Assembly: GCA_021325135.1 (NCBI GenBank)
Contig: JAJPHT010000039.1
Span: 64,001-128,000, forward strand
Length of the DNA: 64,000 bases
Direction of reading: 5' to 3'
From: Pseudomonadota bacterium
Lineage (GTDB): Archaea; Thermoplasmatota; SW-10-69-26; JACQPN01; JAJPHT01
A program made the translations under genes and the position numbers. Below are positions 1-64,000 of this stretch, one piece after another; the first letter of the stretch is position 1; each line of letters starts with the position of its first letter. The notes below the pieces were generated by a model, which was given only the letters and a program-made list of their open reading frames with translations, ran no database searches and was not told the DNA's origin.

Positions 1-1202
1 CCCGTGGGGTCCAAGGCCGCCTGGAAGAAGTCCCCCATGCGCCGGTCGTTGGGCGTCGGCGCGTTGACGACGCCGAACCCCTGCGGCCCGACGCACGAGA
101 GCCCCTGCGTGCAGATGCTTCCCGTGTGGACGTCGGGCGCAGCCACCTCCACGCCCCACGTCGCGCCCGCGTCGAGGCTCGTCGCCGCCATGAGGTCCCA
201 CTGCGTGGTGGCGAGGTCGTAGTCCGCGCCGAGGTCGACGTCGCTGCCGCCCGCGGCCTCGCGCGCCTGGTACCAGACCACGGCGACCTTGCCCGAGGCG
301 CCCGCGACGATCCACGGGAAGACCGCGCTGGGGCTGCCGACGCCCGCGGGCCCCGGGCTGGGGTCGGAGACGGGGACGGGCGCGCTCCACGAGGCCCCGC
401 CGTCCAGGCTGCGCGCGAAGAAGACCGTCTCGCCCGTGGAGGTCTGCATGGACCACGCGACGTAGAGGTCGCCCGCGTCGTCCACGGCGAGGGCGGGGAA
501 GAGGAGCGTGGTGCCGGGCGTATCCGCGGCGTGGAACGCGCTCCACGTGTAGCCGCCGTCCACGCTGCGCGCGACCTGGAGGTCGGCCCCGGTGAAGAAG
601 GGCTCCAGGAGCGAGCCGTCAGGCGCCTGCACGATGCGGCCCGCGAAGGATGCGGAAGGGACCATGGTGAAGGGGCCCGAGAAGGTCTGCGCGGCGTCCT
701 CGCTCACCCAGGCGAAGAGGCCGCCCGCGTGCGCGGTGACGACGACGTGGCCGTGCCCGCTGGCGGCCATCCACTGGCGGTCGTAGGACGAGGAGCCCGG
801 CGCCAGGTCCACCGTGCGCGCGAAGGTGCGGCCGTGGTTGAGCGACGTGGAGACGGGCATCGCGGAGTCCAGGGCGTTGGCGGCCGAGGCGAGGTCGACG
901 ACGTACACCGTGCCATCCGCGTCCACCGCCACGTCCGCGTCGCCGCCGCCCTGGCCGGTCGCGACGGAGCGCCCGAAGGTCGCGCCCCCGTCGGTGGAGG
1001 TCCACAGCACGGCCGACGACTCGAACGACGCGACGTACACCCGAGCCGGCGAGACGCTGGCGTCCACGACGACGGAGGGCTCGCTGGCCAGCACGGCGGG
1101 CGCGACGGAGACCTGCGCATACGTGGGCGGCGCGCCCGCGGCGAAGAGGGGGAGGGCGAGGAGGGCCAGGACGGCGGCGAGCGCCATCGTGCTGCGCGGC
1201 AT
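1..1202 (-). CDS. Secreted BNR/Asp-box (sialidase-like beta-propeller) protein, 3' end truncated by the window edge
   Basis: Read manually (absent from the ORF track): MPRSTMALAAVLALLALPLFAA signal peptide; Asp-boxes STDGGATF, SVDGGYTW, SLDGGASW; paralogous to 11360-13165. Confidence 0.85.
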   Translation of the reverse strand, partial: MPRSTMALAAVLALLALPLFAAGAPPTYAQVSVAPAVLASEPSVVVDASVSPARVYVASFESSAVLWTSTDGGATFGRSVATGQGGGDADVAVDADGTVYVVDLASAANALDSAMPVSTSLNHGRTFARTVDLAPGSSSYDRQWMAASGHGHVVVTAHAGGLFAWVSEDAAQTFSGPFTMVPSASFAGRIVQAPDGSLLEPFFTGADLQVARSVDGGYTWSAFHAADTPGTTLLFPALAVDDAGDLYVAWSMQTSTGETVFFARSLDGGASWSAPVPVSDPSPGPAGVGSPSAVFPWIVAGASGKVAVVWYQAREAAGGSDVDLGADYDLATTQWDLMAATSLDAGATWGVEVAAPDVHTGSICTQGLSCVGPQGFGVVNAPTPNDRRMGDFFQAALDPT

Positions 1203-1256
1203 CGGGCCCGCCACCGCGGGCAGGCCGATAAGCGTTCGCGGGAGAGCCTGGTCGGA

Positions 1257-2264
1257 TCACGCGAACGGGTTGAGCGGCGTGAGGCCGTAGAGGGGCAGCA
1301 GCGCCGCGAGGAAGCCCAGGATCGCGCCGCCGTTGAGGAGCGGCAGGCCCGCCTGCGGGTTCCCCTTGAGGACGAACCACATGAGGGCGCAGAAGCCCAG
1401 GAGACTGCCCACGAGCGTCGCGAGGGCGACGACCACCGCGCCCGAGACGCCGCCCACGGTCACCGCGTTGTCCAGGAAGGTCAGGGCGGACACGACGAGG
1501 ACGCCGGGGATCACCGCGTCGCCCAGCCCCATGAACATCGCCTCGCGCTTCTCGGGCTTGTCGTCCGGGTCCGGGTTCTTGATCTTGCGCGTCTCCTCGA
1601 GGAAGGAGTAGCCGCGGTGCTTGGGCACCACGAACATGATGGGGAGGCGAAGCTCCAGCACGCTGTCCGCCAGGTCCAGCATGTGCTTCGTGCGGTAGAC
1701 CGCGATGGCGTCGTACACCGCGAAGGCCACGAGGAGGATGAGGCTGGGCAGCAGGCCGAAGCTGATGCCGAAGATGCCGGCCGCGCCCGCCGCCACGAGG
1801 ATGCCCACCGCGTCGATGACGTACCACTCGGGGTAGAACCACAGCAGCGCCGTGAGCCCCAGGGCGAGGACGGCACCCGCGACGCCCGCAAGCCCCACGC
1901 CGAAGGGGGGGCCCGTGCGGTCCACCACCGTCCCCAGGAGCGGCGCCGCGACGTAGTAGACCGTCATCAGCACGCTGCCCAGCACGATGTACTTGATGAG
2001 CACGCGCTTGCCGAACTTCGCGATGAGCAGGATGAGCACCGTGAAGAGGACCACGATGCCCAGGTAGATGGGCGCGTTGAGCAGGCTGTTGGGGTCCGCG
2101 AACGCGCGGATGTTCTGCGAGAGGAACGTGAACGAGAACGCCATGGCCAGCGCGATGGACACGACGAAGAGCGCGCCCATGGACGCGACCGCGGGCCCGT
2201 CGCGCTTCAGGTCGGCGCGGGACGTGGGCTCGCTCGCCTGCGCGGTCGCCGTGGGCTCGGCCAT
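1257..2264 (-). CDS. Presenilin-family intramembrane aspartyl protease (PSH)
   Basis: Multiple TM helices; catalytic YD (AVYDAIAVY) and GLGD motifs; PQAGLP (PAL-like) motif. Confidence 0.93.
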   Translation of the reverse strand: MAEPTATAQASEPTSRADLKRDGPAVASMGALFVVSIALAMAFSFTFLSQNIRAFADPNSLLNAPIYLGIVVLFTVLILLIAKFGKRVLIKYIVLGSVLMTVYYVAAPLLGTVVDRTGPPFGVGLAGVAGAVLALGLTALLWFYPEWYVIDAVGILVAAGAAGIFGISFGLLPSLILLVAFAVYDAIAVYRTKHMLDLADSVLELRLPIMFVVPKHRGYSFLEETRKIKNPDPDDKPEKREAMFMGLGDAVIPGVLVVSALTFLDNAVTVGGVSGAVVVALATLVGSLLGFCALMWFVLKGNPQAGLPLLNGGAILGFLAALLPLYGLTPLNPFA

Positions 2265-2312
2265 CGCGCGGCGAGCGGACGCGCGCTATTTGAGGGTTCT
2301 CGGTTGCGCCGC

Positions 2313-2780
2313 CTAGGCCGTGGGCGCCTTGCCGCCCTTCGCTGCCATGGCGATCTCGCGCTCGATGAGTCCGAAGCCCGCCGTGAGGCTCGCGCGCCAC
2401 TGCTCCACCATCTGCGGCAGCGCGCCCGCGAGCGGGGGCGAGGGCGTGACGGTCATCTCCACGCGGTGCAGCGTGCCGTCGCCGTGGGGGCGCACGCTCT
2501 CGCGGATGACGAACGAGAAGAGCACGTTCCCCTGCGGGTCGCGCTGGTCGCCGCGCACGGTCCAGCGGTCCTCCGCCGCGACGTCCACGGTCATCGCCAT
2601 GAGGCCCATGGGGTTGTCCTGCTCGCGGCGCACGACGTGCCCCTGACGGACGACGCGGAAGGGCGTGGCGTCGCCGAAGAAGCGGCCATCGTCGGCGCGG
2701 TAGTCGGTCATCCACTCCTTCACGAAGCGGGGCGGGGCGTGGAAGCGGTTCTCCAGGACGAGGTTGGGGGCTTCGGTCAT
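2313..2780 (-). CDS. Hypothetical protein, SRPBCC/START-like
   Basis: 155 aa; GC3-rich codons; beta-rich core with a C-terminal helix. Confidence 0.6.
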   Translation of the reverse strand: MTEAPNLVLENRFHAPPRFVKEWMTDYRADDGRFFGDATPFRVVRQGHVVRREQDNPMGLMAMTVDVAAEDRWTVRGDQRDPQGNVLFSFVIRESVRPHGDGTLHRVEMTVTPSPPLAGALPQMVEQWRASLTAGFGLIEREIAMAAKGGKAPTA

Positions 2781-2885
2781 GTCGGGACCTCACGCCCTCG
2801 AAGGCGCGCCGGGGTGCTCATCCCTGCGGGGCCGCCCGCCCCGATTTCGGACACGCTTATGGCCCGGGGGAAGGGATGCCGCCGC

Positions 2886-3824
2886 GTGGACGACGTGGAC
2901 GTGGCCATCCTGCGCGAGCTGTCGCGGGAACGGGTCGTCGTGTGGGGCACGCAGGACCCGCGCCTCTCGGCCCAGGCCATCGCCCGCCGGCTCTCCCTGG
3001 ACCCGACGACGGTGCGCGACCGGCTGCGCGCCTGGCAGAAGGAGGGCTTCCTCCTGGGGTTCACGGTGCTCCCCAACACGTCGCTCTTCGGCGCGGGCAT
3101 GGCCAGCGGGGCGCTGCGCGTCCCCGATCCGCGCGCGAAGGCCGGCGTGCTCGCCGCGCTGCGCAGGAGCGAAGGCGTGATCGGCCTCATGGACCACGTG
3201 GGGGAGTGGATCGGCGTCGGCTACATGGACGAGAGCGGGGAGGCGCTCCAGGAGCACGCCGCCGCCGTGGCCGCGCTGCCCGGCGTCGCGGAGGCCACGC
3301 CCCCCTTCCGCGTGCCCACCCTCGTCTCCACCATCGACCTCACGCCGCTGGACTGGCGCATGCTGCGCGCGCTGCGGGCGCACCCGCGCGAGGGGCTGGC
3401 CGTCGCGGCGAAGGAGGCCGGCGTCTCCACGCGCACGTTCACGCGGCGCTACGAGCGGCTCGTCGAAGGGCGCGCGCTCTGGTCCATCGGCCTCTACGAC
3501 TTCGGCCGCTGCGAGGGGCGCGTCCCCGTGCAGCTCATCCTCACCATGGAGGACGCCGAGGCCGCCGCCTCGGGGTGGGCTGCGCTGCGCAAGGCGCACC
3601 CCGGCTGGTTCGCGGGCCACGTCGTCCCCACGCCCGTCGAGGGCTCGCCCCTCCAGGTGGCCGACCTCTACTTCGCGCTGCCGCGCATGGGCGACCTGGA
3701 CCGGCTCGTGGCCGACGCCTGGGAGCTTCCGGGCGCGCGCGAGGTGGAGGCGTACCACCCGCTGCGCTTCGAGATGTTCGGCGGGTGGGCGGACGAGCGG
3801 ATCGCGGAGGCGCTGGGGAGCTAG
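2886..3824 (+). CDS. Lrp/AsnC-like regulator with two HTH modules
   Basis: VDDVDVAILREL...IARRLSLDPTTVRDRL and LTPLDWRMLRAL...AKEAGVSTRTFTRRYERL; GTG start inferred. Confidence 0.85.
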   Translation: MDDVDVAILRELSRERVVVWGTQDPRLSAQAIARRLSLDPTTVRDRLRAWQKEGFLLGFTVLPNTSLFGAGMASGALRVPDPRAKAGVLAALRRSEGVIGLMDHVGEWIGVGYMDESGEALQEHAAAVAALPGVAEATPPFRVPTLVSTIDLTPLDWRMLRALRAHPREGLAVAAKEAGVSTRTFTRRYERLVEGRALWSIGLYDFGRCEGRVPVQLILTMEDAEAAASGWAALRKAHPGWFAGHVVPTPVEGSPLQVADLYFALPRMGDLDRLVADAWELPGAREVEAYHPLRFEMFGGWADERIAEALGS

Positions 3825-4327
3825 CGCCCTTCGAACGCCGTGACGAGGTCCCACGCGTTGCCCGCGCCGATGACGACGAGCAGCAGCGCCGCGACGGCGA
3901 GCGCGCCCTGGCCGCGCCCGTCTCCGTTCAGGACCGCGACGCCGCCCACGAGGACCATCACGCGCGCGAGCACGGGGCCCGCCAGGCGCCACACGATGGG
4001 GATGGCGCGCAGCGCCTCGCGCTCCTGGGCGGGCGCGTTGCGCAGGCGCGTGACGGCGAGGACGCTCTGCACGAGGCTGATGGAGCCGGCGATGAGGAGG
4101 ACGATGGCGAGGCTGCGGTCGTCGGGCCAGGGCGCGAGCAGGATCGCGGCGAGCCCCATGGCCGTCAGGAAGTAGTAGAACGCGCCGCGCGCCAGCGTGA
4201 CGGCGTGCCGCGACCCGAGGATCTCGCGCATGCGGAGCGTGAGCGCGACGAAGACGAGGCCCGCCAGCGTGGCCGACGCGCCGCCCACGAAAAGCCAGAA
4301 GTCGTGCCACGGCGCGAGGTCGAGCAT
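3821..4327 (-). CDS. Hypothetical multi-pass membrane protein
   Basis: MLDLAPWHDFWLFVGGASATLAGLVFVAL; about 5 hydrophobic segments; follows pccB. Confidence 0.75.
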   Translation of the reverse strand: MLDLAPWHDFWLFVGGASATLAGLVFVALTLRMREILGSRHAVTLARGAFYYFLTAMGLAAILLAPWPDDRSLAIVLLIAGSISLVQSVLAVTRLRNAPAQEREALRAIPIVWRLAGPVLARVMVLVGGVAVLNGDGRGQGALAVAALLLVVIGAGNAWDLVTAFEGR

Positions 4328-4332
4328 GCGGT

Positions 4333-5883
4333 TCACAAGGGAATGTTCCCATGCTTGCGCCAGGGGCGAGGCTCCTCCTTCGCGAGGCACGCCTCCAGGT
4401 TGGCGATGAGCTTGGCCCGCGTCTCCTGCGGCTCGATGACGTCGTCCACGTACCCCTTCTCCGCCGCGACGTAGGGGTTGGCGAAGTGCTCGCGGTAGTC
4501 CTCGACGACCTCGCGGCGCTTGGCGGCGGGGTCCGCGGCCTCCTTCAGCTCCTGCCGGTAGAGGATGTTCACCGCGCCTTCGGGGCCCATGACGGCGATC
4601 TCCGCGCCGGGCCACGCGGCGTTGTAGTCCGCGCGGACGTGCTTGCTGCTCATGACGTCGTAGGCCCCGCCGTAGGCCTTGCGCGTGATGACCGTGAGCT
4701 TGGGCACGGTGGCCTCGCAGTACGCGTAGAGGAGCTTCGCGCCCTGGCGGATGATGCCGCGGAACTCCTGGTCCGTCCCGGGGAGGAAGCCGGGCACGTC
4801 CACGAAGGTGACCAGCGGGATGTTGAACGCGTCGCAGAAGCGCACGAAGCGGCCCGCCTTGACGGAGGCCGCGATGTCCAGCACGCCCGCGAGCACCTTG
4901 GGCTGGTTGCCCACGACGCCCACGGCCTGGCCGTCGAGGCGCGCGAAGCCCACGACGATGTTCTTCGCGTAGTCGGCGTGGACCTCCAGGAAGCTGTCCT
5001 GGTCCACGACGCGCGAGATCACGTCTTTGATATCATAGGGCTTGTTGGGGTCGGCGGGCACGATCTTCGCCAGCTCGTCGGCCGCGCCTGGCGCCGGAGG
5101 GCGCGCCTCCACGAGGGGCGGGCGCTGGCCGTTGTTGCTGGGCAGGTAGGAGAGGAGGCGGCGGATGGTGAAGAGGGCGTCCTCCTCGTCGTCGCTGCGG
5201 AAGTGGGCGACGCCGCTCTTCTCGTTGTGCGTGTGCGCGCCGCCCAGCGTCTCGAAGTCCACCTCCTCGCCCGTGACGGTCTTGATGACGTCCGGGCCGG
5301 TGATGAACATGTGGGCGGTCTTGTCCGCCATGATGATGAAGTCGGTGATGGCGGGCGAGTAGACGGCGCCGCCCGCGCAGGGCCCGAGGATCGCGCTGAT
5401 CTGCGGGATGACGCCGCTGGAGACGGTGTTGCGCCAGAAGATCTCCGCGTAGCCGCCCAGCGCGTCCACGCCCTCCTGGATGCGCGCGCCGCCGCTGTCA
5501 TTGAGCCCGATGACCGGCGCGCCGTTCTTCAGCGCGAGGTCCATGATCTTGCAGATCTTCGCCGCGTGCGCGAGGCCCAGCGAGCCGCCGAAGACGGTGA
5601 AGTCCTGCGCGAAGACGTAGACGAGGCGGCCGTCCACCTTGCCGAAGCCGGTGACGACGCCGTCGCCCATGGGCTTGTTCTTGTCCATGCCGAAGCGCGT
5701 CGCCTGGTGGACGACGAACGCGTCGACCTCCTGGAACGTGCCCGCGTCCAGGAGCAGGTCGATGCGCTCGCGGGCGGTGAGCTTCCCCGAGGCGTGCTGC
5801 TTCTCGATGCGCGCGCGCCCGCCGCCGAGCCTCGTCTGCTCGCGCACCTTGCGCAGCTCGTTGACCTTCTCGTCGGAGGTCAT
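4333..5883 (-). CDS. pccB: Acyl-CoA (propionyl/methylmalonyl-CoA) carboxyltransferase beta subunit
   Basis: [41 protein letters not shown]-terminal KHGNIPL. Confidence 0.95.
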
Positions 5884-5925
5884 CACGCGGCCAACGGGGG
5901 TGGGGCACTTGAAGCGTGCGGTGCC

Positions 5926-6357
5926 TCAGGGCCCTTCGAGGTGGCGCTGGAGGTGGCGGGCCGTCTCTTCGAGGTTCTTCCTCCCCATGCGCTGCATCAT
6001 CGGGCCCATGATCCGGAAGAGGCCCTTGGGGCGCATCTCGATCTCGTGGTCGATGCGCGTCTGGCCGCCCTGCGGCGTGAAGACGAACCGGTGCCCGCCC
6101 TCCAGCATCCTCATGTGCGGGACGATCCGCACGCGGCCGTTGCGCTCGAACTCCTCCAGCGTCTGCCGCACCTTGCCGAACCCCTTGATCTCCAGCTCGA
6201 AGCGCGAGCCCTCCGCGATCTCGCCCTCGTCGAGCCTGCGCGCGCTGGGATTCCGGGGGTTCCACTCGGGAAAGCGCTCGACGTGGATCACGGCCTCGAA
6301 GACGTCCTGCACGGGGCGCCGGATCACCTGGCTCATCCGGAAGACCGCGATGCCCAT
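5926..6357 (-). CDS. SRPBCC family protein
   Basis: VIRRPVQDVF...FPEWNP pattern; 143 aa. Confidence 0.85.
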   Translation of the reverse strand: MGIAVFRMSQVIRRPVQDVFEAVIHVERFPEWNPRNPSARRLDEGEIAEGSRFELEIKGFGKVRQTLEEFERNGRVRIVPHMRMLEGGHRFVFTPQGGQTRIDHEIEMRPKGLFRIMGPMMQRMGRKNLEETARHLQRHLEGP

Positions 6358-6360
6358 CAC

Positions 6361-6750
6361 CTACTTCGGCTCGCTCTTCCAGGCCGCGAGGATGGGCCCG
6401 CCCGGGACCTTGAACCAGAAGAACGTCCCCATGCCTGGGATGGTCGTCCGCGGGAGCACGATCTCCCCGCCGCCGCGCTTCACCTTCTCCAGCGCCGCGT
6501 CCACGTCCTCCACCGTGACGTAGCTCATGCTGCCCGGGGACTCGCTCTTCTGCGTCGGCCGGATGCCGCCGCGGGCGCCGCCGGGGCTCTGGAACGCGTG
6601 GTAGTCGCCCCCGGGCCCCCGGAGCGTCTCGAAGGTCCAGCCGAAGGTCGTCTCCAGGAACCTGCGCGTGGCGGCCGGGTCCGCGCTCGCAAGCTCGGTG
6701 TGCCCCAGGCCGTTGGCCGGCTGCTCGGGCGTCGTCGTGGGTCGCGTCAT
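6361..6750 (-). CDS. VOC/glyoxalase family protein
   Basis: HTELASADP..FLETTFGW; YVTVEDVDAALEKV..GG; IPGMGTFFWF. Confidence 0.9.
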   Translation of the reverse strand: MTRPTTTPEQPANGLGHTELASADPAATRRFLETTFGWTFETLRGPGGDYHAFQSPGGARGGIRPTQKSESPGSMSYVTVEDVDAALEKVKRGGGEIVLPRTTIPGMGTFFWFKVPGGPILAAWKSEPK

Positions 6751-6812
6751 CGTCGCACCTTTCGCCTGCCAGGCTCCGAAAACCCATAAAGCGCCCAGGG
6801 TCTGCCCGGATA

Positions 6813-7220
6813 GTGCCCCGGAAGGCAGGTCGTCCCCGCCGGGCGGACGCGCCCCCCGCGCCGCCCAAGAGCCCCGTCGTCAAGGGCGAGTTCGGGGTGT
6901 TCGGCCACAAGTGGGCGCTTGCGATCCTCCAGGACGTCGCGTTCTCGAAGCTCACCCGCTTCGGCGAGATCCTGAGGAGCAATCCCGGCCTGACCCCGCG
7001 CGTCCTGTCCCGCCGCCTCGCCGAGATGTGCGAGCAGGGCATCCTGACGAAGGAGGGGGACCGGCAGCACGCGCGTTATCGTCTCACCCCCAAGGGGGAG
7101 GACGCGGCGTTCATCCTGCTGGCGCTCCTGCGCTACGGCGTCCGGCACGGCCCGACGGACCCCGCCATGGACGACCCTGCCAGAAAGAGCCTATCCCCGG
7201 CGAGCGAGCCGGAGGCATGA
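6813..7220 (+). CDS. HxlR-family winged-HTH regulator
   Basis: KWALAIL, RFGEI, GLTPRVLSRRL, YRLTPKG; divergent from the VOC/SRPBCC genes. Confidence 0.9.
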   Translation: MPRKAGRPRRADAPPAPPKSPVVKGEFGVFGHKWALAILQDVAFSKLTRFGEILRSNPGLTPRVLSRRLAEMCEQGILTKEGDRQHARYRLTPKGEDAAFILLALLRYGVRHGPTDPAMDDPARKSLSPASEPEA

Positions 7221-7423
7221 TCGAGCCCGGCCCCGGCGTCCCCGACACGCCCGAGGAGCTTCTCCTCGCGCAGCGCAACGCGTTCCTGGAGTCCCTCTCC
7301 ATCGAGGCCAAGGAGCGCTTCCTGGACGCGCTCACGGGCGCCAAGGAGCGGGGGCTCTCGGACAAGGCCGCGTGGGAAGAGGCCGTCGTCGCGGCGGAGA
7401 CGACCTACGCGGCAGAACGCTGA
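7217..7423 (+). CDS. Small hypothetical protein (68 aa)
   Basis: ATGA overlap with the HxlR stop; GGAGG RBS; MIEPGPGVPDTPEELL... Confidence 0.65.
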   Translation: MIEPGPGVPDTPEELLLAQRNAFLESLSIEAKERFLDALTGAKERGLSDKAAWEEAVVAAETTYAAER

Positions 7424-7448
7424 TACGCGCGGCCCCGATGGAGCGTCC

Positions 7449-8069
7449 ATGGCGGACGAGCACGACCACGATCACGACCACGGCACCCTGCATTTCCTTG
7501 GCGCCGAGGTCCACGACGAGACGCTGGAGATGCTCCGCCCGCTGCACCCCGCCCTCGCGGAGAACCTGGCGCTGACGCGCGCCTGGGCCACCCTCTCCGA
7601 GGAGGATCGCAAGCGCGCGCCCGAGACGCAGCGCAAGGTGGAGCACTTCGAAGGGTGGACGCCGGGCTATCATTCTCCGGGCGACAGGTGCGCGACCTGC
7701 GGCGGCATGGTGGGGCCCCTGTACGTGGACCGCTTCCAGGAGGGCACGCTGGCCTACGCGCCGTTCATCTCCAACCTGCCCGTGCACCCCACGCAGGCGT
7801 GCCTCGACGGGTTCCGCAAGGCGAGGCCCGACCTCTCGCCCCGCGCCGTGGACCTCGCCCGGCGGCAGCTGACCAAGGACCTCGCGCGCCCCAGCGCCGG
7901 CATGTCGCAGTTCTTCCGCCACGACGTGCTGCTCCACCCGCCCTTCGGCCTGGAGGACTGGGGCAACTCCGTGCTGGAGGCCAACCCCAAGGGGCTCGAC
8001 AAGCCGACGCTCAAGGACATGCAGCGGCTCGTCGAGTGGGTCCACGCGCGGCTGTTCCACGGCCACTGA
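7449..8069 (+). CDS. Hypothetical metal-binding protein
   Basis: N-terminal EHDHDHDHG; CATC...HPTQAC; C-terminal HGH. Confidence 0.7.
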   Translation: MADEHDHDHDHGTLHFLGAEVHDETLEMLRPLHPALAENLALTRAWATLSEEDRKRAPETQRKVEHFEGWTPGYHSPGDRCATCGGMVGPLYVDRFQEGTLAYAPFISNLPVHPTQACLDGFRKARPDLSPRAVDLARRQLTKDLARPSAGMSQFFRHDVLLHPPFGLEDWGNSVLEANPKGLDKPTLKDMQRLVEWVHARLFHGH

Positions 8070-8138
8070 GCATCACTTTCCTGGCGCATCCAACAAGGAC
8101 AGGACAGGGACGCGTCGAGCAGGGTGTCGGCGACCCCC

Positions 8139-8582
8139 ATGCTCGCGAACCCCCGAACCCTCCCCGCCCTGCTGCTGACCTCCCTCGTCGCGCTCTCCGG
8201 CGCCGCCATGGCCGACGCCTCCCTTGCTGGCCTCGTGGACGTGGACGCCTCCGCCCACGTGGACGCCTCCGGCGCGCAGGCCCTCGTCGAGGGCGCCGTC
8301 GAGGACGCGCATGCTGCTGCGGACCGCACGCAGGCCGACGCCCAGGCGCACGTCGAGGCCGGCGCCTCGGCCGCGACCGGCGCGAAGGCCCACGCGGAGT
8401 CCGGCCTTCAGGCGAACCTCCACGCCTTGGGCGCGTGGCTGCGCGGCCTCTTCGGCGCGGCGCAGGAGACCAAGGCCGAGGTCTCCGCCCAGGTCCAGAC
8501 CCCTGAGGTGCCCCAGCCCCCGCAGCCCCCGGTGGGCCTCCTTGCGTCGATCCAGGCCGGCCTGGGCGCGCTCCTTCATTAG
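8139..8582 (+). CDS. Secreted Ala-rich hypothetical protein
   Basis: Signal peptide LPALLLTSLVALSGAAMA; low-complexity body. Confidence 0.65.
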   Translation: MLANPRTLPALLLTSLVALSGAAMADASLAGLVDVDASAHVDASGAQALVEGAVEDAHAAADRTQADAQAHVEAGASAATGAKAHAESGLQANLHALGAWLRGLFGAAQETKAEVSAQVQTPEVPQPPQPPVGLLASIQAGLGALLH

Positions 8583-8659
8583 GCGCGGAGGGTGACCCTT
8601 CGAAGTCCGCAACAACCCCCTTATAGCCCCGCGCACAGGACTGCGCGTCGAGGACTGCC

Positions 8660-9229
8660 ATGCGAACCTCGAACCTCCTCATCACCCTCCTTGCCTTGGC
8701 CCTCGCCGTCGTCGGCGGGGTCGCGGCGTTCGCTGCCGCCACGGGCAACGAGTCCGCGGACGACCATCCCGGCGCCCGCGGCCCGCACGACAACGAGACC
8801 AACGAGACGCCCGAGAACCACACCGCGCCCCACCCGCACAACGAGACGGACGAGAAGGCGCGCCACGACGAGCTTGAGCAGGCCCGCCACGACGCCATCG
8901 AGTCGTTCCGCGAGAACCGCAGCGCGGCCATCAAGGACTACCTCGCGGCGCTCAACGCGACGCGGACCAGCTTCCTGGAGAACAAGACCAAGGTCATCGA
9001 CGACTGCCGCGCGCAGCACAACGCGACCAAGGACAACGAGACCGAGCGCGGCGCGTTCGGCCACTGCGTCCAGGACGGCCTGAAGCCCCTCATCGAGAAG
9101 GCGCACGCCGAGATCAAGGCCGCGCAGGACGCGCTCCGCGAGAAGCTCCTCTCGTTCCGCGGCCACGCGCTGGGCAAGTTCTTCCACGACCGCGATTTCA
9201 TCAACGTGCGCCACGGCCACCACGGGTGA
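8660..9229 (+). CDS. Secreted helical glycoprotein
   Basis: Signal peptide; about 10 N-x-S/T sequons; 2 Cys; His-rich end. Confidence 0.8.
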   Translation: MRTSNLLITLLALALAVVGGVAAFAAATGNESADDHPGARGPHDNETNETPENHTAPHPHNETDEKARHDELEQARHDAIESFRENRSAAIKDYLAALNATRTSFLENKTKVIDDCRAQHNATKDNETERGAFGHCVQDGLKPLIEKAHAEIKAAQDALREKLLSFRGHALGKFFHDRDFINVRHGHHG

Positions 9230-9235
9230 GCCCGG

Positions 9236-9631
9236 TTGAGGCTCCCCTACGCGCTCCTGGCGGGGGCGCTCCTCGCGCTCCCGCTCGCGCACGCGCAGGC
9301 CGACAACTCCACCTCGGACCCCACGGTGAACCAGAGCGACTTCGACACGTCGCCGCCCCCCGCGGACGACGCGTACCTCAACGACACGAACGCGACCGCG
9401 CAGGACAACGCGACGGACAACGGCACCGCGGCCGCGGACCCGACGCTGAGCGACTCGGACCTCGACACGTCCATCCCCAGCGACGACCTCTCGTGGCTCA
9501 ACGACAGCGCCGACGCGGGCCCCAGCTCGGCGGGCCCTGCCACGGCGGCCCGCGCGACGCCGGGCTTCGACGCCCTCGCCGTCGCGGGCGCCGCGCTCGT
9601 CGCGGTCCTCGTCGCCGGCCGGCGCCGCTGA
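9236..9631 (+). CDS. Small acidic surface protein with PGF-CTERM sorting signal
   Basis: Signal peptide; C-terminal TPGFDALAVAGAALVAVLVAGRRR; internal duplicated DPTxxxSDxDTS motif. Confidence 0.85.
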   Translation: MRLPYALLAGALLALPLAHAQADNSTSDPTVNQSDFDTSPPPADDAYLNDTNATAQDNATDNGTAAADPTLSDSDLDTSIPSDDLSWLNDSADAGPSSAGPATAARATPGFDALAVAGAALVAVLVAGRRR

Positions 9632-9715
9632 TCGCGCCCCCCGCGGGGCTTTTCACTCCCCGCGGGCGCTCCTTGTTCGAAAAGGGCTTATCAACCGGGG
9701 GTGATGGCTGGGGCG

Positions 9716-10504
9716 ATGGCCGACTTCCAGCTCATCAAGACCAAGGTCGAGGACAACATCGGCACCCTCACCCTGGCCTCGCCCCCGGTCAACGCCCTCT
9801 CCCCCGCCGTCCTCAAGGAGATCCAGGCGGCGCTGGAGCAGTTCAAGGCCCAGAAGGTCCGCGCCGTCATCGTCACCGGCTCGGGCGCCAACGCGTTCTG
9901 CGCGGGCGCCGACGTGAAGGCGATGCGCGACTTCGAGACGGCGCCCGACAAGGCCGCCGAGTTCCTCCAGCTTGGCGTGGACACCTTCAACGCCATCGAG
10001 AACTTCCCCGCGCCCGTCCTCTGCGCCATCAACAACCTGACGCTGGGCGGCGGCCTGGAGCTGGCCCTCTCGTGCGACATCCGCATCAGCAGCGACCGCG
10101 CCCGCTTCGGCCTGCCCGAGGTCACGCTGGGCCTCATCCCCTCGTGGGGCGGCACCGCGCGCCTGCCCCGCGTCGTGGGCGTGGGCAACGCGAAGGAGAT
10201 CATCTACACGGGCCAGCTCATCAACGCGCAGCAGGCCAACAAGATCGGCCTCGTCAACAAGGTCGTCCCCGACGGCGACGAGGTCCGCGCCGCGCTGGAC
10301 ATCGCGAAGCGCGTCGCCAGCAAGGCCTCCCCCGTCGCGGTGCGCAACGCCAAGCAGGCCATCAACGAGGGCGTCGGCGTCCCCCTGGAGCAGGCCCTCG
10401 CGGCCTCCGAGAAGGTCATGGGCGAGGTCATGACCTCCTCCGACCTCAAGGAGGGCATCAAGGCGTTCATCGAGAAGCGGCCGCCGGCCTTCAAGGGCGA
10501 GTGA
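9716..10504 (+). CDS. Enoyl-CoA hydratase/crotonase
   Basis: AFCAGADVK, GGGLELALSCDIR, FGLPEVTLGLIPSWGGT. Confidence 0.95.
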   Translation: MADFQLIKTKVEDNIGTLTLASPPVNALSPAVLKEIQAALEQFKAQKVRAVIVTGSGANAFCAGADVKAMRDFETAPDKAAEFLQLGVDTFNAIENFPAPVLCAINNLTLGGGLELALSCDIRISSDRARFGLPEVTLGLIPSWGGTARLPRVVGVGNAKEIIYTGQLINAQQANKIGLVNKVVPDGDEVRAALDIAKRVASKASPVAVRNAKQAINEGVGVPLEQALAASEKVMGEVMTSSDLKEGIKAFIEKRPPAFKGE

Positions 10505-10588
10505 AGGCCCCAGCCTGAGGCCGCCCGCGGACGGGACCCGCCTCGGGGGGTCCGAGTCTTCATCCTGCAGCGCGCCGATGCGGGGCCG

Positions 10589-11287
10589 ATGATCGCCCGC
10601 GTGAAGGTCCTGCAGTCCCGGCGCCTCACGCCCACGACGCACGCGATCCGCATCGAGCGTCCCCGCGGGTTCGAGTTCCGCCCCGTGCAGTTCGTGGGGC
10701 TGGAGATCGAGACGGACGAGGGCAGCGTGGAGTACCCCATGTCCATGGCCTCCTCGCCGACGCGCGACTGGATCGAGTTCGGCGCGCGCGTCGCGTCGGG
10801 CTCCCCGTGGAAGCGCGCCTTCGCGGCGCTGCGGCCCGGCGACACGGTGGAGATCGACGGCCCCTACGGCCGCTTCGTGCTGGACGAGACGCGCCCCGCC
10901 GTCTTCGTGGCCGGCGGCATCGGCATCACGCCGCTCAAGGGCATGATGGAGTACGCGACCGACAAGGCGCTGCCTCTTGATATCACGCTCCTCTACAGCA
11001 ATCGCACGCCGGAGGAGATCGCGTTCCGCGAGGAGATCGACGCGCTGGCGGCGCGCAACCCGCGCCTCCGCGTCGTCCACACCCTCACGCGCGCCGCGGC
11101 GGGGTGGGCTGGCCGCGTGGGCCGCATCGACGAGGCGCTGCTGCGCGAGGCCGCGAAGGGGCTCCGCGATCCGGCGTTCTACGTCTGCGGCCTGCCCGCC
11201 ATGGTGGAGGACATGGAGCGGCACCTGGCGGCCATGGGCGTTCCTCCGGCCCGGGTCGTCTCCGAGGAGTTCTACGGCTACGGGTAG
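10589..11287 (+). CDS. FAD/NAD(P)-binding oxidoreductase, FNR family
   Basis: DGPYGRF, VAGGIGITP, LLYSNR, YVCG, EEFYGY. Confidence 0.92.
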   Translation: MIARVKVLQSRRLTPTTHAIRIERPRGFEFRPVQFVGLEIETDEGSVEYPMSMASSPTRDWIEFGARVASGSPWKRAFAALRPGDTVEIDGPYGRFVLDETRPAVFVAGGIGITPLKGMMEYATDKALPLDITLLYSNRTPEEIAFREEIDALAARNPRLRVVHTLTRAAAGWAGRVGRIDEALLREAAKGLRDPAFYVCGLPAMVEDMERHLAAMGVPPARVVSEEFYGYG

Positions 11288-11359
11288 CCCATCGGCCAAG
11301 CCTCGACCAAGAACCCTTAAATCGCCCTGTCTGGAGTGCGCGGCATCCGAGGCCACCCC

Positions 11360-13165
11360 ATGCGCCGCGCCCTGCTCCTCGTCCTCGCCTTCGCGATGCT
11401 CTCCCCCGTCCTGGCCGGTTGCCTGGGCTCCAGCGGGCCCGCCGCCACGGCGGGGCAGGGCGCCGCCGCGCCCGCGTCGCTCAAGGACCTCGCGGCGAAG
11501 GCCGCCAAGGCCACGCTGGACAACGCGGACGGCACGCGCACCTTCCAGTACGAGGGGCAGACGCAGGGCGGCTACTCGGCCATCCTCGTCACGCGCGGCG
11601 TCAAGGACCCGCTGCTCGCGGACACGTTCCAGGTGGACAACCGGGTGGGCTACGTCGAGGTCAACGTCACCATGGACGCCTCGCAGGGCAACAGCGTCGC
11701 GGCGGAGATCATCGACGACGCGGGCAAGGTCCAGTGCGGTGCGCTGAGCTTCATGGCCAACCCCACCTGCACCGTCCCCGTCCCGGGCAACATGACCACG
11801 AAGAAGGACTGGAAGGTCCAGGTCATCACGGGCTACCCCACCTCCACCGCGCCGGTGGAGACGCCGGGCCAGGCGTTCAAGCTCGCCGTCACGCTCCACC
11901 TCCCCAGCCAGGTCACGCGCGGCGACCCCCTTGCGGGCACCGACCCCGCGATCCTCTTCCGCACCTCCGACACGGGCCTGGGCGGCGGCGAGGACAACGT
12001 GGGCGTGCTCCCCGACGGCAGCGTGTGGACGCAGGCCAACACGGCCACGCTCAAGAGCACCGACGACGGCAAGACGTGGAAGGACGTCGGCCCCGCGAGC
12101 ACGAGCCAGGCCACCTTCGACCCCATGCTCTACGTCGACGCGCCGCGCAACACCGTGTACGTCGACCAGCTCTACATCGGGTGCAGCGTCCTCGCGTGGT
12201 CCTCCGACGCGGGCGCCTCGTGGACCTCCAACCCCGCCGCGTGCGGCGGCCCCGGCGACGACCACCAGAAGATCGGCGTCGGCCCCAACCCCACGCCCGC
12301 GCCTTTCCCCGCGGTCTACTACTCCTACTCCAGCTTCGCCAAGGGCGTCTGGGTGTCGCGCTCCATCGACGGGGGCATGACGTTCACCACGACGCCGGTC
12401 GTGGGCGTGAGCGACGGCCGGGCCTACGCCAACGACGGCCCCGTGATCGCGGACGACAAGGGCAACGTGTACGTGCCGCTCTACATGTGCGACAACGGCG
12501 GCTACATGGGCGTCGGCGTCTCCAACGACTACGGCATGACGTTCAGCTTCGTCGAGGTCGACAAGACGAAGGAGGCGTGCAGCGACGTGGACCCGGGCCT
12601 CGCCGTCGACGCCGCGGGCAACGCGTACCTCGCCTACCACCGCGCGGACGGCATCCGCTACTCGTTCAGCAAGGACCACGGCAAGACGTGGAGCGCGCCC
12701 GTCACCGTGAGCCCGCCCACGCAGAAGAGCTTCGTGCACGTGGACGCCGTCGCGGGCGACGCGGGCCGCCTCGCCATCGTGTACCGCGCGACCAGCGACA
12801 GCGCGAAGGGCCCCGACAACGCGGACGGCTGGGCCTCGTGGTACCTCTACACCGCCTTCGTGGAGAACGCCACCGACAACGCCACGCGCAGCGTGAAGGT
12901 CGCCATGGTCACGCCGCCCGAGGACATCCAGCAGCGCGGTCCCATGTGCAGCCAGGGCGTCGCGTGCGTCACCGCGCGCAACCTCCTGGACTTCATCGAC
13001 GTCGCCGCGGGCCCCGACGGGCGCGTCTACATCTCGTATAGCGACGGCTGCAAGGACCCGTGCGCGATGCCCGCCAACAGCCGCGGCGCGGAAGGCATGG
13101 TCGCGGTCGAGGACTTCGGGCCCCGCCTCTTCGAGCACGGCGCGCCGTGGGCGGCGAAGCACTAG
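11360..13165 (+). CDS. Lipoprotein with BNR/sialidase-like propeller
   Basis: Lipobox VLAGC; Asp-boxes STDDGKTW, SSDAGASW, SIDGGMTF, SKDHGKTW. Confidence 0.88.
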   Translation: MRRALLLVLAFAMLSPVLAGCLGSSGPAATAGQGAAAPASLKDLAAKAAKATLDNADGTRTFQYEGQTQGGYSAILVTRGVKDPLLADTFQVDNRVGYVEVNVTMDASQGNSVAAEIIDDAGKVQCGALSFMANPTCTVPVPGNMTTKKDWKVQVITGYPTSTAPVETPGQAFKLAVTLHLPSQVTRGDPLAGTDPAILFRTSDTGLGGGEDNVGVLPDGSVWTQANTATLKSTDDGKTWKDVGPASTSQATFDPMLYVDAPRNTVYVDQLYIGCSVLAWSSDAGASWTSNPAACGGPGDDHQKIGVGPNPTPAPFPAVYYSYSSFAKGVWVSRSIDGGMTFTTTPVVGVSDGRAYANDGPVIADDKGNVYVPLYMCDNGGYMGVGVSNDYGMTFSFVEVDKTKEACSDVDPGLAVDAAGNAYLAYHRADGIRYSFSKDHGKTWSAPVTVSPPTQKSFVHVDAVAGDAGRLAIVYRATSDSAKGPDNADGWASWYLYTAFVENATDNATRSVKVAMVTPPEDIQQRGPMCSQGVACVTARNLLDFIDVAAGPDGRVYISYSDGCKDPCAMPANSRGAEGMVAVEDFGPRLFEHGAPWAAKH

Positions 13166-13183
13166 CCATTCTGCTTGGCGCTC

Positions 13184-13210
13184 CTGGGGGCTCCGCCCCC
13201 TTTCCCCCCG
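13184..13210 (+). repeat. REP-like element, copy 1 (ctgggggctccgccccct-n-ccccccg)
   Basis: 18 bp identical to the minus-strand copy at 37162-37187; partial inverted copy at 13279-13290. Confidence 0.7.
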
Positions 13211-13218
13211 GGAGCCCG

Positions 13219-13270
13219 CGAATCTCCGAATCACGGAATCTCCGCGGGGATTCTGAGATTCGGAGATTCG
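13219..13270. repeat. Imperfect palindrome built from 3+3 GAATC octamer units; putative operator or centromere-like site
   Basis: gaatctcc-gaatcacg-gaatctcc-gc-ggggattc-tgagattc-ggagattc. Confidence 0.8.
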
Positions 13271-13413
13271 GGTGTTGGAGGGGCGGAGCCTCCGGCATGG
13301 GCAGGGCCGAGAGGGCGGACCCCTCGCTGCGGCCTGACCCCGCCAGCGCGGCGTTGTTCGTGTTTTCCATACAACCATCCCCTGAAAGGGGACGGCCTAC
13401 GGAGCGAAGCTGC

Positions 13414-13701
13414 ATGGCGGAACGTCTTCCGAGACCCGCGACCGCGATCTCCGACCCCCTCAACGCCCCGCTGCCCGTCTTCCGCCAGGCGCCCCCCACG
13501 GCCGGGGAGAACGACCTGCACGAGCTTCGGGTCCGGATCCCGGTCGACCTCCACCGGCAGCTCCTCTCCCTCAAGGTCCTCCGAGGGCGGAGCCTGGCCG
13601 AGACGGTCGCGCTGGCCTTGGACATCTACTTCGCCAACCACGGCAAGTCGGCGCCCCACGACGAGGAAGCGCCCAACGAGGCGCGCGCGCCCGAGCCGTG
13701 A
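13414..13701 (+). CDS. Small ribbon-helix-helix-like DNA-binding protein
   Basis: LHELRVRIPVDLHRQLLSLKVLRGRSLAETVALALDIYF fits the strand-helix-G-S-helix pattern; Pro-rich N-terminal tail. Confidence 0.7.
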   Translation: MAERLPRPATAISDPLNAPLPVFRQAPPTAGENDLHELRVRIPVDLHRQLLSLKVLRGRSLAETVALALDIYFANHGKSAPHDEEAPNEARAPEP

Positions 13702-13710
13702 CCGGGCCTT

Positions 13711-14331
13711 TCACGCGCGCAGCCGCGCGAACCAGTTGTCCGGGAGCCACGTCGCCCCCTTGGAGAGCCGCTCCCCCGCCACGCGGACGTGGGTGAACCC
13801 CGCCGCGCGGCAGTCGGCGGCCAGCTCCCAGGGCTGGTAGAAGTGGTAGTAGCGCGCGACGTCGCCCCAGGGCACGTCCGCGTCCGCCTTGGCCCAGCCG
13901 GAGAGCGTGCCGTCGCGGTAGCGGCTCCACACCGTGACCAGCGCCTCGGAGCCTGGCCGCAGCACGCGGCGCATCTCCGCCAGGGCCCCCAGACGCGCGA
14001 GGCGCCCCGGGATGCAGTGCAGGCCCGCGACGAAGAGGGCGCCGTCGAAGGACGCGCTCCGGAAGGGCAGGTCGCGGGCGTCCGCCTGCACGCACGCCAG
14101 GCCGCGCTCGCGGGCGAAGGCCAAGAGCGAGCGCGAGAAGTCCGCGGCCGCCACGTCCGCGCCCGCCTTCTGCGCGACGACGCCGTGGCGCCCGTTCCCC
14201 GCCGCGAGGTCCAGCACCCGGGCGCCGGGAGCGAACGCGCCGGCGAAGCGGGCGACCTCGGGCCACGCGCGGCGGCGGGCGCGCTCCCACGCGTCCGCGA
14301 GGCCTTCCCACTGGGCGCGCGTGTCGGGCAC
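13711..14331 (-). CDS. Class I SAM methyltransferase, Trm9/ALKBH8-like
   Basis: VLDLAAGNGRH, ADARDLPF, RVLRPG..LVTVWS, RYYHFY; GTG start inferred. Confidence 0.8.
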   Translation of the reverse strand: MPDTRAQWEGLADAWERARRRAWPEVARFAGAFAPGARVLDLAAGNGRHGVVAQKAGADVAAADFSRSLLAFARERGLACVQADARDLPFRSASFDGALFVAGLHCIPGRLARLGALAEMRRVLRPGSEALVTVWSRYRDGTLSGWAKADADVPWGDVARYYHFYQPWELAADCRAAGFTHVRVAGERLSKGATWLPDNWFARLRA

Positions 14332-14378
14332 GAAGGGGGAGGGCGTCTGGCCCGGTGTCTTCCTTTCGGCTGGTCCGC

Positions 14379-15689
14379 TTAAAGCTGGCCGACGGGAGCG
14401 GGGAGCGCGGGCGGCTTGGCGTCCAGGGCCAGCGCGAAGGCGTAGGTCTGCGTCACCACCGTCTCGACGTGGACGCGCCACGTCCCGCTGGAGGACGCGA
14501 CCCAGCCCGGCGAGACCACCGATGCAGAGTAGCCGAAGGTGCAGACGTTCGCGACCTGGACGAGGCCGGGGTCGTAGAGGTCGGCGCACACGAAGCTCCC
14601 CGAGATGGGCAGGCGGATGGACTGCCCGGCCTCGGCGTGGAACGAGTACCAGTCGGAAAGGTCGGTCATGACGTCCTCCTCTCCTCGGTAGACGGCGCCG
14701 GGGCTGATGGGGAGGGCCGCATCGGCCTCGTTGCCCGCGTCGCGGCCGCTGCCCGCGTCATCCTGCGGGTGGTCGAACTGGTCGAGGTAGACGGTGGGGT
14801 CCTCCGCGGGGCGCACGTCGGGCGCGGGCGCGTCGAGGCCCAGCGAGAAGCGGTAGGACTGCGGCGCGCCCAGGGGGAGGCCCAGCGTCCACGTGCCCGA
14901 CGCGTCCGCGACGAGGTCGAGGAGCGTGACGAGGCCGAGGCCCGTGTAGCTCTCCGAGCACGCGGGGCCCGCCGACGAGCCGTCGGGGCGGAGCAGCTCG
15001 TCGCAGCGCAGCGAGGTCGTGGACTGGACCTGCAGCCGGTCGCCCGCGGAGAGGGGGAAGGAGTACCAGTCCGCCGGGTCGTAGGGGCCGGCGCCGAAGC
15101 CGTCGTAGGCGATGCCGAACGAGACGGGCACCGCCTCGCGCGGGTCGTTGCCCGCGTCGCGGCCGCTGCCCGCGTCGTCGTGGGGCAGAGGGAGGGCCGG
15201 CCGCGCGGGCTCGGGCGCGATGGCGTCCAGGGCGAAGGAGAAGAAGTACGTCTGGTCTGCGTCGCCGGAGTAGGCGAGGTGATGGCGGCCCGCGCTGCCC
15301 ACGTGGAGCAGGAGGCGAATCTCCTGGCCGGCGAGGGAGCACGAGGAGGCCAGCTGGGTGGAGCCCGCGGCGTCCCACAGGCTCAGGCAGCCCGGCAGGC
15401 CGGAGAGGCGCGCGTCCAGAAGCGCGCCAGTGGGGGCGTCGAAGGAGTACCAGTCGGCGTAGTCCCCCGGCACGATCCCCTGGTGGTAGAGGTCGCGGTG
15501 GATGTCGCCGCGGTACACGACGCCGGGGAGGATGGGGACTGCGGTCGCGGGGCCCGTTCCGGCGTCCCGACCGCTGCCCGCGTCGTCTTCGCGGAGAGGA
15601 TAGGGCGGGAGATCGGGCGTGGTCAGGGCGAGGGCCGAGGGGAGAAGCAGCAGCACAGCGACGGCTGTCGCGGGGACGATGGGGCGCAC
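14379..15689 (-). CDS. Secreted protein with three PPC-like repeats
   Basis: Signal peptide; 3x DDAGSGRDAG...D..DWYSF...G units, each with a Cys pair. Confidence 0.8.
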   Translation of the reverse strand: MRPIVPATAVAVLLLLPSALALTTPDLPPYPLREDDAGSGRDAGTGPATAVPILPGVVYRGDIHRDLYHQGIVPGDYADWYSFDAPTGALLDARLSGLPGCLSLWDAAGSTQLASSCSLAGQEIRLLLHVGSAGRHHLAYSGDADQTYFFSFALDAIAPEPARPALPLPHDDAGSGRDAGNDPREAVPVSFGIAYDGFGAGPYDPADWYSFPLSAGDRLQVQSTTSLRCDELLRPDGSSAGPACSESYTGLGLVTLLDLVADASGTWTLGLPLGAPQSYRFSLGLDAPAPDVRPAEDPTVYLDQFDHPQDDAGSGRDAGNEADAALPISPGAVYRGEEDVMTDLSDWYSFHAEAGQSIRLPISGSFVCADLYDPGLVQVANVCTFGYSASVVSPGWVASSSGTWRVHVETVVTQTYAFALALDAKPPALPAPVGQL

Positions 15690-15820
15690 AACTCTAGCCT
15701 CCGCGACCTGCGTGGCGTTGCCAGCGGATGAAGGATCGCATGAGCGGCCGGTCCCTTGCTTGTATAAGTGCGGTTGCGGCAGCCCTTTTACGTCCGCGGG
15801 GCGCATCCCGGCCGATCCCC

Positions 15821-16720
15821 GTGAACATCAAGATCATCGGCGTGCCCATGGACCTGGGCGCCTCCCGCCGCGGCACCGACATGGGGCCCTCGGCCATGCG
15901 CGCCGCGCGCCTCGGGCCCCGCATCGAGCGGCTGGGCCATAACGTCGAGGACCTGGGCAACATCTACTCGCCCACGGTGGAGACGAAGGGGCCCGGCAAC
16001 CCGCGCCTGCGCTACGCCGACGAGATCACGCGCGTCTGCGACACGCTGGCGCGCCGCGTCGAGAAGGTCGTGCAGGCCGGCGAGTTCCCGCTGGTCCTGG
16101 GCGGCGACCACTCCATCGCCATGGGTACCGTGGGCGGCGTCGCGCGGGCCATCGGCGCGGGCCGCACGGGCGTCATCTGGGTGGACGCGCACGGCGACTT
16201 CAACACCGCGGACACGAGCCCCACGGGCAACATCCACGGCATGCCCTACGCGGCCATCTGCGGCATCGGCGAGCAGGCCCTCACCGAGCTTGGCGGCGTC
16301 AACCCCAAGGTGAAGTGCGAGAACGCGGTCATCGTCGGCGCGCGCGATATCGATCCCGAGGAGGGCACGCTCCTCAAGAAGGCCGGCGTCACGGTGTTCA
16401 CCATGCGCGAGATCGACGAGCGGGGCATCCGCCGCGTCATGGAGGACGCGCTGGACGCCGCGTGCCGCAACGTCGCGCACCTGCACGTCTCGTTCGACGC
16501 GGACAGCGTGGACCCCGAGGACGCGCCCGGCGTCGGCACGCCCGTCCCCGGAGGCCTCACCTACCGCGAGGCGCACCTGGCCATGGAGATGGCGAGCGAG
16601 GTGCCCTTCTTCAAGAGCCTGGAGATCGTCGAGGTCAACCCGCTCATGGACGAGCGCAACCGCACCGCCGAGCTGATGGTGGGGCTCGCCGCCAGCGCGC
16701 TGGGGAAGCGCATCCTCTGA
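15821..16720 (+). CDS. rocF: Arginase
   Basis: GGDHSIA, DAHGDFN, SPTGNIHGMP, SFDADSVDP, GTPVPGG, EVNP. Confidence 0.95.
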   Translation: MNIKIIGVPMDLGASRRGTDMGPSAMRAARLGPRIERLGHNVEDLGNIYSPTVETKGPGNPRLRYADEITRVCDTLARRVEKVVQAGEFPLVLGGDHSIAMGTVGGVARAIGAGRTGVIWVDAHGDFNTADTSPTGNIHGMPYAAICGIGEQALTELGGVNPKVKCENAVIVGARDIDPEEGTLLKKAGVTVFTMREIDERGIRRVMEDALDAACRNVAHLHVSFDADSVDPEDAPGVGTPVPGGLTYREAHLAMEMASEVPFFKSLEIVEVNPLMDERNRTAELMVGLAASALGKRIL

Positions 16721-16723
16721 GGC

Positions 16724-18766
16724 TCACGGCCGCCGGCGCCACGCGAGGGCGAGCGCGGCCACGAGCGGGACCAGCAGCGCGACGCCCGGCGCCGGGAGGA
16801 ACCTTGCGGGCGCGGCCACGTCGTAGGTCTTCTCGACGTGGATGGGCTGCGCGCTGTCCACGCCAAGAATCTTGAGGTCGGCGCTCACGGTGTGCTTGCC
16901 CGCGGGGAGGTCCAGGTCGTCGGTGCGCTGCGTCGCGGTGCCCGCGCCCGGCACGCCCGGGATGACCTTGTCGCCCACGAGCTTGCCGTCCAGGCGGAAC
17001 TCGACGCTCACGCGGTCCACGGGCGCGAGGTTGGGGTTGCGCACGACGACGCCCACGAAGCCCTTCACCGAGCCGCCGTCGACGCGCGTGATCACGTCGA
17101 GGTTCGTGACGGTGAGCGTCGCGGGGGGCTCGGGGGGCGGCTGCTGCGGGGAGCCCCCGTCGGGGCCGGGCGGAGGGGTGGAGGTCGTGGGGGGCGTGGG
17201 CGGGGACGGCGTCACGTCGGGGGGCGGCGACTCGGAGGCTGGCGCGGCGATGGTGATGTCGCGCTGGATCGCGTTGTCGTCGCGCGTGGACTCGTTGACG
17301 AGGCGGTCGGGGTCGACCAGGGCGGAGAGCGTGTGGTTCCCCTCCGCGGCGCCGCCCCACGAGAAGACGGCCGAGTAGGACCGTCCGGCGGGGAGCGCGG
17401 GCACGTCCTTGCTCGCGAGCAGCACGCCGTCGGCGCGCAGGAGGAGCGTCGTGCGGTTGGAGGCGCCCTGGCCCGCGTTGCGCACGAGCGCCGTGACCAT
17501 CACCGTCTCGCCGGGGCTGGGGTCGTCGGGCAGCGCGTCGAGGCGCTCCACGAGGAGGTCGGGCTGCGCCGCGGTCTCGGCCGTGCCCTGGATGGTGAGG
17601 TTCTGGTCCCACTCGTTGTTGGCCCTCGTCTGCTCGACGGTGAGGTTGTCCGGGTCCGCGACGACGCGCAGCGTGTGCGCGCCCGCGCCGAGCACCGCGT
17701 AGAGCTGGTAGTGCGCCGTCTGGCCCGGGCCGAGGTTGGGCGACGACGCGTTGGCGATGGGGACCGCGCCGTCGTACACGCGGATCTGCGCCACGCCCGC
17801 GGCTCGGTCGCCCAGGTTCGTCACCAGCGCGTCCACGAGGAGGCCGCGGTGCTCCAGGAACGAGCCGTGCACGGTGACGTTCGCGACCGCGAGGTCGGGC
17901 GCGGGGTGCGGGAGGATCTCGAAGGGAGCGCACGCGACGTAGAGCGTGTTCGTGCACTGGAGCACGGTGGCGTTGGCGGGGTCCAGCACGGCCATGGCGG
18001 TGAAGTTGCCCGCGGGGCGCAGGTCCGTGTCGTTGTAGATGAACACCTCGGCCTGCGTGCCCGGCTGGAGCGCGGGGACGCCGTCCGAGCCCACGAGGCC
18101 GTTGTCGTCGTAGAACGCGACGGTGGTGGGCGCCGAGGGCGCGTCGCCCGCGTTCGCGACGGTGGCGACCATGAACTGCGACGTGCTGGGGCGGCCCACC
18201 GGGGGCGAGACGCGGAACGCCGCGAGGTGCAGGTCGGGCGCGGGCGTGGGACGCACGTAGAACCAGCGGTCGGGCGCGACGTTGTTGGACTCGTCCGACT
18301 CGGCCACGTCGCCGTTGGGCGCGTCGCCGCGCGGCGGGTCCACGGTGAGGGAGAAGCGGTGCCAGCCCGCGGCCAGCGTGGCGTTCCAGCACAGCTCGTC
18401 GCTGAAGTCGCCCGTGTGCAGGAGCTTGAGCACCTGGAGCGACGACTCGGGCAGGCCGTCGAGGACGAGCTGCACGTAGAAGGGGGACTTGGTGGCGCTG
18501 TCCTGCGCAACGTTGGCCGCGTAGCCGCACATCTGGCTGGGGAAGCGCTCGTCGGTCACGGTGGCGGCGAGGTTCGCGCCGAAGAGGTCGGGCGAGCGGC
18601 AGTAGGGCGGCGTGGCGCCCGCGCCGTTGGACTGCGCCGCGTCGTAGGCCTGCTCCTGCTGGTCGCAGAACGGGTCGTCCGCCCGCGCGGGGCCCGGGAG
18701 CGCCAGGGCTGGCGCCAGCACGAGCAGGGCCAGCAGGATGCCTCGGGCGGCCTGGGGCGACACCAC
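16724..18766 (-). CDS. CARDB-repeat surface protein with C-terminal anchor
   Basis: Repeated PDL...V.N.G...DP...E....NN units; Pro/Thr linker; LPAPG-TM-WRRRP tail. Confidence 0.85.
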   Translation of the reverse strand: MVSPQAARGILLALLVLAPALALPGPARADDPFCDQQEQAYDAAQSNGAGATPPYCRSPDLFGANLAATVTDERFPSQMCGYAANVAQDSATKSPFYVQLVLDGLPESSLQVLKLLHTGDFSDELCWNATLAAGWHRFSLTVDPPRGDAPNGDVAESDESNNVAPDRWFYVRPTPAPDLHLAAFRVSPPVGRPSTSQFMVATVANAGDAPSAPTTVAFYDDNGLVGSDGVPALQPGTQAEVFIYNDTDLRPAGNFTAMAVLDPANATVLQCTNTLYVACAPFEILPHPAPDLAVANVTVHGSFLEHRGLLVDALVTNLGDRAAGVAQIRVYDGAVPIANASSPNLGPGQTAHYQLYAVLGAGAHTLRVVADPDNLTVEQTRANNEWDQNLTIQGTAETAAQPDLLVERLDALPDDPSPGETVMVTALVRNAGQGASNRTTLLLRADGVLLASKDVPALPAGRSYSAVFSWGGAAEGNHTLSALVDPDRLVNESTRDDNAIQRDITIAAPASESPPPDVTPSPPTPPTTSTPPPGPDGGSPQQPPPEPPATLTVTNLDVITRVDGGSVKGFVGVVVRNPNLAPVDRVSVEFRLDGKLVGDKVIPGVPGAGTATQRTDDLDLPAGKHTVSADLKILGVDSAQPIHVEKTYDVAAPARFLPAPGVALLVPLVAALALAWRRRP

Positions 18767-18906
18767 GTCGGACCGGCCCCCAACGGCTCTTAAGCCTTGT
18801 TGAGCACCCTTTGGCGATCGGCGCCCATCGCACGACCTGAGCGCTGCCTCCGCTTCACAGCTTTTCTTCGCAAGTGGCTTGTAACACAATGGGCGTGCGA
18901 AGCGCC

Positions 18907-19338
18907 ATGCGCCTCCCTCTCGTCGCGATCCTTCTGCTCGCGCTCGCCCCGCTCCCGCATGCGGCGGCCGCCCTCTGCGGCTCCCCGTGCGGTCCGCCCC
19001 AAAACCCCTGCGAGCCCATGTGCGCAGGCGCCAGCGGTGAATGCTACGACTCCGATCCCACCGTGATGGGCGCCACCGGCGGCGAGGACGAGGCCGGCGT
19101 CGCGGGCGGCTCCGTGGTCCTCCCGACGGGCACGGGCGCCGCGAACGCGCTGTTCGCATTCCTCAACGACCCCAAGGGCATCCCCGCGGGCGACGCCTGC
19201 ACGGCTCCTGGCGACGACCACCTGGAAGCGCACGCCTTCGTGGCGGGCGCGGGGGGCGTCGAGGTCTGCTACGATGGAGCGGTCCACGCCTACGCGACGG
19301 AGGTCTGCGACGGTGACGACCCGGGCGACTCCGGCTGA
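18907..19338 (+). CDS. Secreted Cys-rich small protein (8 Cys)
   Basis: Signal peptide MRLPLVAILLLALAPLPHAAA. Confidence 0.7.
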   Translation: MRLPLVAILLLALAPLPHAAAALCGSPCGPPQNPCEPMCAGASGECYDSDPTVMGATGGEDEAGVAGGSVVLPTGTGAANALFAFLNDPKGIPAGDACTAPGDDHLEAHAFVAGAGGVEVCYDGAVHAYATEVCDGDDPGDSG

Positions 19339-19433
19339 GCAACGCCTGATCCCTCGGAACGGGGCCCCGCCTCGTTCCCCGCGCATCGCGACCGCGCAGT
19401 TCAAACCGCCTCGCCGCCGAAGAGCGCCGCGGG

Positions 19434-19730
19434 ATGCACATGGACACGGCGAACCTCCTCGTCTCGCACCGGCAGCACGTCTTGGACCTCTTCCACGCCG
19501 CGTTGCCGGGAGTCAGGGGCGTCGTACTCTCCGACCCGGCGGGAGCCCCCGTGGCGCATGACGCGGGGCCCCACGCCGGGCCGCTGGCCGCCGCCGCGCT
19601 GCGCGAGCACCAGGCCTCGGGCGGCGTCGGGGCCTCCACCATGGTGAGCCACGCCGACGGGCTCTACCTCGTCGTCTTCCTCTCCGCGCAGCAGGCCCAG
19701 GCGTGGGCCGCTCCCCCCTTGCCCGCGTGA
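19434..19730 (+). CDS. Roadblock/LC7(MglB)-like small protein
   Basis: LPGVRGVVLSDPAGAPVAH resembles the roadblock GVxxAxLxxxDGxxIA motif; 98 aa. Confidence 0.55.
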   Translation: MHMDTANLLVSHRQHVLDLFHAALPGVRGVVLSDPAGAPVAHDAGPHAGPLAAAALREHQASGGVGASTMVSHADGLYLVVFLSAQQAQAWAAPPLPA

Positions 19731-19767
19731 GCCGAAGGGTTTTCCGGGGTCGCGCGGCTGCGCCCGC

Positions 19768-20511
19768 GTGAGCGACGTCGTCGCGGGCCGCAACCCCGTG
19801 GCCGAGGCCCTGAAGGCGGGCCGCGTGCAGCGCCTCCTCGTGAGCGAGACCGCCGCCAACGACAAGGCGATGCGCGCGCTGCTGGAGCGCGCCCGCGCCG
19901 CCCGCGTGCCGCCGGAGACGGTGCCCCTCGCCACCATCGAGCGCCACGCGCCCGGCGTCGTCCACCAGGGCGTCGTCGCGCTCTGCGAGCCGCGCGGCTA
20001 CTGGACGCTGGACGAGGTGCTGGCCTCGGCGCGGGCGAAGAACGAGGACCCGTTCCTCCTCCTGCTGGACGGCGTGGAGGACCCCCACAACCTGGGCGCC
20101 ATCCTGCGCGTGGCGGACGGCGCGGGCGCGCACGGCGTCGTCATCCCCGGCCGCGGCGCCGTCGGCCTCACGCCCACGGTGCTGAAGTCCAGCGCGGGCG
20201 CGGCGGAGCACGTCCCCGTGGCGCAGGTGGGCAACCTCACTGACGCCGTGCTGCATCTGAAGCGCGAGCAGGTCTGGGTGGGCATCGCGGAGGCCACGCA
20301 GGGCAAGCCCTACTTCCAGGAGCGCCTCACCGGCCCCCTCGCCCTCGTCCTGGGCTCCGAAGGCGCGGGCGTGTCGCGGCCCGTGGCGAAGCACGCCGAC
20401 TTCGCGGTCCACATCCCCCTGAAGGGCGCCGTCAACTCCCTGAACGTCAGCGTCGCGTGCGCGGTGCTCTGCTTCGAGCGGGTGCGGCAGCTATCAGGCG
20501 GGAAGCGCTGA
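19768..20511 (+). CDS. rlmB: 23S rRNA Gm2251 2'-O-methyltransferase (SPOUT)
   Basis: GRNPVAEAL, HQGVVA, LDGVEDPHNLGAILR, VLGSEGAG, IPLKGAVNSLNVSVA. Confidence 0.92.
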   Translation: MSDVVAGRNPVAEALKAGRVQRLLVSETAANDKAMRALLERARAARVPPETVPLATIERHAPGVVHQGVVALCEPRGYWTLDEVLASARAKNEDPFLLLLDGVEDPHNLGAILRVADGAGAHGVVIPGRGAVGLTPTVLKSSAGAAEHVPVAQVGNLTDAVLHLKREQVWVGIAEATQGKPYFQERLTGPLALVLGSEGAGVSRPVAKHADFAVHIPLKGAVNSLNVSVACAVLCFERVRQLSGGKR

Positions 20512-20570
20512 GATCAAGTTCGGTGCCTTCAAGCCCCCGCGCATCGTGGCCGCGCGCGGGAGCCTTGAAC

Positions 20571-20930
20571 ATGACCATGCTGAAGACCTCGGAGGACATC
20601 GCGCAGGCGAACGGCCAGGCCGCACCCTCCCCCGCCGCGACGCCCATCCCCGTCATCGTCACGCCCGTCCACGTCCCCACCGCCGCGGACGTCACGACCC
20701 TCGTCGAGGCCGCGCACGAGCACATCGAGAAGATGGTGAGCGCGGAGCTGGCCCAGATCCAGTCCACCCTCGCCACCGCGTGGCGCGCCTCGGAGGTCAA
20801 CCTCGCCAAGGCCCAGGCCGACCTCGCGGCCCTCACCCAGGCCTACCAGCAGCTGGAGGCCAAGCACCAGGCCGCGGAGCGCAAGGTGGCGGTCCTGGAA
20901 GAGGTCCGCGCGAGCCTCCAGAAGCTCTGA
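20571..20930 (+). CDS. Small coiled-coil protein, paralogue A
   Basis: Heptad pattern; ends KVAVLEEVRASLQKL. Confidence 0.75.
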   Translation: MTMLKTSEDIAQANGQAAPSPAATPIPVIVTPVHVPTAADVTTLVEAAHEHIEKMVSAELAQIQSTLATAWRASEVNLAKAQADLAALTQAYQQLEAKHQAAERKVAVLEEVRASLQKL

Positions 20931-21010
20931 GCCCGGGTCTTGGCGCTTGGGAGGATCGGACCTGCCAAGGGAGAAGCCGCGCTGGGCGCTCTGCCGTGCG
21001 GGTCTTCCCC

Positions 21011-21907
21011 ATGCGCAGCGCCCCCCTGCTCCTGCTGATCGTCCTCCTCGTCTCTCCCCTCTCGGCCGCAGTGGGTCCCCTCGCAGGGCCCGCGTGCGTC
21101 GATCCCCCCTCGCAGGAGGAGGCCGTCTCGCACAATGCCCTCTCGGCTTCGGCCGCGGTCCAGGGCGGAGCGTGCGCCTTCGCCTCGCCGGATGCGGCCT
21201 CCGCGAGCGCCCCTGCCACGGCCTGCGCCACGGCGCGTCTCGCCGCGACGACCGACTCCGCGGCCCTCTGCACGCCCGCCGCCGGGCAGGCCGACGCAGG
21301 CGTCTCCTCCGGCTCGCCCGTCGTGGAGGTCGGCGCATCGACTCCGCTTCAGGCTTGCCTCGCCAACGACGAGAGCGAGGCGTGCTCCGACCCCGTCTCC
21401 ACCTTCACCGACGTCGTCTCCCAGCTTCCGCTCGCGACGCAGCTCCTTCTGGCGTGCCTCAACGCCCAGCTTGGCCATTCGAGGAGCTACGACTGCTTCG
21501 GGCGCGTCACCGACGCGTTCTTCAACCCGCCCCAAGGCGGCGTGATCGTGCTGACGTGGAAGGGCGGCCAGTGGACGAAGCAGGCCAGCGTGGGGTGGGA
21601 CTGCGTCGACTCCTCCCAGACCGCCAGCCGCTATCTCGTCCACTGCAGCCCGTCCGCGGGGAAGAGCTTCCGCTGCAAGAACTTCCAGGTCTACGGCGAC
21701 GTGTCGCGGTCGCACCACAGCGCCCGCCCCGAGGCCGTGGCCACGACGAAGTGCAGCGGGATCACGGTGTCGTGCTACACCGACGGAGGGTCGTGCACGG
21801 ACCACGTCTGGACGGGCTCGCTCGACCCCGACCTCTTCTGCCAGCTCACCATCGGCCTCCCTGGCGAGATCGACCAGGCGACGGCGGTCTGCTACAACGA
21901 CCCGTGA
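21011..21907 (+). CDS. Secreted Cys-rich protein (16 Cys)
   Basis: Signal peptide MRSAPLLLLIVLLVSPLSAA. Confidence 0.75.
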   Translation: MRSAPLLLLIVLLVSPLSAAVGPLAGPACVDPPSQEEAVSHNALSASAAVQGGACAFASPDAASASAPATACATARLAATTDSAALCTPAAGQADAGVSSGSPVVEVGASTPLQACLANDESEACSDPVSTFTDVVSQLPLATQLLLACLNAQLGHSRSYDCFGRVTDAFFNPPQGGVIVLTWKGGQWTKQASVGWDCVDSSQTASRYLVHCSPSAGKSFRCKNFQVYGDVSRSHHSARPEAVATTKCSGITVSCYTDGGSCTDHVWTGSLDPDLFCQLTIGLPGEIDQATAVCYNDP

Positions 21908-21949
21908 AGGCGCGCCTCCGGGTGGGCGGGCGAAGTCCTCAAGTACCCC

Positions 21950-22288
21950 ATGCCGCAGACCCAACCTGTGGTGTTGGGAGTGTTCCGCAAGCGGAGCGAC
22001 GCGGACGAAGCGATTCCGGAAGACCTGCTGGCCAACGTGCCCGAGATCGGCGGCGGAGGGCCCGCGACGACGCGGCTCACCGTCGTCGCCGTGGAGGAGG
22101 ACGACGAGGACCCGCTGCGCGACGTGCGCGCGAGCCTGGAGCGCGCCTCCGAAGGGCTCTCGCACATGGCGCGGCGCGTGAAGGACCTGGAGAGCGAGAA
22201 CCTCAGGCTCGCCGCGCGCCTGCGCGAGGCCGAGGCCAAGGCCGCCCTCCTCGACGAGGTGCGCGCGTCGCTCAACAAGGCGCGCTGA
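21950..22288 (+). CDS. Small coiled-coil protein, paralogue B
   Basis: Heptad pattern; ends [16 protein letters not shown]. Confidence 0.75.
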
Positions 22289-22328
22289 GCCGGAAGCCTC
22301 ACGCTCCGGCCCCCGTGTGCCGCGGGCG

Positions 22329-22898
22329 ATGATCCTCTCGGACCGCGACATCCTCGCGCGGCTGAAGCAGGGCGACCTCGTCGTCGATCCGCTGGACGAC
22401 CCGGACCTGCAGGTCCAGCCCGCGAGCATCGACCTGCGCCTGGGCGACGAGTTCCTCGTGTTCCGCAATCCCCACATCCCGTTCATCGACCCCCAGGCGA
22501 GCGACCTCTCGGGCCTCACGGAGAAGATCGTCGTGGGCCGGGGCTCCCCCTTCATCCTGCACCCCGGCGAGTTCGCGCTGGGCACGACCCACGAGCGCGT
22601 GCGCATCCCGGCCGACCTCGTGGCCAAGGTCGAGGGGCGCAGCAGCCTGGGCCGCCTCGCGGTGGTCGTCCACGCGACGGCGGGCTTCGTGGACCCCGGC
22701 TTCGAGGGGCACATCACGCTGGAATTGTCCAACCTCGGCCGCGTGCCCGTGGCGCTCCACCCGGGCATGCGCATCTCGCAGATCGCGCTCCACCAGATGT
22801 CCAGCCCTGCGCAGCGCCCCTACGGCTCGCCCGGCCGCCGCAGCAAGTACCAGGGCCAGCGGGGCCCCGTGGCGAGCCGCATCGGAGAGGACCGCTGA
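22329..22898 (+). CDS. dcd: dCTP deaminase
   Basis: [48 protein letters not shown]. Confidence 0.96.
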
Positions 22899-22944
22899 GG
22901 ACTTCCACCACAGCTTAAGTAGGGGCCCCGGGCGACTCCCACCC

Positions 22945-23298
22945 ATGACGCCCCCCGAGGAACGCCCCGCCAGCCTTGCGAGCGCCCTGGCCCCCGCCTG
23001 GAACGGCGAAGACGCGGGCGCGCACGACGTCATGCACCGCATGGAGAACATCCTGGTGAAGGAGCTGCCCCGCGTCGCCGACATGATGGGCAGCCTCATG
23101 CGCGGCATGGAGGAGCGCCTCGACGAGGCGATGCGCGAGATCGCGCGCCTGCGCGAGGCGCAGCAGGCCCTGGAGCGCCAGCACGCCGACGACGAGGCCC
23201 GGCTCTCCGAGCTGGACGCGCTGCGCCGGCAGAACGCGGAGTTCGCGGCGAAGCTCGACGCCGTCGCGGACCTCAAGCGCGCCATCTCCCGGCTCTGA
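22945..23298 (+). CDS. Small coiled-coil protein, paralogue C
   Basis: Heptad pattern; ends KLDAVADLKRAISRL. Confidence 0.75.
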   Translation: MTPPEERPASLASALAPAWNGEDAGAHDVMHRMENILVKELPRVADMMGSLMRGMEERLDEAMREIARLREAQQALERQHADDEARLSELDALRRQNAEFAAKLDAVADLKRAISRL

Positions 23299-23302
23299 GC
23301 CC

Positions 23303-24628
23303 ATGAGCGCGCGGCCCCCCGCGCCCCCCAGCGAGGAGGCGTTCCGTCGTCGGGAGAGCCTCGTCGAGGCCCTGCACCAGACCTCGCTGGGCCTCCTCAG
23401 CCGCAGCGGGACCGACGGCCTCCTGGAGGACATCGTCTCCCGCGCCGCGAAGCTCGCCGACGCGCCCGAAGGGTACGTCTACGTCGTGGACGAGGCGACC
23501 GACGAGCTCGTCGTGCGCGCCGCGGTGGGCTCGCAGGTGATCAAATACATGGGCCTGCGCCTCAAGCGGGGCGAGGGCATCGCGGGGCGCGCATGGGAAG
23601 GGGGCGAGCCCCTCGTGGTCTCCGACTACGCGGTCTGGCAGGGGCGCAGCCCGCGCATCCAGCGCGACGACGTCCGCGCCGTCGCCGTCTTCCCGCTCCA
23701 GGCCAACGGGCGCCTCCTGGGCGTCCTGGGCATCTTCCACACGGACCCCGCGAAGTCGTTCGACGAGGAGCGCCTCTGGCTGCTGGGCCGCTACGCGCAG
23801 CTTGCCGCCGTCGCCCTCGACCACGCGCTCCTCCTCGCGGACCTGCGCGAGAGCGAGGAGCGCTTCCGCGTGGCCTTCGAGCACTCCACCATCGGCCGGG
23901 GCGTGAGCCTCCCCGACGGGCGCTGGGTGCGCGTGAACCGCGCGCTCTGCGACATGCTGGGCTACACCGAGGCCGAGCTTCTGGGCCGGCGCTCCGACGA
24001 CGTGACGCACCCGGACGACGTGGCGGCGACGCAGGAGGCGCGCCGCGCGATGGTCGAGGGCGGCTCGCGCTTGTTCGACCTGGAGAAGCGCTACCTGCGC
24101 AAGGATGGCTCCGTCCTGTGGGCCCGCGCCACGGTCTCGTGCGTGCGCGACGCGGCCGGCCAGGTGCGCTACCTCGTGGGCGACATCATGGACCTCTCGG
24201 GGAAGCGGCGCATGGAGGAGGCCGTGCGCGAGCAGGCCGTGACGCGCAGCCTCGTGCGCTCCATGCTCCAGGACATCGGCCGGGCAGGTCACCTGCCGCA
24301 CCAGCTCATGCGCGACCTGGGCCGGCGCTTGGCCAACGAGGTCGAGGGCAAGTCGCTGGGGGACTGGCTCGCGGCGTTCGCCGCCATGGGGCTGGGCCGC
24401 CTGGAGGTCGTCTCCTCCGACGGCGTGCGCTTCACGCTGCGCGGGGTCGACCTCCTGGAGTACGTGCCCGGCGCCCGCGAGCCCTCCTGCCACCTCCCCC
24501 TGGGCTTCCTGGAGGGGGCCTACTTCGCGCTCACCGGCCGCGAGGGGCTGGGCGCGGAGCTTCGCTGCCAGTCGCTGCGCCACCCGGAGTGCCTCTTCGT
24601 GGTCGCGGCGCGGCCCGGCCGGCGATAG
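23303..24628 (+). CDS. GAF-PAS-V4R sensor protein
   Basis: GAF (GEGIAGRAW..GEP); PAS (SEERFR..VNRALCDMLGY..THPDD); V4R (C...G.LEG...E.RC.....C.FVV). Confidence 0.85.
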   Translation: MSARPPAPPSEEAFRRRESLVEALHQTSLGLLSRSGTDGLLEDIVSRAAKLADAPEGYVYVVDEATDELVVRAAVGSQVIKYMGLRLKRGEGIAGRAWEGGEPLVVSDYAVWQGRSPRIQRDDVRAVAVFPLQANGRLLGVLGIFHTDPAKSFDEERLWLLGRYAQLAAVALDHALLLADLRESEERFRVAFEHSTIGRGVSLPDGRWVRVNRALCDMLGYTEAELLGRRSDDVTHPDDVAATQEARRAMVEGGSRLFDLEKRYLRKDGSVLWARATVSCVRDAAGQVRYLVGDIMDLSGKRRMEEAVREQAVTRSLVRSMLQDIGRAGHLPHQLMRDLGRRLANEVEGKSLGDWLAAFAAMGLGRLEVVSSDGVRFTLRGVDLLEYVPGAREPSCHLPLGFLEGAYFALTGREGLGAELRCQSLRHPECLFVVAARPGRR

Positions 24629-24659
24629 GCTCTTGACCGGGAGCGGCAGGTGGCGTGGC

Positions 24660-25166
24660 GTGGCCGAGAAGCTCCCGCTGTGGGCCAACGTCCGCTGGTT
24701 CCAGGTCGTCTGGGCCGCGCTCTCCGCCGTCCTGGGCTATCAATTGTGGGAGCACTTCGCCGGGCGGGCCCTCCTCTCGGGGGCGGGGGTCGTCTGGCGC
24801 ATCCTCGCCCTGGGCTTCGGCCTGCTCGCGTTCCTCATCTACCTCCAGAACGTGTACCGCCACGGCCTGGTGCCGGACTACTCGAAGACGTGCCGCTACT
24901 GCCACGGGCCCGTGAACCGCTACAGCGAGTTCTGCGAGCACTGCGGCGCCGACCTCCTCGACCCGGCCAAGTTCATCGCATGCCCCCGCTGCGGCGTGGA
25001 CCTCTACGAAGGCACGGCGTACTGCCCCGAGTGCGGCGCGGCCGTCGCGCGGGCGGCGAAGGGCAAGCGGGCGAAGAAGGGGAAGGGCAAGGCGCCCGAG
25101 GCCCTCCCGCCGCCGCAGGAGCCCATCGACGCGGTGTCGGGCTTCCCGCCGCGCGAGGACGAATGA
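24660..25166 (+). CDS. Two-TM protein with double zinc ribbon
   Basis: CRYC/CEHC and CPRC/CPEC pairs after two hydrophobic helices. Confidence 0.82.
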   Translation: MAEKLPLWANVRWFQVVWAALSAVLGYQLWEHFAGRALLSGAGVVWRILALGFGLLAFLIYLQNVYRHGLVPDYSKTCRYCHGPVNRYSEFCEHCGADLLDPAKFIACPRCGVDLYEGTAYCPECGAAVARAAKGKRAKKGKGKAPEALPPPQEPIDAVSGFPPREDE

Positions 25167-25446
25167 GACGGAGGCCGCCGCACGGAGATGTACGACCGTG
25201 CGGCGACTGGCGCTAGCAACCTCGTCTCACATTTGATGGTTTCTGGCGAGGACGTTGAAACGAGAGGCAACCAACCTGTTGCCTGGACAAGGATCGCCGC
25301 CCCGGTGTGGTTGGAGCAAGGGAGGCTAAGGCCGGGGCGGCGTCGCGCCTTCCGAGGGGGCCGCCCGGTTTGAAGTCCGTCGTCATGACATGGAATCGAC
25401 GCGGTTGCCCAACGGTCAAATAGCCCCCACCCGCCTCGCGGAGGCG
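25164..25446. ncRNA. Candidate structured RNA or leader, unassigned
   Basis: Lower-GC ~280-nt gap with at least 6 stems, including perfect 10-bp and 11-bp helices and a long-range closing stem. Confidence 0.45.
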
Positions 25447-26666
25447 TGACGCGCCGCCGGGACGCCAAGCTCTCCAGCTTCGGCCCCGCGGAGGAGCCCG
25501 AGAGCCCCTCGCGCGGCGCCGAGGAGCCCCCCGCCCTGGCGGTCTCCACCCTGGTGGGGCTCGTGGACCGCGCGATCAAGGGCGACGACCGCTTCGCCGA
25601 CGTCTGGGTCCGCGGCGAGGTGTCCGGCTTCCGGCCCGCCGCGTCGGGCCACTGGTACTTCGACCTCAAGGACGAGGGCGCGCTGCTCCACGCCGCCATG
25701 TTCCGCGCCGACAACGGGCGCCTCAAGTGGCAGCCCGAGGACGGCGCCGAGGTGCTGGCGCGAGGACGCGTCGCGATCTACTCCTCCCGGAGCGAGCTTC
25801 AGGTCGTCGTCAAGGACCTGCGTCCCGTGGGCGTCGGCGCGCTGGCCCTCGCGTTCGAGCAGCTTCGCCGCCGCCTGGAGGCCGAGGGCCTTTTCGCGCC
25901 GGAGCGCAAGCGCCCCATCCCGCAGTTCCCCTCGCGCATCGGCGTCGTCACGAGCCTCTCGGGCGCCGTGCTGCGCGACGTCGCGCGCACCGCAGCGCGC
26001 CGCTTCCCCGCCGCGCGCCTCCTGGTCGCGGACGCCCGCGTGCAGGGCGAGGGCGCGGCCGAGAGCGTCGCGCGCGGCATCGAGCGCCTCAACGCGCGCG
26101 GCCACGTGGACGCCATCATCGTCGCGCGCGGCGGCGGCTCCATGGAGGACCTCTGGGCGTTCAACGAGGAGCGCGTCGTGCGCGCCGTCGCCGCCTCCGC
26201 CGCTCCGGTGGTCAGCGCCGTGGGGCACGAGACGGACTTCACGCTCTGCGACTTCGCGGCCGACCTGCGCGCGAGCACGCCCACCGCGGCGGCCGAGGCG
26301 CTCACCCCCGACGCGGGCGAGCTTCTCGCGTGGGTGGGCGAGTCCGAGGCGCGCCTCGTGCGCGCGCTGGAGGACCTCGTCCCGGACCTCCAGCAGGGGC
26401 TCGACGAGCGCGTGGAGCGCGCCGCGGCCGCCATGCGCCGCCGCGTTGCACGCGAGGCGGACCTGCTGGCGCAGCGCGCGGGCCGCCTCGAATCGCTATC
26501 ACCCCTCGCCGTGCTGGCGAGGGGCTACGCCGTCGCGAAACGCGAAGGCAGGCTCGTGCGCGAGGTCGCGGACGCTCCCCCCGGAAGCGAGGTGGAGGTC
26601 GTCCTGCGCGACGGCGCGCTCTGGGGCAAGGTCACGAAGGTGAGACGCCATGGCGAAGAAGGCTGA
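25446..26666 (+). CDS. xseA: Exodeoxyribonuclease VII large subunit
   Basis: VWVRGEVS, SGHWYFDLKD, VQGEGA, ARGGGSMEDLWAFNEE, SAVGHETDFT, LSPLAVLARGY. Confidence 0.96.
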   Translation: MTRRRDAKLSSFGPAEEPESPSRGAEEPPALAVSTLVGLVDRAIKGDDRFADVWVRGEVSGFRPAASGHWYFDLKDEGALLHAAMFRADNGRLKWQPEDGAEVLARGRVAIYSSRSELQVVVKDLRPVGVGALALAFEQLRRRLEAEGLFAPERKRPIPQFPSRIGVVTSLSGAVLRDVARTAARRFPAARLLVADARVQGEGAAESVARGIERLNARGHVDAIIVARGGGSMEDLWAFNEERVVRAVAASAAPVVSAVGHETDFTLCDFAADLRASTPTAAAEALTPDAGELLAWVGESEARLVRALEDLVPDLQQGLDERVERAAAAMRRRVAREADLLAQRAGRLESLSPLAVLARGYAVAKREGRLVREVADAPPGSEVEVVLRDGALWGKVTKVRRHGEEG

Positions 26667-26871
26667 GCCGACGTTCGAGGAGGACATCGAGGCGCTCGAC
26701 GGCATCGTCGCGCAGCTCGAAGGCGGGGAGCTTGGGCTCGACGAGTCGCTGAAGCGCTTCGAGGAGGGCGTGGCCCTCGCGCGCAAGCTCCGCGCGCGCC
26801 TCGACGCCGCGCAGGGGCGCATCGAGGAGCTTCTGGAAACGGGCGAGGTCAGGCGGCTGGACCTGGAGTAG
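26650..26871 (+). CDS. xseB: Exodeoxyribonuclease VII small subunit
   Basis: TFEE.....IV..LE.GEL.LDESL..FEEG. Confidence 0.95.
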   Translation: MAKKAEPTFEEDIEALDGIVAQLEGGELGLDESLKRFEEGVALARKLRARLDAAQGRIEELLETGEVRRLDLE

Positions 26872-28501
26872 CGAGGCTCACCACGCTGCGCCGGCCCTCG
26901 CGGACGACGACCACCGCGCCGCGGCGCTCCAGCGCCTTCACGTGGTGGTTCGCTCCCTGCTGGCTGATGCCCAGGCGGCGCGCGATCTCGGGCTGCGCCA
27001 GGGGGCCCTCGCGCAGGAGGGCCAGCACCTGCGCCTGCGCGGGCGAGGCGCCGGACGCGGGCTCGCCGCGGGGCGCGCCGCCGGCCGGGTAGAAGCGCCG
27101 CCACGCGCCCTCGCGGCGGCTCGCGACGAGCTGCGCGCGCTCCAGCATGCGGAGGTGGTGCAGGAGCGCGCCCGTGGGGAGCGCGGCGCGGCGCTGAAGC
27201 TCGCCCAGGTGGATGCCGGGCTCCGCCGCGACGAGGGCGTGGATCTCTCGGCGCACCTCGTGGTCCAGGAGGTCGGGCGCGGCCAGGCGCGTGTAGAGCG
27301 CGGCGAAGGGCGCCAGGAGGGCCCAGCGCCACCGCTCGCGGCGCAGGAGAAGCGCGCCCGAGCCCACGGCGAGCCCGGCCGCGGCGACGCCCGCGCCCCA
27401 GATGGGGAGCAGCGCGGCGCGCGGGGGCGCGGTGGTGGGCGGCACGGCGTCAACGGAGACGGTCGCGTTCGCGACGCCGCGCTGCCACGCGCCCCCGTCG
27501 GAGGCCCGGAAGCGCAGCTGCGCGGCGAAGGTCCCCTTGGCGGGCGCGTCGGCGCTCGCCGCGATCGCGAAGGGGAGGGCGTGCGCCTCGCCGGGCAGGA
27601 GCGAGACGGGGCCCTGCGACCAGCTTGCGCGGAAGGAGGGGACCGGGCCCGAGGCGCCGGAGACGATGCCGCGCTCGGGCTCCAGAAGGACGGCCCGGCC
27701 GCCCGCGTTGCGCACGGTGACGTTGCCTGCGCGCTCGGAGCCCTATGGGACGACGACGGCGCCGCCCACCGAGACGTCCAGCGAGACGCCGTCCCGCGAG
27801 GACTCCCCCGCGTGATAGCGCGCGGGCAGGTCGATGGCGCCCAGGGGGCCCTCGACGCGCAGCGCCAAGGGGTAGAGCCCGTCGAGGGCGGGGCGCGCCG
27901 CGACGGGGAGCGCGAGGGTCAGCGTCGTGGCTGGAGGGAGGGCGGCGTCCTGCGCGGAGCCCTCCAGGGAGAGGCGCCCCGAGGGGTCGAGCACGGAGAT
28001 GCGGACGCGCAGCGGGACCGCGCCCGCGTTGCTCAGGCGCGCGAGGAGCGGCGCGTCCGCGGAGGCGTCCGCGCCGGAGACCTCGGCCGCGAGCGGGCCC
28101 TGCTGCGCGCGGGGAGGGCGGCCCGCGGCGTCCACGTCCAGCACCGCGACGCCCACGGGCGCGCCCTCCAGCGTGAGGGCGACCTCGTGCGGGCCATCCT
28201 GCGCGCCTGGAGAGACGCGCGCCACCGCCTGAAGGTCCAGCGACGTGCGCGGCGCCAGGGAGACGCGGGCGCGCGGCTCGACGGTGAAGGTGATATCACC
28301 CGTCGGGTCCGTCGCCGCGAGGACGCCCTCGGCGCGCGCGCCGCCCTCGTTGGAGACGCGCAGGGCGAGGCTCGCCTCCTGCCCGGGCTCCAGCGGAGCG
28401 GCGGGGGCGCGCAGCGTGGCGCGCGCCCCGTCCTCCAGCGCGAGGGCGCCGGGGAGGAGGAGCGCCCCCAGGAGCGCGGTGGCGAGGAGGCGGCGCAGCA
28501 T
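26849..28501 (-). pseudogene. Membrane-tethered double-wHTH regulator (signal peptide, Ig-like ectodomain, TM, COG3398-type HTHs) interrupted by an in-frame TAG at 27743-27745
   Basis: MLRRLLATALLG...VVVP-TAG-GSERAGNVTVRNAGG continues in the same frame into the 26849-27715 ORF. Confidence 0.75.
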
Positions 28502-28506
28502 GGCGC

Positions 28507-29601
28507 TCACGAGGCGTAGACCGCGGCGGCGAACGAGTCCGTCGTCACGCCCAGCGTGGGGTCGGAGGGCGTGTAGGCCACATCGACGAGCACGACGTAG
28601 AGGCCGGGCCCCGCGGGCAACGCGACGGGGAGCACGGTGCCGCTGGCGGCGTACCTGCCCGAGGCGTCTGCGCTGTAGACGCTGAAGGGCTTCGCGGGCG
28701 TGGCGTGGCCCGACGCCTCGCCGCCCACGCTCCAGCGCACCGTGGGGAAGAGCACGAGGCCCGTCGTGGGCACGGGCGCGCTGGCGCTGGCGTTGCCGCC
28801 CACCGCGCCGGTGACGCCGGGCACCGTGGCCGCCGCGCCGCCGGCCGCGCCCGTGGAGACCTGCGTGCCGTTGGAGAGGAAGACGGCGCGGACCGTGACC
28901 TGCGAGACGTCGGCCTCCAGGCCGCTCCTCACGGTGAAGTTGGCGCGCAGGCCGACGCCGGACGCGCTGGCCGTGACGACGGGCTGGCCGTCCATCTGGA
29001 AGGTGCGCGCGTTGACGCTGGCCTCCACGAAGTCGCGCACGTCCTTGGACGAGTGGCCGCTGGCGCGGGCCGCGCAGTCGCGGTGCGACCAGTCGAAGCC
29101 GATCGTCGCGACGTAGGGCGCGCCCTCGGGAAGAACGACGTCGGTGGCGCGAGTGGCCTGGTCGCGGTCCACGGCCCACCAGAGGGTGATCTCGGAGTTG
29201 TTCTGGGCGGCGCCGTCCCAGCTGTCCGCGCCGGCCTGGCTCCACCCCTCGCCGCCCTCGACCTTGAGGAGCTTGACGGGGATGGCGCGGCCCCCGACGG
29301 AGAGGTCGAGGCGCAGCGCGTGGATGGCCACGTCGCTGAAGTTGAGCGACTGGTTGGTGAGGCCCGGGTGGGTCACGCTCACCTGGAGGCGCATCGTGCC
29401 GTGGGAGTCGGGAAGGTCCTGGCCCGCGATCTGCGTCGCGCCCGACGAGAGGATGGGCAGCGTGCGCGCCTCCTCCTTGAGCAGCGTGAGCGCGACCTGG
29501 GTGGGCACGTCCTGGGGCGTGCAGGTGTCGGTGCATCCGGCCAGGAGGCCGGCGCCCAGGAGAAGGGCAACGAGGGCGAGGGGTCGTGAGATGGCGGTCA
29601 T
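28507..29601 (-). CDS. Lipoprotein, hypothetical
   Basis: Lipobox GLLAGC; 5 nt upstream of the tethered regulator. Confidence 0.8.
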   Translation of the reverse strand: MTAISRPLALVALLLGAGLLAGCTDTCTPQDVPTQVALTLLKEEARTLPILSSGATQIAGQDLPDSHGTMRLQVSVTHPGLTNQSLNFSDVAIHALRLDLSVGGRAIPVKLLKVEGGEGWSQAGADSWDGAAQNNSEITLWWAVDRDQATRATDVVLPEGAPYVATIGFDWSHRDCAARASGHSSKDVRDFVEASVNARTFQMDGQPVVTASASGVGLRANFTVRSGLEADVSQVTVRAVFLSNGTQVSTGAAGGAAATVPGVTGAVGGNASASAPVPTTGLVLFPTVRWSVGGEASGHATPAKPFSVYSADASGRYAASGTVLPVALPAGPGLYVVLVDVAYTPSDPTLGVTTDSFAAAVYAS

Positions 29602-29764
29602 CGGGCCTTCCAGCCAGGGGGCGGAGATGAGCAGATTGGGGGGCCTCTTTGTACCTTATTTAACCCCTTCGCGGGAAGAGGGCAGGGCGGGTCCGGACCC
29701 GGGGCGACTCCTTATGACCTGCCCGGGACGAGGTTTCCTTGTGCCCCTCGCCCGCGCTGGCCCC

Positions 29765-30130
29765 GTGACGGCCCTCTGGGAGCCCGCGACCCGGCGCCTG
29801 CGGCTGGAGTTCCGCGCGGCGCCCGCCGAGACCCGCGCCCAGCGCGACGCCTTCGAGGAGCAGGTCCGCGGCTGGGTCGGCTTCGAGGAGCCCTACGTCG
29901 TCATCGCCTGCTGCGAGAACGGCGAGGCGGCGCCCGTCGCGTGGCGCGTCTTCTGGGCGCAGTTCTTCCGCGCCTCGCGCCACCCGCCGCGCGTCGCGTG
30001 CTTCGGCCTCACGCCCTCGGAGCGGTTCTTCATGGGCGTGATGGGCCCCCTCATGCGCATGGACGCGCAGGCCTTCCCCAGCGAGGGCGAGGCCCTGGCG
30101 TGGCTGGAGACCGCGCCCACCGCCACATAG
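29765..30130 (+). CDS. STAS/SEC14 (SpoIIAA-like) domain protein
   Basis: C-terminal AFPSEGEALAWL signature; start uncertain. Confidence 0.6.
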   Translation: MTALWEPATRRLRLEFRAAPAETRAQRDAFEEQVRGWVGFEEPYVVIACCENGEAAPVAWRVFWAQFFRASRHPPRVACFGLTPSERFFMGVMGPLMRMDAQAFPSEGEALAWLETAPTAT

Positions 30131-30161
30131 GTTTATGGCCGGGGCGGCGTGGTGGTCCGCC

Positions 30162-31904
30162 ATGCCCCTGCCCCTCGTGCAGCGCCCCGCGGTCGCCACC
30201 GCCGGCGCCCCGCGCCGGGGCACGCGCATCGTCCTGTTCGACGGATACGTGGACGAGCCCGCCAACTTCGGCGTGCCCCCCTACCTGAGCCCGCACGCGC
30301 GCTACCTCGCGGGCGCGGCCAAGGCGGCCGACCCCGCCTCCGAGGTCCGTTACCTGACCATCGACGAGTGGCGCCGCGGGAGCGCCAAGAACGACCTTGT
30401 GCGCAAGGCCGACGTGCTCGTGATGATCGCGGGCGCGCTGGTGCCGGGCAAGTACCTGCGCGGCACGCCCGTCTCGTTCCGCGAGGCCCAGGAGATCGTG
30501 CGGCTCGTGCCGGGCGAGACGATGATCGCGGGCGCCAGCGCGCTCTACGGCTTCGGCCGCGGCGGAGGGCTTCCTCCCGCGGGCCGCGACGAGCTTGACC
30601 GCGTCTTCACCTACCGCGCGCGGCTGCACGCCGACGCCATGCTCCACGACGTGCTCACGGGCGCAGTCACGGACCGCAGCGTGGGCGGCAACCGCAAGCG
30701 CACCTTCGCGGAGTGGCGCGACTGGAGCGTGCGCGGCGCGTTCGTCGTGCGCGATCACCCCGACCTGCCCCAGCCGCTCACGGCCGAGCTTGACACGTAC
30801 CACGGCTGCGTGCGCTACGTGAACGGCGGCTGCGCGTTCTGCATGGAGCCCAAGGAGGGGAAGCCGCAGTTCCGCCCCGTGGGGGATGTCGTGGCGGAGG
30901 TCGCCGCGCTGGCGGCCCACGGTGTCGAGAACTTCCGCGTCGGCGGGCAGGCATGCTTCTACAGCTATCACGCCAAGGGGCTGGGCGAGACGCCGACGCC
31001 CGAGCCGAACCCCGCCGCCATCGAGGCGCTGCTGCGCGGCATCCACAAGGCCGCCCCGCGCCTGCACACGCTCCACCTGGACAACGTGGACCCCGCGGTG
31101 GTGGCCGCGAACCCCGAGGCCGCGGACGAGGTGACGAAGCTCGTCGTGCGCCACATGACCGACGGCAACATCGCCGCCTTCGGCCTGGAGAGCGCGGACC
31201 CCGCGGTGAAGGAGGCCAACAACCTCAACGCGGACGCGGAGATCGTCTTCCAGGCCGCGGAGATCCTCAACCGGCACGGCAAGGTCCGCGGCCCCAACGG
31301 CTTCCCCGCGTTCCTGCCGGGGCTCAACTTCATCGCGGGCCTGCCCGGCGAGAGCGCGGCGACCTACGAGATGAACAAGTCCTTCCTGCGCGAGTACGTC
31401 GCGCGGGGTCTCTGGGCGCGCCGCATCAACATCCGCAAGGTCGTCATGAACGGCATGGAGGGGCAGCACGTCGACCAGCGCCGCTTCCTGGACTTCAAGG
31501 ACTTCGTGCGCCACGAGATCGACCAGCCGCTCCTGCGCGCCATGTTCCCGCCAGGCACCGTGCTCAAGCGCGTGCTCACCGAGCAGCGCGACGGGAAGAC
31601 GACCTTCGGGCGCCCCATCGGGACCTACGCCATGCTGGTGGGCATCCCCTACGAGGTGCCCGAGAACGCGTGGGTCGACGTCGCGGTCACGGACTACGGC
31701 TTCCGCAGCCTGACCGGCGTCGCGGTGCCCTTCCGCGTGAACAAGGAGCCGCTCAAGGCGCTGGAGGCGCTGCCTGGCGTGGGCAAGAAGCGCGCGGTGC
31801 GGCTGAGCCTGAAGAGGCCCTTCCGCAGCGCGGCGGACGTGGAGAAGGCGCTGGACGACCCCGCGGTGGCGAAGCAGGTCGCGCCGCTCCTGAGCTACGA
31901 GTGA
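30162..31904 (+). CDS. Radical SAM protein with TRAM-like and HhH C-terminus (COG1031-like)
   Basis: DGYVDEPA.FGVPPY; CVRYVNGGCAFC (CX7CX2C); FGLESAD; LEALPGVGKKRA. Confidence 0.88.
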   Translation: MPLPLVQRPAVATAGAPRRGTRIVLFDGYVDEPANFGVPPYLSPHARYLAGAAKAADPASEVRYLTIDEWRRGSAKNDLVRKADVLVMIAGALVPGKYLRGTPVSFREAQEIVRLVPGETMIAGASALYGFGRGGGLPPAGRDELDRVFTYRARLHADAMLHDVLTGAVTDRSVGGNRKRTFAEWRDWSVRGAFVVRDHPDLPQPLTAELDTYHGCVRYVNGGCAFCMEPKEGKPQFRPVGDVVAEVAALAAHGVENFRVGGQACFYSYHAKGLGETPTPEPNPAAIEALLRGIHKAAPRLHTLHLDNVDPAVVAANPEAADEVTKLVVRHMTDGNIAAFGLESADPAVKEANNLNADAEIVFQAAEILNRHGKVRGPNGFPAFLPGLNFIAGLPGESAATYEMNKSFLREYVARGLWARRINIRKVVMNGMEGQHVDQRRFLDFKDFVRHEIDQPLLRAMFPPGTVLKRVLTEQRDGKTTFGRPIGTYAMLVGIPYEVPENAWVDVAVTDYGFRSLTGVAVPFRVNKEPLKALEALPGVGKKRAVRLSLKRPFRSAADVEKALDDPAVAKQVAPLLSYE

Positions 31905-31907
31905 GGC

Positions 31908-32099
31908 TCAGCTGTTCGGGTCGTAGGGGCAGAGCGTGATGGTGCCGCAGTGCAGCAGGCACGTGTGCACGGGGCTGGGCAGGCAGACGCCGGAGCCGCA
32001 GTTGGGCGTCTCGGGCTGGCAGGCCGCCGCGGGCGGCGCGGCGACGACGGCCGTGGTGGCCAGGAGCAGGGCGGCGGCGATGAGCAGGACAGCGCGCAT
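31908..32099 (-). CDS. Secreted 6-Cys peptide
   Basis: Signal peptide followed by CQPETPNCGSGVCLPSPVHTCLLHCGTITLCPYDPNS. Confidence 0.7.
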   Translation of the reverse strand: MRAVLLIAAALLLATTAVVAAPPAAACQPETPNCGSGVCLPSPVHTCLLHCGTITLCPYDPNS

Positions 32100-32127
32100 G
32101 CAGGCGGCGGAGCCCGCGGCGGGCTAT

Positions 32128-32580
32128 TCAAGGTGGCGCCGCGAAGACCGCGTCCAGCTTGTACGTGTCCGCCGCGACGGTGGTCCCGCCCACGACGAGG
32201 TCGTATGCCCCCGGCGCGAGGGTCTGCCCGATCTCCTCCTTGGTGCCGGAGCCGCCGTTGCTGGACGCGACGCGCTCGGTGCCCTTGAAGAGGTAGAGGT
32301 CGAAGTCGTTGCGGTCGAGGCCCCAGGTGAGCGTCGCGTTGATCGACGCGCTGGCGTTGAGCTGGAAGGGGTGGTGGAAGCACTGCGTCGTCGCCTGCGA
32401 GCACGCCGGGACGTTGGGCGGGTCGACGCTCCCCTGGACGGCCTGCGTCTCGTGGATCGCCGGGGGAAGCGCGGCGGCCATCGCCGTGGCGTTGGTCGCG
32501 TTGCCCGGCGGCGAGCCCGGGCTGGAGGCGCACCCGGCGAGGGCGAGCGAGGCGAGAAGGAGGAGGCCGGCGGTTCGCAC
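32128..32580 (-). CDS. Lipoprotein with PPC-like domain
   Basis: Lipobox LAGC; LTW....DFDLYL...S..E.I...PG.Y. Confidence 0.8.
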   Translation of the reverse strand: MRTAGLLLLASLALAGCASSPGSPPGNATNATAMAAALPPAIHETQAVQGSVDPPNVPACSQATTQCFHHPFQLNASASINATLTWGLDRNDFDLYLFKGTERVASSNGGSGTKEEIGQTLAPGAYDLVVGGTTVAADTYKLDAVFAAPP

Positions 32581-32649
32581 GCGGGGCCAGAGGCGCCGCG
32601 AAGAAAAGACCTTGCCAACACCCTTTCACCACGGGGCCGATGCGGGGGC

Positions 32650-33036
32650 GTGTCCGCGGCGCCCCTGGGCCGGCTGGAGTACCTCTACGTCGCCAGCGCG
32701 GACGTGGAGCGCGACCTCGCGTACTACCGCGACGTGCTGGGCGCGGAGGTGGTCTGGGACTTCCGCGAGTTCGGCACGCGCGTCGCCGCGGTGCGCCTCT
32801 CGGAGCGGCCTCCGCTCTACATCCTGGCGGGGCACCGCAAGGCGCCCAACGTGCTCCCCATCTTCGCGGTGGACGACCTCGCGAAGGCCGAGAAGGCGCT
32901 GCGCAGGCGCGGCTGGGAGCCCCAGGGCGAGAGCGTGGAGGTCCCCGACGGGCCGTGCTATCTTTTTCACGACCCGAGCGGGAACGAGATCGCGCTCCTG
33001 GGGCAGGTGCGGCCCCGCGTTCTGGAGCGCGAGTAG
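32650..33036 (+). CDS. VOC/glyoxalase family protein
   Basis: DVERDLAYYRDVLG, FAVDDL, FHDPSGNEIAL. Confidence 0.85.
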   Translation: MSAAPLGRLEYLYVASADVERDLAYYRDVLGAEVVWDFREFGTRVAAVRLSERPPLYILAGHRKAPNVLPIFAVDDLAKAEKALRRRGWEPQGESVEVPDGPCYLFHDPSGNEIALLGQVRPRVLERE

Positions 33037-33045
33037 GGCGGAGGC

Positions 33046-33420
33046 CTACGGCAGGCCGGTGCAGGACGTGGTGTAGCTCTCGCCCACGCGCTTGCTGGTG
33101 TAGATGACGCAGCTCGGGTTCGTCGTGACGCACAGGCGGTATTGGATGTCGGGGCCCACCATGTTGACCGGGCACGCGCTGGTCGAGGACCGCTCGTGGG
33201 GGCCCAGGCCGGTGCAGGTGACGGTCGTGCCGGTGAAGGTGACCTCGCGGTGCTCGACGAGGCAGCTCGTGTCGTCGGGGTGGATACAGTAGGTCTCCCC
33301 GATGTCGCCCCCCTGGAGGAGCGTGACGCAGTTGGAGGCGGCAGCGGCGGAGGGGGCGGCGAGGGCGCCGGTCATGGCGGCGCCGGCGACGAGGGCGGCG
33401 AGGACGATGGAGGAACGCAT
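33046..33420 (-). CDS. Secreted protein with two 4-Cys repeats
   Basis: Signal peptide; both halves end in CTGL and contain SC(L/V). Confidence 0.75.
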   Translation of the reverse strand: MRSSIVLAALVAGAAMTGALAAPSAAAASNCVTLLQGGDIGETYCIHPDDTSCLVEHREVTFTGTTVTCTGLGPHERSSTSACPVNMVGPDIQYRLCVTTNPSCVIYTSKRVGESYTTSCTGLP

Positions 33421-33491
33421 GGCTCTCCCGGTCGCGGCAAGGGCAAGCCGGGAGATGGGCCTTGCGCCGGCGCAACGGCCGGGGCGCGGGC

Positions 33492-33872
33492 CTATCCCGA
33501 GTTGATCACGCTGAGGATGGAGCCGATGAAGGGGCCGAAGTTGCCGCCGGGGTGCGTGGGGTGCGCGGGGTCCACGACAAGGACGTAGTCGCTCACGTCC
33601 TCCGGGCACGCCAGGGGCCCGTCCATCTTCACGCACGCGAGGGGGAAGTCGACGGTGGAGCCGCAGGTCCAGATGAGGCCGTCCAGGCCGCTGGTGCACG
33701 CGGCCTCGCAGCTCGTCCCGGGGCAGACCTGGTCGAAGACCTGGTCGACGGGGTTCCCGGGGCCAAGCTGGGCGCCCAGGAAGGCGATGGGGTCCCGGGT
33801 CGGTCCGTCGGCCGCCGCGACGGGCAGGAGCAGGAGGAGCGAGACGAGAGCGAGCGGGAGGGCCGGCCGCAT
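33492..33872 (-). CDS. Secreted Cys-rich small protein (6 Cys)
   Basis: Signal peptide MRPALPLALVSLLLLLPVAAA. Confidence 0.72.
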   Translation of the reverse strand: MRPALPLALVSLLLLLPVAAADGPTRDPIAFLGAQLGPGNPVDQVFDQVCPGTSCEAACTSGLDGLIWTCGSTVDFPLACVKMDGPLACPEDVSDYVLVVDPAHPTHPGGNFGPFIGSILSVINSG

Positions 33873-33995
33873 GGCGGCGACGACGCCCGGGTTCTCTCAT
33901 AAAGGCTCCCGAGCCCTTCTCTGAGGGAACGGGGGTGTGAAAAGGTTCGATCCCCAAAGGCCATGTAGCCCTCAAGCGGGATGGGCCGACCCGCC

Positions 33996-35606
33996 ATGCC
34001 GAAGGCCCCCGCGCTCTGCCTGGCCCTTGGCGCCCTGCTGCTCCTCGCGGGCGCCGCGCAGGCGACGTCCGTTTCCGGGTCCTTCCGGAGCGCCGCGCCC
34101 GCGTCGCTCTCCGGCGCCGTCGAGGTGGCCATGCCCCAGGGCGTGGCCCGCGTGGACGACCCGCACGCGACGGGGGTCGTCCTCGTCCACGGGGCCACGG
34201 GGACGCTCCGCTTCTACTCGGTGCCCGGCCCGCACGTCAAGGCCGTGCTCGCCGACCCCAAGGTGGCCACGGGCCCGTCGAGCCGGCCCTACGACCTCTC
34301 CAACGCGACGCTCACGCTGCGCCTCGCCGACGAGACGCTGGCCGCCATGCTCAACGCCTCCGCCGGGGGCGCGCTCACCGCCCAGGCGCAGGTGGACGGC
34401 TCCGGCCTCCCCCGCGCCCTGGAGCGCGACTACGCCGGGCGCGACAACGGCACCGGGCCCTCGGTCTCCGGGAGCAATCCCCAGCCTCCCCCCTGGGGCT
34501 GGCGCGAGGGCTGGCAGGTGGCGGGCAACTTCAGCCGCATCGTCGGCTTCTCGGGCTTCCCGCTCACCGGCCCCGCCCTCCTCGGCGCCAGCGGCCCCTC
34601 CACGGTCTACCTCTTCGGGGGCAACCTCAGCTTCCGCGACGCGCAGGGCGCGGAGGTGGACCTGCAGCTGGGCGACGCGCCCGGCGACGTGCCCGCGGCG
34701 CCCATCCCCAGCGAGCGCCTGGGCGCGGACGACGACAAGGTCCAGTGGATCGTCTTCGAAGGCACCGTCTCCGACGCGCAGGTCCCCGCCCGCGCTTCGT
34801 GGGGCATGGGCGCCCCCTCCGCCTCGTGGGCCCTCAACGGCACGCTCTCGCTCCCGCACGCCACGGGCTCCATCGCGGGCCACGAGTTCCGCGACGCGCC
34901 CCTCTCGCTGGGCGGCCGGCTCGCGCTCACGCCTTCGCTCCCTGCCCAGGGCGTCCCGGGCGTGACGCCCGTCTCCTACGGCGTCTCGGGCGACGCCACG
35001 GTCTTCGCCATCGGCGAGGCCTCCGTGGGGCTCGAAGCCCCCTCTCCCGCCTGGGAGCGCCCGGCCGAGGTGGGCGCGCTCTCCATGACGGCCCTCGCGC
35101 TGGGCTGGCTCCTGGGCGCGGCGGGCGTCGCGGGCCGCGCCGTGGCGCCGCTCTACATGCGCATCGCGCCCTCGCGCCTCCTGGACCACGCGACGCGGCG
35201 GCGCATCTACGAGCTGGCGCGCGAGCGGCCCGGCATCCACCTGCGCGAGCTGCAACGCCTCGTGGGCGGCGCGTGGGGCCCCCTCCAGTTCCACCTCGGC
35301 CTCCTCGCGCAGGCGGGCCTCGTGCAGATGAGCCGCGTGGGGCGCTACCGCGTCGTGCACGCGGGCGCCCCCCACGCGGAGGTGGGCGCGCCGCTGCACC
35401 CGCACGCGCAGCGCATCCTCGACGCCCTGCCGCAGGACGGGCGCGCCCTTTCGGTCACGGAGATCGCCGAGACGCTGGGCCTCTCGCGCCAGCTCGTGGG
35501 GCACCACGTCGGCGTGCTGGAGCGGCGCGGCCTCCTCGTCGTCACGACCGCGGGAGCGGGCCGCCGCCTCGTCGCGAGGCCGCAGGCCCCCGGCGCCGCC
35601 GCTTGA
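33996..35606 (+). CDS. Membrane-tethered double-wHTH regulator (ectodomain-TM-COG3398-type)
   Basis: Signal peptide; beta-rich ectodomain; TM; LYMRI..RLLDHATRRRIY...PGIHLREL; second HTH EIAETLGLSRQLVGHHV. Confidence 0.85.
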   Translation: MPKAPALCLALGALLLLAGAAQATSVSGSFRSAAPASLSGAVEVAMPQGVARVDDPHATGVVLVHGATGTLRFYSVPGPHVKAVLADPKVATGPSSRPYDLSNATLTLRLADETLAAMLNASAGGALTAQAQVDGSGLPRALERDYAGRDNGTGPSVSGSNPQPPPWGWREGWQVAGNFSRIVGFSGFPLTGPALLGASGPSTVYLFGGNLSFRDAQGAEVDLQLGDAPGDVPAAPIPSERLGADDDKVQWIVFEGTVSDAQVPARASWGMGAPSASWALNGTLSLPHATGSIAGHEFRDAPLSLGGRLALTPSLPAQGVPGVTPVSYGVSGDATVFAIGEASVGLEAPSPAWERPAEVGALSMTALALGWLLGAAGVAGRAVAPLYMRIAPSRLLDHATRRRIYELARERPGIHLRELQRLVGGAWGPLQFHLGLLAQAGLVQMSRVGRYRVVHAGAPHAEVGAPLHPHAQRILDALPQDGRALSVTEIAETLGLSRQLVGHHVGVLERRGLLVVTTAGAGRRLVARPQAPGAAA

Positions 35607-35643
35607 GGAAACGTCCAAGACGGAGGCGCCCGTTGGGCGGGCC

Positions 35644-36381
35644 GTGATCACGCTCATCGGGACCGGCCACGTCTTCGACATCGGGGCCCGCGTCCGCGAG
35701 GAGGTCCGCCGCCGCGCGCCCCACGTCGTCGCGGTGGAGCTGGACCCGCCGCGCTACCACGCGCTGCGCAGCAAGGCGAAGGACCGCAAGGGCACGCCCT
35801 TCTTCTACCGCATGCTGGCCGACTTCCAGACGCGCGTGGCCAACGAGTACGGCGTCGAGGCGGGCGACGAGATGCTGGCGGCCGCCTCCGAGGCGCAGGC
35901 GCTTGGCGTCCCCCTGGCGCTCATCGACGCCGACGCGCAGCGCACCTTCCAGCGCCTCCTCTCCGAGATGCGCTTCGGCGAGAAGATGCGCCTCGCGGGC
36001 AGCGCCGTCGTGGGCGTCCTGCTGCCGGGCAAGAGCGTCGAGAAGCAGGTCAGCGAGATGCAGGAGGACTACGCCGCGTACTTCGAGGAGATGGGCAAGC
36101 GTTTCCCCACGCTGAAGCGCGTGCTCCTCGACGAGCGCAACGAGCACATGGCGCGCGCGCTCGCGGAGATCGCGAAGACCAACGAGCGCGTCGTCGCCGT
36201 CGTGGGCGACGGGCACGTGGACGGCATGCTCGCCATCCTGCGCGCGCAGAACGCGGAGGTCGAGGTCGTGCGCCTCAAGGACCTCCGCGCGAAGGCCGCG
36301 GCGCCCACCGGCACCGCGCAGGCGACCGTCTCCTTCGACGTGCCTTCGGCGCCGCCGCCGGAGAAGGGGCCTCCGCCTTAG
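35644..36381 (+). CDS. TraB/PrgY family protein
   Basis: LIGTGHV, VAVELD..R, GDEM, LLDERNEHM, VVGDGHVDG. Confidence 0.9.
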   Translation: MITLIGTGHVFDIGARVREEVRRRAPHVVAVELDPPRYHALRSKAKDRKGTPFFYRMLADFQTRVANEYGVEAGDEMLAAASEAQALGVPLALIDADAQRTFQRLLSEMRFGEKMRLAGSAVVGVLLPGKSVEKQVSEMQEDYAAYFEEMGKRFPTLKRVLLDERNEHMARALAEIAKTNERVVAVVGDGHVDGMLAILRAQNAEVEVVRLKDLRAKAAAPTGTAQATVSFDVPSAPPPEKGPPP

Positions 36382-36827
36382 GCCTCCTCCTCTACGAGGA
36401 GCCGCGACGCGTCGAGCAGCCGCCACGCGCGATCGGCGCCAAGCTCCTTCGCAGCGGCGCGGTGCAGGCGCGCGTCTTCCGTCACGAGGATGGCCTCCTC
36501 CGCGAGCGCGAGGGAGAGGTACGCCGCGTCGTAGGCGGAGAGGCGATGCGCGTGCGCCAGCCGCGCGCAGTCCGCCAGCAGCGCGGCGGACGGCCCCACC
36601 TGCTCGACGCCCTCCAGCAGCGCCTCCACGAGGGCGTGGCGCGCCGCGACGTCGGCGCCGAAGGCGGAGGGGCGCTTCACGTGGACGACGTTGGCCAGCT
36701 CCCACGAGAGGAGCGCGGGCGCGATCAGGTCGGCGTGCGCCGCCAGCGCCTCGCCCGCCTCGGCGAGGTCCTCGCGCCCCGGCTCCGCGGTGGCGAGGAG
36801 CGCGCTCGCGTCCACCACGGCCCTCAA
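36378..36827 (-). CDS. vapC: PIN-domain toxin
   Basis: VVDASAL, ELANV, SAYDAAYLSLA, LVTED. Confidence 0.9.
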   Translation of the reverse strand: MRAVVDASALLATAEPGREDLAEAGEALAAHADLIAPALLSWELANVVHVKRPSAFGADVAARHALVEALLEGVEQVGPSAALLADCARLAHAHRLSAYDAAYLSLALAEEAILVTEDARLHRAAAKELGADRAWRLLDASRLLVEEEA

Positions 36828-37036
36828 TGCTCGTCACGGTCCTTCCGGACCAGGCGCGCGTAGCCGCCCTTCACCGGCTTGCGCGCCAGCGAGGCGACCT
36901 TGGCGCGCTTCTGCGACGCGCGCAGGCGCCGCACCTCGGCCTCGAACGCGCGCTTCGCCAGGAGGTTGGGGTTGATGCCGAGCTTCTCGACGTAGGCCAC
37001 CACGTCGTCGTCCTCCCGGAACTGCACACGGACCAC
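36824..37036 (-). CDS. VapB/CcdA-like antitoxin
   Basis: 70 aa; LGINP....AFEAEVRR; ends LVRKDRDEH; 4-nt overlap with vapC. Confidence 0.8.
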   Translation of the reverse strand: MVRVQFREDDDVVAYVEKLGINPNLLAKRAFEAEVRRLRASQKRAKVASLARKPVKGGYARLVRKDRDEH

Positions 37037-37043
37037 GCAGGGA

Positions 37044-37062
37044 GTATCCGGGGGGTGGATAC
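37044..37062. promoter_or_regulatory. Probable toxin-antitoxin operator GTATCC-N7-GGATAC
   Basis: Perfect inverted hexamers 7 nt upstream of the antitoxin start. Confidence 0.6.
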
Positions 37063-37161
37063 ATGAAGGTTCTCCGGGAATCACCGCGCGTTGCGCCCTT
37101 CTCGTCCATCCCCGAGGCCCCACCAGCGTTGGTTCGGGGGTCCGCTGGTCCGGTGGTTTGG

Positions 37162-37187
37162 CGGGGGGCAGGGGGCGGAGCCCCCAG
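37162..37187 (-). repeat. REP-like element, copy 2
   Basis: Reverse complement ctgggggctccgccccctgccccccg matches 13184-13210. Confidence 0.7.
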
Positions 37188-37188
37188 C

Positions 37189-37194
37189 AAAAAA
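37189..37194 (-). terminator. Oligo-T archaeal terminator after cbf5
   Basis: T6 run 8 nt after the stop codon in a GC-rich genome. Confidence 0.5.
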
Positions 37195-37202
37195 GGCCAG
37201 GA

Positions 37203-38177
37203 TCACTCAGGCTGCGTCGTCTTCGCCTCGCCCCAGCGCCTCGGGTACGTCCCGGGGCGCATGACGACGCGCTCGGTCTTCAGCACGATGCCCGACTCGC
37301 GCTTCTGCGCGTCGGCGGCCGCCATCTTCGCGCGGCCCACGGCGACGAGCTCGCCCTTGAGCGTGAAGGCCGCGGCGAGGTCGCCTTCCTTGAGCGACTC
37401 GTGGACCTCGACGAGGCCGGGGAGCGCCAGGTCCGCGCCATGGCAGAGCGCGTCCACCGCGGAGTCGCGGATGACGAGGCGCGGCAGGTGCCCGACAAGC
37501 TCCTCCACGGGGCGCACGACCTCGCGCAGCCACGACTCGTCGCCCGTCTCCTTCCAGTGCTCCCAGGCGTCCTTCACGTCGTGGAGCGTGACGCTGGTGG
37601 CCTCGGTGAAGGGGCCGGTGACGCTGCGGCGAAGCTCGCGCATGTGGCCGCCGGGGCCCAGCACGGTGCCCACGTCGGTGCAGAGCTTGCGGATGTAGGT
37701 GCCCGCCTCGCACGAGACGCGGAAGAGGGCGAGGCGGTTCGTCGTCTCCATGACGTCCAGCGAGTAGATCTCGCGCACGCGAAGCTCGCGCTTCACCGCG
37801 CTCTTGAGCGGGGGGACCTGGTAGATGGGGCCCTGGAAGAGCGCCAGCGTCTCGCGGATGCGCTCGGGCTTGGCCTCGCGGTGCGTCTCCAGGACGCAGA
37901 CGTACTCCTTGGGGCTCTCCAGGAGGGCGCGCACGATGCGCGTGGCGTCCTCCAGCGCGACGGGCAGGACGCCCGTGACGTTGGGGTCCAGCGTGCCGCC
38001 GTGGCCCGCCTTCTTGAGCCCCATGGCGGCCTTCAGCCAGGCGACCACCTGGTGCGAGGTGGGCCCGCTGGGCTTGTCGAGGTTGATCACGCCCAGCCGG
38101 ACGTGATCCTCGATGGCGCGCTCGCTGGGCCTCTTCCCGTAGGCGGGATCGGTGTCGGCCCGGGCGCGGACGAGCAT
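37203..38177 (-). CDS. truB: Cbf5/TruB RNA-guided pseudouridine synthase
   Basis: INLDKPSGPTSHQV, GHGGTLDPNVTG, PPLKSAVKR, CEAGTYIRKL, PUA domain, YPRRW. Confidence 0.96.
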   Translation of the reverse strand: MLVRARADTDPAYGKRPSERAIEDHVRLGVINLDKPSGPTSHQVVAWLKAAMGLKKAGHGGTLDPNVTGVLPVALEDATRIVRALLESPKEYVCVLETHREAKPERIRETLALFQGPIYQVPPLKSAVKRELRVREIYSLDVMETTNRLALFRVSCEAGTYIRKLCTDVGTVLGPGGHMRELRRSVTGPFTEATSVTLHDVKDAWEHWKETGDESWLREVVRPVEELVGHLPRLVIRDSAVDALCHGADLALPGLVEVHESLKEGDLAAAFTLKGELVAVGRAKMAAADAQKRESGIVLKTERVVMRPGTYPRRWGEAKTTQPE

Positions 38178-38219
38178 CGCGGCGGCGAGAGGGGGCTTCC
38201 CACTTGAGGGCTTCGGGCG

Positions 38220-38654
38220 TCACGCGGGCGCTTCCGCCGCCCTCGCGAGGCCCTGGAGGTCGGCCTCCAGCTCCCTCTCCAGCCCGGCCGCGACCACGGG
38301 GCCCATCACCTTCTGGAGCCCCTTCAGCTCGTACTCGGCGAACGCCACGACGCGCGTCCCGCCCTGCGCCGGGTGAAGCTCGTAGCCCCCCTTGGCGGCG
38401 GGCTCGCCGTTGCGCCGAACGTCCATCTCCAGGAGGCGCGGCGCGTCGAGGCGCGTCACGGTGGACTCGTAGCGGCTGCGGCTCCCCGGCGCGGTGCGCC
38501 GCGAGACGACGCGGGCGCCCACCTGCAGCGGCTCGTGGGTGGGCTCCTCCTTCATGCTCTGGAGCCAGCGCGCCCTCTGGGCGGGGTCGGTGAGGAGGGT
38601 CCAGACCCGCTCGGGGGGCGCGCGGATGGTCCGCTCGCGGCTGAGCCGGGGCAC
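38220..38654 (-). CDS. SRPBCC family protein
   Basis: TIRAPPERVWTLLTDP....RW. Confidence 0.85.
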   Translation of the reverse strand: MPRLSRERTIRAPPERVWTLLTDPAQRARWLQSMKEEPTHEPLQVGARVVSRRTAPGSRSRYESTVTRLDAPRLLEMDVRRNGEPAAKGGYELHPAQGGTRVVAFAEYELKGLQKVMGPVVAAGLERELEADLQGLARAAEAPA

Positions 38655-38742
38655 GGGCGCCCAACCGCCCGGGCTCGCATGGACCTTCTCCCCTGGTCCT
38701 GAACCACAGCGCTCAAATGCTCTCCAAGCGACCGCTCTGCCG

Positions 38743-38964
38743 ATGCTCGCGTTGGAGCCCACCGGCGAGATGGCCCTGCCCCTTGGAGGCGTCCGGCTCC
38801 TTGGCATCGAGGCCACGCGCCGCACCCACTGGCACGCGATGCGCCACGTCTTCGACCTCGGCGAGGACGCGGGCCTGCACGTGGAGGTGGGCCCCTTCGG
38901 CGACGTGCTCGCCTTCGCCGTGGCCTACGACCACGCGGGCGACGAGCTTCTCACGGCGCTCTAG
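38743..38964 (+). CDS. Small hypothetical protein
   Basis: GC3-rich frame filling the gap; start uncertain. Confidence 0.45.
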   Translation: MLALEPTGEMALPLGGVRLLGIEATRRTHWHAMRHVFDLGEDAGLHVEVGPFGDVLAFAVAYDHAGDELLTAL

Positions 38965-39872
38965 CCGAACCCGCCCACGTAGCCCCCGGAGCTTGGCTCG
39001 GGCACCAGCACGCCGAACCCGCCCGCCGCGTTGCGGCGGAAGCCGCGGAAGGAGGGGTCGGTGGTGGTCGTGAAGGGCGTCTTGCGCAGCTTGACCTCGG
39101 CCGTCCGCAGCGGGCCCAGCCCCCAGCCGTCGGTGCGCGCCTCGGCGAACGCGACCGTCATGCGCTTGGCGAGGGCCACCAGGTACGGGTTCGCGTCGTC
39201 CATGTCCTCCGGCGCCTCAGGCGGGGCGTCGGGGCGCCGCGGCGGGTGCACGTAGACGACGCGCTCGATGCCGCTCTTCGCCAGCAGGGCCGCGCTGGGG
39301 AGGTCGCTGTCCAGGAGGAAGTAGCGGTTGTCGAAGTCGCGCGGCTGGGGCATGCGCGTGCCCAGGCGCCACGCGTCGAGCATGATGGCGGGGGGCGTGA
39401 CGCCCTCGATGCGGTCCCTCGCGTCGCGCGCCCACGAGGCGTAGGCGAGGAGCGCGCCCAGCGCGGCCTTCGCGTCGCCCACCTCCGCCTGGTGGGGCCA
39501 GTTGTTGAACGTCGCGACGGGCTGCATCTTCGCGCGCTGGGCCAGGAGCGCGCCGTAGGCCACCGAGAGGGCGCCCGGAAGCTCCAGGAGGACGGCCGTG
39601 CGCCCGTCGATCCACTCGGGAAGCTCGCGCGGCGCGGAGGCGATGTCAAAGCCGGGCGGGACCCACGGCCCCACCGCGTCGTGGTGCAGGCTGTCGAGGG
39701 CCGCGAAGAGGGTGGGGCGCTGGAAGGCGGACCAGGGCGAGGCGTCGGGCGGGGCCCATGCGGCGTGGAGCGCGGCGGGGTCGAGGAGCTTCCTCCAGTC
39801 GGCCTCGCCCATGGCGTCGAGCCCGGTGGGGTCGCCGATGGCGACGGGGCCCAGGCTGGGCGCGCGGCGCAT
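38961..39872 (-). CDS. Hypothetical protein with C-terminal GGFG...GGFG tail
   Basis: Third gene of the operon; PVATFNNWP, FDNRYFL..DLPSA; ends AAGGFGVLVPEPSSGGYVGGFG; alternative start at 39932. Confidence 0.8.
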   Translation of the reverse strand: MRRAPSLGPVAIGDPTGLDAMGEADWRKLLDPAALHAAWAPPDASPWSAFQRPTLFAALDSLHHDAVGPWVPPGFDIASAPRELPEWIDGRTAVLLELPGALSVAYGALLAQRAKMQPVATFNNWPHQAEVGDAKAALGALLAYASWARDARDRIEGVTPPAIMLDAWRLGTRMPQPRDFDNRYFLLDSDLPSAALLAKSGIERVVYVHPPRRPDAPPEAPEDMDDANPYLVALAKRMTVAFAEARTDGWGLGPLRTAEVKLRKTPFTTTTDPSFRGFRRNAAGGFGVLVPEPSSGGYVGGFG

Positions 39873-39894
39873 GGAGCCCAACCGCGCGAGCGTC

Positions 39895-41046
39895 TCAAAC
39901 GGCTTCCAGAACGGTGAGTACGTTGGCGGCATCGTATCGCACCACGTGTTGCTCGGAGATCCTGCTGTAGCAGCCGGCGAACCGGCCGTTGACGACGTAG
40001 GCGCCCACGCAGGGCGTCGCGCTGCGGCCCTCGCCCGTCTCGACGCGCAGCGGCCGGAACCGCTCCTGGAGGACGGTGGGCTGCGGACGGCGCAGGGCGC
40101 CCGCGAGGGCCTTCTCCCAGGCCTTCGGCGTCTCGTCCGCGCCCAGCACCACGCCCTCGCCCATGCGGCCGAAGCACGGCTTGAGGACCCAGCGCTCGCG
40201 CTCGGCCGCGGCCTCGCGGGCAAGCTCGGGCGTGAGGAGCCTCGTCTCGGGGATCGCGGGGTGGTCGAGCAGCGCGAAGGCGGCCTTGCTCTGCGTCCAG
40301 AGCGTCGCGAAGGGGTTGACGACGCGCAGGCCCGCCTCCAGCGCGGCGGCCCACGCGTCGAGGTTCGGCAGCGCGGGGAACCACTCGCCGGGGAAGAAGC
40401 GGTAGATGATATCAACGGGCTCGCCCGCGAGGGTGGTCCGCCCCTCCGCATGCTCCAGGTGCGCGGGAGAGGCGAGCACTGTCTCGAAGCCGTGCATCTC
40501 CAGGAGGTCCGCCAGGAGGCGCACCACCTGCATGTCCTCGGCGTAGGCCGTGGCGTAGACCATGCCGATGCGGCGCGCGCCGGCGAAGAGCCGCGCCAGC
40601 GCGTCGGGCAGGTCGCCGGGCGGCTCCATGCCCTTCTCCACGGCGTCCGCGAAGAGCGCGGGCAGCCCCAGGGCGTCGTTGTAGCCGCCGGGCACGTCGT
40701 CGTTGCACTCCGACGCGCGCCACCCTTCGGCGGTGAGGAAGAGGTCGACACGCGTGACGCGGGGGCCGCCGCCGCGGGCGAGGGGCACGACCTCCGGGGG
40801 CACGCCCAGGGCGCGCGTCCTCTCGGGGTCGCGGGGCCACGACTCCAACGCCTTCGTGGTCAGCGCGTCGATCTCCTCGGCGGCGCGCGCGAGGCCCGCG
40901 TGCTCCTCCGCGGTGAGCGCGAGGGCGCCCCGCGCGACGGTGGCGCGGCCGCGGACGTGCGTGTCCCACTTGCGGAACGTCCAGCGCAGGGTCTGGAGCC
41001 GCGCGTCCATCGCGGCCTGGGGGAGCGCGAAGGGGACGTATCTCAT
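39895..41046 (-). CDS. Glutathionylspermidine-synthase-like ATP-grasp ligase (YgiC/YjfC type)
   Basis: RVDLF, ECNDDVPGG (ExNxDxP), YRFFPGEW, QSKA, LKPCFGRMGEGV, VGAYVV. Confidence 0.88.
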   Translation of the reverse strand: MRYVPFALPQAAMDARLQTLRWTFRKWDTHVRGRATVARGALALTAEEHAGLARAAEEIDALTTKALESWPRDPERTRALGVPPEVVPLARGGGPRVTRVDLFLTAEGWRASECNDDVPGGYNDALGLPALFADAVEKGMEPPGDLPDALARLFAGARRIGMVYATAYAEDMQVVRLLADLLEMHGFETVLASPAHLEHAEGRTTLAGEPVDIIYRFFPGEWFPALPNLDAWAAALEAGLRVVNPFATLWTQSKAAFALLDHPAIPETRLLTPELAREAAAERERWVLKPCFGRMGEGVVLGADETPKAWEKALAGALRRPQPTVLQERFRPLRVETGEGRSATPCVGAYVVNGRFAGCYSRISEQHVVRYDAANVLTVLEAV

Positions 41047-41050
41047 GGTC

Positions 41051-41809
41051 TCACGTCAGGAAATAGTAGAGAAGGCCGCCCGCGACGAGGAGCGCCGCGG
41101 CGGCGAGGCGGATGGCGTCCTTGCGCGGGTGGAACCGGGAGTAGGCGCCCGCCAGCGCGGCGACGGGGGCGATGGCCACGATGGGCGCGACGCGGCGCAG
41201 GTAGTCGGGCAGGTCGCGCTCCCAGCCGGTGAAGTCGCCTGCGGCGGCGCGGCCCGCGACGAGGCCCGCCGAGATCGCCACGCCCGCGAGGAGGATCGCC
41301 GCGGAGACGTCGCGCTCCAGCCGCACGTCGTCCTTGAGCTGGCCCAGGCGCCCCACGAGCGCCATGCTGCCGCGAAGCTCCCAGTAGGCGAGGAAGAAGA
41401 ACGCGACCACGACCCACCAGCCGGGGCCCTCGCCGGTGAGCGCGCCGCCGAAGGCGAACGCGGTGCCCAGCGCGAAGCCCCCCATGGCGATGCCCGCCGC
41501 GAGGTTGCCGCGCTCCACGACGTCGGCGGGATAGAACATGCCCAGCATGGGCACGCGGAGGCCCGCCACGAGGAGGATCGCAAGGGCGAGGAAGACGTAC
41601 ATCCAGGTGTAGAAGCCCACGATGTCCGAGGCCGCGCCCGTCTGGAGCACGAACCAGAACCACAGCAGCGCGAAGAGGACGGAGGCGCGCACGACGCCCA
41701 CGCCCGGGTTGTGGTTGCGCAGGAAGAAGGCGTTGGTGGAGAAGGGGAAGACGCGCCAGAGGCCCCAGAGGGTGACCAAGGCGCTGAGGACGAAGAGGGG
41801 CACCTCCAT
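41051..41809 (-). CDS. Membrane protein with tandem DUF350-like units
   Basis: ERGNLAAGIAMGG and ERDVSAAILLAG motifs; about 8 TM. Confidence 0.75.
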   Translation of the reverse strand: MEVPLFVLSALVTLWGLWRVFPFSTNAFFLRNHNPGVGVVRASVLFALLWFWFVLQTGAASDIVGFYTWMYVFLALAILLVAGLRVPMLGMFYPADVVERGNLAAGIAMGGFALGTAFAFGGALTGEGPGWWVVVAFFFLAYWELRGSMALVGRLGQLKDDVRLERDVSAAILLAGVAISAGLVAGRAAAGDFTGWERDLPDYLRRVAPIVAIAPVAALAGAYSRFHPRKDAIRLAAAALLVAGGLLYYFLT

Positions 41810-41905
41810 CGTCCAGCCGATCTCGTAGAGGCTGTAGAACGGATCGGTCAGCGGAACGTCGACCAGCCGGCACTCCCCGCGACGGCGCGAGGCGCACGCG
41901 GGTGG

Positions 41906-42358
41906 TTAACCGTTGCGAGGCGCGGCGGACGCGACCTTGCGGTCCAGGGCCTCGATGTCGCCCTGGGTCTGCTTGGCGATGGTCCCCTTGACCATGGGCG
42001 TCATGAGGGCCATGAGGCCGGGGAGGCGGAAGTCGATGGCGCACTTGACGCGCGTGCCCGCGCCTTCGGGCGTGAGGGTCCAGGTGGCGACGCCCGCGGG
42101 CTTGCCGTCGCGGTGGATGTCCAGCACGAGCTGGCGGCCCGGCTCGGCCTTGAGCACGGTGCCCTGAACGTCGGCGGGGCGCCCCATGGTGACGCGGCGC
42201 TGCGTGAACTTCGTCCCCTCCTTCACGGGGCCGGGGGTGACCTGCTTCGAGTCGGAGACGCCGGAGAGCCACGTCTTGGAGCCGTCGAAGTCCACGAGCG
42301 CGGCGTACACGGCGGCGGGGGCGGCATGGACGAGGCCTTCGCGTTCGACGTGGGGCAT
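41906..42358 (-). CDS. SRPBCC family protein
   Basis: VHAAPAAVYAALVDF..W; paralogue of 5926 and 38220. Confidence 0.85.
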   Translation of the reverse strand: MPHVEREGLVHAAPAAVYAALVDFDGSKTWLSGVSDSKQVTPGPVKEGTKFTQRRVTMGRPADVQGTVLKAEPGRQLVLDIHRDGKPAGVATWTLTPEGAGTRVKCAIDFRLPGLMALMTPMVKGTIAKQTQGDIEALDRKVASAAPRNG

Positions 42359-42400
42359 GCAGGCGGCACCGCCGGAAGGGGGTTTGAGCTTGTTCCCGAA

Positions 42401-42787
42401 TCACGGCGCGCGGGGCCGGAACGCCAGCGAGGCCGAGTTGATGCAGTAACGCAGGCCCGTGGGCGCGGGCCCGTCGTCGAAGACGTGCCCCAGGTGCGCC
42501 TCGCACGCGGCGCAGCGCACCTCGGTGCGCTTCATGAAGAGCGTGCGGTCGACGCGCTCCTGGATGCGCGAGCCTTCGGCTGGCTCGAAGAAGCTGGGCC
42601 AGCCCGTGCCCGAGTCGAACTTGGCGCGCGAGTCGAAGAGGGGCGCATCGCAGCAGACGCAGCGGTACTCCCCCTCCGCATGGTGGTTCCAGTACTCGCC
42701 TGTGAAGGGGCGCTCGGTGCCGGCCTCCTGCGTGACGTGGTAGGCCAGGGGGCTGAGGCGGGCGCGGAGGTCGGAGGCGCTCTTCAT
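42401..42787 (-). CDS. msrB: Methionine-R-sulfoxide reductase
   Basis: [41 protein letters not shown]. Confidence 0.97.
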
Positions 42788-42886
42788 GAGGCTCCCAGGG
42801 GCCTCCGGAAGGTGAGGCTTTGCCCAGATTCCCCCGGAAACGATTTCTCCTCCCCGGGGTCTCGGAGAGGCGGGAGGCAACCGCCC

Positions 42887-43432
42887 TTGACCCGCATCCA
42901 GCGTCCCGCCCTTCTCGCCCTTGCCCTGATGGTCCTTTCCCTGCCCGCGGCCGGCGCCGAGTCCCCGACCTCGGGCGCCTGCGACTCGACGGGCGTGCTC
43001 GTCTGCGTCGGCGCGGACGTGGGCGCCTCCGTCGCGTGCGGCCTCGACGCCACCGGCCTCGCGACGTGCTCGTGGACCTACGGCTGGGTGACCACCGGCT
43101 ACAGCCCCGCGCAGCTTCCCGGCCACGAGAACGACACGGTGACGACCCTCGTGCGCATCTGCCCTGGCAACGGCCCCTGCCAGGACGCCACGACGGTCGC
43201 GACGCACGGCTGCGCCTGGACCCCCGTCGCGGGCTGCGACCACAGCAGCAGCCCGCCGGGCGGCTCGACCACGGCCCAGCTTGCCCTGGGCGAGTGCCTC
43301 ACTGTCGAGGTGCAGATGAGCGTGGACGTCGCGGGCGTCGTCGTGGAGGGCGGCCCCGCGCTCGCCCACGCCGCGTTCCACAACGCGGGCGGCAACGGCG
43401 GCGCGGTCTGCCGCGTCGACGACGGACGATAG
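42887..43432 (+). CDS. Secreted Cys-rich protein (10 Cys)
   Basis: Signal peptide [19 protein letters not shown]; TTG start inferred. Confidence 0.72.
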
Positions 43433-43438
43433 TCCTGC

Positions 43439-44641
<1,203 letters not shown>

Positions 44642-44728
44642 CGGAGCCACTTAGGGGCTGCCGGGGATGAAGGCCTCGCCCCGGGAGCGACAAAGGGGGA
44701 CGCGCGCGTCCGGAATCGGACACCTGCG

Positions 44729-45172
44729 TCAGGACTCGGTGACGACCACGTGCGCGCTCACGGGCCCGGCGCCCGAGTACTCGATTTGCTTGACGCCGGC
44801 CGCGGGCGCGGTCTTGGTGCACGTGGTGGAGTCCGTTACGGGGCCGTCCGCCAGGGTGCACACCGCGCCGCCGACCTTCACCTGCACGCCGCTGGCGACG
44901 CCCGCGGGCGCGCCGCCCGCGGGGCTGAAGGTGACGTTGATGGTGACGGTCATCGCGGCGGGGTCGACGGTGATGGGCACGGGGCTGGCGGGGCTCGCCG
45001 GCGTGTCCGTGAACGTGTGGTCGTCGGTCTTCAGCGTCTTGGCGGCCGCCGTGCCGTTGGTCCCGGGCGTCGCGCCCGTGGGCGTCGTCGGCGTGCCGCC
45101 GTTCGTGCCGTTGTTGGCCGCGCAGCCCGCCGCGAGGATCGACAGGACGACGAGGAGGAGGATGGAGCGCAT
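44729..45172 (-). CDS. Small lipoprotein, paralogue 1
   Basis: ILAAGC lipobox; Thr/Pro linker; beta domain with 2 Cys. Confidence 0.8.
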   Translation of the reverse strand: MRSILLLVVLSILAAGCAANNGTNGGTPTTPTGATPGTNGTAAAKTLKTDDHTFTDTPASPASPVPITVDPAAMTVTINVTFSPAGGAPAGVASGVQVKVGGAVCTLADGPVTDSTTCTKTAPAAGVKQIEYSGAGPVSAHVVVTES

Positions 45173-45274
45173 GCCCCTGTCGAGCGCCAGGGGATTGATG
45201 AAGAAATCGGCCCGGTCGTTGAGACAAAGGCCGAATGACAAGGGGGGTGCTAGGTGGAACGTCCTCCGGCCTGC

Positions 45275-45496
45275 TCAGAACACGTAGCAGGGCTCCAGGA
45301 GCGGGTCCAGGTTGGACGTGGTGCTGACGTAGACCAGGCAGTTGGCGGTTCCGCACCGGCCGTCGGGAGCACAGTCGTAGCCGGTGCACTCAGCGTCCAC
45401 GAGCCCAGCGCAGGTTCCACCGGGCGAAGCGGCGGCGAAGGTTCCCGTTCCGACGAGCGCGAAGAGGATGGCGGAAGCAATCAGGATGAGCTTCAT
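45275..45496 (-). CDS. Secreted 6-Cys peptide
   Basis: Signal peptide MKLILIASAILFALV; lower-GC codon use. Confidence 0.65.
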   Translation of the reverse strand: MKLILIASAILFALVGTGTFAAASPGGTCAGLVDAECTGYDCAPDGRCGTANCLVYVSTTSNLDPLLEPCYVF

Positions 45497-45640
45497 GGGT
45501 TCCCCGGGGAAGGGAGCGCAAGGTCAGCGAAGACGGCTTCCAAAATTACAGAAACCATCGTCTGGTCGTGTGAATCGGAAGAATGCGTCGAAGAAGAGGT
45601 TGGACGGCGGAGGGGTGCGGGCCCCTCCGTGACCGTCGCG

Positions 45641-46195
45641 CTACTGGAGCTCCATCACGGTCACGGTCGCCGTGATGGGCGCCGGGCCGCCGCCGTACTT
45701 GATGGCCATCTTGCCGGGGGCCGCGGTGCCGGCCTTGTTGGCGCACGCCGCGGGGGACTGGTCCACGGGGCCCGGGAGGCTGCACGTGGCGCCGCCAATG
45801 CTGACGGTGACGCCGTTGGGGTCGGGCGCGGCAGGCGCGCCGCCGGCGATGGCCCACGTGACGTTGAGGACCAGCTTGGTGTAGCCGGCGTCGATGTTGC
45901 AGGGCGTGTCAGCGGGGGGCGTCGGCGCGCCGCCGTTGGGCGTCTCGGTGAAGTCGACGTTCGCCGAGCAGGCCTGCTTGGGCGCGAGGGTGGCCGGCGT
46001 CGTGCTGTTCGTGTCCGTGCCGCCGGGGCTGGTGGGCGTCGTGCCGGCGGGCGTGCTGCCGGTGGGCGACGAGGGCGTGGCGTCGGTGGGCGTCGTCGCG
46101 CCGGTGTCGCCGCCGTTGTCGTTGTTGTTCGACTTGCCGAAGCATCCGGCGAACGCGAGCATCGCCGCCAGGACGAGGACAGGGACCAGCCTCAT
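45641..46195 (-). CDS. Small lipoprotein, paralogue 2
   Basis: AFAGC lipobox; shares GV.V..GGA.C.L..PV.....C...K.I.Y.G with 44729. Confidence 0.8.
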   Translation of the reverse strand: MRLVPVLVLAAMLAFAGCFGKSNNNDNGGDTGATTPTDATPSSPTGSTPAGTTPTSPGGTDTNSTTPATLAPKQACSANVDFTETPNGGAPTPPADTPCNIDAGYTKLVLNVTWAIAGGAPAAPDPNGVTVSIGGATCSLPGPVDQSPAACANKAGTAAPGKMAIKYGGGPAPITATVTVMELQ

Positions 46196-46342
46196 GAGGG
46201 GGCGGACGGCGGAGGGCTACCTGAAGGTTTCGAATGCAATGTTGAAGGCTTTCGCCGGAGCCCTCTGGTCGCGGCTGCCCGAATCGGGACGCAGGCGTCC
46301 AGGGCCGAACGTTCAAGACCATCGCCTGCGCTGCGCCGCGGC

Positions 46343-47008
46343 ATGGCCCGCCGCAAGCCGTCGACCGGCGTCTCCACCGCCGCCGTGGTCCGCGACTACA
46401 TCGACACGCACCCCTCCATCAAGGACGGCATGCGCATGGGCATCATCAACCTCAGCGCGCTGGCCCGGAAGATCATGGAGGAGAAGGGGCTCAAGTCCGA
46501 GGAGGCGGCGCTCATGGCGTGCCGGCGCTACGAGCTGGACCCCAAGAGCCGCATCAACGAGGAGGCCATCCTCAAGGTGCTGCGCCGCAGCAAGCTGGAG
46601 ATCCGCACGAAGGTCGTGACCATGACGGTGCGCCCCTCGTGGCACATGTACGGCAAGCTCGAGAAGGTCATGAGCGCGATGCGCGGCCGCGAGCAGAACG
46701 TCCACATCATCCAGGGCACGGCGGGCGTCACGGTCATCATGGACGGCGCGGTGGCGAAGGAGGTCCGCGACATCGTGGGCGAGGACGAGATCCTCAAGGA
46801 GGCCAAGGACCTCGTGGAGCTCATCGTCACCTCCCCCGAGGTGGTGGAGGACGTGCAGGGCGTCGTGGCGTTCCTGTCCAGCAGCCTCTCGTCGAAGGGC
46901 ATCAACTTCGTCGAGCTGATCTCGTGCTTCAAGGACACCATGTTCGTCATCGAGCAGGCCGACATGATGGCGGCGTTCGACACGCTCAACCAGATCATCT
47001 CGATGTAG
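46343..47008 (+). CDS. Archaeal ACT-domain regulatory protein
   Basis: HPSIKD....GIINLSALAR; C-terminal GVVAFL...L...GIN..E..SC..D. Confidence 0.88.
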   Translation: MARRKPSTGVSTAAVVRDYIDTHPSIKDGMRMGIINLSALARKIMEEKGLKSEEAALMACRRYELDPKSRINEEAILKVLRRSKLEIRTKVVTMTVRPSWHMYGKLEKVMSAMRGREQNVHIIQGTAGVTVIMDGAVAKEVRDIVGEDEILKEAKDLVELIVTSPEVVEDVQGVVAFLSSSLSSKGINFVELISCFKDTMFVIEQADMMAAFDTLNQIISM

Positions 47009-47065
47009 GCGCCCTCCGGAACCTTCCGCGAAGGCGATATCGTTCCTGGAGGCCCTCGCCGCGGC

Positions 47066-47332
47066 ATGGCCCGAACGGGTGCTTTGGCGGTGGGGTTGGC
47101 GGCGGTCGTGATCGGCGGCGCGCTTGGCGTGATGGGCGTCTTCCTGGCGCTCGCGTCGGGGAGCTTCCTCTCGGGGGACGCGCAGCATCACGACGGGTTC
47201 TTCGGCCTGGGCGGCGGCGATTCGCAGTCCGCCTCGGTGCCCACCGCGCCGTGGATCGGCCTCCTGCTCGCGCTCGCGGGAGTCGCGATCTTCTCCTTCG
47301 GGCTGCGCGGCATGATGGAGGCCTCGGACTAG
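47066..47332 (+). CDS. Small two-TM protein
   Basis: Two hydrophobic helices; 88 aa. Confidence 0.6.
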   Translation: MARTGALAVGLAAVVIGGALGVMGVFLALASGSFLSGDAQHHDGFFGLGGGDSQSASVPTAPWIGLLLALAGVAIFSFGLRGMMEASD

Positions 47333-48039
47333 CCGGGGAGGAGCCCCTTCTCGCGCGCCGCGCGGAGCGCCGCCTCCTGGAGCGCCACGCGGTAGGCGAA
47401 GCCCCCGATGTCGGCGGCGCGCATGCGTGCATGCACGGCACCTTCCAGCTCCTCGGGCGAGAGCAGCACGACGGCCTTGATCTCGTTGGTGTCGCGCGGC
47501 TCCAGGGCGCCCCCCTGGGGCACGGCCCAGAAGACGTGGCTCTCCCAGTACTCCGGCTCGTCGGCCTTGGGGGGCGTCTCGGCGGCGAAGCGCGCCAGCG
47601 AGTCGAACACCCACTCGTCGCTGCGGCCGCGCCGGCTCGCCTCCGCCAGCGCGTGGGGGCTGGGCGTCGCGTGCGTGCCCAGCGTGAAGTGGCACGAGAC
47701 GCGCAGCAGGTAGTCCGTGATGCGGACCTTGAGCCCCGTCTCCTCGTAGGCCTCGCGCTCGGCCGCGGCGTCCAGGGGCTCGCCGGGCACGACGCCGCCG
47801 CTGGGGGGCCGCGCGACGCCCTCGGGGTAGCTGTGCTTCACGATGCAGACCAGCTTGCCTTCGAAGGGGATGAGGATGGTCGCGTCCCGGTAGCGCCCGT
47901 CGGTCTTGCTGAAGCGCAGCAGGTTGAACTCCCACTCGCGCATGGGCACGTCCAGGGTCATCTCGGAGGGCTCGCCGTAACGCTCCCGCAGGCGCGCCAC
48001 GTCCTCGCTGCGGCGGTGGGAGGGCGAGCCCTGGCTCAT
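47329..48039 (-). CDS. NUDIX hydrolase
   Basis: Nudix box GGVVPGEPLDAAAEREAYEETG. Confidence 0.9.
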   Translation of the reverse strand: MSQGSPSHRRSEDVARLRERYGEPSEMTLDVPMREWEFNLLRFSKTDGRYRDATILIPFEGKLVCIVKHSYPEGVARPPSGGVVPGEPLDAAAEREAYEETGLKVRITDYLLRVSCHFTLGTHATPSPHALAEASRRGRSDEWVFDSLARFAAETPPKADEPEYWESHVFWAVPQGGALEPRDTNEIKAVVLLSPEELEGAVHARMRAADIGGFAYRVALQEAALRAAREKGLLPG

Positions 48040-48135
48040 GCGCGTGTGTGACGCCTTCCGCCTCTTCAATCATGTCGGGCTCCCTTCGACGGGGCATCCA
48101 TGCGCTTCAAGGGGGAGTTCGCGCTTTGCCGACGC

Positions 48136-49146
48136 GTGCGCGCCTGGGCCTTGCTGCTCGTCGCCCTCCTGCTGGCGGGATGCAACCTTCCCGGGCCCGC
48201 GCCTGCGGCCTCCTCGACCCCGCCCGTGACGTCCACGCCCAGCCCGACCCCACCGGGAGCGTTCGACGGGCAGCGCGCCTACGAGGACGCGGCGGCCCAG
48301 GTGCTGGGGCCCAACGGCTCCGTCCGGTATCGCGTCCCCGGCACGCCGGGCAACGACGAGGCGGCGCGGATCATCGCGGACGACCTCGCCGCCCTGGGCT
48401 GGAACGTGACGTGGGACCGCTGGAACGCCACGTACCGGTGCGAGCCCATCGAGATGCACAACGTCGTGGCCGAGCGCGCGGGGACGAGCGGCAAGGTCGT
48501 CATCCTCGGCGCGCACTACGACACGCGCCCCATCGCGGAGAGCGACCCGGACCCCGCGAACCGCACGAGGCCCATCCCGGGCGCCAACGACGGCGCGAGC
48601 GGCGTCGCGGTCCTCCTGGAGTTGGCGCGCTCGCTGCCGCCCACCCCCGACACGGTGAGGCTCGTCTTCTTCGACGCGGAGGACGGCGGCGACATGGGCG
48701 ACGGCTGCACGGACTGGCTCCTGGGCTCGCGCCACTACGCGGAGAACATGACGCTCGCGGACCGCAACCGCACGAAGGCCATGGTCCTCGTGGACCTCGT
48801 GGGCGATCCCCACCTCCGGTTGCCGCGCGAGCTTTCGACCTACGTCACGGCGGGCCGCCCCGTGCAGGACCGCATCTACAGCATCGCGGCGGGGCTGGGC
48901 TACGCGCAGTTCACCAACGAGTCGCGCCCCGGCCAGACGTTCAGCATCGAGGACGACCACCAGCCCTTCTACCAGGAGCAGGTCCCCGCGGTGGACCTCA
49001 TCCACCTCGTGGCCGAGAAGACCGCCTTCCCCGAGTGGCACCACACGCAGCACGACGACCTCTCCCACGTGAGCGCCGCGAGCCTGGAGGCCGTGGGCCG
49101 CGTGCTGGATCGGTGGCTCGTGGAGGGCGCGCAGGCCGGCCCCTAG
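48136..49146 (+). CDS. M28 peptidase / glutaminyl-cyclase-like lipoprotein
   Basis: LLAGC; GAHYDTRP, GANDGASGV, FFDAED, DDH.PF, WHHTQHD. Confidence 0.9.
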   Translation: MRAWALLLVALLLAGCNLPGPAPAASSTPPVTSTPSPTPPGAFDGQRAYEDAAAQVLGPNGSVRYRVPGTPGNDEAARIIADDLAALGWNVTWDRWNATYRCEPIEMHNVVAERAGTSGKVVILGAHYDTRPIAESDPDPANRTRPIPGANDGASGVAVLLELARSLPPTPDTVRLVFFDAEDGGDMGDGCTDWLLGSRHYAENMTLADRNRTKAMVLVDLVGDPHLRLPRELSTYVTAGRPVQDRIYSIAAGLGYAQFTNESRPGQTFSIEDDHQPFYQEQVPAVDLIHLVAEKTAFPEWHHTQHDDLSHVSAASLEAVGRVLDRWLVEGAQAGP

Positions 49147-49790
49147 CCGCACACCTTCGAGATGCCGTGGACCTGCCCCAGGATCGTGCTGACGATGGCC
49201 TGGTAGTATTGCAACGCCTGGCTGTTCACCACGATCACGTCCACGACGTCGCCGTCGCGCAGGATCGCGCTGCCCCCGGCGAGGCACTGCACGCGCGCGG
49301 TCGAGACGAAGTTGTCCGCGTGCTGGGCGTCGGCGAACTTCGCCGCGATCACGGTGATGGCGTCGGAGCGGCCCCCCGCGCTGAGCACCTCCAGCCACGC
49401 CTCCGCGGGGCGCGTCTCCTCGGTGCCCACGTCGTCCAGGTGCTCCTGCGGGACCTGCCCGGGGTTGGACGTGATGCCCCACTGGTCCTGGATGTCCTGC
49501 GGCACGTCGGGGAGCTTCAGCCCGCGGGGGATGGCGCTCCCCTCCACGAGGTACTCGTGGGGATACGCGAAGGGGCCCGTGTTCGTGGCGTAGAGCACGG
49601 CGCCCGCGCCGCCCGCCAAGAGGACGAGGGCGACGGCGGCGGCCACCAGGAGGCGGCGCTTCGTCCAGCGCGCGGGCGCCGCGGCGCGCGGGGGCGGCGG
49701 CGGAGCGGCCGGCGCCTGCGGCGGGGGCGGCGCGCGGGGGGGAAGGTGGACGGGCGCGTCGGCCTCCTTGGGGTCGAGGCGGAATCGCAC
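49143..49790 (-). CDS. Single-pass membrane protein, hypothetical
   Basis: Pro-rich N-terminus, one TM, extracellular domain with 2 Cys. Confidence 0.7.
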   Translation of the reverse strand: MRFRLDPKEADAPVHLPPRAPPPPQAPAAPPPPPRAAAPARWTKRRLLVAAAVALVLLAGGAGAVLYATNTGPFAYPHEYLVEGSAIPRGLKLPDVPQDIQDQWGITSNPGQVPQEHLDDVGTEETRPAEAWLEVLSAGGRSDAITVIAAKFADAQHADNFVSTARVQCLAGGSAILRDGDVVDVIVVNSQALQYYQAIVSTILGQVHGISKVCG

Positions 49791-49864
49791 GCGAGCGCAC
49801 CGCCGGCTCCGCACATGAACCTGCCTCGCGAAGGCATTTGAGCGGAGCGCGGAATGGTCCGGCG

Positions 49865-50368
49865 ATGATGGACGAGGCGTCCCGCAAGAAGGTCCTCCGC
49901 ATGGTGCCCTACGGGCTCTACCTCGTGGGCGTGCGCCGCCGCGAGGTGAAGGACGTGGCGAAGGACCTCAACGTCTTCGTCGGCTCGTGGCTCACCCAAG
50001 TCTCGTTCAAGCCGCCCATGCTCGTGGCGGGCTTCCGGCGCGACGCGCACTCGCTGGAGATGGTGAAGGAGTCGGGCGTGTTCACGGTGAACGTCCTGGG
50101 CAGCGACCAGAAGGACCTCGCCGCGCGCTTCTTCAAGGATGTGCCCGTCACGGACAAGGAGATGGCCGGCGTGCCTTACGTGCGCGGGGCGCACACGGGC
50201 GCGCCCGTGCTGCCCGACACGCCCGCGCACGTCGAGTGCGAGGTCGTCCACGTCTACGAGGGCGAGAACGACCACGCCGTCGTCGTGGCGAAGGTCGTCG
50301 CGTGGGAGCACCGCAGGGAGGCAAAGCCGCTCACCCACGCCGAGACGGGCTGGCACTACGCGGGCTGA
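49865..50368 (+). CDS. Flavin reductase family protein
   Basis: PYGLY, SWLTQVSFKPP, FTVNVL, GAPVL, DH.VVV. Confidence 0.92.
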   Translation: MMDEASRKKVLRMVPYGLYLVGVRRREVKDVAKDLNVFVGSWLTQVSFKPPMLVAGFRRDAHSLEMVKESGVFTVNVLGSDQKDLAARFFKDVPVTDKEMAGVPYVRGAHTGAPVLPDTPAHVECEVVHVYEGENDHAVVVAKVVAWEHRREAKPLTHAETGWHYAG

Positions 50369-50424
50369 AGGGCCGGCACCCGTCGGGAACGCCGAGGGTG
50401 GCCGCTTTCGCCAAGCCCCCCGGC

Positions 50425-50437
50425 TCAAGTATATACT
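50425..50437 (+). promoter_or_regulatory. TATA-like promoter of korAB
   Basis: AT-rich tcaagtatatact about 85 nt upstream of korA. Confidence 0.4.
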
Positions 50438-50518
50438 TCTGAGGGCTTTGAAAGGACAACCCCTCCCTGAATGCTTATCCCAGGCTTTCCACCATGGCAG
50501 GGGGCCGGGAGCCACAGC

Positions 50519-52351
50519 ATGGCGCAACCCATCGTGAACAACGTGAGCTGGCGCATCGGCGGCCAGCAGGGCGAAGGGATCGACAGCACGGGCGACATCT
50601 TCGCCAAGGCGGTCGCCCGCTGCGGCCTCCACCTCTACACGTACCGCTCCTTCAGCAGCCGCATCCGCGGCGGCCTGACCTTCTTCGAGGTGCGCATCTC
50701 GGACAAGCCGGTCCACGCGCGCCCCGACACCGTCGACATCGTCCTCGCCCTGGGCCAGGAGGTCATCGACGCGACGCTGGAGACCATCTCCCGCAACGCC
50801 ATCGTCCTCTACGACAGCGACGCGTTCACGCCCGAGCTGGACGCCAAGCACAAGGACCACGTCCACCTCGTGGGCGTCCCCATGACGAAGATCGCCGAGG
50901 CCAACGGCAGCAAGATCATGCGCAACATGGTCGCCCTGGGCGCCAGCGCCGCGCTGCTCAACATGGATCTCAACGTCTTCTTCGAGTTCGTGCAGGAGCG
51001 CTTCGGCAAGAAGGGCGACAAGGTCGTCAACATGAACAAGGCCGCGCTCACGCAGGCCTACCAGACGGTCAAGGACACCTTCCACGCGCCCCCGCAGTGG
51101 GTCCTGGAGCGCCGCCCGCTCCCCAGCACGGGCCGCCGCCTCGTCATCAACGGCAACAGCGCGCTCTCCTTCGGCGCCCTGGTGGGCGGCGTGCGCTTCG
51201 TCGCGGGCTACCCCATCACGCCCGCCACCGACGTCATGGAGTGGTTCATCGACCACGGCGAGCCCTACCACGCGGCGGTGGTCCAGAGCGAGGACGAGCT
51301 CTCCGCCATCAACATGATCCTGGGCGCCAGCTACGCGGGCGTCCGCGCGCTCACCGCCACCAGCGGCCCGGGCCTCTCGCTCATGACCGAGGCCATCGGC
51401 CTCGCGGGCAAGGCGGAGCACCCCGTCATGATCGTGGACGTGATGCGCCCCGGCCCCTCCACCGGCCTCCCCACGAAGCACTCGCAGGCGGACCTCAACT
51501 TCGCCATCTACGGCGGGCACGACGACTTCCCGCGCATCGTCGTCTCGCCCACCACGGTCGAGGAGGCGTTCTACCTCGTGCAGCACGCCCTCAACTGGAT
51601 GGAGGAGTACCAGCTCCCCGTCTTCTTCCTCATCGACCAGGACCTGGCCATCGCCAACTGCCCGCTGGACTCGCTGGACCCCAAGCGCGTGCCCCTCAAG
51701 CGCGGCAAGCTCCTCACCCGCGAGGAGGCCGCGCAGTTCGTCCCGGACACGTACAAGCGCTACGAGTTCACGCAGGACGGCGTCTCGCGCCGCACGATCC
51801 CGGGCTACCCCAACACGCTCTACCTCGCCTCGGGCTCCGAGCAGGACGACCGCGGCGTCATCACCGAGAACAAGGTGAACCGCAACCGCATGATGGAGAA
51901 GCGCGAGCAGAAGCTCGTCACCTTCCAGCAGCACGTGAGCTACCCGGTCGTCGACGTCGCGGGCCCCAAGGAGGCCAAGGTCGGCGTCATCTCGTGGGGA
52001 AGCACCTCGCTCGCGTGCGACGAGGCCATCTCGCGCATGGCGGGAGCGAAGCGGAGCGGAGCGGATGCGAGCACCACAGGCGGCGCGCCCCGCGCCGCCG
52101 CGGAGCGCAGCCCGTCTGGAATCAAGCGCCTCGCCATCAAGGTCCTCTGGCCCTTCCCCGCCAAGGAGGTCAAGGCCTTCCTCGACTCGTGCGACGTCGT
52201 CTTCGTCGTCGAAAACAACTTCAGCGGCCAGCTGGCCGGCCTCATCCAGAAGGAGATCGGCGGCCACGAGAAGATCCGCAAGATCGTCAAGTACGACGGC
52301 ACCCCGTTCCGGCCGTCGGAGATCGTCCACGGCATCCAGGAGGAACTCTGA
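50519..52351 (+). CDS. korA: 2-oxoacid:ferredoxin oxidoreductase alpha subunit
   Basis: GGQQGEGIDSTG, SRIRGG, YPITPAT, EDELSA, TATSGPG, RPGPSTGLPT. Confidence 0.95.
   Translation: MAQPIVNNVSWRIGGQQGEGIDSTGDIFAKAVARCGLHLYTYRSFSSRIRGGLTFFEVRISDKPVHARPDTVDIVLALGQEVIDATLETISRNAIVLYDSDAFTPELDAKHKDHVHLVGVPMTKIAEANGSKIMRNMVALGASAALLNMDLNVFFEFVQERFGKKGDKVVNMNKAALTQAYQTVKDTFHAPPQWVLERRPLPSTGRRLVINGNSALSFGALVGGVRFVAGYPITPATDVMEWFIDHGEPYHAAVVQSEDELSAINMILGASYAGVRALTATSGPGLSLMTEAIGLAGKAEHPVMIVDVMRPGPSTGLPTKHSQADLNFAIYGGHDDFPRIVVSPTTVEEAFYLVQHALNWMEEYQLPVFFLIDQDLAIANCPLDSLDPKRVPLKRGKLLTREEAAQFVPDTYKRYEFTQDGVSRRTIPGYPNTLYLASGSEQDDRGVITENKVNRNRMMEKREQKLVTFQQHVSYPVVDVAGPKEAKVGVISWGSTSLACDEAISRMAGAKRSGADASTTGGAPRAAAERSPSGIKRLAIKVLWPFPAKEVKAFLDSCDVVFVVENNFSGQLAGLIQKEIGGHEKIRKIVKYDGTPFRPSEIVHGIQEEL
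52039..52116. repeat. Palindromic REP-like in-frame insertion within korA
   Basis: gagcgaagcggagcggagcg; 9-bp hairpin ggcggcgcg-ccc-cgcgccgcc; terminal ggcggg/cccgtc; atypical codons. Confidence 0.55.
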
Positions 52352-53230
52352 ATGAGCGCTCCCGCTGCGCAGAAGACCATCAAGGACTGGCAGACGACCA
52401 CCGCGTCCTGGTGGTGCCCGGGGTGCGGCGACTTCGGCGTCCTCGCCGCGCTCCAGCGCGCCCTGGCGAACCTCGGCTACGAGAACCACGAGGTCACCGT
52501 CGTCTCGGGCATCGGCTGCTCGGGCAAGCTCTCGGGCTACATCAAGTCGTATAGCTATCATTCCCTCCACGGCCGCGCGCTCCCGCCCGCGCAGGCGATG
52601 AAGCTGGCCAACCAGGGCCAGAAGGTCATCGTCGTGGGCGGCGACGGCGACGGCTATGGAATTGGCGCGGGCCACTTCGTCCACGCCGCGCGGCGCAACG
52701 TCGACCTCACGTACATCGTGATGGACAACGCCATCTACGGCCTCACCAAGGGGCAGGTGTCGCCCACCTCCCAGCTTGGCTTCGTCACCGCCACGACGCC
52801 CCATGGCAACCACGAGGCGCCGGTCAACCCCCTCGCGCTCTTCCTCGCGGCGGGCGGCACGTTCCTGGGCCAGGGCTTCTCGGGCGACCAGAAGGGGCTC
52901 GCGCAGCTCTACCAGGACGCCATCGAGCACCCCGGCTTCGCGCTGGTCAACACGTTCAGCCCCTGCGTGACGTTCAACAAGGTGCAGACGTACCAGTTCT
53001 ACCGCGACGCGCTCGTGACGCTGGACGGCGTGAAGGTCCCGCACGACCCCAGCAGCAAGCAGGCGGCCATGCAGAAGGTCCTCGACGGCAACGTCTACAA
53101 CGGCCTCCTCTACAAGGAGATCCGCCCCACCGCGGAGAGCCAGATGGAGGCCCTCAAGGGCGTCAAGTCCCTCGTGGAGGCGCCCTTGACTGGCCAGGAC
53201 TACACGGAGCTGCTCAACGAGTACCGCTGA
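52352..53230 (+). CDS. korB: 2-oxoacid:ferredoxin oxidoreductase beta subunit
   Basis: WCPGCGDF, SGIGCSG, HGRALP, GGDGD, YGLTKGQ.SPT, SPCVTFN. Confidence 0.96.
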   Translation: MSAPAAQKTIKDWQTTTASWWCPGCGDFGVLAALQRALANLGYENHEVTVVSGIGCSGKLSGYIKSYSYHSLHGRALPPAQAMKLANQGQKVIVVGGDGDGYGIGAGHFVHAARRNVDLTYIVMDNAIYGLTKGQVSPTSQLGFVTATTPHGNHEAPVNPLALFLAAGGTFLGQGFSGDQKGLAQLYQDAIEHPGFALVNTFSPCVTFNKVQTYQFYRDALVTLDGVKVPHDPSSKQAAMQKVLDGNVYNGLLYKEIRPTAESQMEALKGVKSLVEAPLTGQDYTELLNEYR

Positions 53231-53855
53231 GCCGCTGCCCCTGCCGCTCGGCCGACGCGGCGCGGCTCCCCTCGTGGACGAGCTTGAGCCCGATGGAGGG
53301 CCCCAGGCCCGCGCCGTAGCCAAGCTGCATGTTGAGCATGGCCGCGGGCTCCAGCCAGCGCGCGTTCTTCAGGGGGCCTGCATCCACCGGATCGAAGCCG
53401 ATGCCCTCGGCCAGCTGGAGGACGCGCCGCTTGGCCCCCTCGTCGTCCGCCGCCACGAACGCGCTGATGCGCTCACCGTGGACCTGGCCCGTGCCCATGT
53501 TCTGCGCGAAGACGGTGTTGAACGCCTTCACGACCCGGGCGCCGCGGGCCCACTCCTGGACCTCCTCGGCGCCGCTCTTCTGGAGGTTGCCGACGTAGCC
53601 CTCCTTGCCCACGGCGTTGGTCACGTCCACGAGGACCTTCCCCTGGATCGCGTCGCCCATCTCGCGCAGGGCGTTCTGCCGCTCGGCGAAGGGCACCGCG
53701 AGGACGACGACCTCGCCCCACTGGGCAAGCTCCTTCACGCGGCCCGGCTCCCGGCCGACCGCCTGCACCTCGTGGCCCGCGCGGGTGAGCCCCTGCGTGA
53801 GCGCGGTCCCGACGTTCCCGTCCCCGACGATGGCGATCCTGCTGAAGGCCGGCAT
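53214..53855 (-). CDS. NADPH-dependent F420 reductase-like oxidoreductase
   Basis: IVGDGNVG, LAVPF, VDVTN, SGAEE, VVKAFNT, DAGPL..AR.LE. Confidence 0.88.
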   Translation of the reverse strand: MPAFSRIAIVGDGNVGTALTQGLTRAGHEVQAVGREPGRVKELAQWGEVVVLAVPFAERQNALREMGDAIQGKVLVDVTNAVGKEGYVGNLQKSGAEEVQEWARGARVVKAFNTVFAQNMGTGQVHGERISAFVAADDEGAKRRVLQLAEGIGFDPVDAGPLKNARWLEPAAMLNMQLGYGAGLGPSIGLKLVHEGSRAASAERQGQRLSGTR

Positions 53856-53915
53856 GCTGGAAGGCACCGCCCGGCAACGCCGTGGGAGGTGCATCACGGT
53901 GTCGGCTGGCGCGCG

Positions 53916-54251
53916 CTACCGCGAGACTCCCGTCCGGTTGCGGTCCCCCTTGCGCTTGCTGCGCGAGCGGGGCTGCTGGGCCTCGACCTGGGCGACGCGC
54001 TCGGCCTCGCGCTCCAGCGTGGCGTAGACGCGCAGGCCCAAGGGCGTGGGGTAGACCCAGGTGCGCATGGGGCGCTTGGCCTTGCGCGTGATGAGGAAGG
54101 CGACGAGGTCGTAGCGGCCCAGGATCTCCAGGGGGTCGGGATCGAGATCGTCCGCGTGGAGCCGCCCCCGTTCGACGACGTCCGAGAGGATGCCCAGCAC
54201 CCCCTCTGGCTCTTCCAGGAGCTGGGCCAGAAGCGCGTCGAAATCGGGCAC
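53916..54251 (-). CDS. Hypothetical protein, possible winged helix
   Basis: L.RYDLV...VYPTPLGLRVY wing-like motif; basic tail; GTG start inferred. Confidence 0.6.
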   Translation of the reverse strand: MPDFDALLAQLLEEPEGVLGILSDVVERGRLHADDLDPDPLEILGRYDLVAFLITRKAKRPMRTWVYPTPLGLRVYATLEREAERVAQVEAQQPRSRSKRKGDRNRTGVSR

Positions 54252-54352
54252 GTCATTCCCTGTGCCCCTTCCAGTTCTTAGGGTTGTGGCCGGAGGACCA
54301 AAAGGAAGGCCACAAGGCTGAAGAAGGGCGGATGCGCCGGCAAACTGACGGG

Positions 54353-54404
54353 TCCGTTTCGCGTGGAGTCTCGCTCCGCGAACCGCGACTCCACGCGAAA
54401 CGGA
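54353..54404. repeat. Perfect 18-bp inverted repeat with 16-nt spacer
   Basis: tccgtttcgcgtggagtc / gactccacgcgaaacgga in a divergent intergenic region. Confidence 0.85.
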
Positions 54405-54492
54405 GGCCAGGCCGGAGCGACCCGGAAAGGTCCAAATACTGCCATGCAATCACGGCGGACGGAGCGGCCCGACCGCTCGGAATGACTCGGCC

Positions 54493-55494
54493 ATGCACGC
54501 CGAAGCCGGCAGCACGCTCTTCTCCCGAGGCCGCAACCTCGAAACCGCGCTGGGCCTCCGCAGGGTCTTCCTCAAGTTCGAGGGCTCCAACCCCACCGGC
54601 ACGCAGAAGGACCGCATCGCGCGCCACTGCTACGACGAGGCGCACGCCAAGGGGTTCGACACCATCACCGTCGCCACGTGCGGCAACTTCGGCGCGTCCG
54701 TGGCGTGGGCGTGCAGCCACAACGGCATCCGGCCCACCGTCTTCGTGCCCAGCGACTACCACACGCCGCGCATCGTGGAGATGGAGACCTTGGGCGCGCG
54801 CATCATCCGCGTGCCGGGCGACTACGAGGACGCCGTCGCGGCCTCCCGCATGGCGGCGCGGGAGCACGGCTGGTACGACGCGAACCCGGGCAGCGACGCC
54901 CAGTGGGACATCGCCCGCCGCGGCTACGGCCGCATCGCGCACGAGATCGTGCAGGACCTTGGCGGCATGCCCGACACCGTGAGCGTCGCGGTGGGCAACG
55001 GCACCACGCTGGCCGCCATCTTCGAGGGCTTCCGCGAGGCGGCCCGCGAGCGGGGCCTCCACGCGCTGCCCCGCATGATCGCCGCCTCGACGCCCCGCGG
55101 CAACCCCATCATCAAGTCGTGGAAGGCCGGCCTCAAGGAGTGCATGGACCTGCGCCCGGAGGAGATCCGGGAGACGACGGTCAACGAGCCGCTGGTCAAC
55201 TGGCACTCCTTCGACGGCCAGCGTGCCCTGGACGCCATCTACGCGTCCAACGGCTACGCTGCCTACGCGACCGACGCCGAGATGCGCCGCCTCACCGCGC
55301 TCACGCGCAGCCTGGAGGGCATCAACGTCATGACGGCCAGCACGGCCTCGCTGGTGGGCCTCTCCAAGGCCGCGAAGGCGGGCCTCGTGGGCGAGGGCCT
55401 CCACGTCGCGGTCCTCACGGGCCGCCACCACGAGAAGCCGCGCCTGCGCGCCAGCGACCTCGCACGCTCCCACTTTCCGCCGCCGATAAGCTGA
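54493..55494 (+). CDS. Fold-type II PLP enzyme, threonine-synthase-like
   Basis: LKFEGSNPTGTQKDR, ATCGNFG, VAVGNGTT, NEPL. Confidence 0.9.
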   Translation: MHAEAGSTLFSRGRNLETALGLRRVFLKFEGSNPTGTQKDRIARHCYDEAHAKGFDTITVATCGNFGASVAWACSHNGIRPTVFVPSDYHTPRIVEMETLGARIIRVPGDYEDAVAASRMAAREHGWYDANPGSDAQWDIARRGYGRIAHEIVQDLGGMPDTVSVAVGNGTTLAAIFEGFREAARERGLHALPRMIAASTPRGNPIIKSWKAGLKECMDLRPEEIRETTVNEPLVNWHSFDGQRALDAIYASNGYAAYATDAEMRRLTALTRSLEGINVMTASTASLVGLSKAAKAGLVGEGLHVAVLTGRHHEKPRLRASDLARSHFPPPIS

Positions 55495-55583
55495 GGCGGC
55501 CCCCTGGACCCCTGCCCGGGTCCGGGGGGCTTGACGCACCGCGGCTCGCAACGCTTATGCACGCTCCCCGGAGGTCGCCCTCC

Positions 55584-56066
55584 ATGGAGGGGCACGTCCT
55601 CGAGAACAGCCCGGAGAATCCCTGCGTGGGCTGCGGGCCCCAGCACCCGCACGGGCTCCGCCTCGTCTTCTCGCGGGAGGGCGCCGAGGTGCGATCCGCG
55701 CTGGAGGCCACGCCCGACCGCCAGGGCTGGCCGGGCCGCCTGCACTCGGGGCTCCTCTACCTCGCGCTCCTGGAGACGGCCAACTGGACGCTCTACGGCC
55801 TTCGCGGCCGCGTGGGCATCCCGGTGCGCACGAGCGCGCTGGAGGCCGCGCGCTGGATCGCGGTGGGCGAGCGCCTCGCGCTGCGCGGCCGCCTCGCGCG
55901 CGACGAGCCCGCGGCGGCGACGGTCCTCGTGGAGGCCCTCGACGCGTCGGGCAGGCGCGTCGCGAGCCTGGAGCGCGCCTACGACCTCCCGGATCGCGCG
56001 ACGTTCCTCGCCCGCATGGGGTACGACGAGGCGCCGCCGGGCCTCGACGAGGCGCTGCCGCCGTGA
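55584..56066 (+). CDS. Hotdog-fold (PaaI-like) thioesterase
   Basis: CVGCGPQHPHGLRL, QGWPGRLHSG. Confidence 0.8.
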   Translation: MEGHVLENSPENPCVGCGPQHPHGLRLVFSREGAEVRSALEATPDRQGWPGRLHSGLLYLALLETANWTLYGLRGRVGIPVRTSALEAARWIAVGERLALRGRLARDEPAAATVLVEALDASGRRVASLERAYDLPDRATFLARMGYDEAPPGLDEALPP

Positions 56067-56111
56067 GCGCCGAGGCATAGCTTCTTGACGCGGCCCCAAG
56101 TTCGAGCCCCC

Positions 56112-57176
56112 ATGAGCGGGCTGAAGGCCCTCGTGATGTGCGAAGGCCACTTCGGGGATCCCACCGGAAAGACCGCGCACGGGCTCGTGCGCTACAGCGA
56201 TCTCTACGAGATCGTGGGCGTGCTCGACAGCGGCCTCGCGGGGCGCGACGCGGGCCAGGTCCTCGACGGCAAGCCCAACGGCATCCCCATCTTCGCGAGC
56301 CTCGACGCCGCGCTGGCCGCCACCCGGCCCACGCACTTCGTCATGGGCGTCGCCACCGACGGCGGGCGCCTCCCGGAAAGCTATCGCCCCGTCGTGCGAG
56401 CCGCGCTGCGCAAGGGCCTGCACGTCGTGAGCGGCCTCCACGAGAAGCTGGAGCAGGACGCGGAGCTGGCCGCCCTCGCGAAGGAGCACGGCGCCACCAT
56501 CAAGGACGTCCGCGTCGTGCCGCCCAGGGAGGAGCAGCACTTCTTCTCGGGGAAGATCGACGAGGTGACCTGCCCCGTCGTCGCGGTCCTCGGCACGGAC
56601 AGCGCCATCGGCAAGCGCACCACGGCGCGCGTGCTCGTGAAGGCCCTCAACGCGCAGGGCGTCAAGGCCGTCTTCGTCGGCACGGGCCAGACGGGCCGCC
56701 TCCAGGGCGCCCGGTACAGCATCATCCTCGACTCGCTGGTCAACGACTTCCTCACGGGCGAGATCGAGCACGTCGTGTGGTCCGCCTGGAAGAACGAGAG
56801 CCCTGACATCATCGTCGTGGAGGGGCAGGGCGGCCTCACGCACCCGGGCTACCCGGGCGGCTACGAGATCATCTGCGGCGCCCGCGTCAAGGGCGTCATC
56901 CTCCAGCACGCCCCCGGCCGCAAGACGCTGGACGGCTTCCCGCAGTACCCCATGGGCGACCCGGCGCGCGACGTCGCCATCGCGGAGACCCTCAGCGGCC
57001 ACCCCCTCGTCGCCATCACGCTCAACCACGAGGCCCTCGACAAGGCCGGCGTCGAGGAGTGGAAGAAGCGCCTGGCCGACCGCTTCGGCAAGCCCGTGAC
57101 CGACGTGCTCCTCGACGGCCCCCAGCCCCTGGTGGACGCCGTGGTGGCGCGCTTCTCCCTGGCGAAGCGCGCGTGA
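56112..57176 (+). CDS. DUF1611 (DgcN-like) P-loop protein
   Basis: GKTAHGL.R, GGRLP, SGLH, GTDSAIGKRTT, TGQTG, VEGQG. Confidence 0.9.
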   Translation: MSGLKALVMCEGHFGDPTGKTAHGLVRYSDLYEIVGVLDSGLAGRDAGQVLDGKPNGIPIFASLDAALAATRPTHFVMGVATDGGRLPESYRPVVRAALRKGLHVVSGLHEKLEQDAELAALAKEHGATIKDVRVVPPREEQHFFSGKIDEVTCPVVAVLGTDSAIGKRTTARVLVKALNAQGVKAVFVGTGQTGRLQGARYSIILDSLVNDFLTGEIEHVVWSAWKNESPDIIVVEGQGGLTHPGYPGGYEIICGARVKGVILQHAPGRKTLDGFPQYPMGDPARDVAIAETLSGHPLVAITLNHEALDKAGVEEWKKRLADRFGKPVTDVLLDGPQPLVDAVVARFSLAKRA

Positions 57177-57187
57177 GGGGGCGCTCC

Positions 57188-58654
57188 ATGAGCCGTCCGG
57201 ACCTCAAGTTCTTCCGCGAGCTTCGGGTCAGCGATCCCGCCCTGAAGGCGGACGCCAGCACGAGCGCGTACACCTTCGTCGACCGCAAGGGGAAGCGCAG
57301 CGAGATCGCCCTGCACTGGAAGTTCCCCGTCCCGCTCTACGCGGAGGCGGACCCCGTGATGCGCAACCACGCGCGCCTGCACCACGCGATCCCCTCGCTC
57401 AACTACGGCCTCTTCTGCGACCGCGTCGTGCTGGAGGGCCCGCTCGCGCGCGAGGACGCCGAGTACCTGCGCGCGATGCAGCGCGTGACGGCGCGCGAGC
57501 AGTACCTCACGCGCTTCGTGCGCGACGAGCCGCACCTCCTCATCAAGCCCGAGTACCACGTGAGCCCCGAGGACTTCGAGACCGAGGCCGTGGACGACCT
57601 GGCGGAGATCGTCGTGGAGGAGGAGCGCGTCGAGGGCCCGCCGCGCAAGGTGGACCCTCGGCGCTACGCCGTCCTCTCCAGCGGCGGGAAGGAGAGCCTG
57701 CTCACCTACGGCCTGCTGCGCGAGCTGAAGCGCGACGTGAGCCCGGTGTACGTCAACGAGAGCGGCCGCCACTGGTACACCGCGCTCCTCGCGCACCGCC
57801 TCCACGAGCGGACCGACCCGCGTACGCGCCGCGTCTGGAGCAGCGTGGACCGCCTCTACGTCGCCGCGAACCGGCTGCTCCCCTGCGTGAGGCCCGACTT
57901 CCAGCGCGTCGCTGCGGACGTGTACCCCATCCAGCTCTTCACGTTCAACAGCTATCAATTGGCCGTCGCCGGCCTCTGCCTCCACGAGGGGATGGGCACG
58001 ATGCTCATGGGCAACGAGTTCGACGAGGGGCCCTGGCCCGAGGTCAAGGGCGTGCGCCACTGGCACGCCATCTACGACCAGTCCCAGGAGTTCGACCTCG
58101 TCCTCAACGCCTTCTTCGCGCGCAAGCCCTGGGGCGGCCTGCGGCAGACCTCCCTCCTGCGGACCATGAGCAGCCTCCTCATCGAGGACCTCCTCGCGAC
58201 GCGCTACCCCGATCTGCTGGCCGCGCAGACCTCGTGCCACGCGACGCACATGGAGGAGGGCCAGCCCGTCCCGTGCGGCCGGTGCAGCAAGTGCCTGGGC
58301 GTCCTGCTCTTCCTCCTGGCCGGCGGCCACGACCCCGCGCGGCTGCGCTACAAGAAGGGGGACGTGGAGAAGCTCGGCGCGCGCGTCGCGACGACGCACG
58401 TCAAGGTCGACCAGGCCGAGGCCGAGCACGCCATGTGGCTCGCGCAAGGGAAGGGCTGGCGCTTCGAGGGCTCGCTCAACGGCTTCGCGCCCCGCGAGCA
58501 CGCCGAGGTGCAGAAGGTCCGCTTCCACCCCGAGATGAGCCGCCGCGACGCGATGCCCGCCGAGCTTGCCGGCTCGCTCTACCCGATCTTCCTGACGCGC
58601 GCCAAGGGCGTCATGGAGAAGCGCGGCGAGGCGTGGGTCCCTGCGGAGCCGTGA
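57188..58654 (+). CDS. PP-loop ATPase with Cys cluster (QueC/MurL-like)
   Basis: SSGGKESL, GNE, YDQS, SCH...PCGRCSKC. Confidence 0.75.
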   Translation: MSRPDLKFFRELRVSDPALKADASTSAYTFVDRKGKRSEIALHWKFPVPLYAEADPVMRNHARLHHAIPSLNYGLFCDRVVLEGPLAREDAEYLRAMQRVTAREQYLTRFVRDEPHLLIKPEYHVSPEDFETEAVDDLAEIVVEEERVEGPPRKVDPRRYAVLSSGGKESLLTYGLLRELKRDVSPVYVNESGRHWYTALLAHRLHERTDPRTRRVWSSVDRLYVAANRLLPCVRPDFQRVAADVYPIQLFTFNSYQLAVAGLCLHEGMGTMLMGNEFDEGPWPEVKGVRHWHAIYDQSQEFDLVLNAFFARKPWGGLRQTSLLRTMSSLLIEDLLATRYPDLLAAQTSCHATHMEEGQPVPCGRCSKCLGVLLFLLAGGHDPARLRYKKGDVEKLGARVATTHVKVDQAEAEHAMWLAQGKGWRFEGSLNGFAPREHAEVQKVRFHPEMSRRDAMPAELAGSLYPIFLTRAKGVMEKRGEAWVPAEP

Positions 58655-59102
58655 GGATTTTCTCGTACAGGAACGCGTCGTTGTTCGCGTACTGCGTGTA
58701 ATAGTTGGGAAGCCGCCGCAGCAGCTTGTAGCCGCCGCGCTCGTAGAGGCGGATCGCGTCGGCGTTCTCCACGTTGACCTCCAGCACGACGCGCTCCATG
58801 CCCAGGCGCGCAAGCTCGGCCTCGCACGCGTCCATGAGCTGGCGCCCCAGGCCGAGGCCGCGGCGCGAGGGGTGGACATTCACGGTGTAGACGTGCCCGA
58901 CGCGCCACGCGCGGTGGTGGAACGCGCCCACGAAGCCGGCGACGCCCGCCTCGTCCTCCATGAGGAGGTTCACCGCCTTGGCGCGGCCCAGCGAGTAGCG
59001 GTACTCCTCCGCGCCATACGCCTGGTTGGGCGGGTAGCAGGCGCGCTCCAGCGCCAAGGCCGCGTCGAGGTCCGCCAGCGTCGCGGGGCGGATCGCGATC
59101 AC
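58611..59102 (-). CDS. GNAT acetyltransferase, RimI-like
   Basis: VHPSRRGLGLG, LEV..EN..AI.LY...GY, NYY...DA. Confidence 0.9.
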   Translation of the reverse strand: MIAIRPATLADLDAALALERACYPPNQAYGAEEYRYSLGRAKAVNLLMEDEAGVAGFVGAFHHRAWRVGHVYTVNVHPSRRGLGLGRQLMDACEAELARLGMERVVLEVNVENADAIRLYERGGYKLLRRLPNYYTQYANNDAFLYEKILTAPQGPTPRRASP

Positions 59103-60127
59103 AGGAACCCCCCGATGGTGGGCGAGTCCAGGAAGGCGCTGTCATAGAAGCGCGCCGTCTCGTCCGCGAGCCGATCCGCGGGCGTGCCCAGGGCGGCGAG
59201 GACGCGCGCTCGCACGGCCACGTCCGCCGTCACCTCCGCGAGCCGCAGCCACGTCGCCGGCTCCACGCCGATGGCGTACTCCTCCTCATCCACCAGTGCG
59301 TAGACGCTGCCCACGAAGAGGCGGCGCGCCGCGAGGGAGCGGAAGTAGGGCGCGAGGTCCGCGGGCGCGTCGCGCCAGCCGGCGATCCCCTCGACGCGGC
59401 CGCGCGGGTGCAGGTCGCCGCGCTCGTCCATCTCCAGCACGTCCAGCGCGGAGCCGTCGCGGGCGAAGGTGAGCCAGCGCAGGTCGGGCGCCAGGTAGAA
59501 GGGCCTCCGCGTGACGTCCTCCTCGGCGAAGGGCGCCAGCGCGTCCTCCCATGCCTCGTCCGCGTCCGACTCGTCCCCGCCCCGGCGCAGCGCGGCCTCC
59601 AGTCCGGAGCGCGTGAGGAGCGCGGCGAGGTCCGCCGAATCCACCACGGCGTCCGCGTCGCCCCACGCGCCGGCCCGCCGCGCCTTGCGCTGGAACGCGC
59701 CATACGTCTCGCGGGCCTGCCGCTCGTGCCGCTCGATCTCGCCCGCGGGCGCGTTCGCCAGCACGCCGGCCTGGAACGCGGGCGCGAGGTCGCCCCCCGG
59801 CGCGCGCTCCACGCCGCGGCAGGTGTAGTTCACGTAGACCTCGGGCTCCTCGGCGAAGTGCAGGTGGAAAGGGAAGTAGCGGCAGTGCGCGGGCCGCAGG
59901 TCGTACTGCGTGCACTGGCGGCGCTCCAGCAGCGTGCAGGCGCCGCACTTGTTCTGGAGCCCCAGGTACGTCCTGCCGTCGCCTACCGTCACGGGCAGGG
60001 CCCGCGGCTTGAGCCTCGCGCGCAGGAGGGCCAGCTCGCGCCCCGAGGCCTCGGGCTGGAACGTGCAGCAGAAGCCGCACCCCTCCAGGCACGCGAAGCG
60101 GCGGTCGGCAAGCTCGGCGGCGCGCAT
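59099..60127 (-). CDS. YkgJ-family cysteine-cluster protein
   Basis: FAC.EGCGFCC, CTLL...CTQY..RP..CRYFPF, C.G; coupled to the GNAT gene. Confidence 0.85.
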   Translation of the reverse strand: MRAAELADRRFACLEGCGFCCTFQPEASGRELALLRARLKPRALPVTVGDGRTYLGLQNKCGACTLLERRQCTQYDLRPAHCRYFPFHLHFAEEPEVYVNYTCRGVERAPGGDLAPAFQAGVLANAPAGEIERHERQARETYGAFQRKARRAGAWGDADAVVDSADLAALLTRSGLEAALRRGGDESDADEAWEDALAPFAEEDVTRRPFYLAPDLRWLTFARDGSALDVLEMDERGDLHPRGRVEGIAGWRDAPADLAPYFRSLAARRLFVGSVYALVDEEEYAIGVEPATWLRLAEVTADVAVRARVLAALGTPADRLADETARFYDSAFLDSPTIGGFL

Positions 60128-60246
60128 GTCCGTCGCCGCGCGATGCCGGCTCCTGGGCCTTCAAGCTTTGGAGCCTGCGGACGCAGAGCCGATCTCACGA
60201 GAACGGCCAAGACCGCGCCCTCGGCTGCGAGTCCGGAGGCATTCCC

Positions 60247-61725
60247 TTGCGAGCACTCTCCTTCCTGCTGGCCGCCGCGATCCTCGTGGCGTCCCTGGCC
60301 GTCGTCGCGAGCCCCGCGTCGTCGTCCCCCGACACCCCGGCGCCCTTCCTCGTGGGCTTCGGCATCCGCGACATCACGCCCTCCAACGACCTCTCGCAGG
60401 ACGGGCAAGGGCACGTCTACCTGGGCGGGTTCGGCTTCGGCTGCTGCCGCCTCTCGCAGGGCACGGAGTACCCGGTGCGCGTGCGCGCCATGGTGGTGGG
60501 CGACGGCGAGCGCAACGTCGCGCTGGCCAGCGTCGAGGTGCAGGGCTCCTTCGCCGCGTACCAGGACGGCGCCTTCGGGCAGTACGACGTCGCGAAGGCC
60601 GTGGAGGCCGCGACGGGCGGCGCGCTGCCGAGGAGCCACGTCATCGTGAGCAGCGACCACTCGCACCGCGGCGCGGACACGACGGGCGTCTGGGGCGGCG
60701 TGCCCGACGCGTACCTCGCCTTCATCGCGGCGCAGACCCGGGGCGCCATCCTCGACGCGTATGCCGCCGAGGCGCCCGCGCGCCTGCGCGTGGCGGAGAT
60801 CAACGAGAGCCAGTACGTCTCCAGCGACTTCAGCGCGGCCAACCAGGACACGCCCGACGGCATGTTCCGCCTCCTCTACGCCGAGACGCCCGAGGGCCGG
60901 CTCGCGGGCGTGTACGGCACCTTCGCGTCCCACGCGACGATCCACGGCTCCGCTCCCTTCCTCTCGCCCGACTGGCCCGGCATCGCCAGCGACAAGGTGA
61001 GCGCGCTGGCGGGCGGCGTCCCCGTCGTCCTGGGCGAGGGCGCGGTGGGCCGCACGCACGGCGCGGGCGACCGCAGCCACTACGAGGACCTCCTCGCCGC
61101 GGACGTTGTGGCGGCGTACCCCGCGTCGGAGTACGTCACGGTCCCGGGCGTGGACGGCGCCGAGAGCGCCATCGCGCTCAACGCCTACAACGGCATCCTC
61201 CTGGGCGGCATCACCGCGGGGCACCCGGGCTGCAACGCGCCCGCGAACCCCGTGAGCAGCGGCTTCCAGAGCGCGGGCGTCAACCCGACGTGCGTGCCCA
61301 TCGGCCGCGCGGACACGCCCCCGTGGATGGTGGGCAACCGCATCACGACGCTGGTCTCCGCGGTGCGCATCGGGGACGTGCTCCTCTGGGGCGCTCCGGG
61401 CGAGATCTACCCCAACGCGCAGTGGGCGATCCAGCAGCACGTCCAGACGCGCCACGTCATCGTCCTGGGTCTCGCCAACGACCAGCTGGGCTACCTCATC
61501 GCGCCCAGCGAGGACTGGTACAAGATCGCCAGCAACCCCACCAGCGACAACACGCTGTTCAACGTGGACGTCACGGGCGGCGACCACGTGGAGTGCGCGG
61601 TGCTCGACCTCGCGCGCCAGCTTGGGTTCAGCACGGGCCCCTCGGTGGCCTTGGGCGGCGTCAGCGCGGACGACCCGGCCATCTGCAACGCGTGGGCGTT
61701 CGAGCCGCGCGCGCTGCCCACGTGA
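60247..61725 (+). CDS. Secreted neutral/alkaline ceramidase-like hydrolase
   Basis: Signal peptide; DITP, VRAMVV, HSH.G.D, HAT, S.DWPG, PGE, GLANDQLGY. Confidence 0.75.
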   Translation: MRALSFLLAAAILVASLAVVASPASSSPDTPAPFLVGFGIRDITPSNDLSQDGQGHVYLGGFGFGCCRLSQGTEYPVRVRAMVVGDGERNVALASVEVQGSFAAYQDGAFGQYDVAKAVEAATGGALPRSHVIVSSDHSHRGADTTGVWGGVPDAYLAFIAAQTRGAILDAYAAEAPARLRVAEINESQYVSSDFSAANQDTPDGMFRLLYAETPEGRLAGVYGTFASHATIHGSAPFLSPDWPGIASDKVSALAGGVPVVLGEGAVGRTHGAGDRSHYEDLLAADVVAAYPASEYVTVPGVDGAESAIALNAYNGILLGGITAGHPGCNAPANPVSSGFQSAGVNPTCVPIGRADTPPWMVGNRITTLVSAVRIGDVLLWGAPGEIYPNAQWAIQQHVQTRHVIVLGLANDQLGYLIAPSEDWYKIASNPTSDNTLFNVDVTGGDHVECAVLDLARQLGFSTGPSVALGGVSADDPAICNAWAFEPRALPT

Positions 61726-61728
61726 AGG

Positions 61729-62106
61729 TCAGCGGATGCCCGTGTGCGCGCAGGCGCGCAGGGGGGTGAGCGGCGTCACGACGGCGTTGGAGGCGAGCTT
61801 GCCGGCCGCGGCGAGCTTCTCCTTGGCGGCCTTGGCCCAGCGCTCGCCCTCCTGGCCGTTGAACCCCTCGACCTTCGAGACGAGCCCCGCGGCGTCCACG
61901 TGGACGTGGCCCAGGAGAAGGAACTCGCTGGGGGCGCCGCGGCCCGCGAAGGGGGTCAGGCCCGCGCTGGTGTACGCCCGGATGCGGCCCATGGGGCGCA
62001 GCGCGCCGAAGGCGTAGACGTTGGCCGCGGGAAGGTGCGCGAGGACGATCTCCTTGTCCTCAAGGCTGGAGATGAAGGCGGGCGCCTCGGGCGCGTTGGG
62101 CCTCAC
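61729..62106 (-). CDS. Hypothetical protein
   Basis: GC3-rich frame; TTAAG promoter-like motif upstream. Confidence 0.6.
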   Translation of the reverse strand: MRPNAPEAPAFISSLEDKEIVLAHLPAANVYAFGALRPMGRIRAYTSAGLTPFAGRGAPSEFLLLGHVHVDAAGLVSKVEGFNGQEGERWAKAAKEKLAAAGKLASNAVVTPLTPLRACAHTGIR

Positions 62107-62225
62107 ACGAGGCCATAAGCCGTCCTCACCTTAAGTTCGGCCCCCACCCCCCAGTGAAGCCAAGGGGAATCGGGGAAAAGGGGATGCGCCCGGCCCAAGG
62201 CCGGGCGCTCATTCATTCGCTGGGC

Positions 62226-62471
62226 TCAGAAGCGACGGCCGCCGCCGCCACCGTAGCCGCCGCCACCGCGGCCGCCGCCGTAGCCGCCGCCCCGGCCGCC
62301 ACCGAAGCCGCCCTCACGCGGGGGGCGGTGCTTCTGGAAGCAGTCGCGGCAGTAGACGGGGCGACCCTCGGTCGGCTTGAAGGGGACCTGGGTCTGCTTG
62401 CCGCAGTCGCTGCAGACGGCGTCGAACATCTCTCGGGGGCCCGAAGGGGGGCCACGGTTTCCACCGTACAT
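62226..62471 (-). CDS. CxxC-x17-CxxC zinc-ribbon protein with RGG/GY tail
   Basis: REMFDAVCSDCG....VPFKP...RPVYCRDCF; GGRGGGYGG repeats. Confidence 0.92.
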   Translation of the reverse strand: MYGGNRGPPSGPREMFDAVCSDCGKQTQVPFKPTEGRPVYCRDCFQKHRPPREGGFGGGRGGGYGGGRGGGGYGGGGGRRF

Positions 62472-62648
62472 TGTTATCTACTCTCTTGGGCCAGGGCACG
62501 ACAGAACGAGACGACGACGAAGCGCTTGGACGAACGGCGGCGACTGCGCCCACGCGGGGGCGCTTTCCGGGGTGCTCTTACCCGCAAACTCACCAGTCGC
62601 CTCCATACATAAACTCGCCGGGTGCGAGGCGCCCGGGCCGCGGAGGGC

Positions 62649-62759
62649 TCAGAAGCCGCCCCGGTTGTGGTGGTGCTTCTCGGCGTGGTTGTGGGGGGCC
62701 TTCTTCTCGGCTTCCCGCTGCATGCGGATCTGCTCCCGTTCGGCTCGGCGGAGGGTCAT
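62649..62759 (-). CDS. 36-aa small protein MTLRRAEREQIRMQREAEKKAPHNHAEKHHHNRGGF
   Basis: GGTGAT Shine-Dalgarno upstream; GC3-rich codons; below the ORF-track size cutoff. Confidence 0.65.
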   Translation of the reverse strand: MTLRRAEREQIRMQREAEKKAPHNHAEKHHHNRGGF

Positions 62760-62835
62760 GCGAGGATCACCGGTCCAACCTCGGCCCTGGAGGTGCTTCC
62801 CCCTTTCGGAAGGCCAGCCTGGGCGCTCCGCGCCT

Positions 62836-62909
62836 CGCGCGCGTGCGCATATACGCGCGTGCGCGCGTGCGTACGCGTGGGTGACGCGCGCGGGCGCGCG
62901 CCCGCGCGC
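62836..62909. other. Z-DNA-prone alternating purine/pyrimidine tract (44 bp) plus 24-bp perfect palindrome
   Basis: 62836-62879 strictly alternates Y/R; 62886-62909 equals its own reverse complement. Confidence 0.8.
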
Positions 62910-62968
62910 CTAGGTTCGGAACCCACCCTTCTTGTACGATGGAGATGAACAGGTCAAACCTTCCTCCC

Positions 62969-62984
62969 CGAAAACGGTTAAGTC
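62969..62984 (+). promoter_or_regulatory. BRE/TATA-like promoter of topA
   Basis: cgaaaacggttaagtc about 40 nt upstream of the ATG. Confidence 0.5.
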
Positions 62985-63022
62985 GGAGCGGCGCCAGTGG
63001 CACCTCCCCGGACCTGGCCCCC

Positions 63023-64000
63023 ATGAAGATCCTCGTCGTCTCGGAGAAGGACATCGCCGCGAAGAAGATCGCGCAGCACCTCAGCGGCGGCGACTTCGAC
63101 CAGGAGAAGGTGGGCGGCGTCAACGTCTACAGCTTCACCGAGGGCAAGGGGAAGGCCAAGAAGGAGACGACCATCGTCGGCCTGCGCGGCCACATCGTCA
63201 GCCTGGACTACCCCAAGGAGCACCAGCGCTGGAGCCTCGCCAAGCTCCCCGAGCTGGTCTGGGCCGAGCCCACGAAGAAGGTGGACAAGGACGCGAAGCC
63301 CATCGGCGACGCGGTGAAGAAGCTGGGCAAGTCGGCGGACCTCGTCATCCTCGCGACCGACTACGACCGCGAAGGCGAGCTCATCGGCGTCGAGGCGCTG
63401 GACCTCATCAAGGAGGTCAACCCCGACGTGGAGGTGAAGCGCGCGCGCTTCAGCGCCCTCACCAAGGAGGAGGTCACGCGCGCCTTCGCGAGCCCCGCGC
63501 CCGTGGACCACAACCTGGCGGACAGCGCCGCCGCGCGCCAGTACGTCGACCTCGCGTGGGGCGCCGCGCTCACGCGCTTCCTCTCCATCAGCGCGGGCCA
63601 GCGCGGCCAGGACTTCCTCTCGGTGGGCCGCGTGCAGAGCCCGACGCTCGCCCTCATCGTGGACCGCGAGAAGGAGATCAAGGCCTTCGTGCCCACGCCC
63701 TACTGGGAAGTGCACGCCACGGTCCACAAGGACGCGACGTTCGGCGTGACGCACGACGAGGGCCGCTTCTGGGACAAGGAGAAGGCCACCGTCGCGCACG
63801 CGAAGGTCGCCACCGCCAAGAGCGGCACCGTGGTCAAGGTCGAGAAGAGCAAGCGCACGCTCCAGGCGCCCACGCCCTTCGACACGACGACCTACCAGCG
63901 CGCGGCCGCCGCGCTGGGCTACAGCATCAAGCGCGCCGACAGCCTTGCCGAATCGCTCTACACCGCGGGATACGTCTCGTACCCCCGCACGTCGAACACC
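63023..64000 (+). CDS. topA: DNA topoisomerase I (type IA), 3' end truncated by the window edge
   Basis: MKILVVSEK, GLRGHI, ATDYDREGELIG, RARFS, SVGRVQSPTL, AESLY..GYVSYPRT. Confidence 0.96.
   Translation, partial: MKILVVSEKDIAAKKIAQHLSGGDFDQEKVGGVNVYSFTEGKGKAKKETTIVGLRGHIVSLDYPKEHQRWSLAKLPELVWAEPTKKVDKDAKPIGDAVKKLGKSADLVILATDYDREGELIGVEALDLIKEVNPDVEVKRARFSALTKEEVTRAFASPAPVDHNLADSAAARQYVDLAWGAALTRFLSISAGQRGQDFLSVGRVQSPTLALIVDREKEIKAFVPTPYWEVHATVHKDATFGVTHDEGRFWDKEKATVAHAKVATAKSGTVVKVEKSKRTLQAPTPFDTTTYQRAAAALGYSIKRADSLAESLYTAGYVSYPRTSNT

Follow-up and report, generated by a model that had tools for sequence, protein, structure and literature searches.

Alternating purine/pyrimidine tracts upstream of topA and gyrB are candidate supercoil-responsive elements in archaea

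Introduction

The closest known case to the element described here is the bop promoter of Halobacterium, in which an RY box, or non-B-DNA element, was reportedly described by Yang, Kim, Molinari and DasSarma in 1996 (J Bacteriol 178:840; cited in PMC3184054 and PMC1447603). Both loci have an alternating stretch in an archaeal promoter region, and bop expression depends on gyrase-driven supercoiling. As at bop, the tracts that we describe adjoin promoters, one lying 60 bp before the BRE/TATA element of topA and the other 3 bp before the TATA box of gyrB. The bop element, however, is approximately 11 bp long and is located inside the core promoter of a light- and oxygen-regulated gene, whereas the topA tract is 44 to 74 bp long, is located upstream of the BRE and TATA elements of a topoisomerase gene and has a partner tract at gyrase. 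The initial annotation of this locus was aware of no such homeostat described in archaea; the bop promoter, with its non-B-DNA element, is nevertheless a precedent.

The closest known logic is that of the bacterial gyrase/topoisomerase I homeostat. In bacteria, the gyrA and gyrB promoters are stimulated by relaxation and topA promoters are sensitive to supercoiling (Menzel and Gellert 1983 cited in PMC3184054; PMC4770202; PMC6170449). There, as in the genome studied here, the promoters of both enzymes that set negative supercoiling contain a feature that is a candidate for sensing topology. In bacteria this role falls to the -10 element, the discriminator and the spacer of sigma-70 promoters, which are read by RNA polymerase, whereas we are dealing with archaeal promoters of the TBP/TFB type, in which a Z-prone tract is the candidate sensor.

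Negative superhelical stress flips CG-rich alternating tracts to Z-DNA, with approximately 0.18 turns removed per flipped base pair, and transcription is a source of negative supercoils on the upstream side of promoters. When d(CG)n inserts were engineered into Halobacterium plasmids, they reportedly formed Z-DNA in vivo (Kim, Yang and DasSarma, 1996, cited in PMC1971269), and inserts of this type reportedly did the same in E. coli (Rahmouni and Wells, 1989). The likeness to our case is that supercoiling in living cells, one of the hosts being an archaeon, can flip CG-rich alternating tracts as long as this one, above all when an active promoter lies downstream. The difference is that those inserts were engineered, whereas the topA tract is natural, conserved and located at a particular gene.

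For archaea, the question of how gene expression keeps supercoiling balanced is still open. A 2024 review of archaeal DNA topology mentions homeostasis, names no cis-element and makes no mention of Z-DNA (PMC11894792). In the literature open to our search, no paper reports such tracts at the topA or gyrB promoters of archaea, although the haloarchaeal gyrB tract may have been remarked on in the 1991 paper by Holmes and Dyall-Smith or in the 1996 paper by Yang et al.

Results and discussion

An alternating tract in the divergent promoter region of topA

The window analysed is a stretch of 64,000 nucleotides (G000:C23:64001-128000) of an uncultured archaeon of the phylum Thermoplasmatota, from an assembly (G000) of 3.77 Mb with 51 contigs and a G+C content of 72%. 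The initial annotation had drawn attention to 44 bp of unbroken purine/pyrimidine alternation that mixes CG, TG/CA and TA steps and is followed by a perfect 24-bp palindrome, and both features were confirmed (Table 1). Read as pyrimidine-purine steps, the 44-bp tract consists of 14 CG, five TG/CA and three TA steps. It has a TATAC-like centre within otherwise CG-rich sequence, and this centre is retained in all four genus relatives. The palindrome is also alternating, save for two breaks, and together with the tract it makes up a 74-bp segment (62836-62909). The first half of the palindrome contains a GC-rich core block that occupies the same position in G001, G004, G007 and G010.

As annotated, the element is non-coding and lies between divergent transcription units. 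It is covered by no ORF with the coding signature of this genome (GC3 >= 0.85) and is placed in a divergent promoter region, with topA on the plus strand and a small ORF and a zinc-finger gene on the minus strand. The 36-aa product of the small ORF is conserved in G002 (86% identity), in G004 and weakly in G003, and had no family match. The downstream gene encodes a type IA topoisomerase with the Pfam domains Topoisom_bac (1.9e-120), Toprim and Zn_ribbon_Top1 (a C4 zinc ribbon). It scored 854 bits against the NCBIfam DNA topoisomerase I model NF005555 (cut-off 635) and was likewise above the cut-off for topA_arch. It is the sole type IA topoisomerase gene found in the genome. No histone fold (PF00808) was found in this 94%-complete genome, and the Z-alpha domain (PF02295) had no match in it or in the control genomes.

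A BRE and TATA box are found at the same distance from the topA start in G004, G006, G007, G008 and G010. The TATA boxes are clearer in G006, G007, G008 and G010 and weak in the genus of the genome studied here. Because the BRE/TATA element recurs at this spacing in relatives, we took positions 62969-62983 to be the core promoter of topA, with the tract upstream of it. The gap between the end of the palindrome and this element is 60 bp, in line with the distance initially annotated.

Table 1. Features at the topA and gyrB loci and sites of a recurrent palindrome. Coordinates without a contig are positions in the window; those with a contig refer to assembly G000.
Feature	Position	Strand	Remarks
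Gene for 81-aa CxxC-x17-CxxC zinc-finger protein	62226..62471	-	Next gene on the divergent side
36-aa ORF, basic, His-rich	62650..62759	-	Protein conserved in relatives
Purine/pyrimidine alternation, 44 bp, unbroken	62836..62879	none	14 CG, 5 TG/CA and 3 TA steps
Perfect 24-bp palindrome	62886..62909	none	Arms 62886-62897 and 62898-62909
Short block between tract and promoter	62950..62957	+	Conserved in four genus genomes
BRE-like CGAAAAC, then weak TATA-like box	62969..62983	+	Approximately 40 nt 5' of topA start
topA, 5' part	63023..64000	+	ATG at 63023; full gene 726 aa, ends at G000:C23:129203, beyond the window
24-bp alternating tract at gyrB	G000:C40:65887-65910 (locus L037:3001-3024)		Outside the window; ends 3 bp before gyrB TTTAT box
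GTCACGTGAC palindrome sites	C6:48775-48830, C16:29071-29126, C50:8037-8091, C40:186881-186935, C33:115602, C1:9542		

The topA tract is the longest alternating run and the top-ranked Z-prone site in the genome

The 44-bp run is the longest alternating run in the 3.77-Mb genome, and the next longest are three runs of 24 bp. Genome-wide run counts approximately halve with each added base (497 runs of 12 bp, 223 of 13 bp and so on to three of 19 bp and three of 24 bp), and the 44-bp run is isolated from this distribution. Extrapolation of the decay gives an expectation of approximately 1e-7 runs as long as 44 bp in the whole genome, so that chance is no explanation for the run. Within the window, a 20-nt alternating pattern had 13 matches, compared with a mean of 0.22 in 100 dinucleotide-preserving shuffles, and 12 of these matches fall in the topA tract. 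The remaining match, at 47417, corresponds to the second window run of at least 20 bp (47417-47437, 21 bp), which lies deep in a coding region and is consistent with chance; the initial remark that the window holds no comparable tract is upheld. Across the genome, seven of the eight runs of at least 20 bp are not deep within genes, compared with 34% of runs of 12-19 bp. The 66% of these shorter runs that do lie deep within genes is approximately what the coding fraction predicts. Long tracts are rare rather than randomly common, and they are mostly found outside gene interiors. In prokaryotes, alternating R/Y patterns are generally suppressed (PMC4060949).

The topA tract has the properties by which Z-DNA-forming sequences are recognised, namely at least approximately 12 bp of unbroken R/Y alternation dominated by CG and CA/TG steps. 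Z-proneness was ranked genome-wide with a simplified Z-Hunt-type scan, not the full SIBZ calculation, assuming an infinite domain, two junctions (10 kcal/mol) and a superhelical constant of 1100 RT, with dinucleotide B-Z energies after Ho et al. 1986. At sigma -0.04 the 74-bp segment ranked first, its net gain being 18.2 kcal/mol (7.9 for the runner-up). In this simplified model it also has the lowest critical sigma in the genome, approximately -0.030, and its predicted B-Z transition falls within physiological superhelical density. The next three sites, with critical sigma between -0.031 and -0.032, are the gyrB promoter, C26:194 and C33:15495. The linear model fails at sigma -0.05 and beyond, where whole contigs "flip", and only the low-stress ranking is to be trusted for this reason.

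Alternation upstream of topA is retained in relatives

The order to which this genome belongs is represented by 15 genomes in our collection, and runs were scored within 320 bp upstream of topA wherever the 5' end of the gene was assembled. Alternating tracts upstream of topA are kept in seven of the 11 same-order genomes with an assembled 5' end. The runs measure 55 bp in G001, 33 and 28 bp in G002 (in which the contigs on both sides break inside the tract), 32 and 13 bp in G004, and 20, 12 and 12 bp in G007. G008 has a degenerate run of approximately 18 bp, and G010, which belongs to another family, has runs of 19, 16, 13 and 12 bp. G006, G009, G011 and G014 have no run upstream of topA. The same kind of tract in the same place was recovered from four relatives with independent assemblies. 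In G001 the topA tract is the only run of at least 24 bp in 2.7 Mb, and in G004 no other run is as long. The upstream neighbouring gene is different in G001, yet the tract remains with topA.

The tracts differ among relatives in length (from approximately 18 to more than 60 bp) and in sequence. They share only the GC-rich core block at the 3' end and the TATAC-like centre, and the flanks align poorly. The TopA proteins of the tract-bearing genera are only 52-60% identical. Alternation is therefore retained despite sequence turnover, which was the pattern to look for under the initial annotation; the genome-wide rank and the rarity of such tracts, two further checks that it had proposed, likewise came out in its favour. 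The tract-bearing relatives are kin, so their tracts do not count as independent events.

Outside these genomes the tract is absent or short. Among the matches listed, 80 distant topA loci (from methanogens, haloarchaea including high-GC ones, other Thermoplasmata and some Actinobacteria) were without any run above 14 bp over 400 bp of upstream sequence, those of 60-75% G+C included. A further 17 Thermoplasmatota genomes had no tract upstream of topA, with the exception of 17-19 bp in one family. The topA tract is thus limited to one order, plus these short versions in one other family. A metagenome search returned one close relative, cut at residue 166 and without upstream DNA.

Two G002 contigs, C30 and C102 (L003:1-61 and L233:1-50), end inside the topA tract. 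Where these ends overlap they disagree at a few positions, suggestive of variation between strains or of faulty assembly at the tract. C102 is the true partner, as it begins in the tract and carries the small ORF. The end of G002 contig C1, which has a 36-bp tract, was considered as the other half of the topA tract and rejected because unrelated sequence follows it. A 22-bp run on G003:C197 was also rejected as a candidate tract, as it lies inside a DnaJ-like gene and is attributed to chance.

The gyrB-gyrA promoter carries a tract of the same kind

One of the three 24-bp runs in this genome is located just upstream of gyrB-gyrA (Table 1). All four genus relatives have a 20-bp run at the same place (4/4), and shorter or multiple runs are present at gyrB in G006 (17, 27 and 19 bp) and G008 (17 bp). 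Elsewhere in Thermoplasmatota, the gyrB tract was found in 17 of the 18 genomes of family f8, in 10 of the 11 genomes of family f20 and in one genome of family f30, and eight other families have none. All eight haloarchaea, from several genera, have a gyrB tract; these are 12-18 bp long, one of them with a break, and lie 3-5 bp before the TATA box. Methanococcoides and one Methanomassiliicoccales genome have no gyrB tract.

Of the 41 gyrB tracts, 38 are distinct in sequence. Between families their identity is 0.816, and random alternating DNA with a matching mix of steps gives 0.806. As this is no better than random alternating DNA, what is conserved is the alternation and not a sequence motif.

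In this genome the topoisomerase genes with a tract are topA and gyrB-gyrA, and the topo VI operon has no such tract. Archaea with a tract at gyrB mostly have none at topA. Compared with the gyrB tract, the topA tract is two to three times longer and is located upstream of the core promoter rather than on it. The presence of the same kind of tract on the TATA box of the gyrase operon adds weight to the initial reading of the topA tract as a supercoiling sensor.

Two other features were observed upstream of gyrB. A conserved GGGATGCACC block follows the gyrB TATA box at a distance of approximately 50 nt and would fall within a long leader (family f20, G131; e.g., L258, L250 and L246). In four genus genomes (L040, L041, L042 and L043), a second strong TATA-like box (CTTATAAAG or CTTATATA) is located approximately 200 bp upstream of gyrB and is followed by a conserved GTTTCC...TGGA block. 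This second box may be the promoter of a small unannotated transcript.

A proposed B-Z transition and the alternatives to it

We consider the chances to be about even that the topA and gyrB tracts are supercoil-responsive B-Z elements, kept for their alternation, i.e., for their readiness to flip from B-DNA to Z-DNA. Transcription in the divergent promoter region would pile up negative supercoils at the topA tract. Once local negative superhelical stress exceeded a threshold (approximately sigma -0.03 in the simple model), the tract would flip, which would take up approximately 8 turns (44 bp) or approximately 13 turns (74 bp) and alter what binds there. At gyrB, the flip would reach the BRE/TATA element and shut the promoter when the DNA is too negatively supercoiled. 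With the BRE position overlapped by the gyrB tract, a flip should keep TFB/TBP from binding and so lower gyrase synthesis. The topA tract ends 15-60 bp before the BRE, which points to modulation rather than occlusion. A flip at topA might act by evicting a B-form binder or a chromatin protein, by changing local geometry or by buffering approximately 8-13 turns, and by homeostatic logic it would raise topA expression. We infer that the flip occurs in vivo and that it affects transcription of topA and gyrB, and we also infer the sign of this effect.

On a wider and more tentative view, to which we give somewhat less than an even chance, gyrase-bearing archaea would sense torsional stress via DNA shape without a dedicated regulator protein; the flip of an ancient tract at gyrB would shut off gyrase, and one Thermoplasmatota order would have recruited a much longer copy to topA. 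If the tracts are sensors, they would be a natural and conserved instance of Z-DNA that does clear physiological work in prokaryotes, and both opposing enzymes would rely on one and the same device. Their interest lies in the fact that the tract is conserved, pairs opposing enzymes and is directly testable, and the gyrB version is present in haloarchaea, a group with genetically tractable species.

In favour of the B-Z reading, the haloarchaeal genes for gyrase and type I topoisomerase change in expression when gyrase is inhibited (PMC3184054; PMC9348778). Several observations temper this reading. Long tracts lie at unrelated genes too, one for an AdoHcy hydrolase and one with a bactofilin domain, and within a repeat near orc1/cdc6, and in G005 and G010 alternating palindromic repeats are numerous at other places in the genome. 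In Halobacterium treated with novobiocin, expression of both gyrase and type I topoisomerase rose (PMC3184054). As both enzymes went up, opposite regulation is not established in archaea and co-regulation is possible.

The main rival is an operator whose alternating CG-rich DNA is read in B form, be it by a regulator, by a variant initiation factor or by a chromatin protein, with no role for Z-DNA. It holds this place because the core block is conserved at topA and is palindromic in this genome. The core block 3' of the tract, which is common to G000, G001, G004, G007 and G010, looks like a protein site, and the perfect palindrome that it forms in this genome is of the type that dimeric regulators prefer. 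In addition, the topA tract has one 14-mer in common with the gyrB tract, of which the whole genome contains only four occurrences, and the BRE position that the gyrB tract overlaps is where initiation factors bind. Nevertheless, we regard an operator as unlikely, given that gyrB tracts from different families resemble each other no more than random alternating DNA does, that the topA tracts vary widely in length and sequence, that the palindrome is not retained in relatives, and that no regulator gene accompanies the tract, G001 having a different gene upstream.

The tract could instead be transcribed or be a promoter in its own right, with the TATAC centre as a TATA box and the palindrome and downstream blocks as an RNA leader, either for topA or for the small divergent ORF. 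The TATAC-like centre is present in all four genus genomes, conserved blocks lie between the tract and the topA start, and the downstream TATA-like box is weak in this genus, all of which would fit. On the other hand, the BRE and TATA box approximately 40 nt before the start codon are conserved across the order and lie downstream of the tract, the spacing between the TATAC centre and the core block varies from 1 to 32 nt, and the putative leader folds no better than shuffled sequences (z -1.19). An Rfam search gave no match above threshold; those below it were to mir-297, mir-466, a CRISPR repeat model and an IRES, which is what low-complexity, self-complementary DNA would be expected to give. 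We therefore consider a transcribed leader or second promoter improbable.

It is very improbable that the tract is a functionless simple-sequence repeat, inherited from a common ancestor and maintained by slippage. Slippage does help to build the tracts, as internal block duplications distinguish G001 and G004, and the G002 assembly breaks in the tract, with contig ends that differ at a few positions. Tandem Repeats Finder also detected weak arrays (period 2 with 67% matches and period 8 with 70%). The step mix, however, is aperiodic. The general avoidance of such runs (PMC4060949) argues for selection. So does the parallel tract at gyrB, which reaches haloarchaea, and a neutral repeat would also have had to persist at one locus across genera whose TopA proteins are 52-60% identical and whose flanks can barely be aligned.

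Extrusion of a cruciform from the 24-bp palindrome, which the initial annotation had offered as an alternative to Z-DNA, can practically be dismissed as the active structure: although the palindrome is perfect and only ten perfect palindromes of at least 24 bp exist in the genome, it is perfect in this genome only and not palindromic in G001, G004, G007 or G002, its hairpin energy is no better than that of dinucleotide-preserving shuffles (z -0.83), a pure GC palindrome centre slows extrusion, and a cruciform would relieve only an estimated 2.3 turns or so and thus need approximately twice the stress of the B-Z flip.

Other palindromic and alternating elements

Several other palindromic or alternating elements were encountered in these genomes. 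Two gene-free copies of an element of approximately 360 bp (G000:C26:11-363 and G000:C45:67897-68253) are 90% identical and contain GC hairpins and a central alternating tract. The C45 copy is located approximately 370 bp past the stop codon of an orc1/cdc6 gene (C45:68622-69845), and this hairpin-rich element may be part of a replication origin. A 22-bp perfect palindrome with GTCACGTGAC half-sites occurs in at least nine places, often in pairs 34 bp apart (Table 1), and is probably a regulon operator or a small repeat family. G000 also contains perfect palindromes of 50-78 bp (C36:134590-134667, C17:27756-27819, C46:170290-170345, C42:17890-17945 and C36:51199-51248), three of which share a GTGCAC-containing unit and also rank high in the Z-DNA scan. 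A family of 24-bp alternating palindromes of the form GTGCAC...GTGCAC is spread genome-wide in G005, and G010 has AT-richer alternating palindrome units based on GTATAC, also genome-wide.
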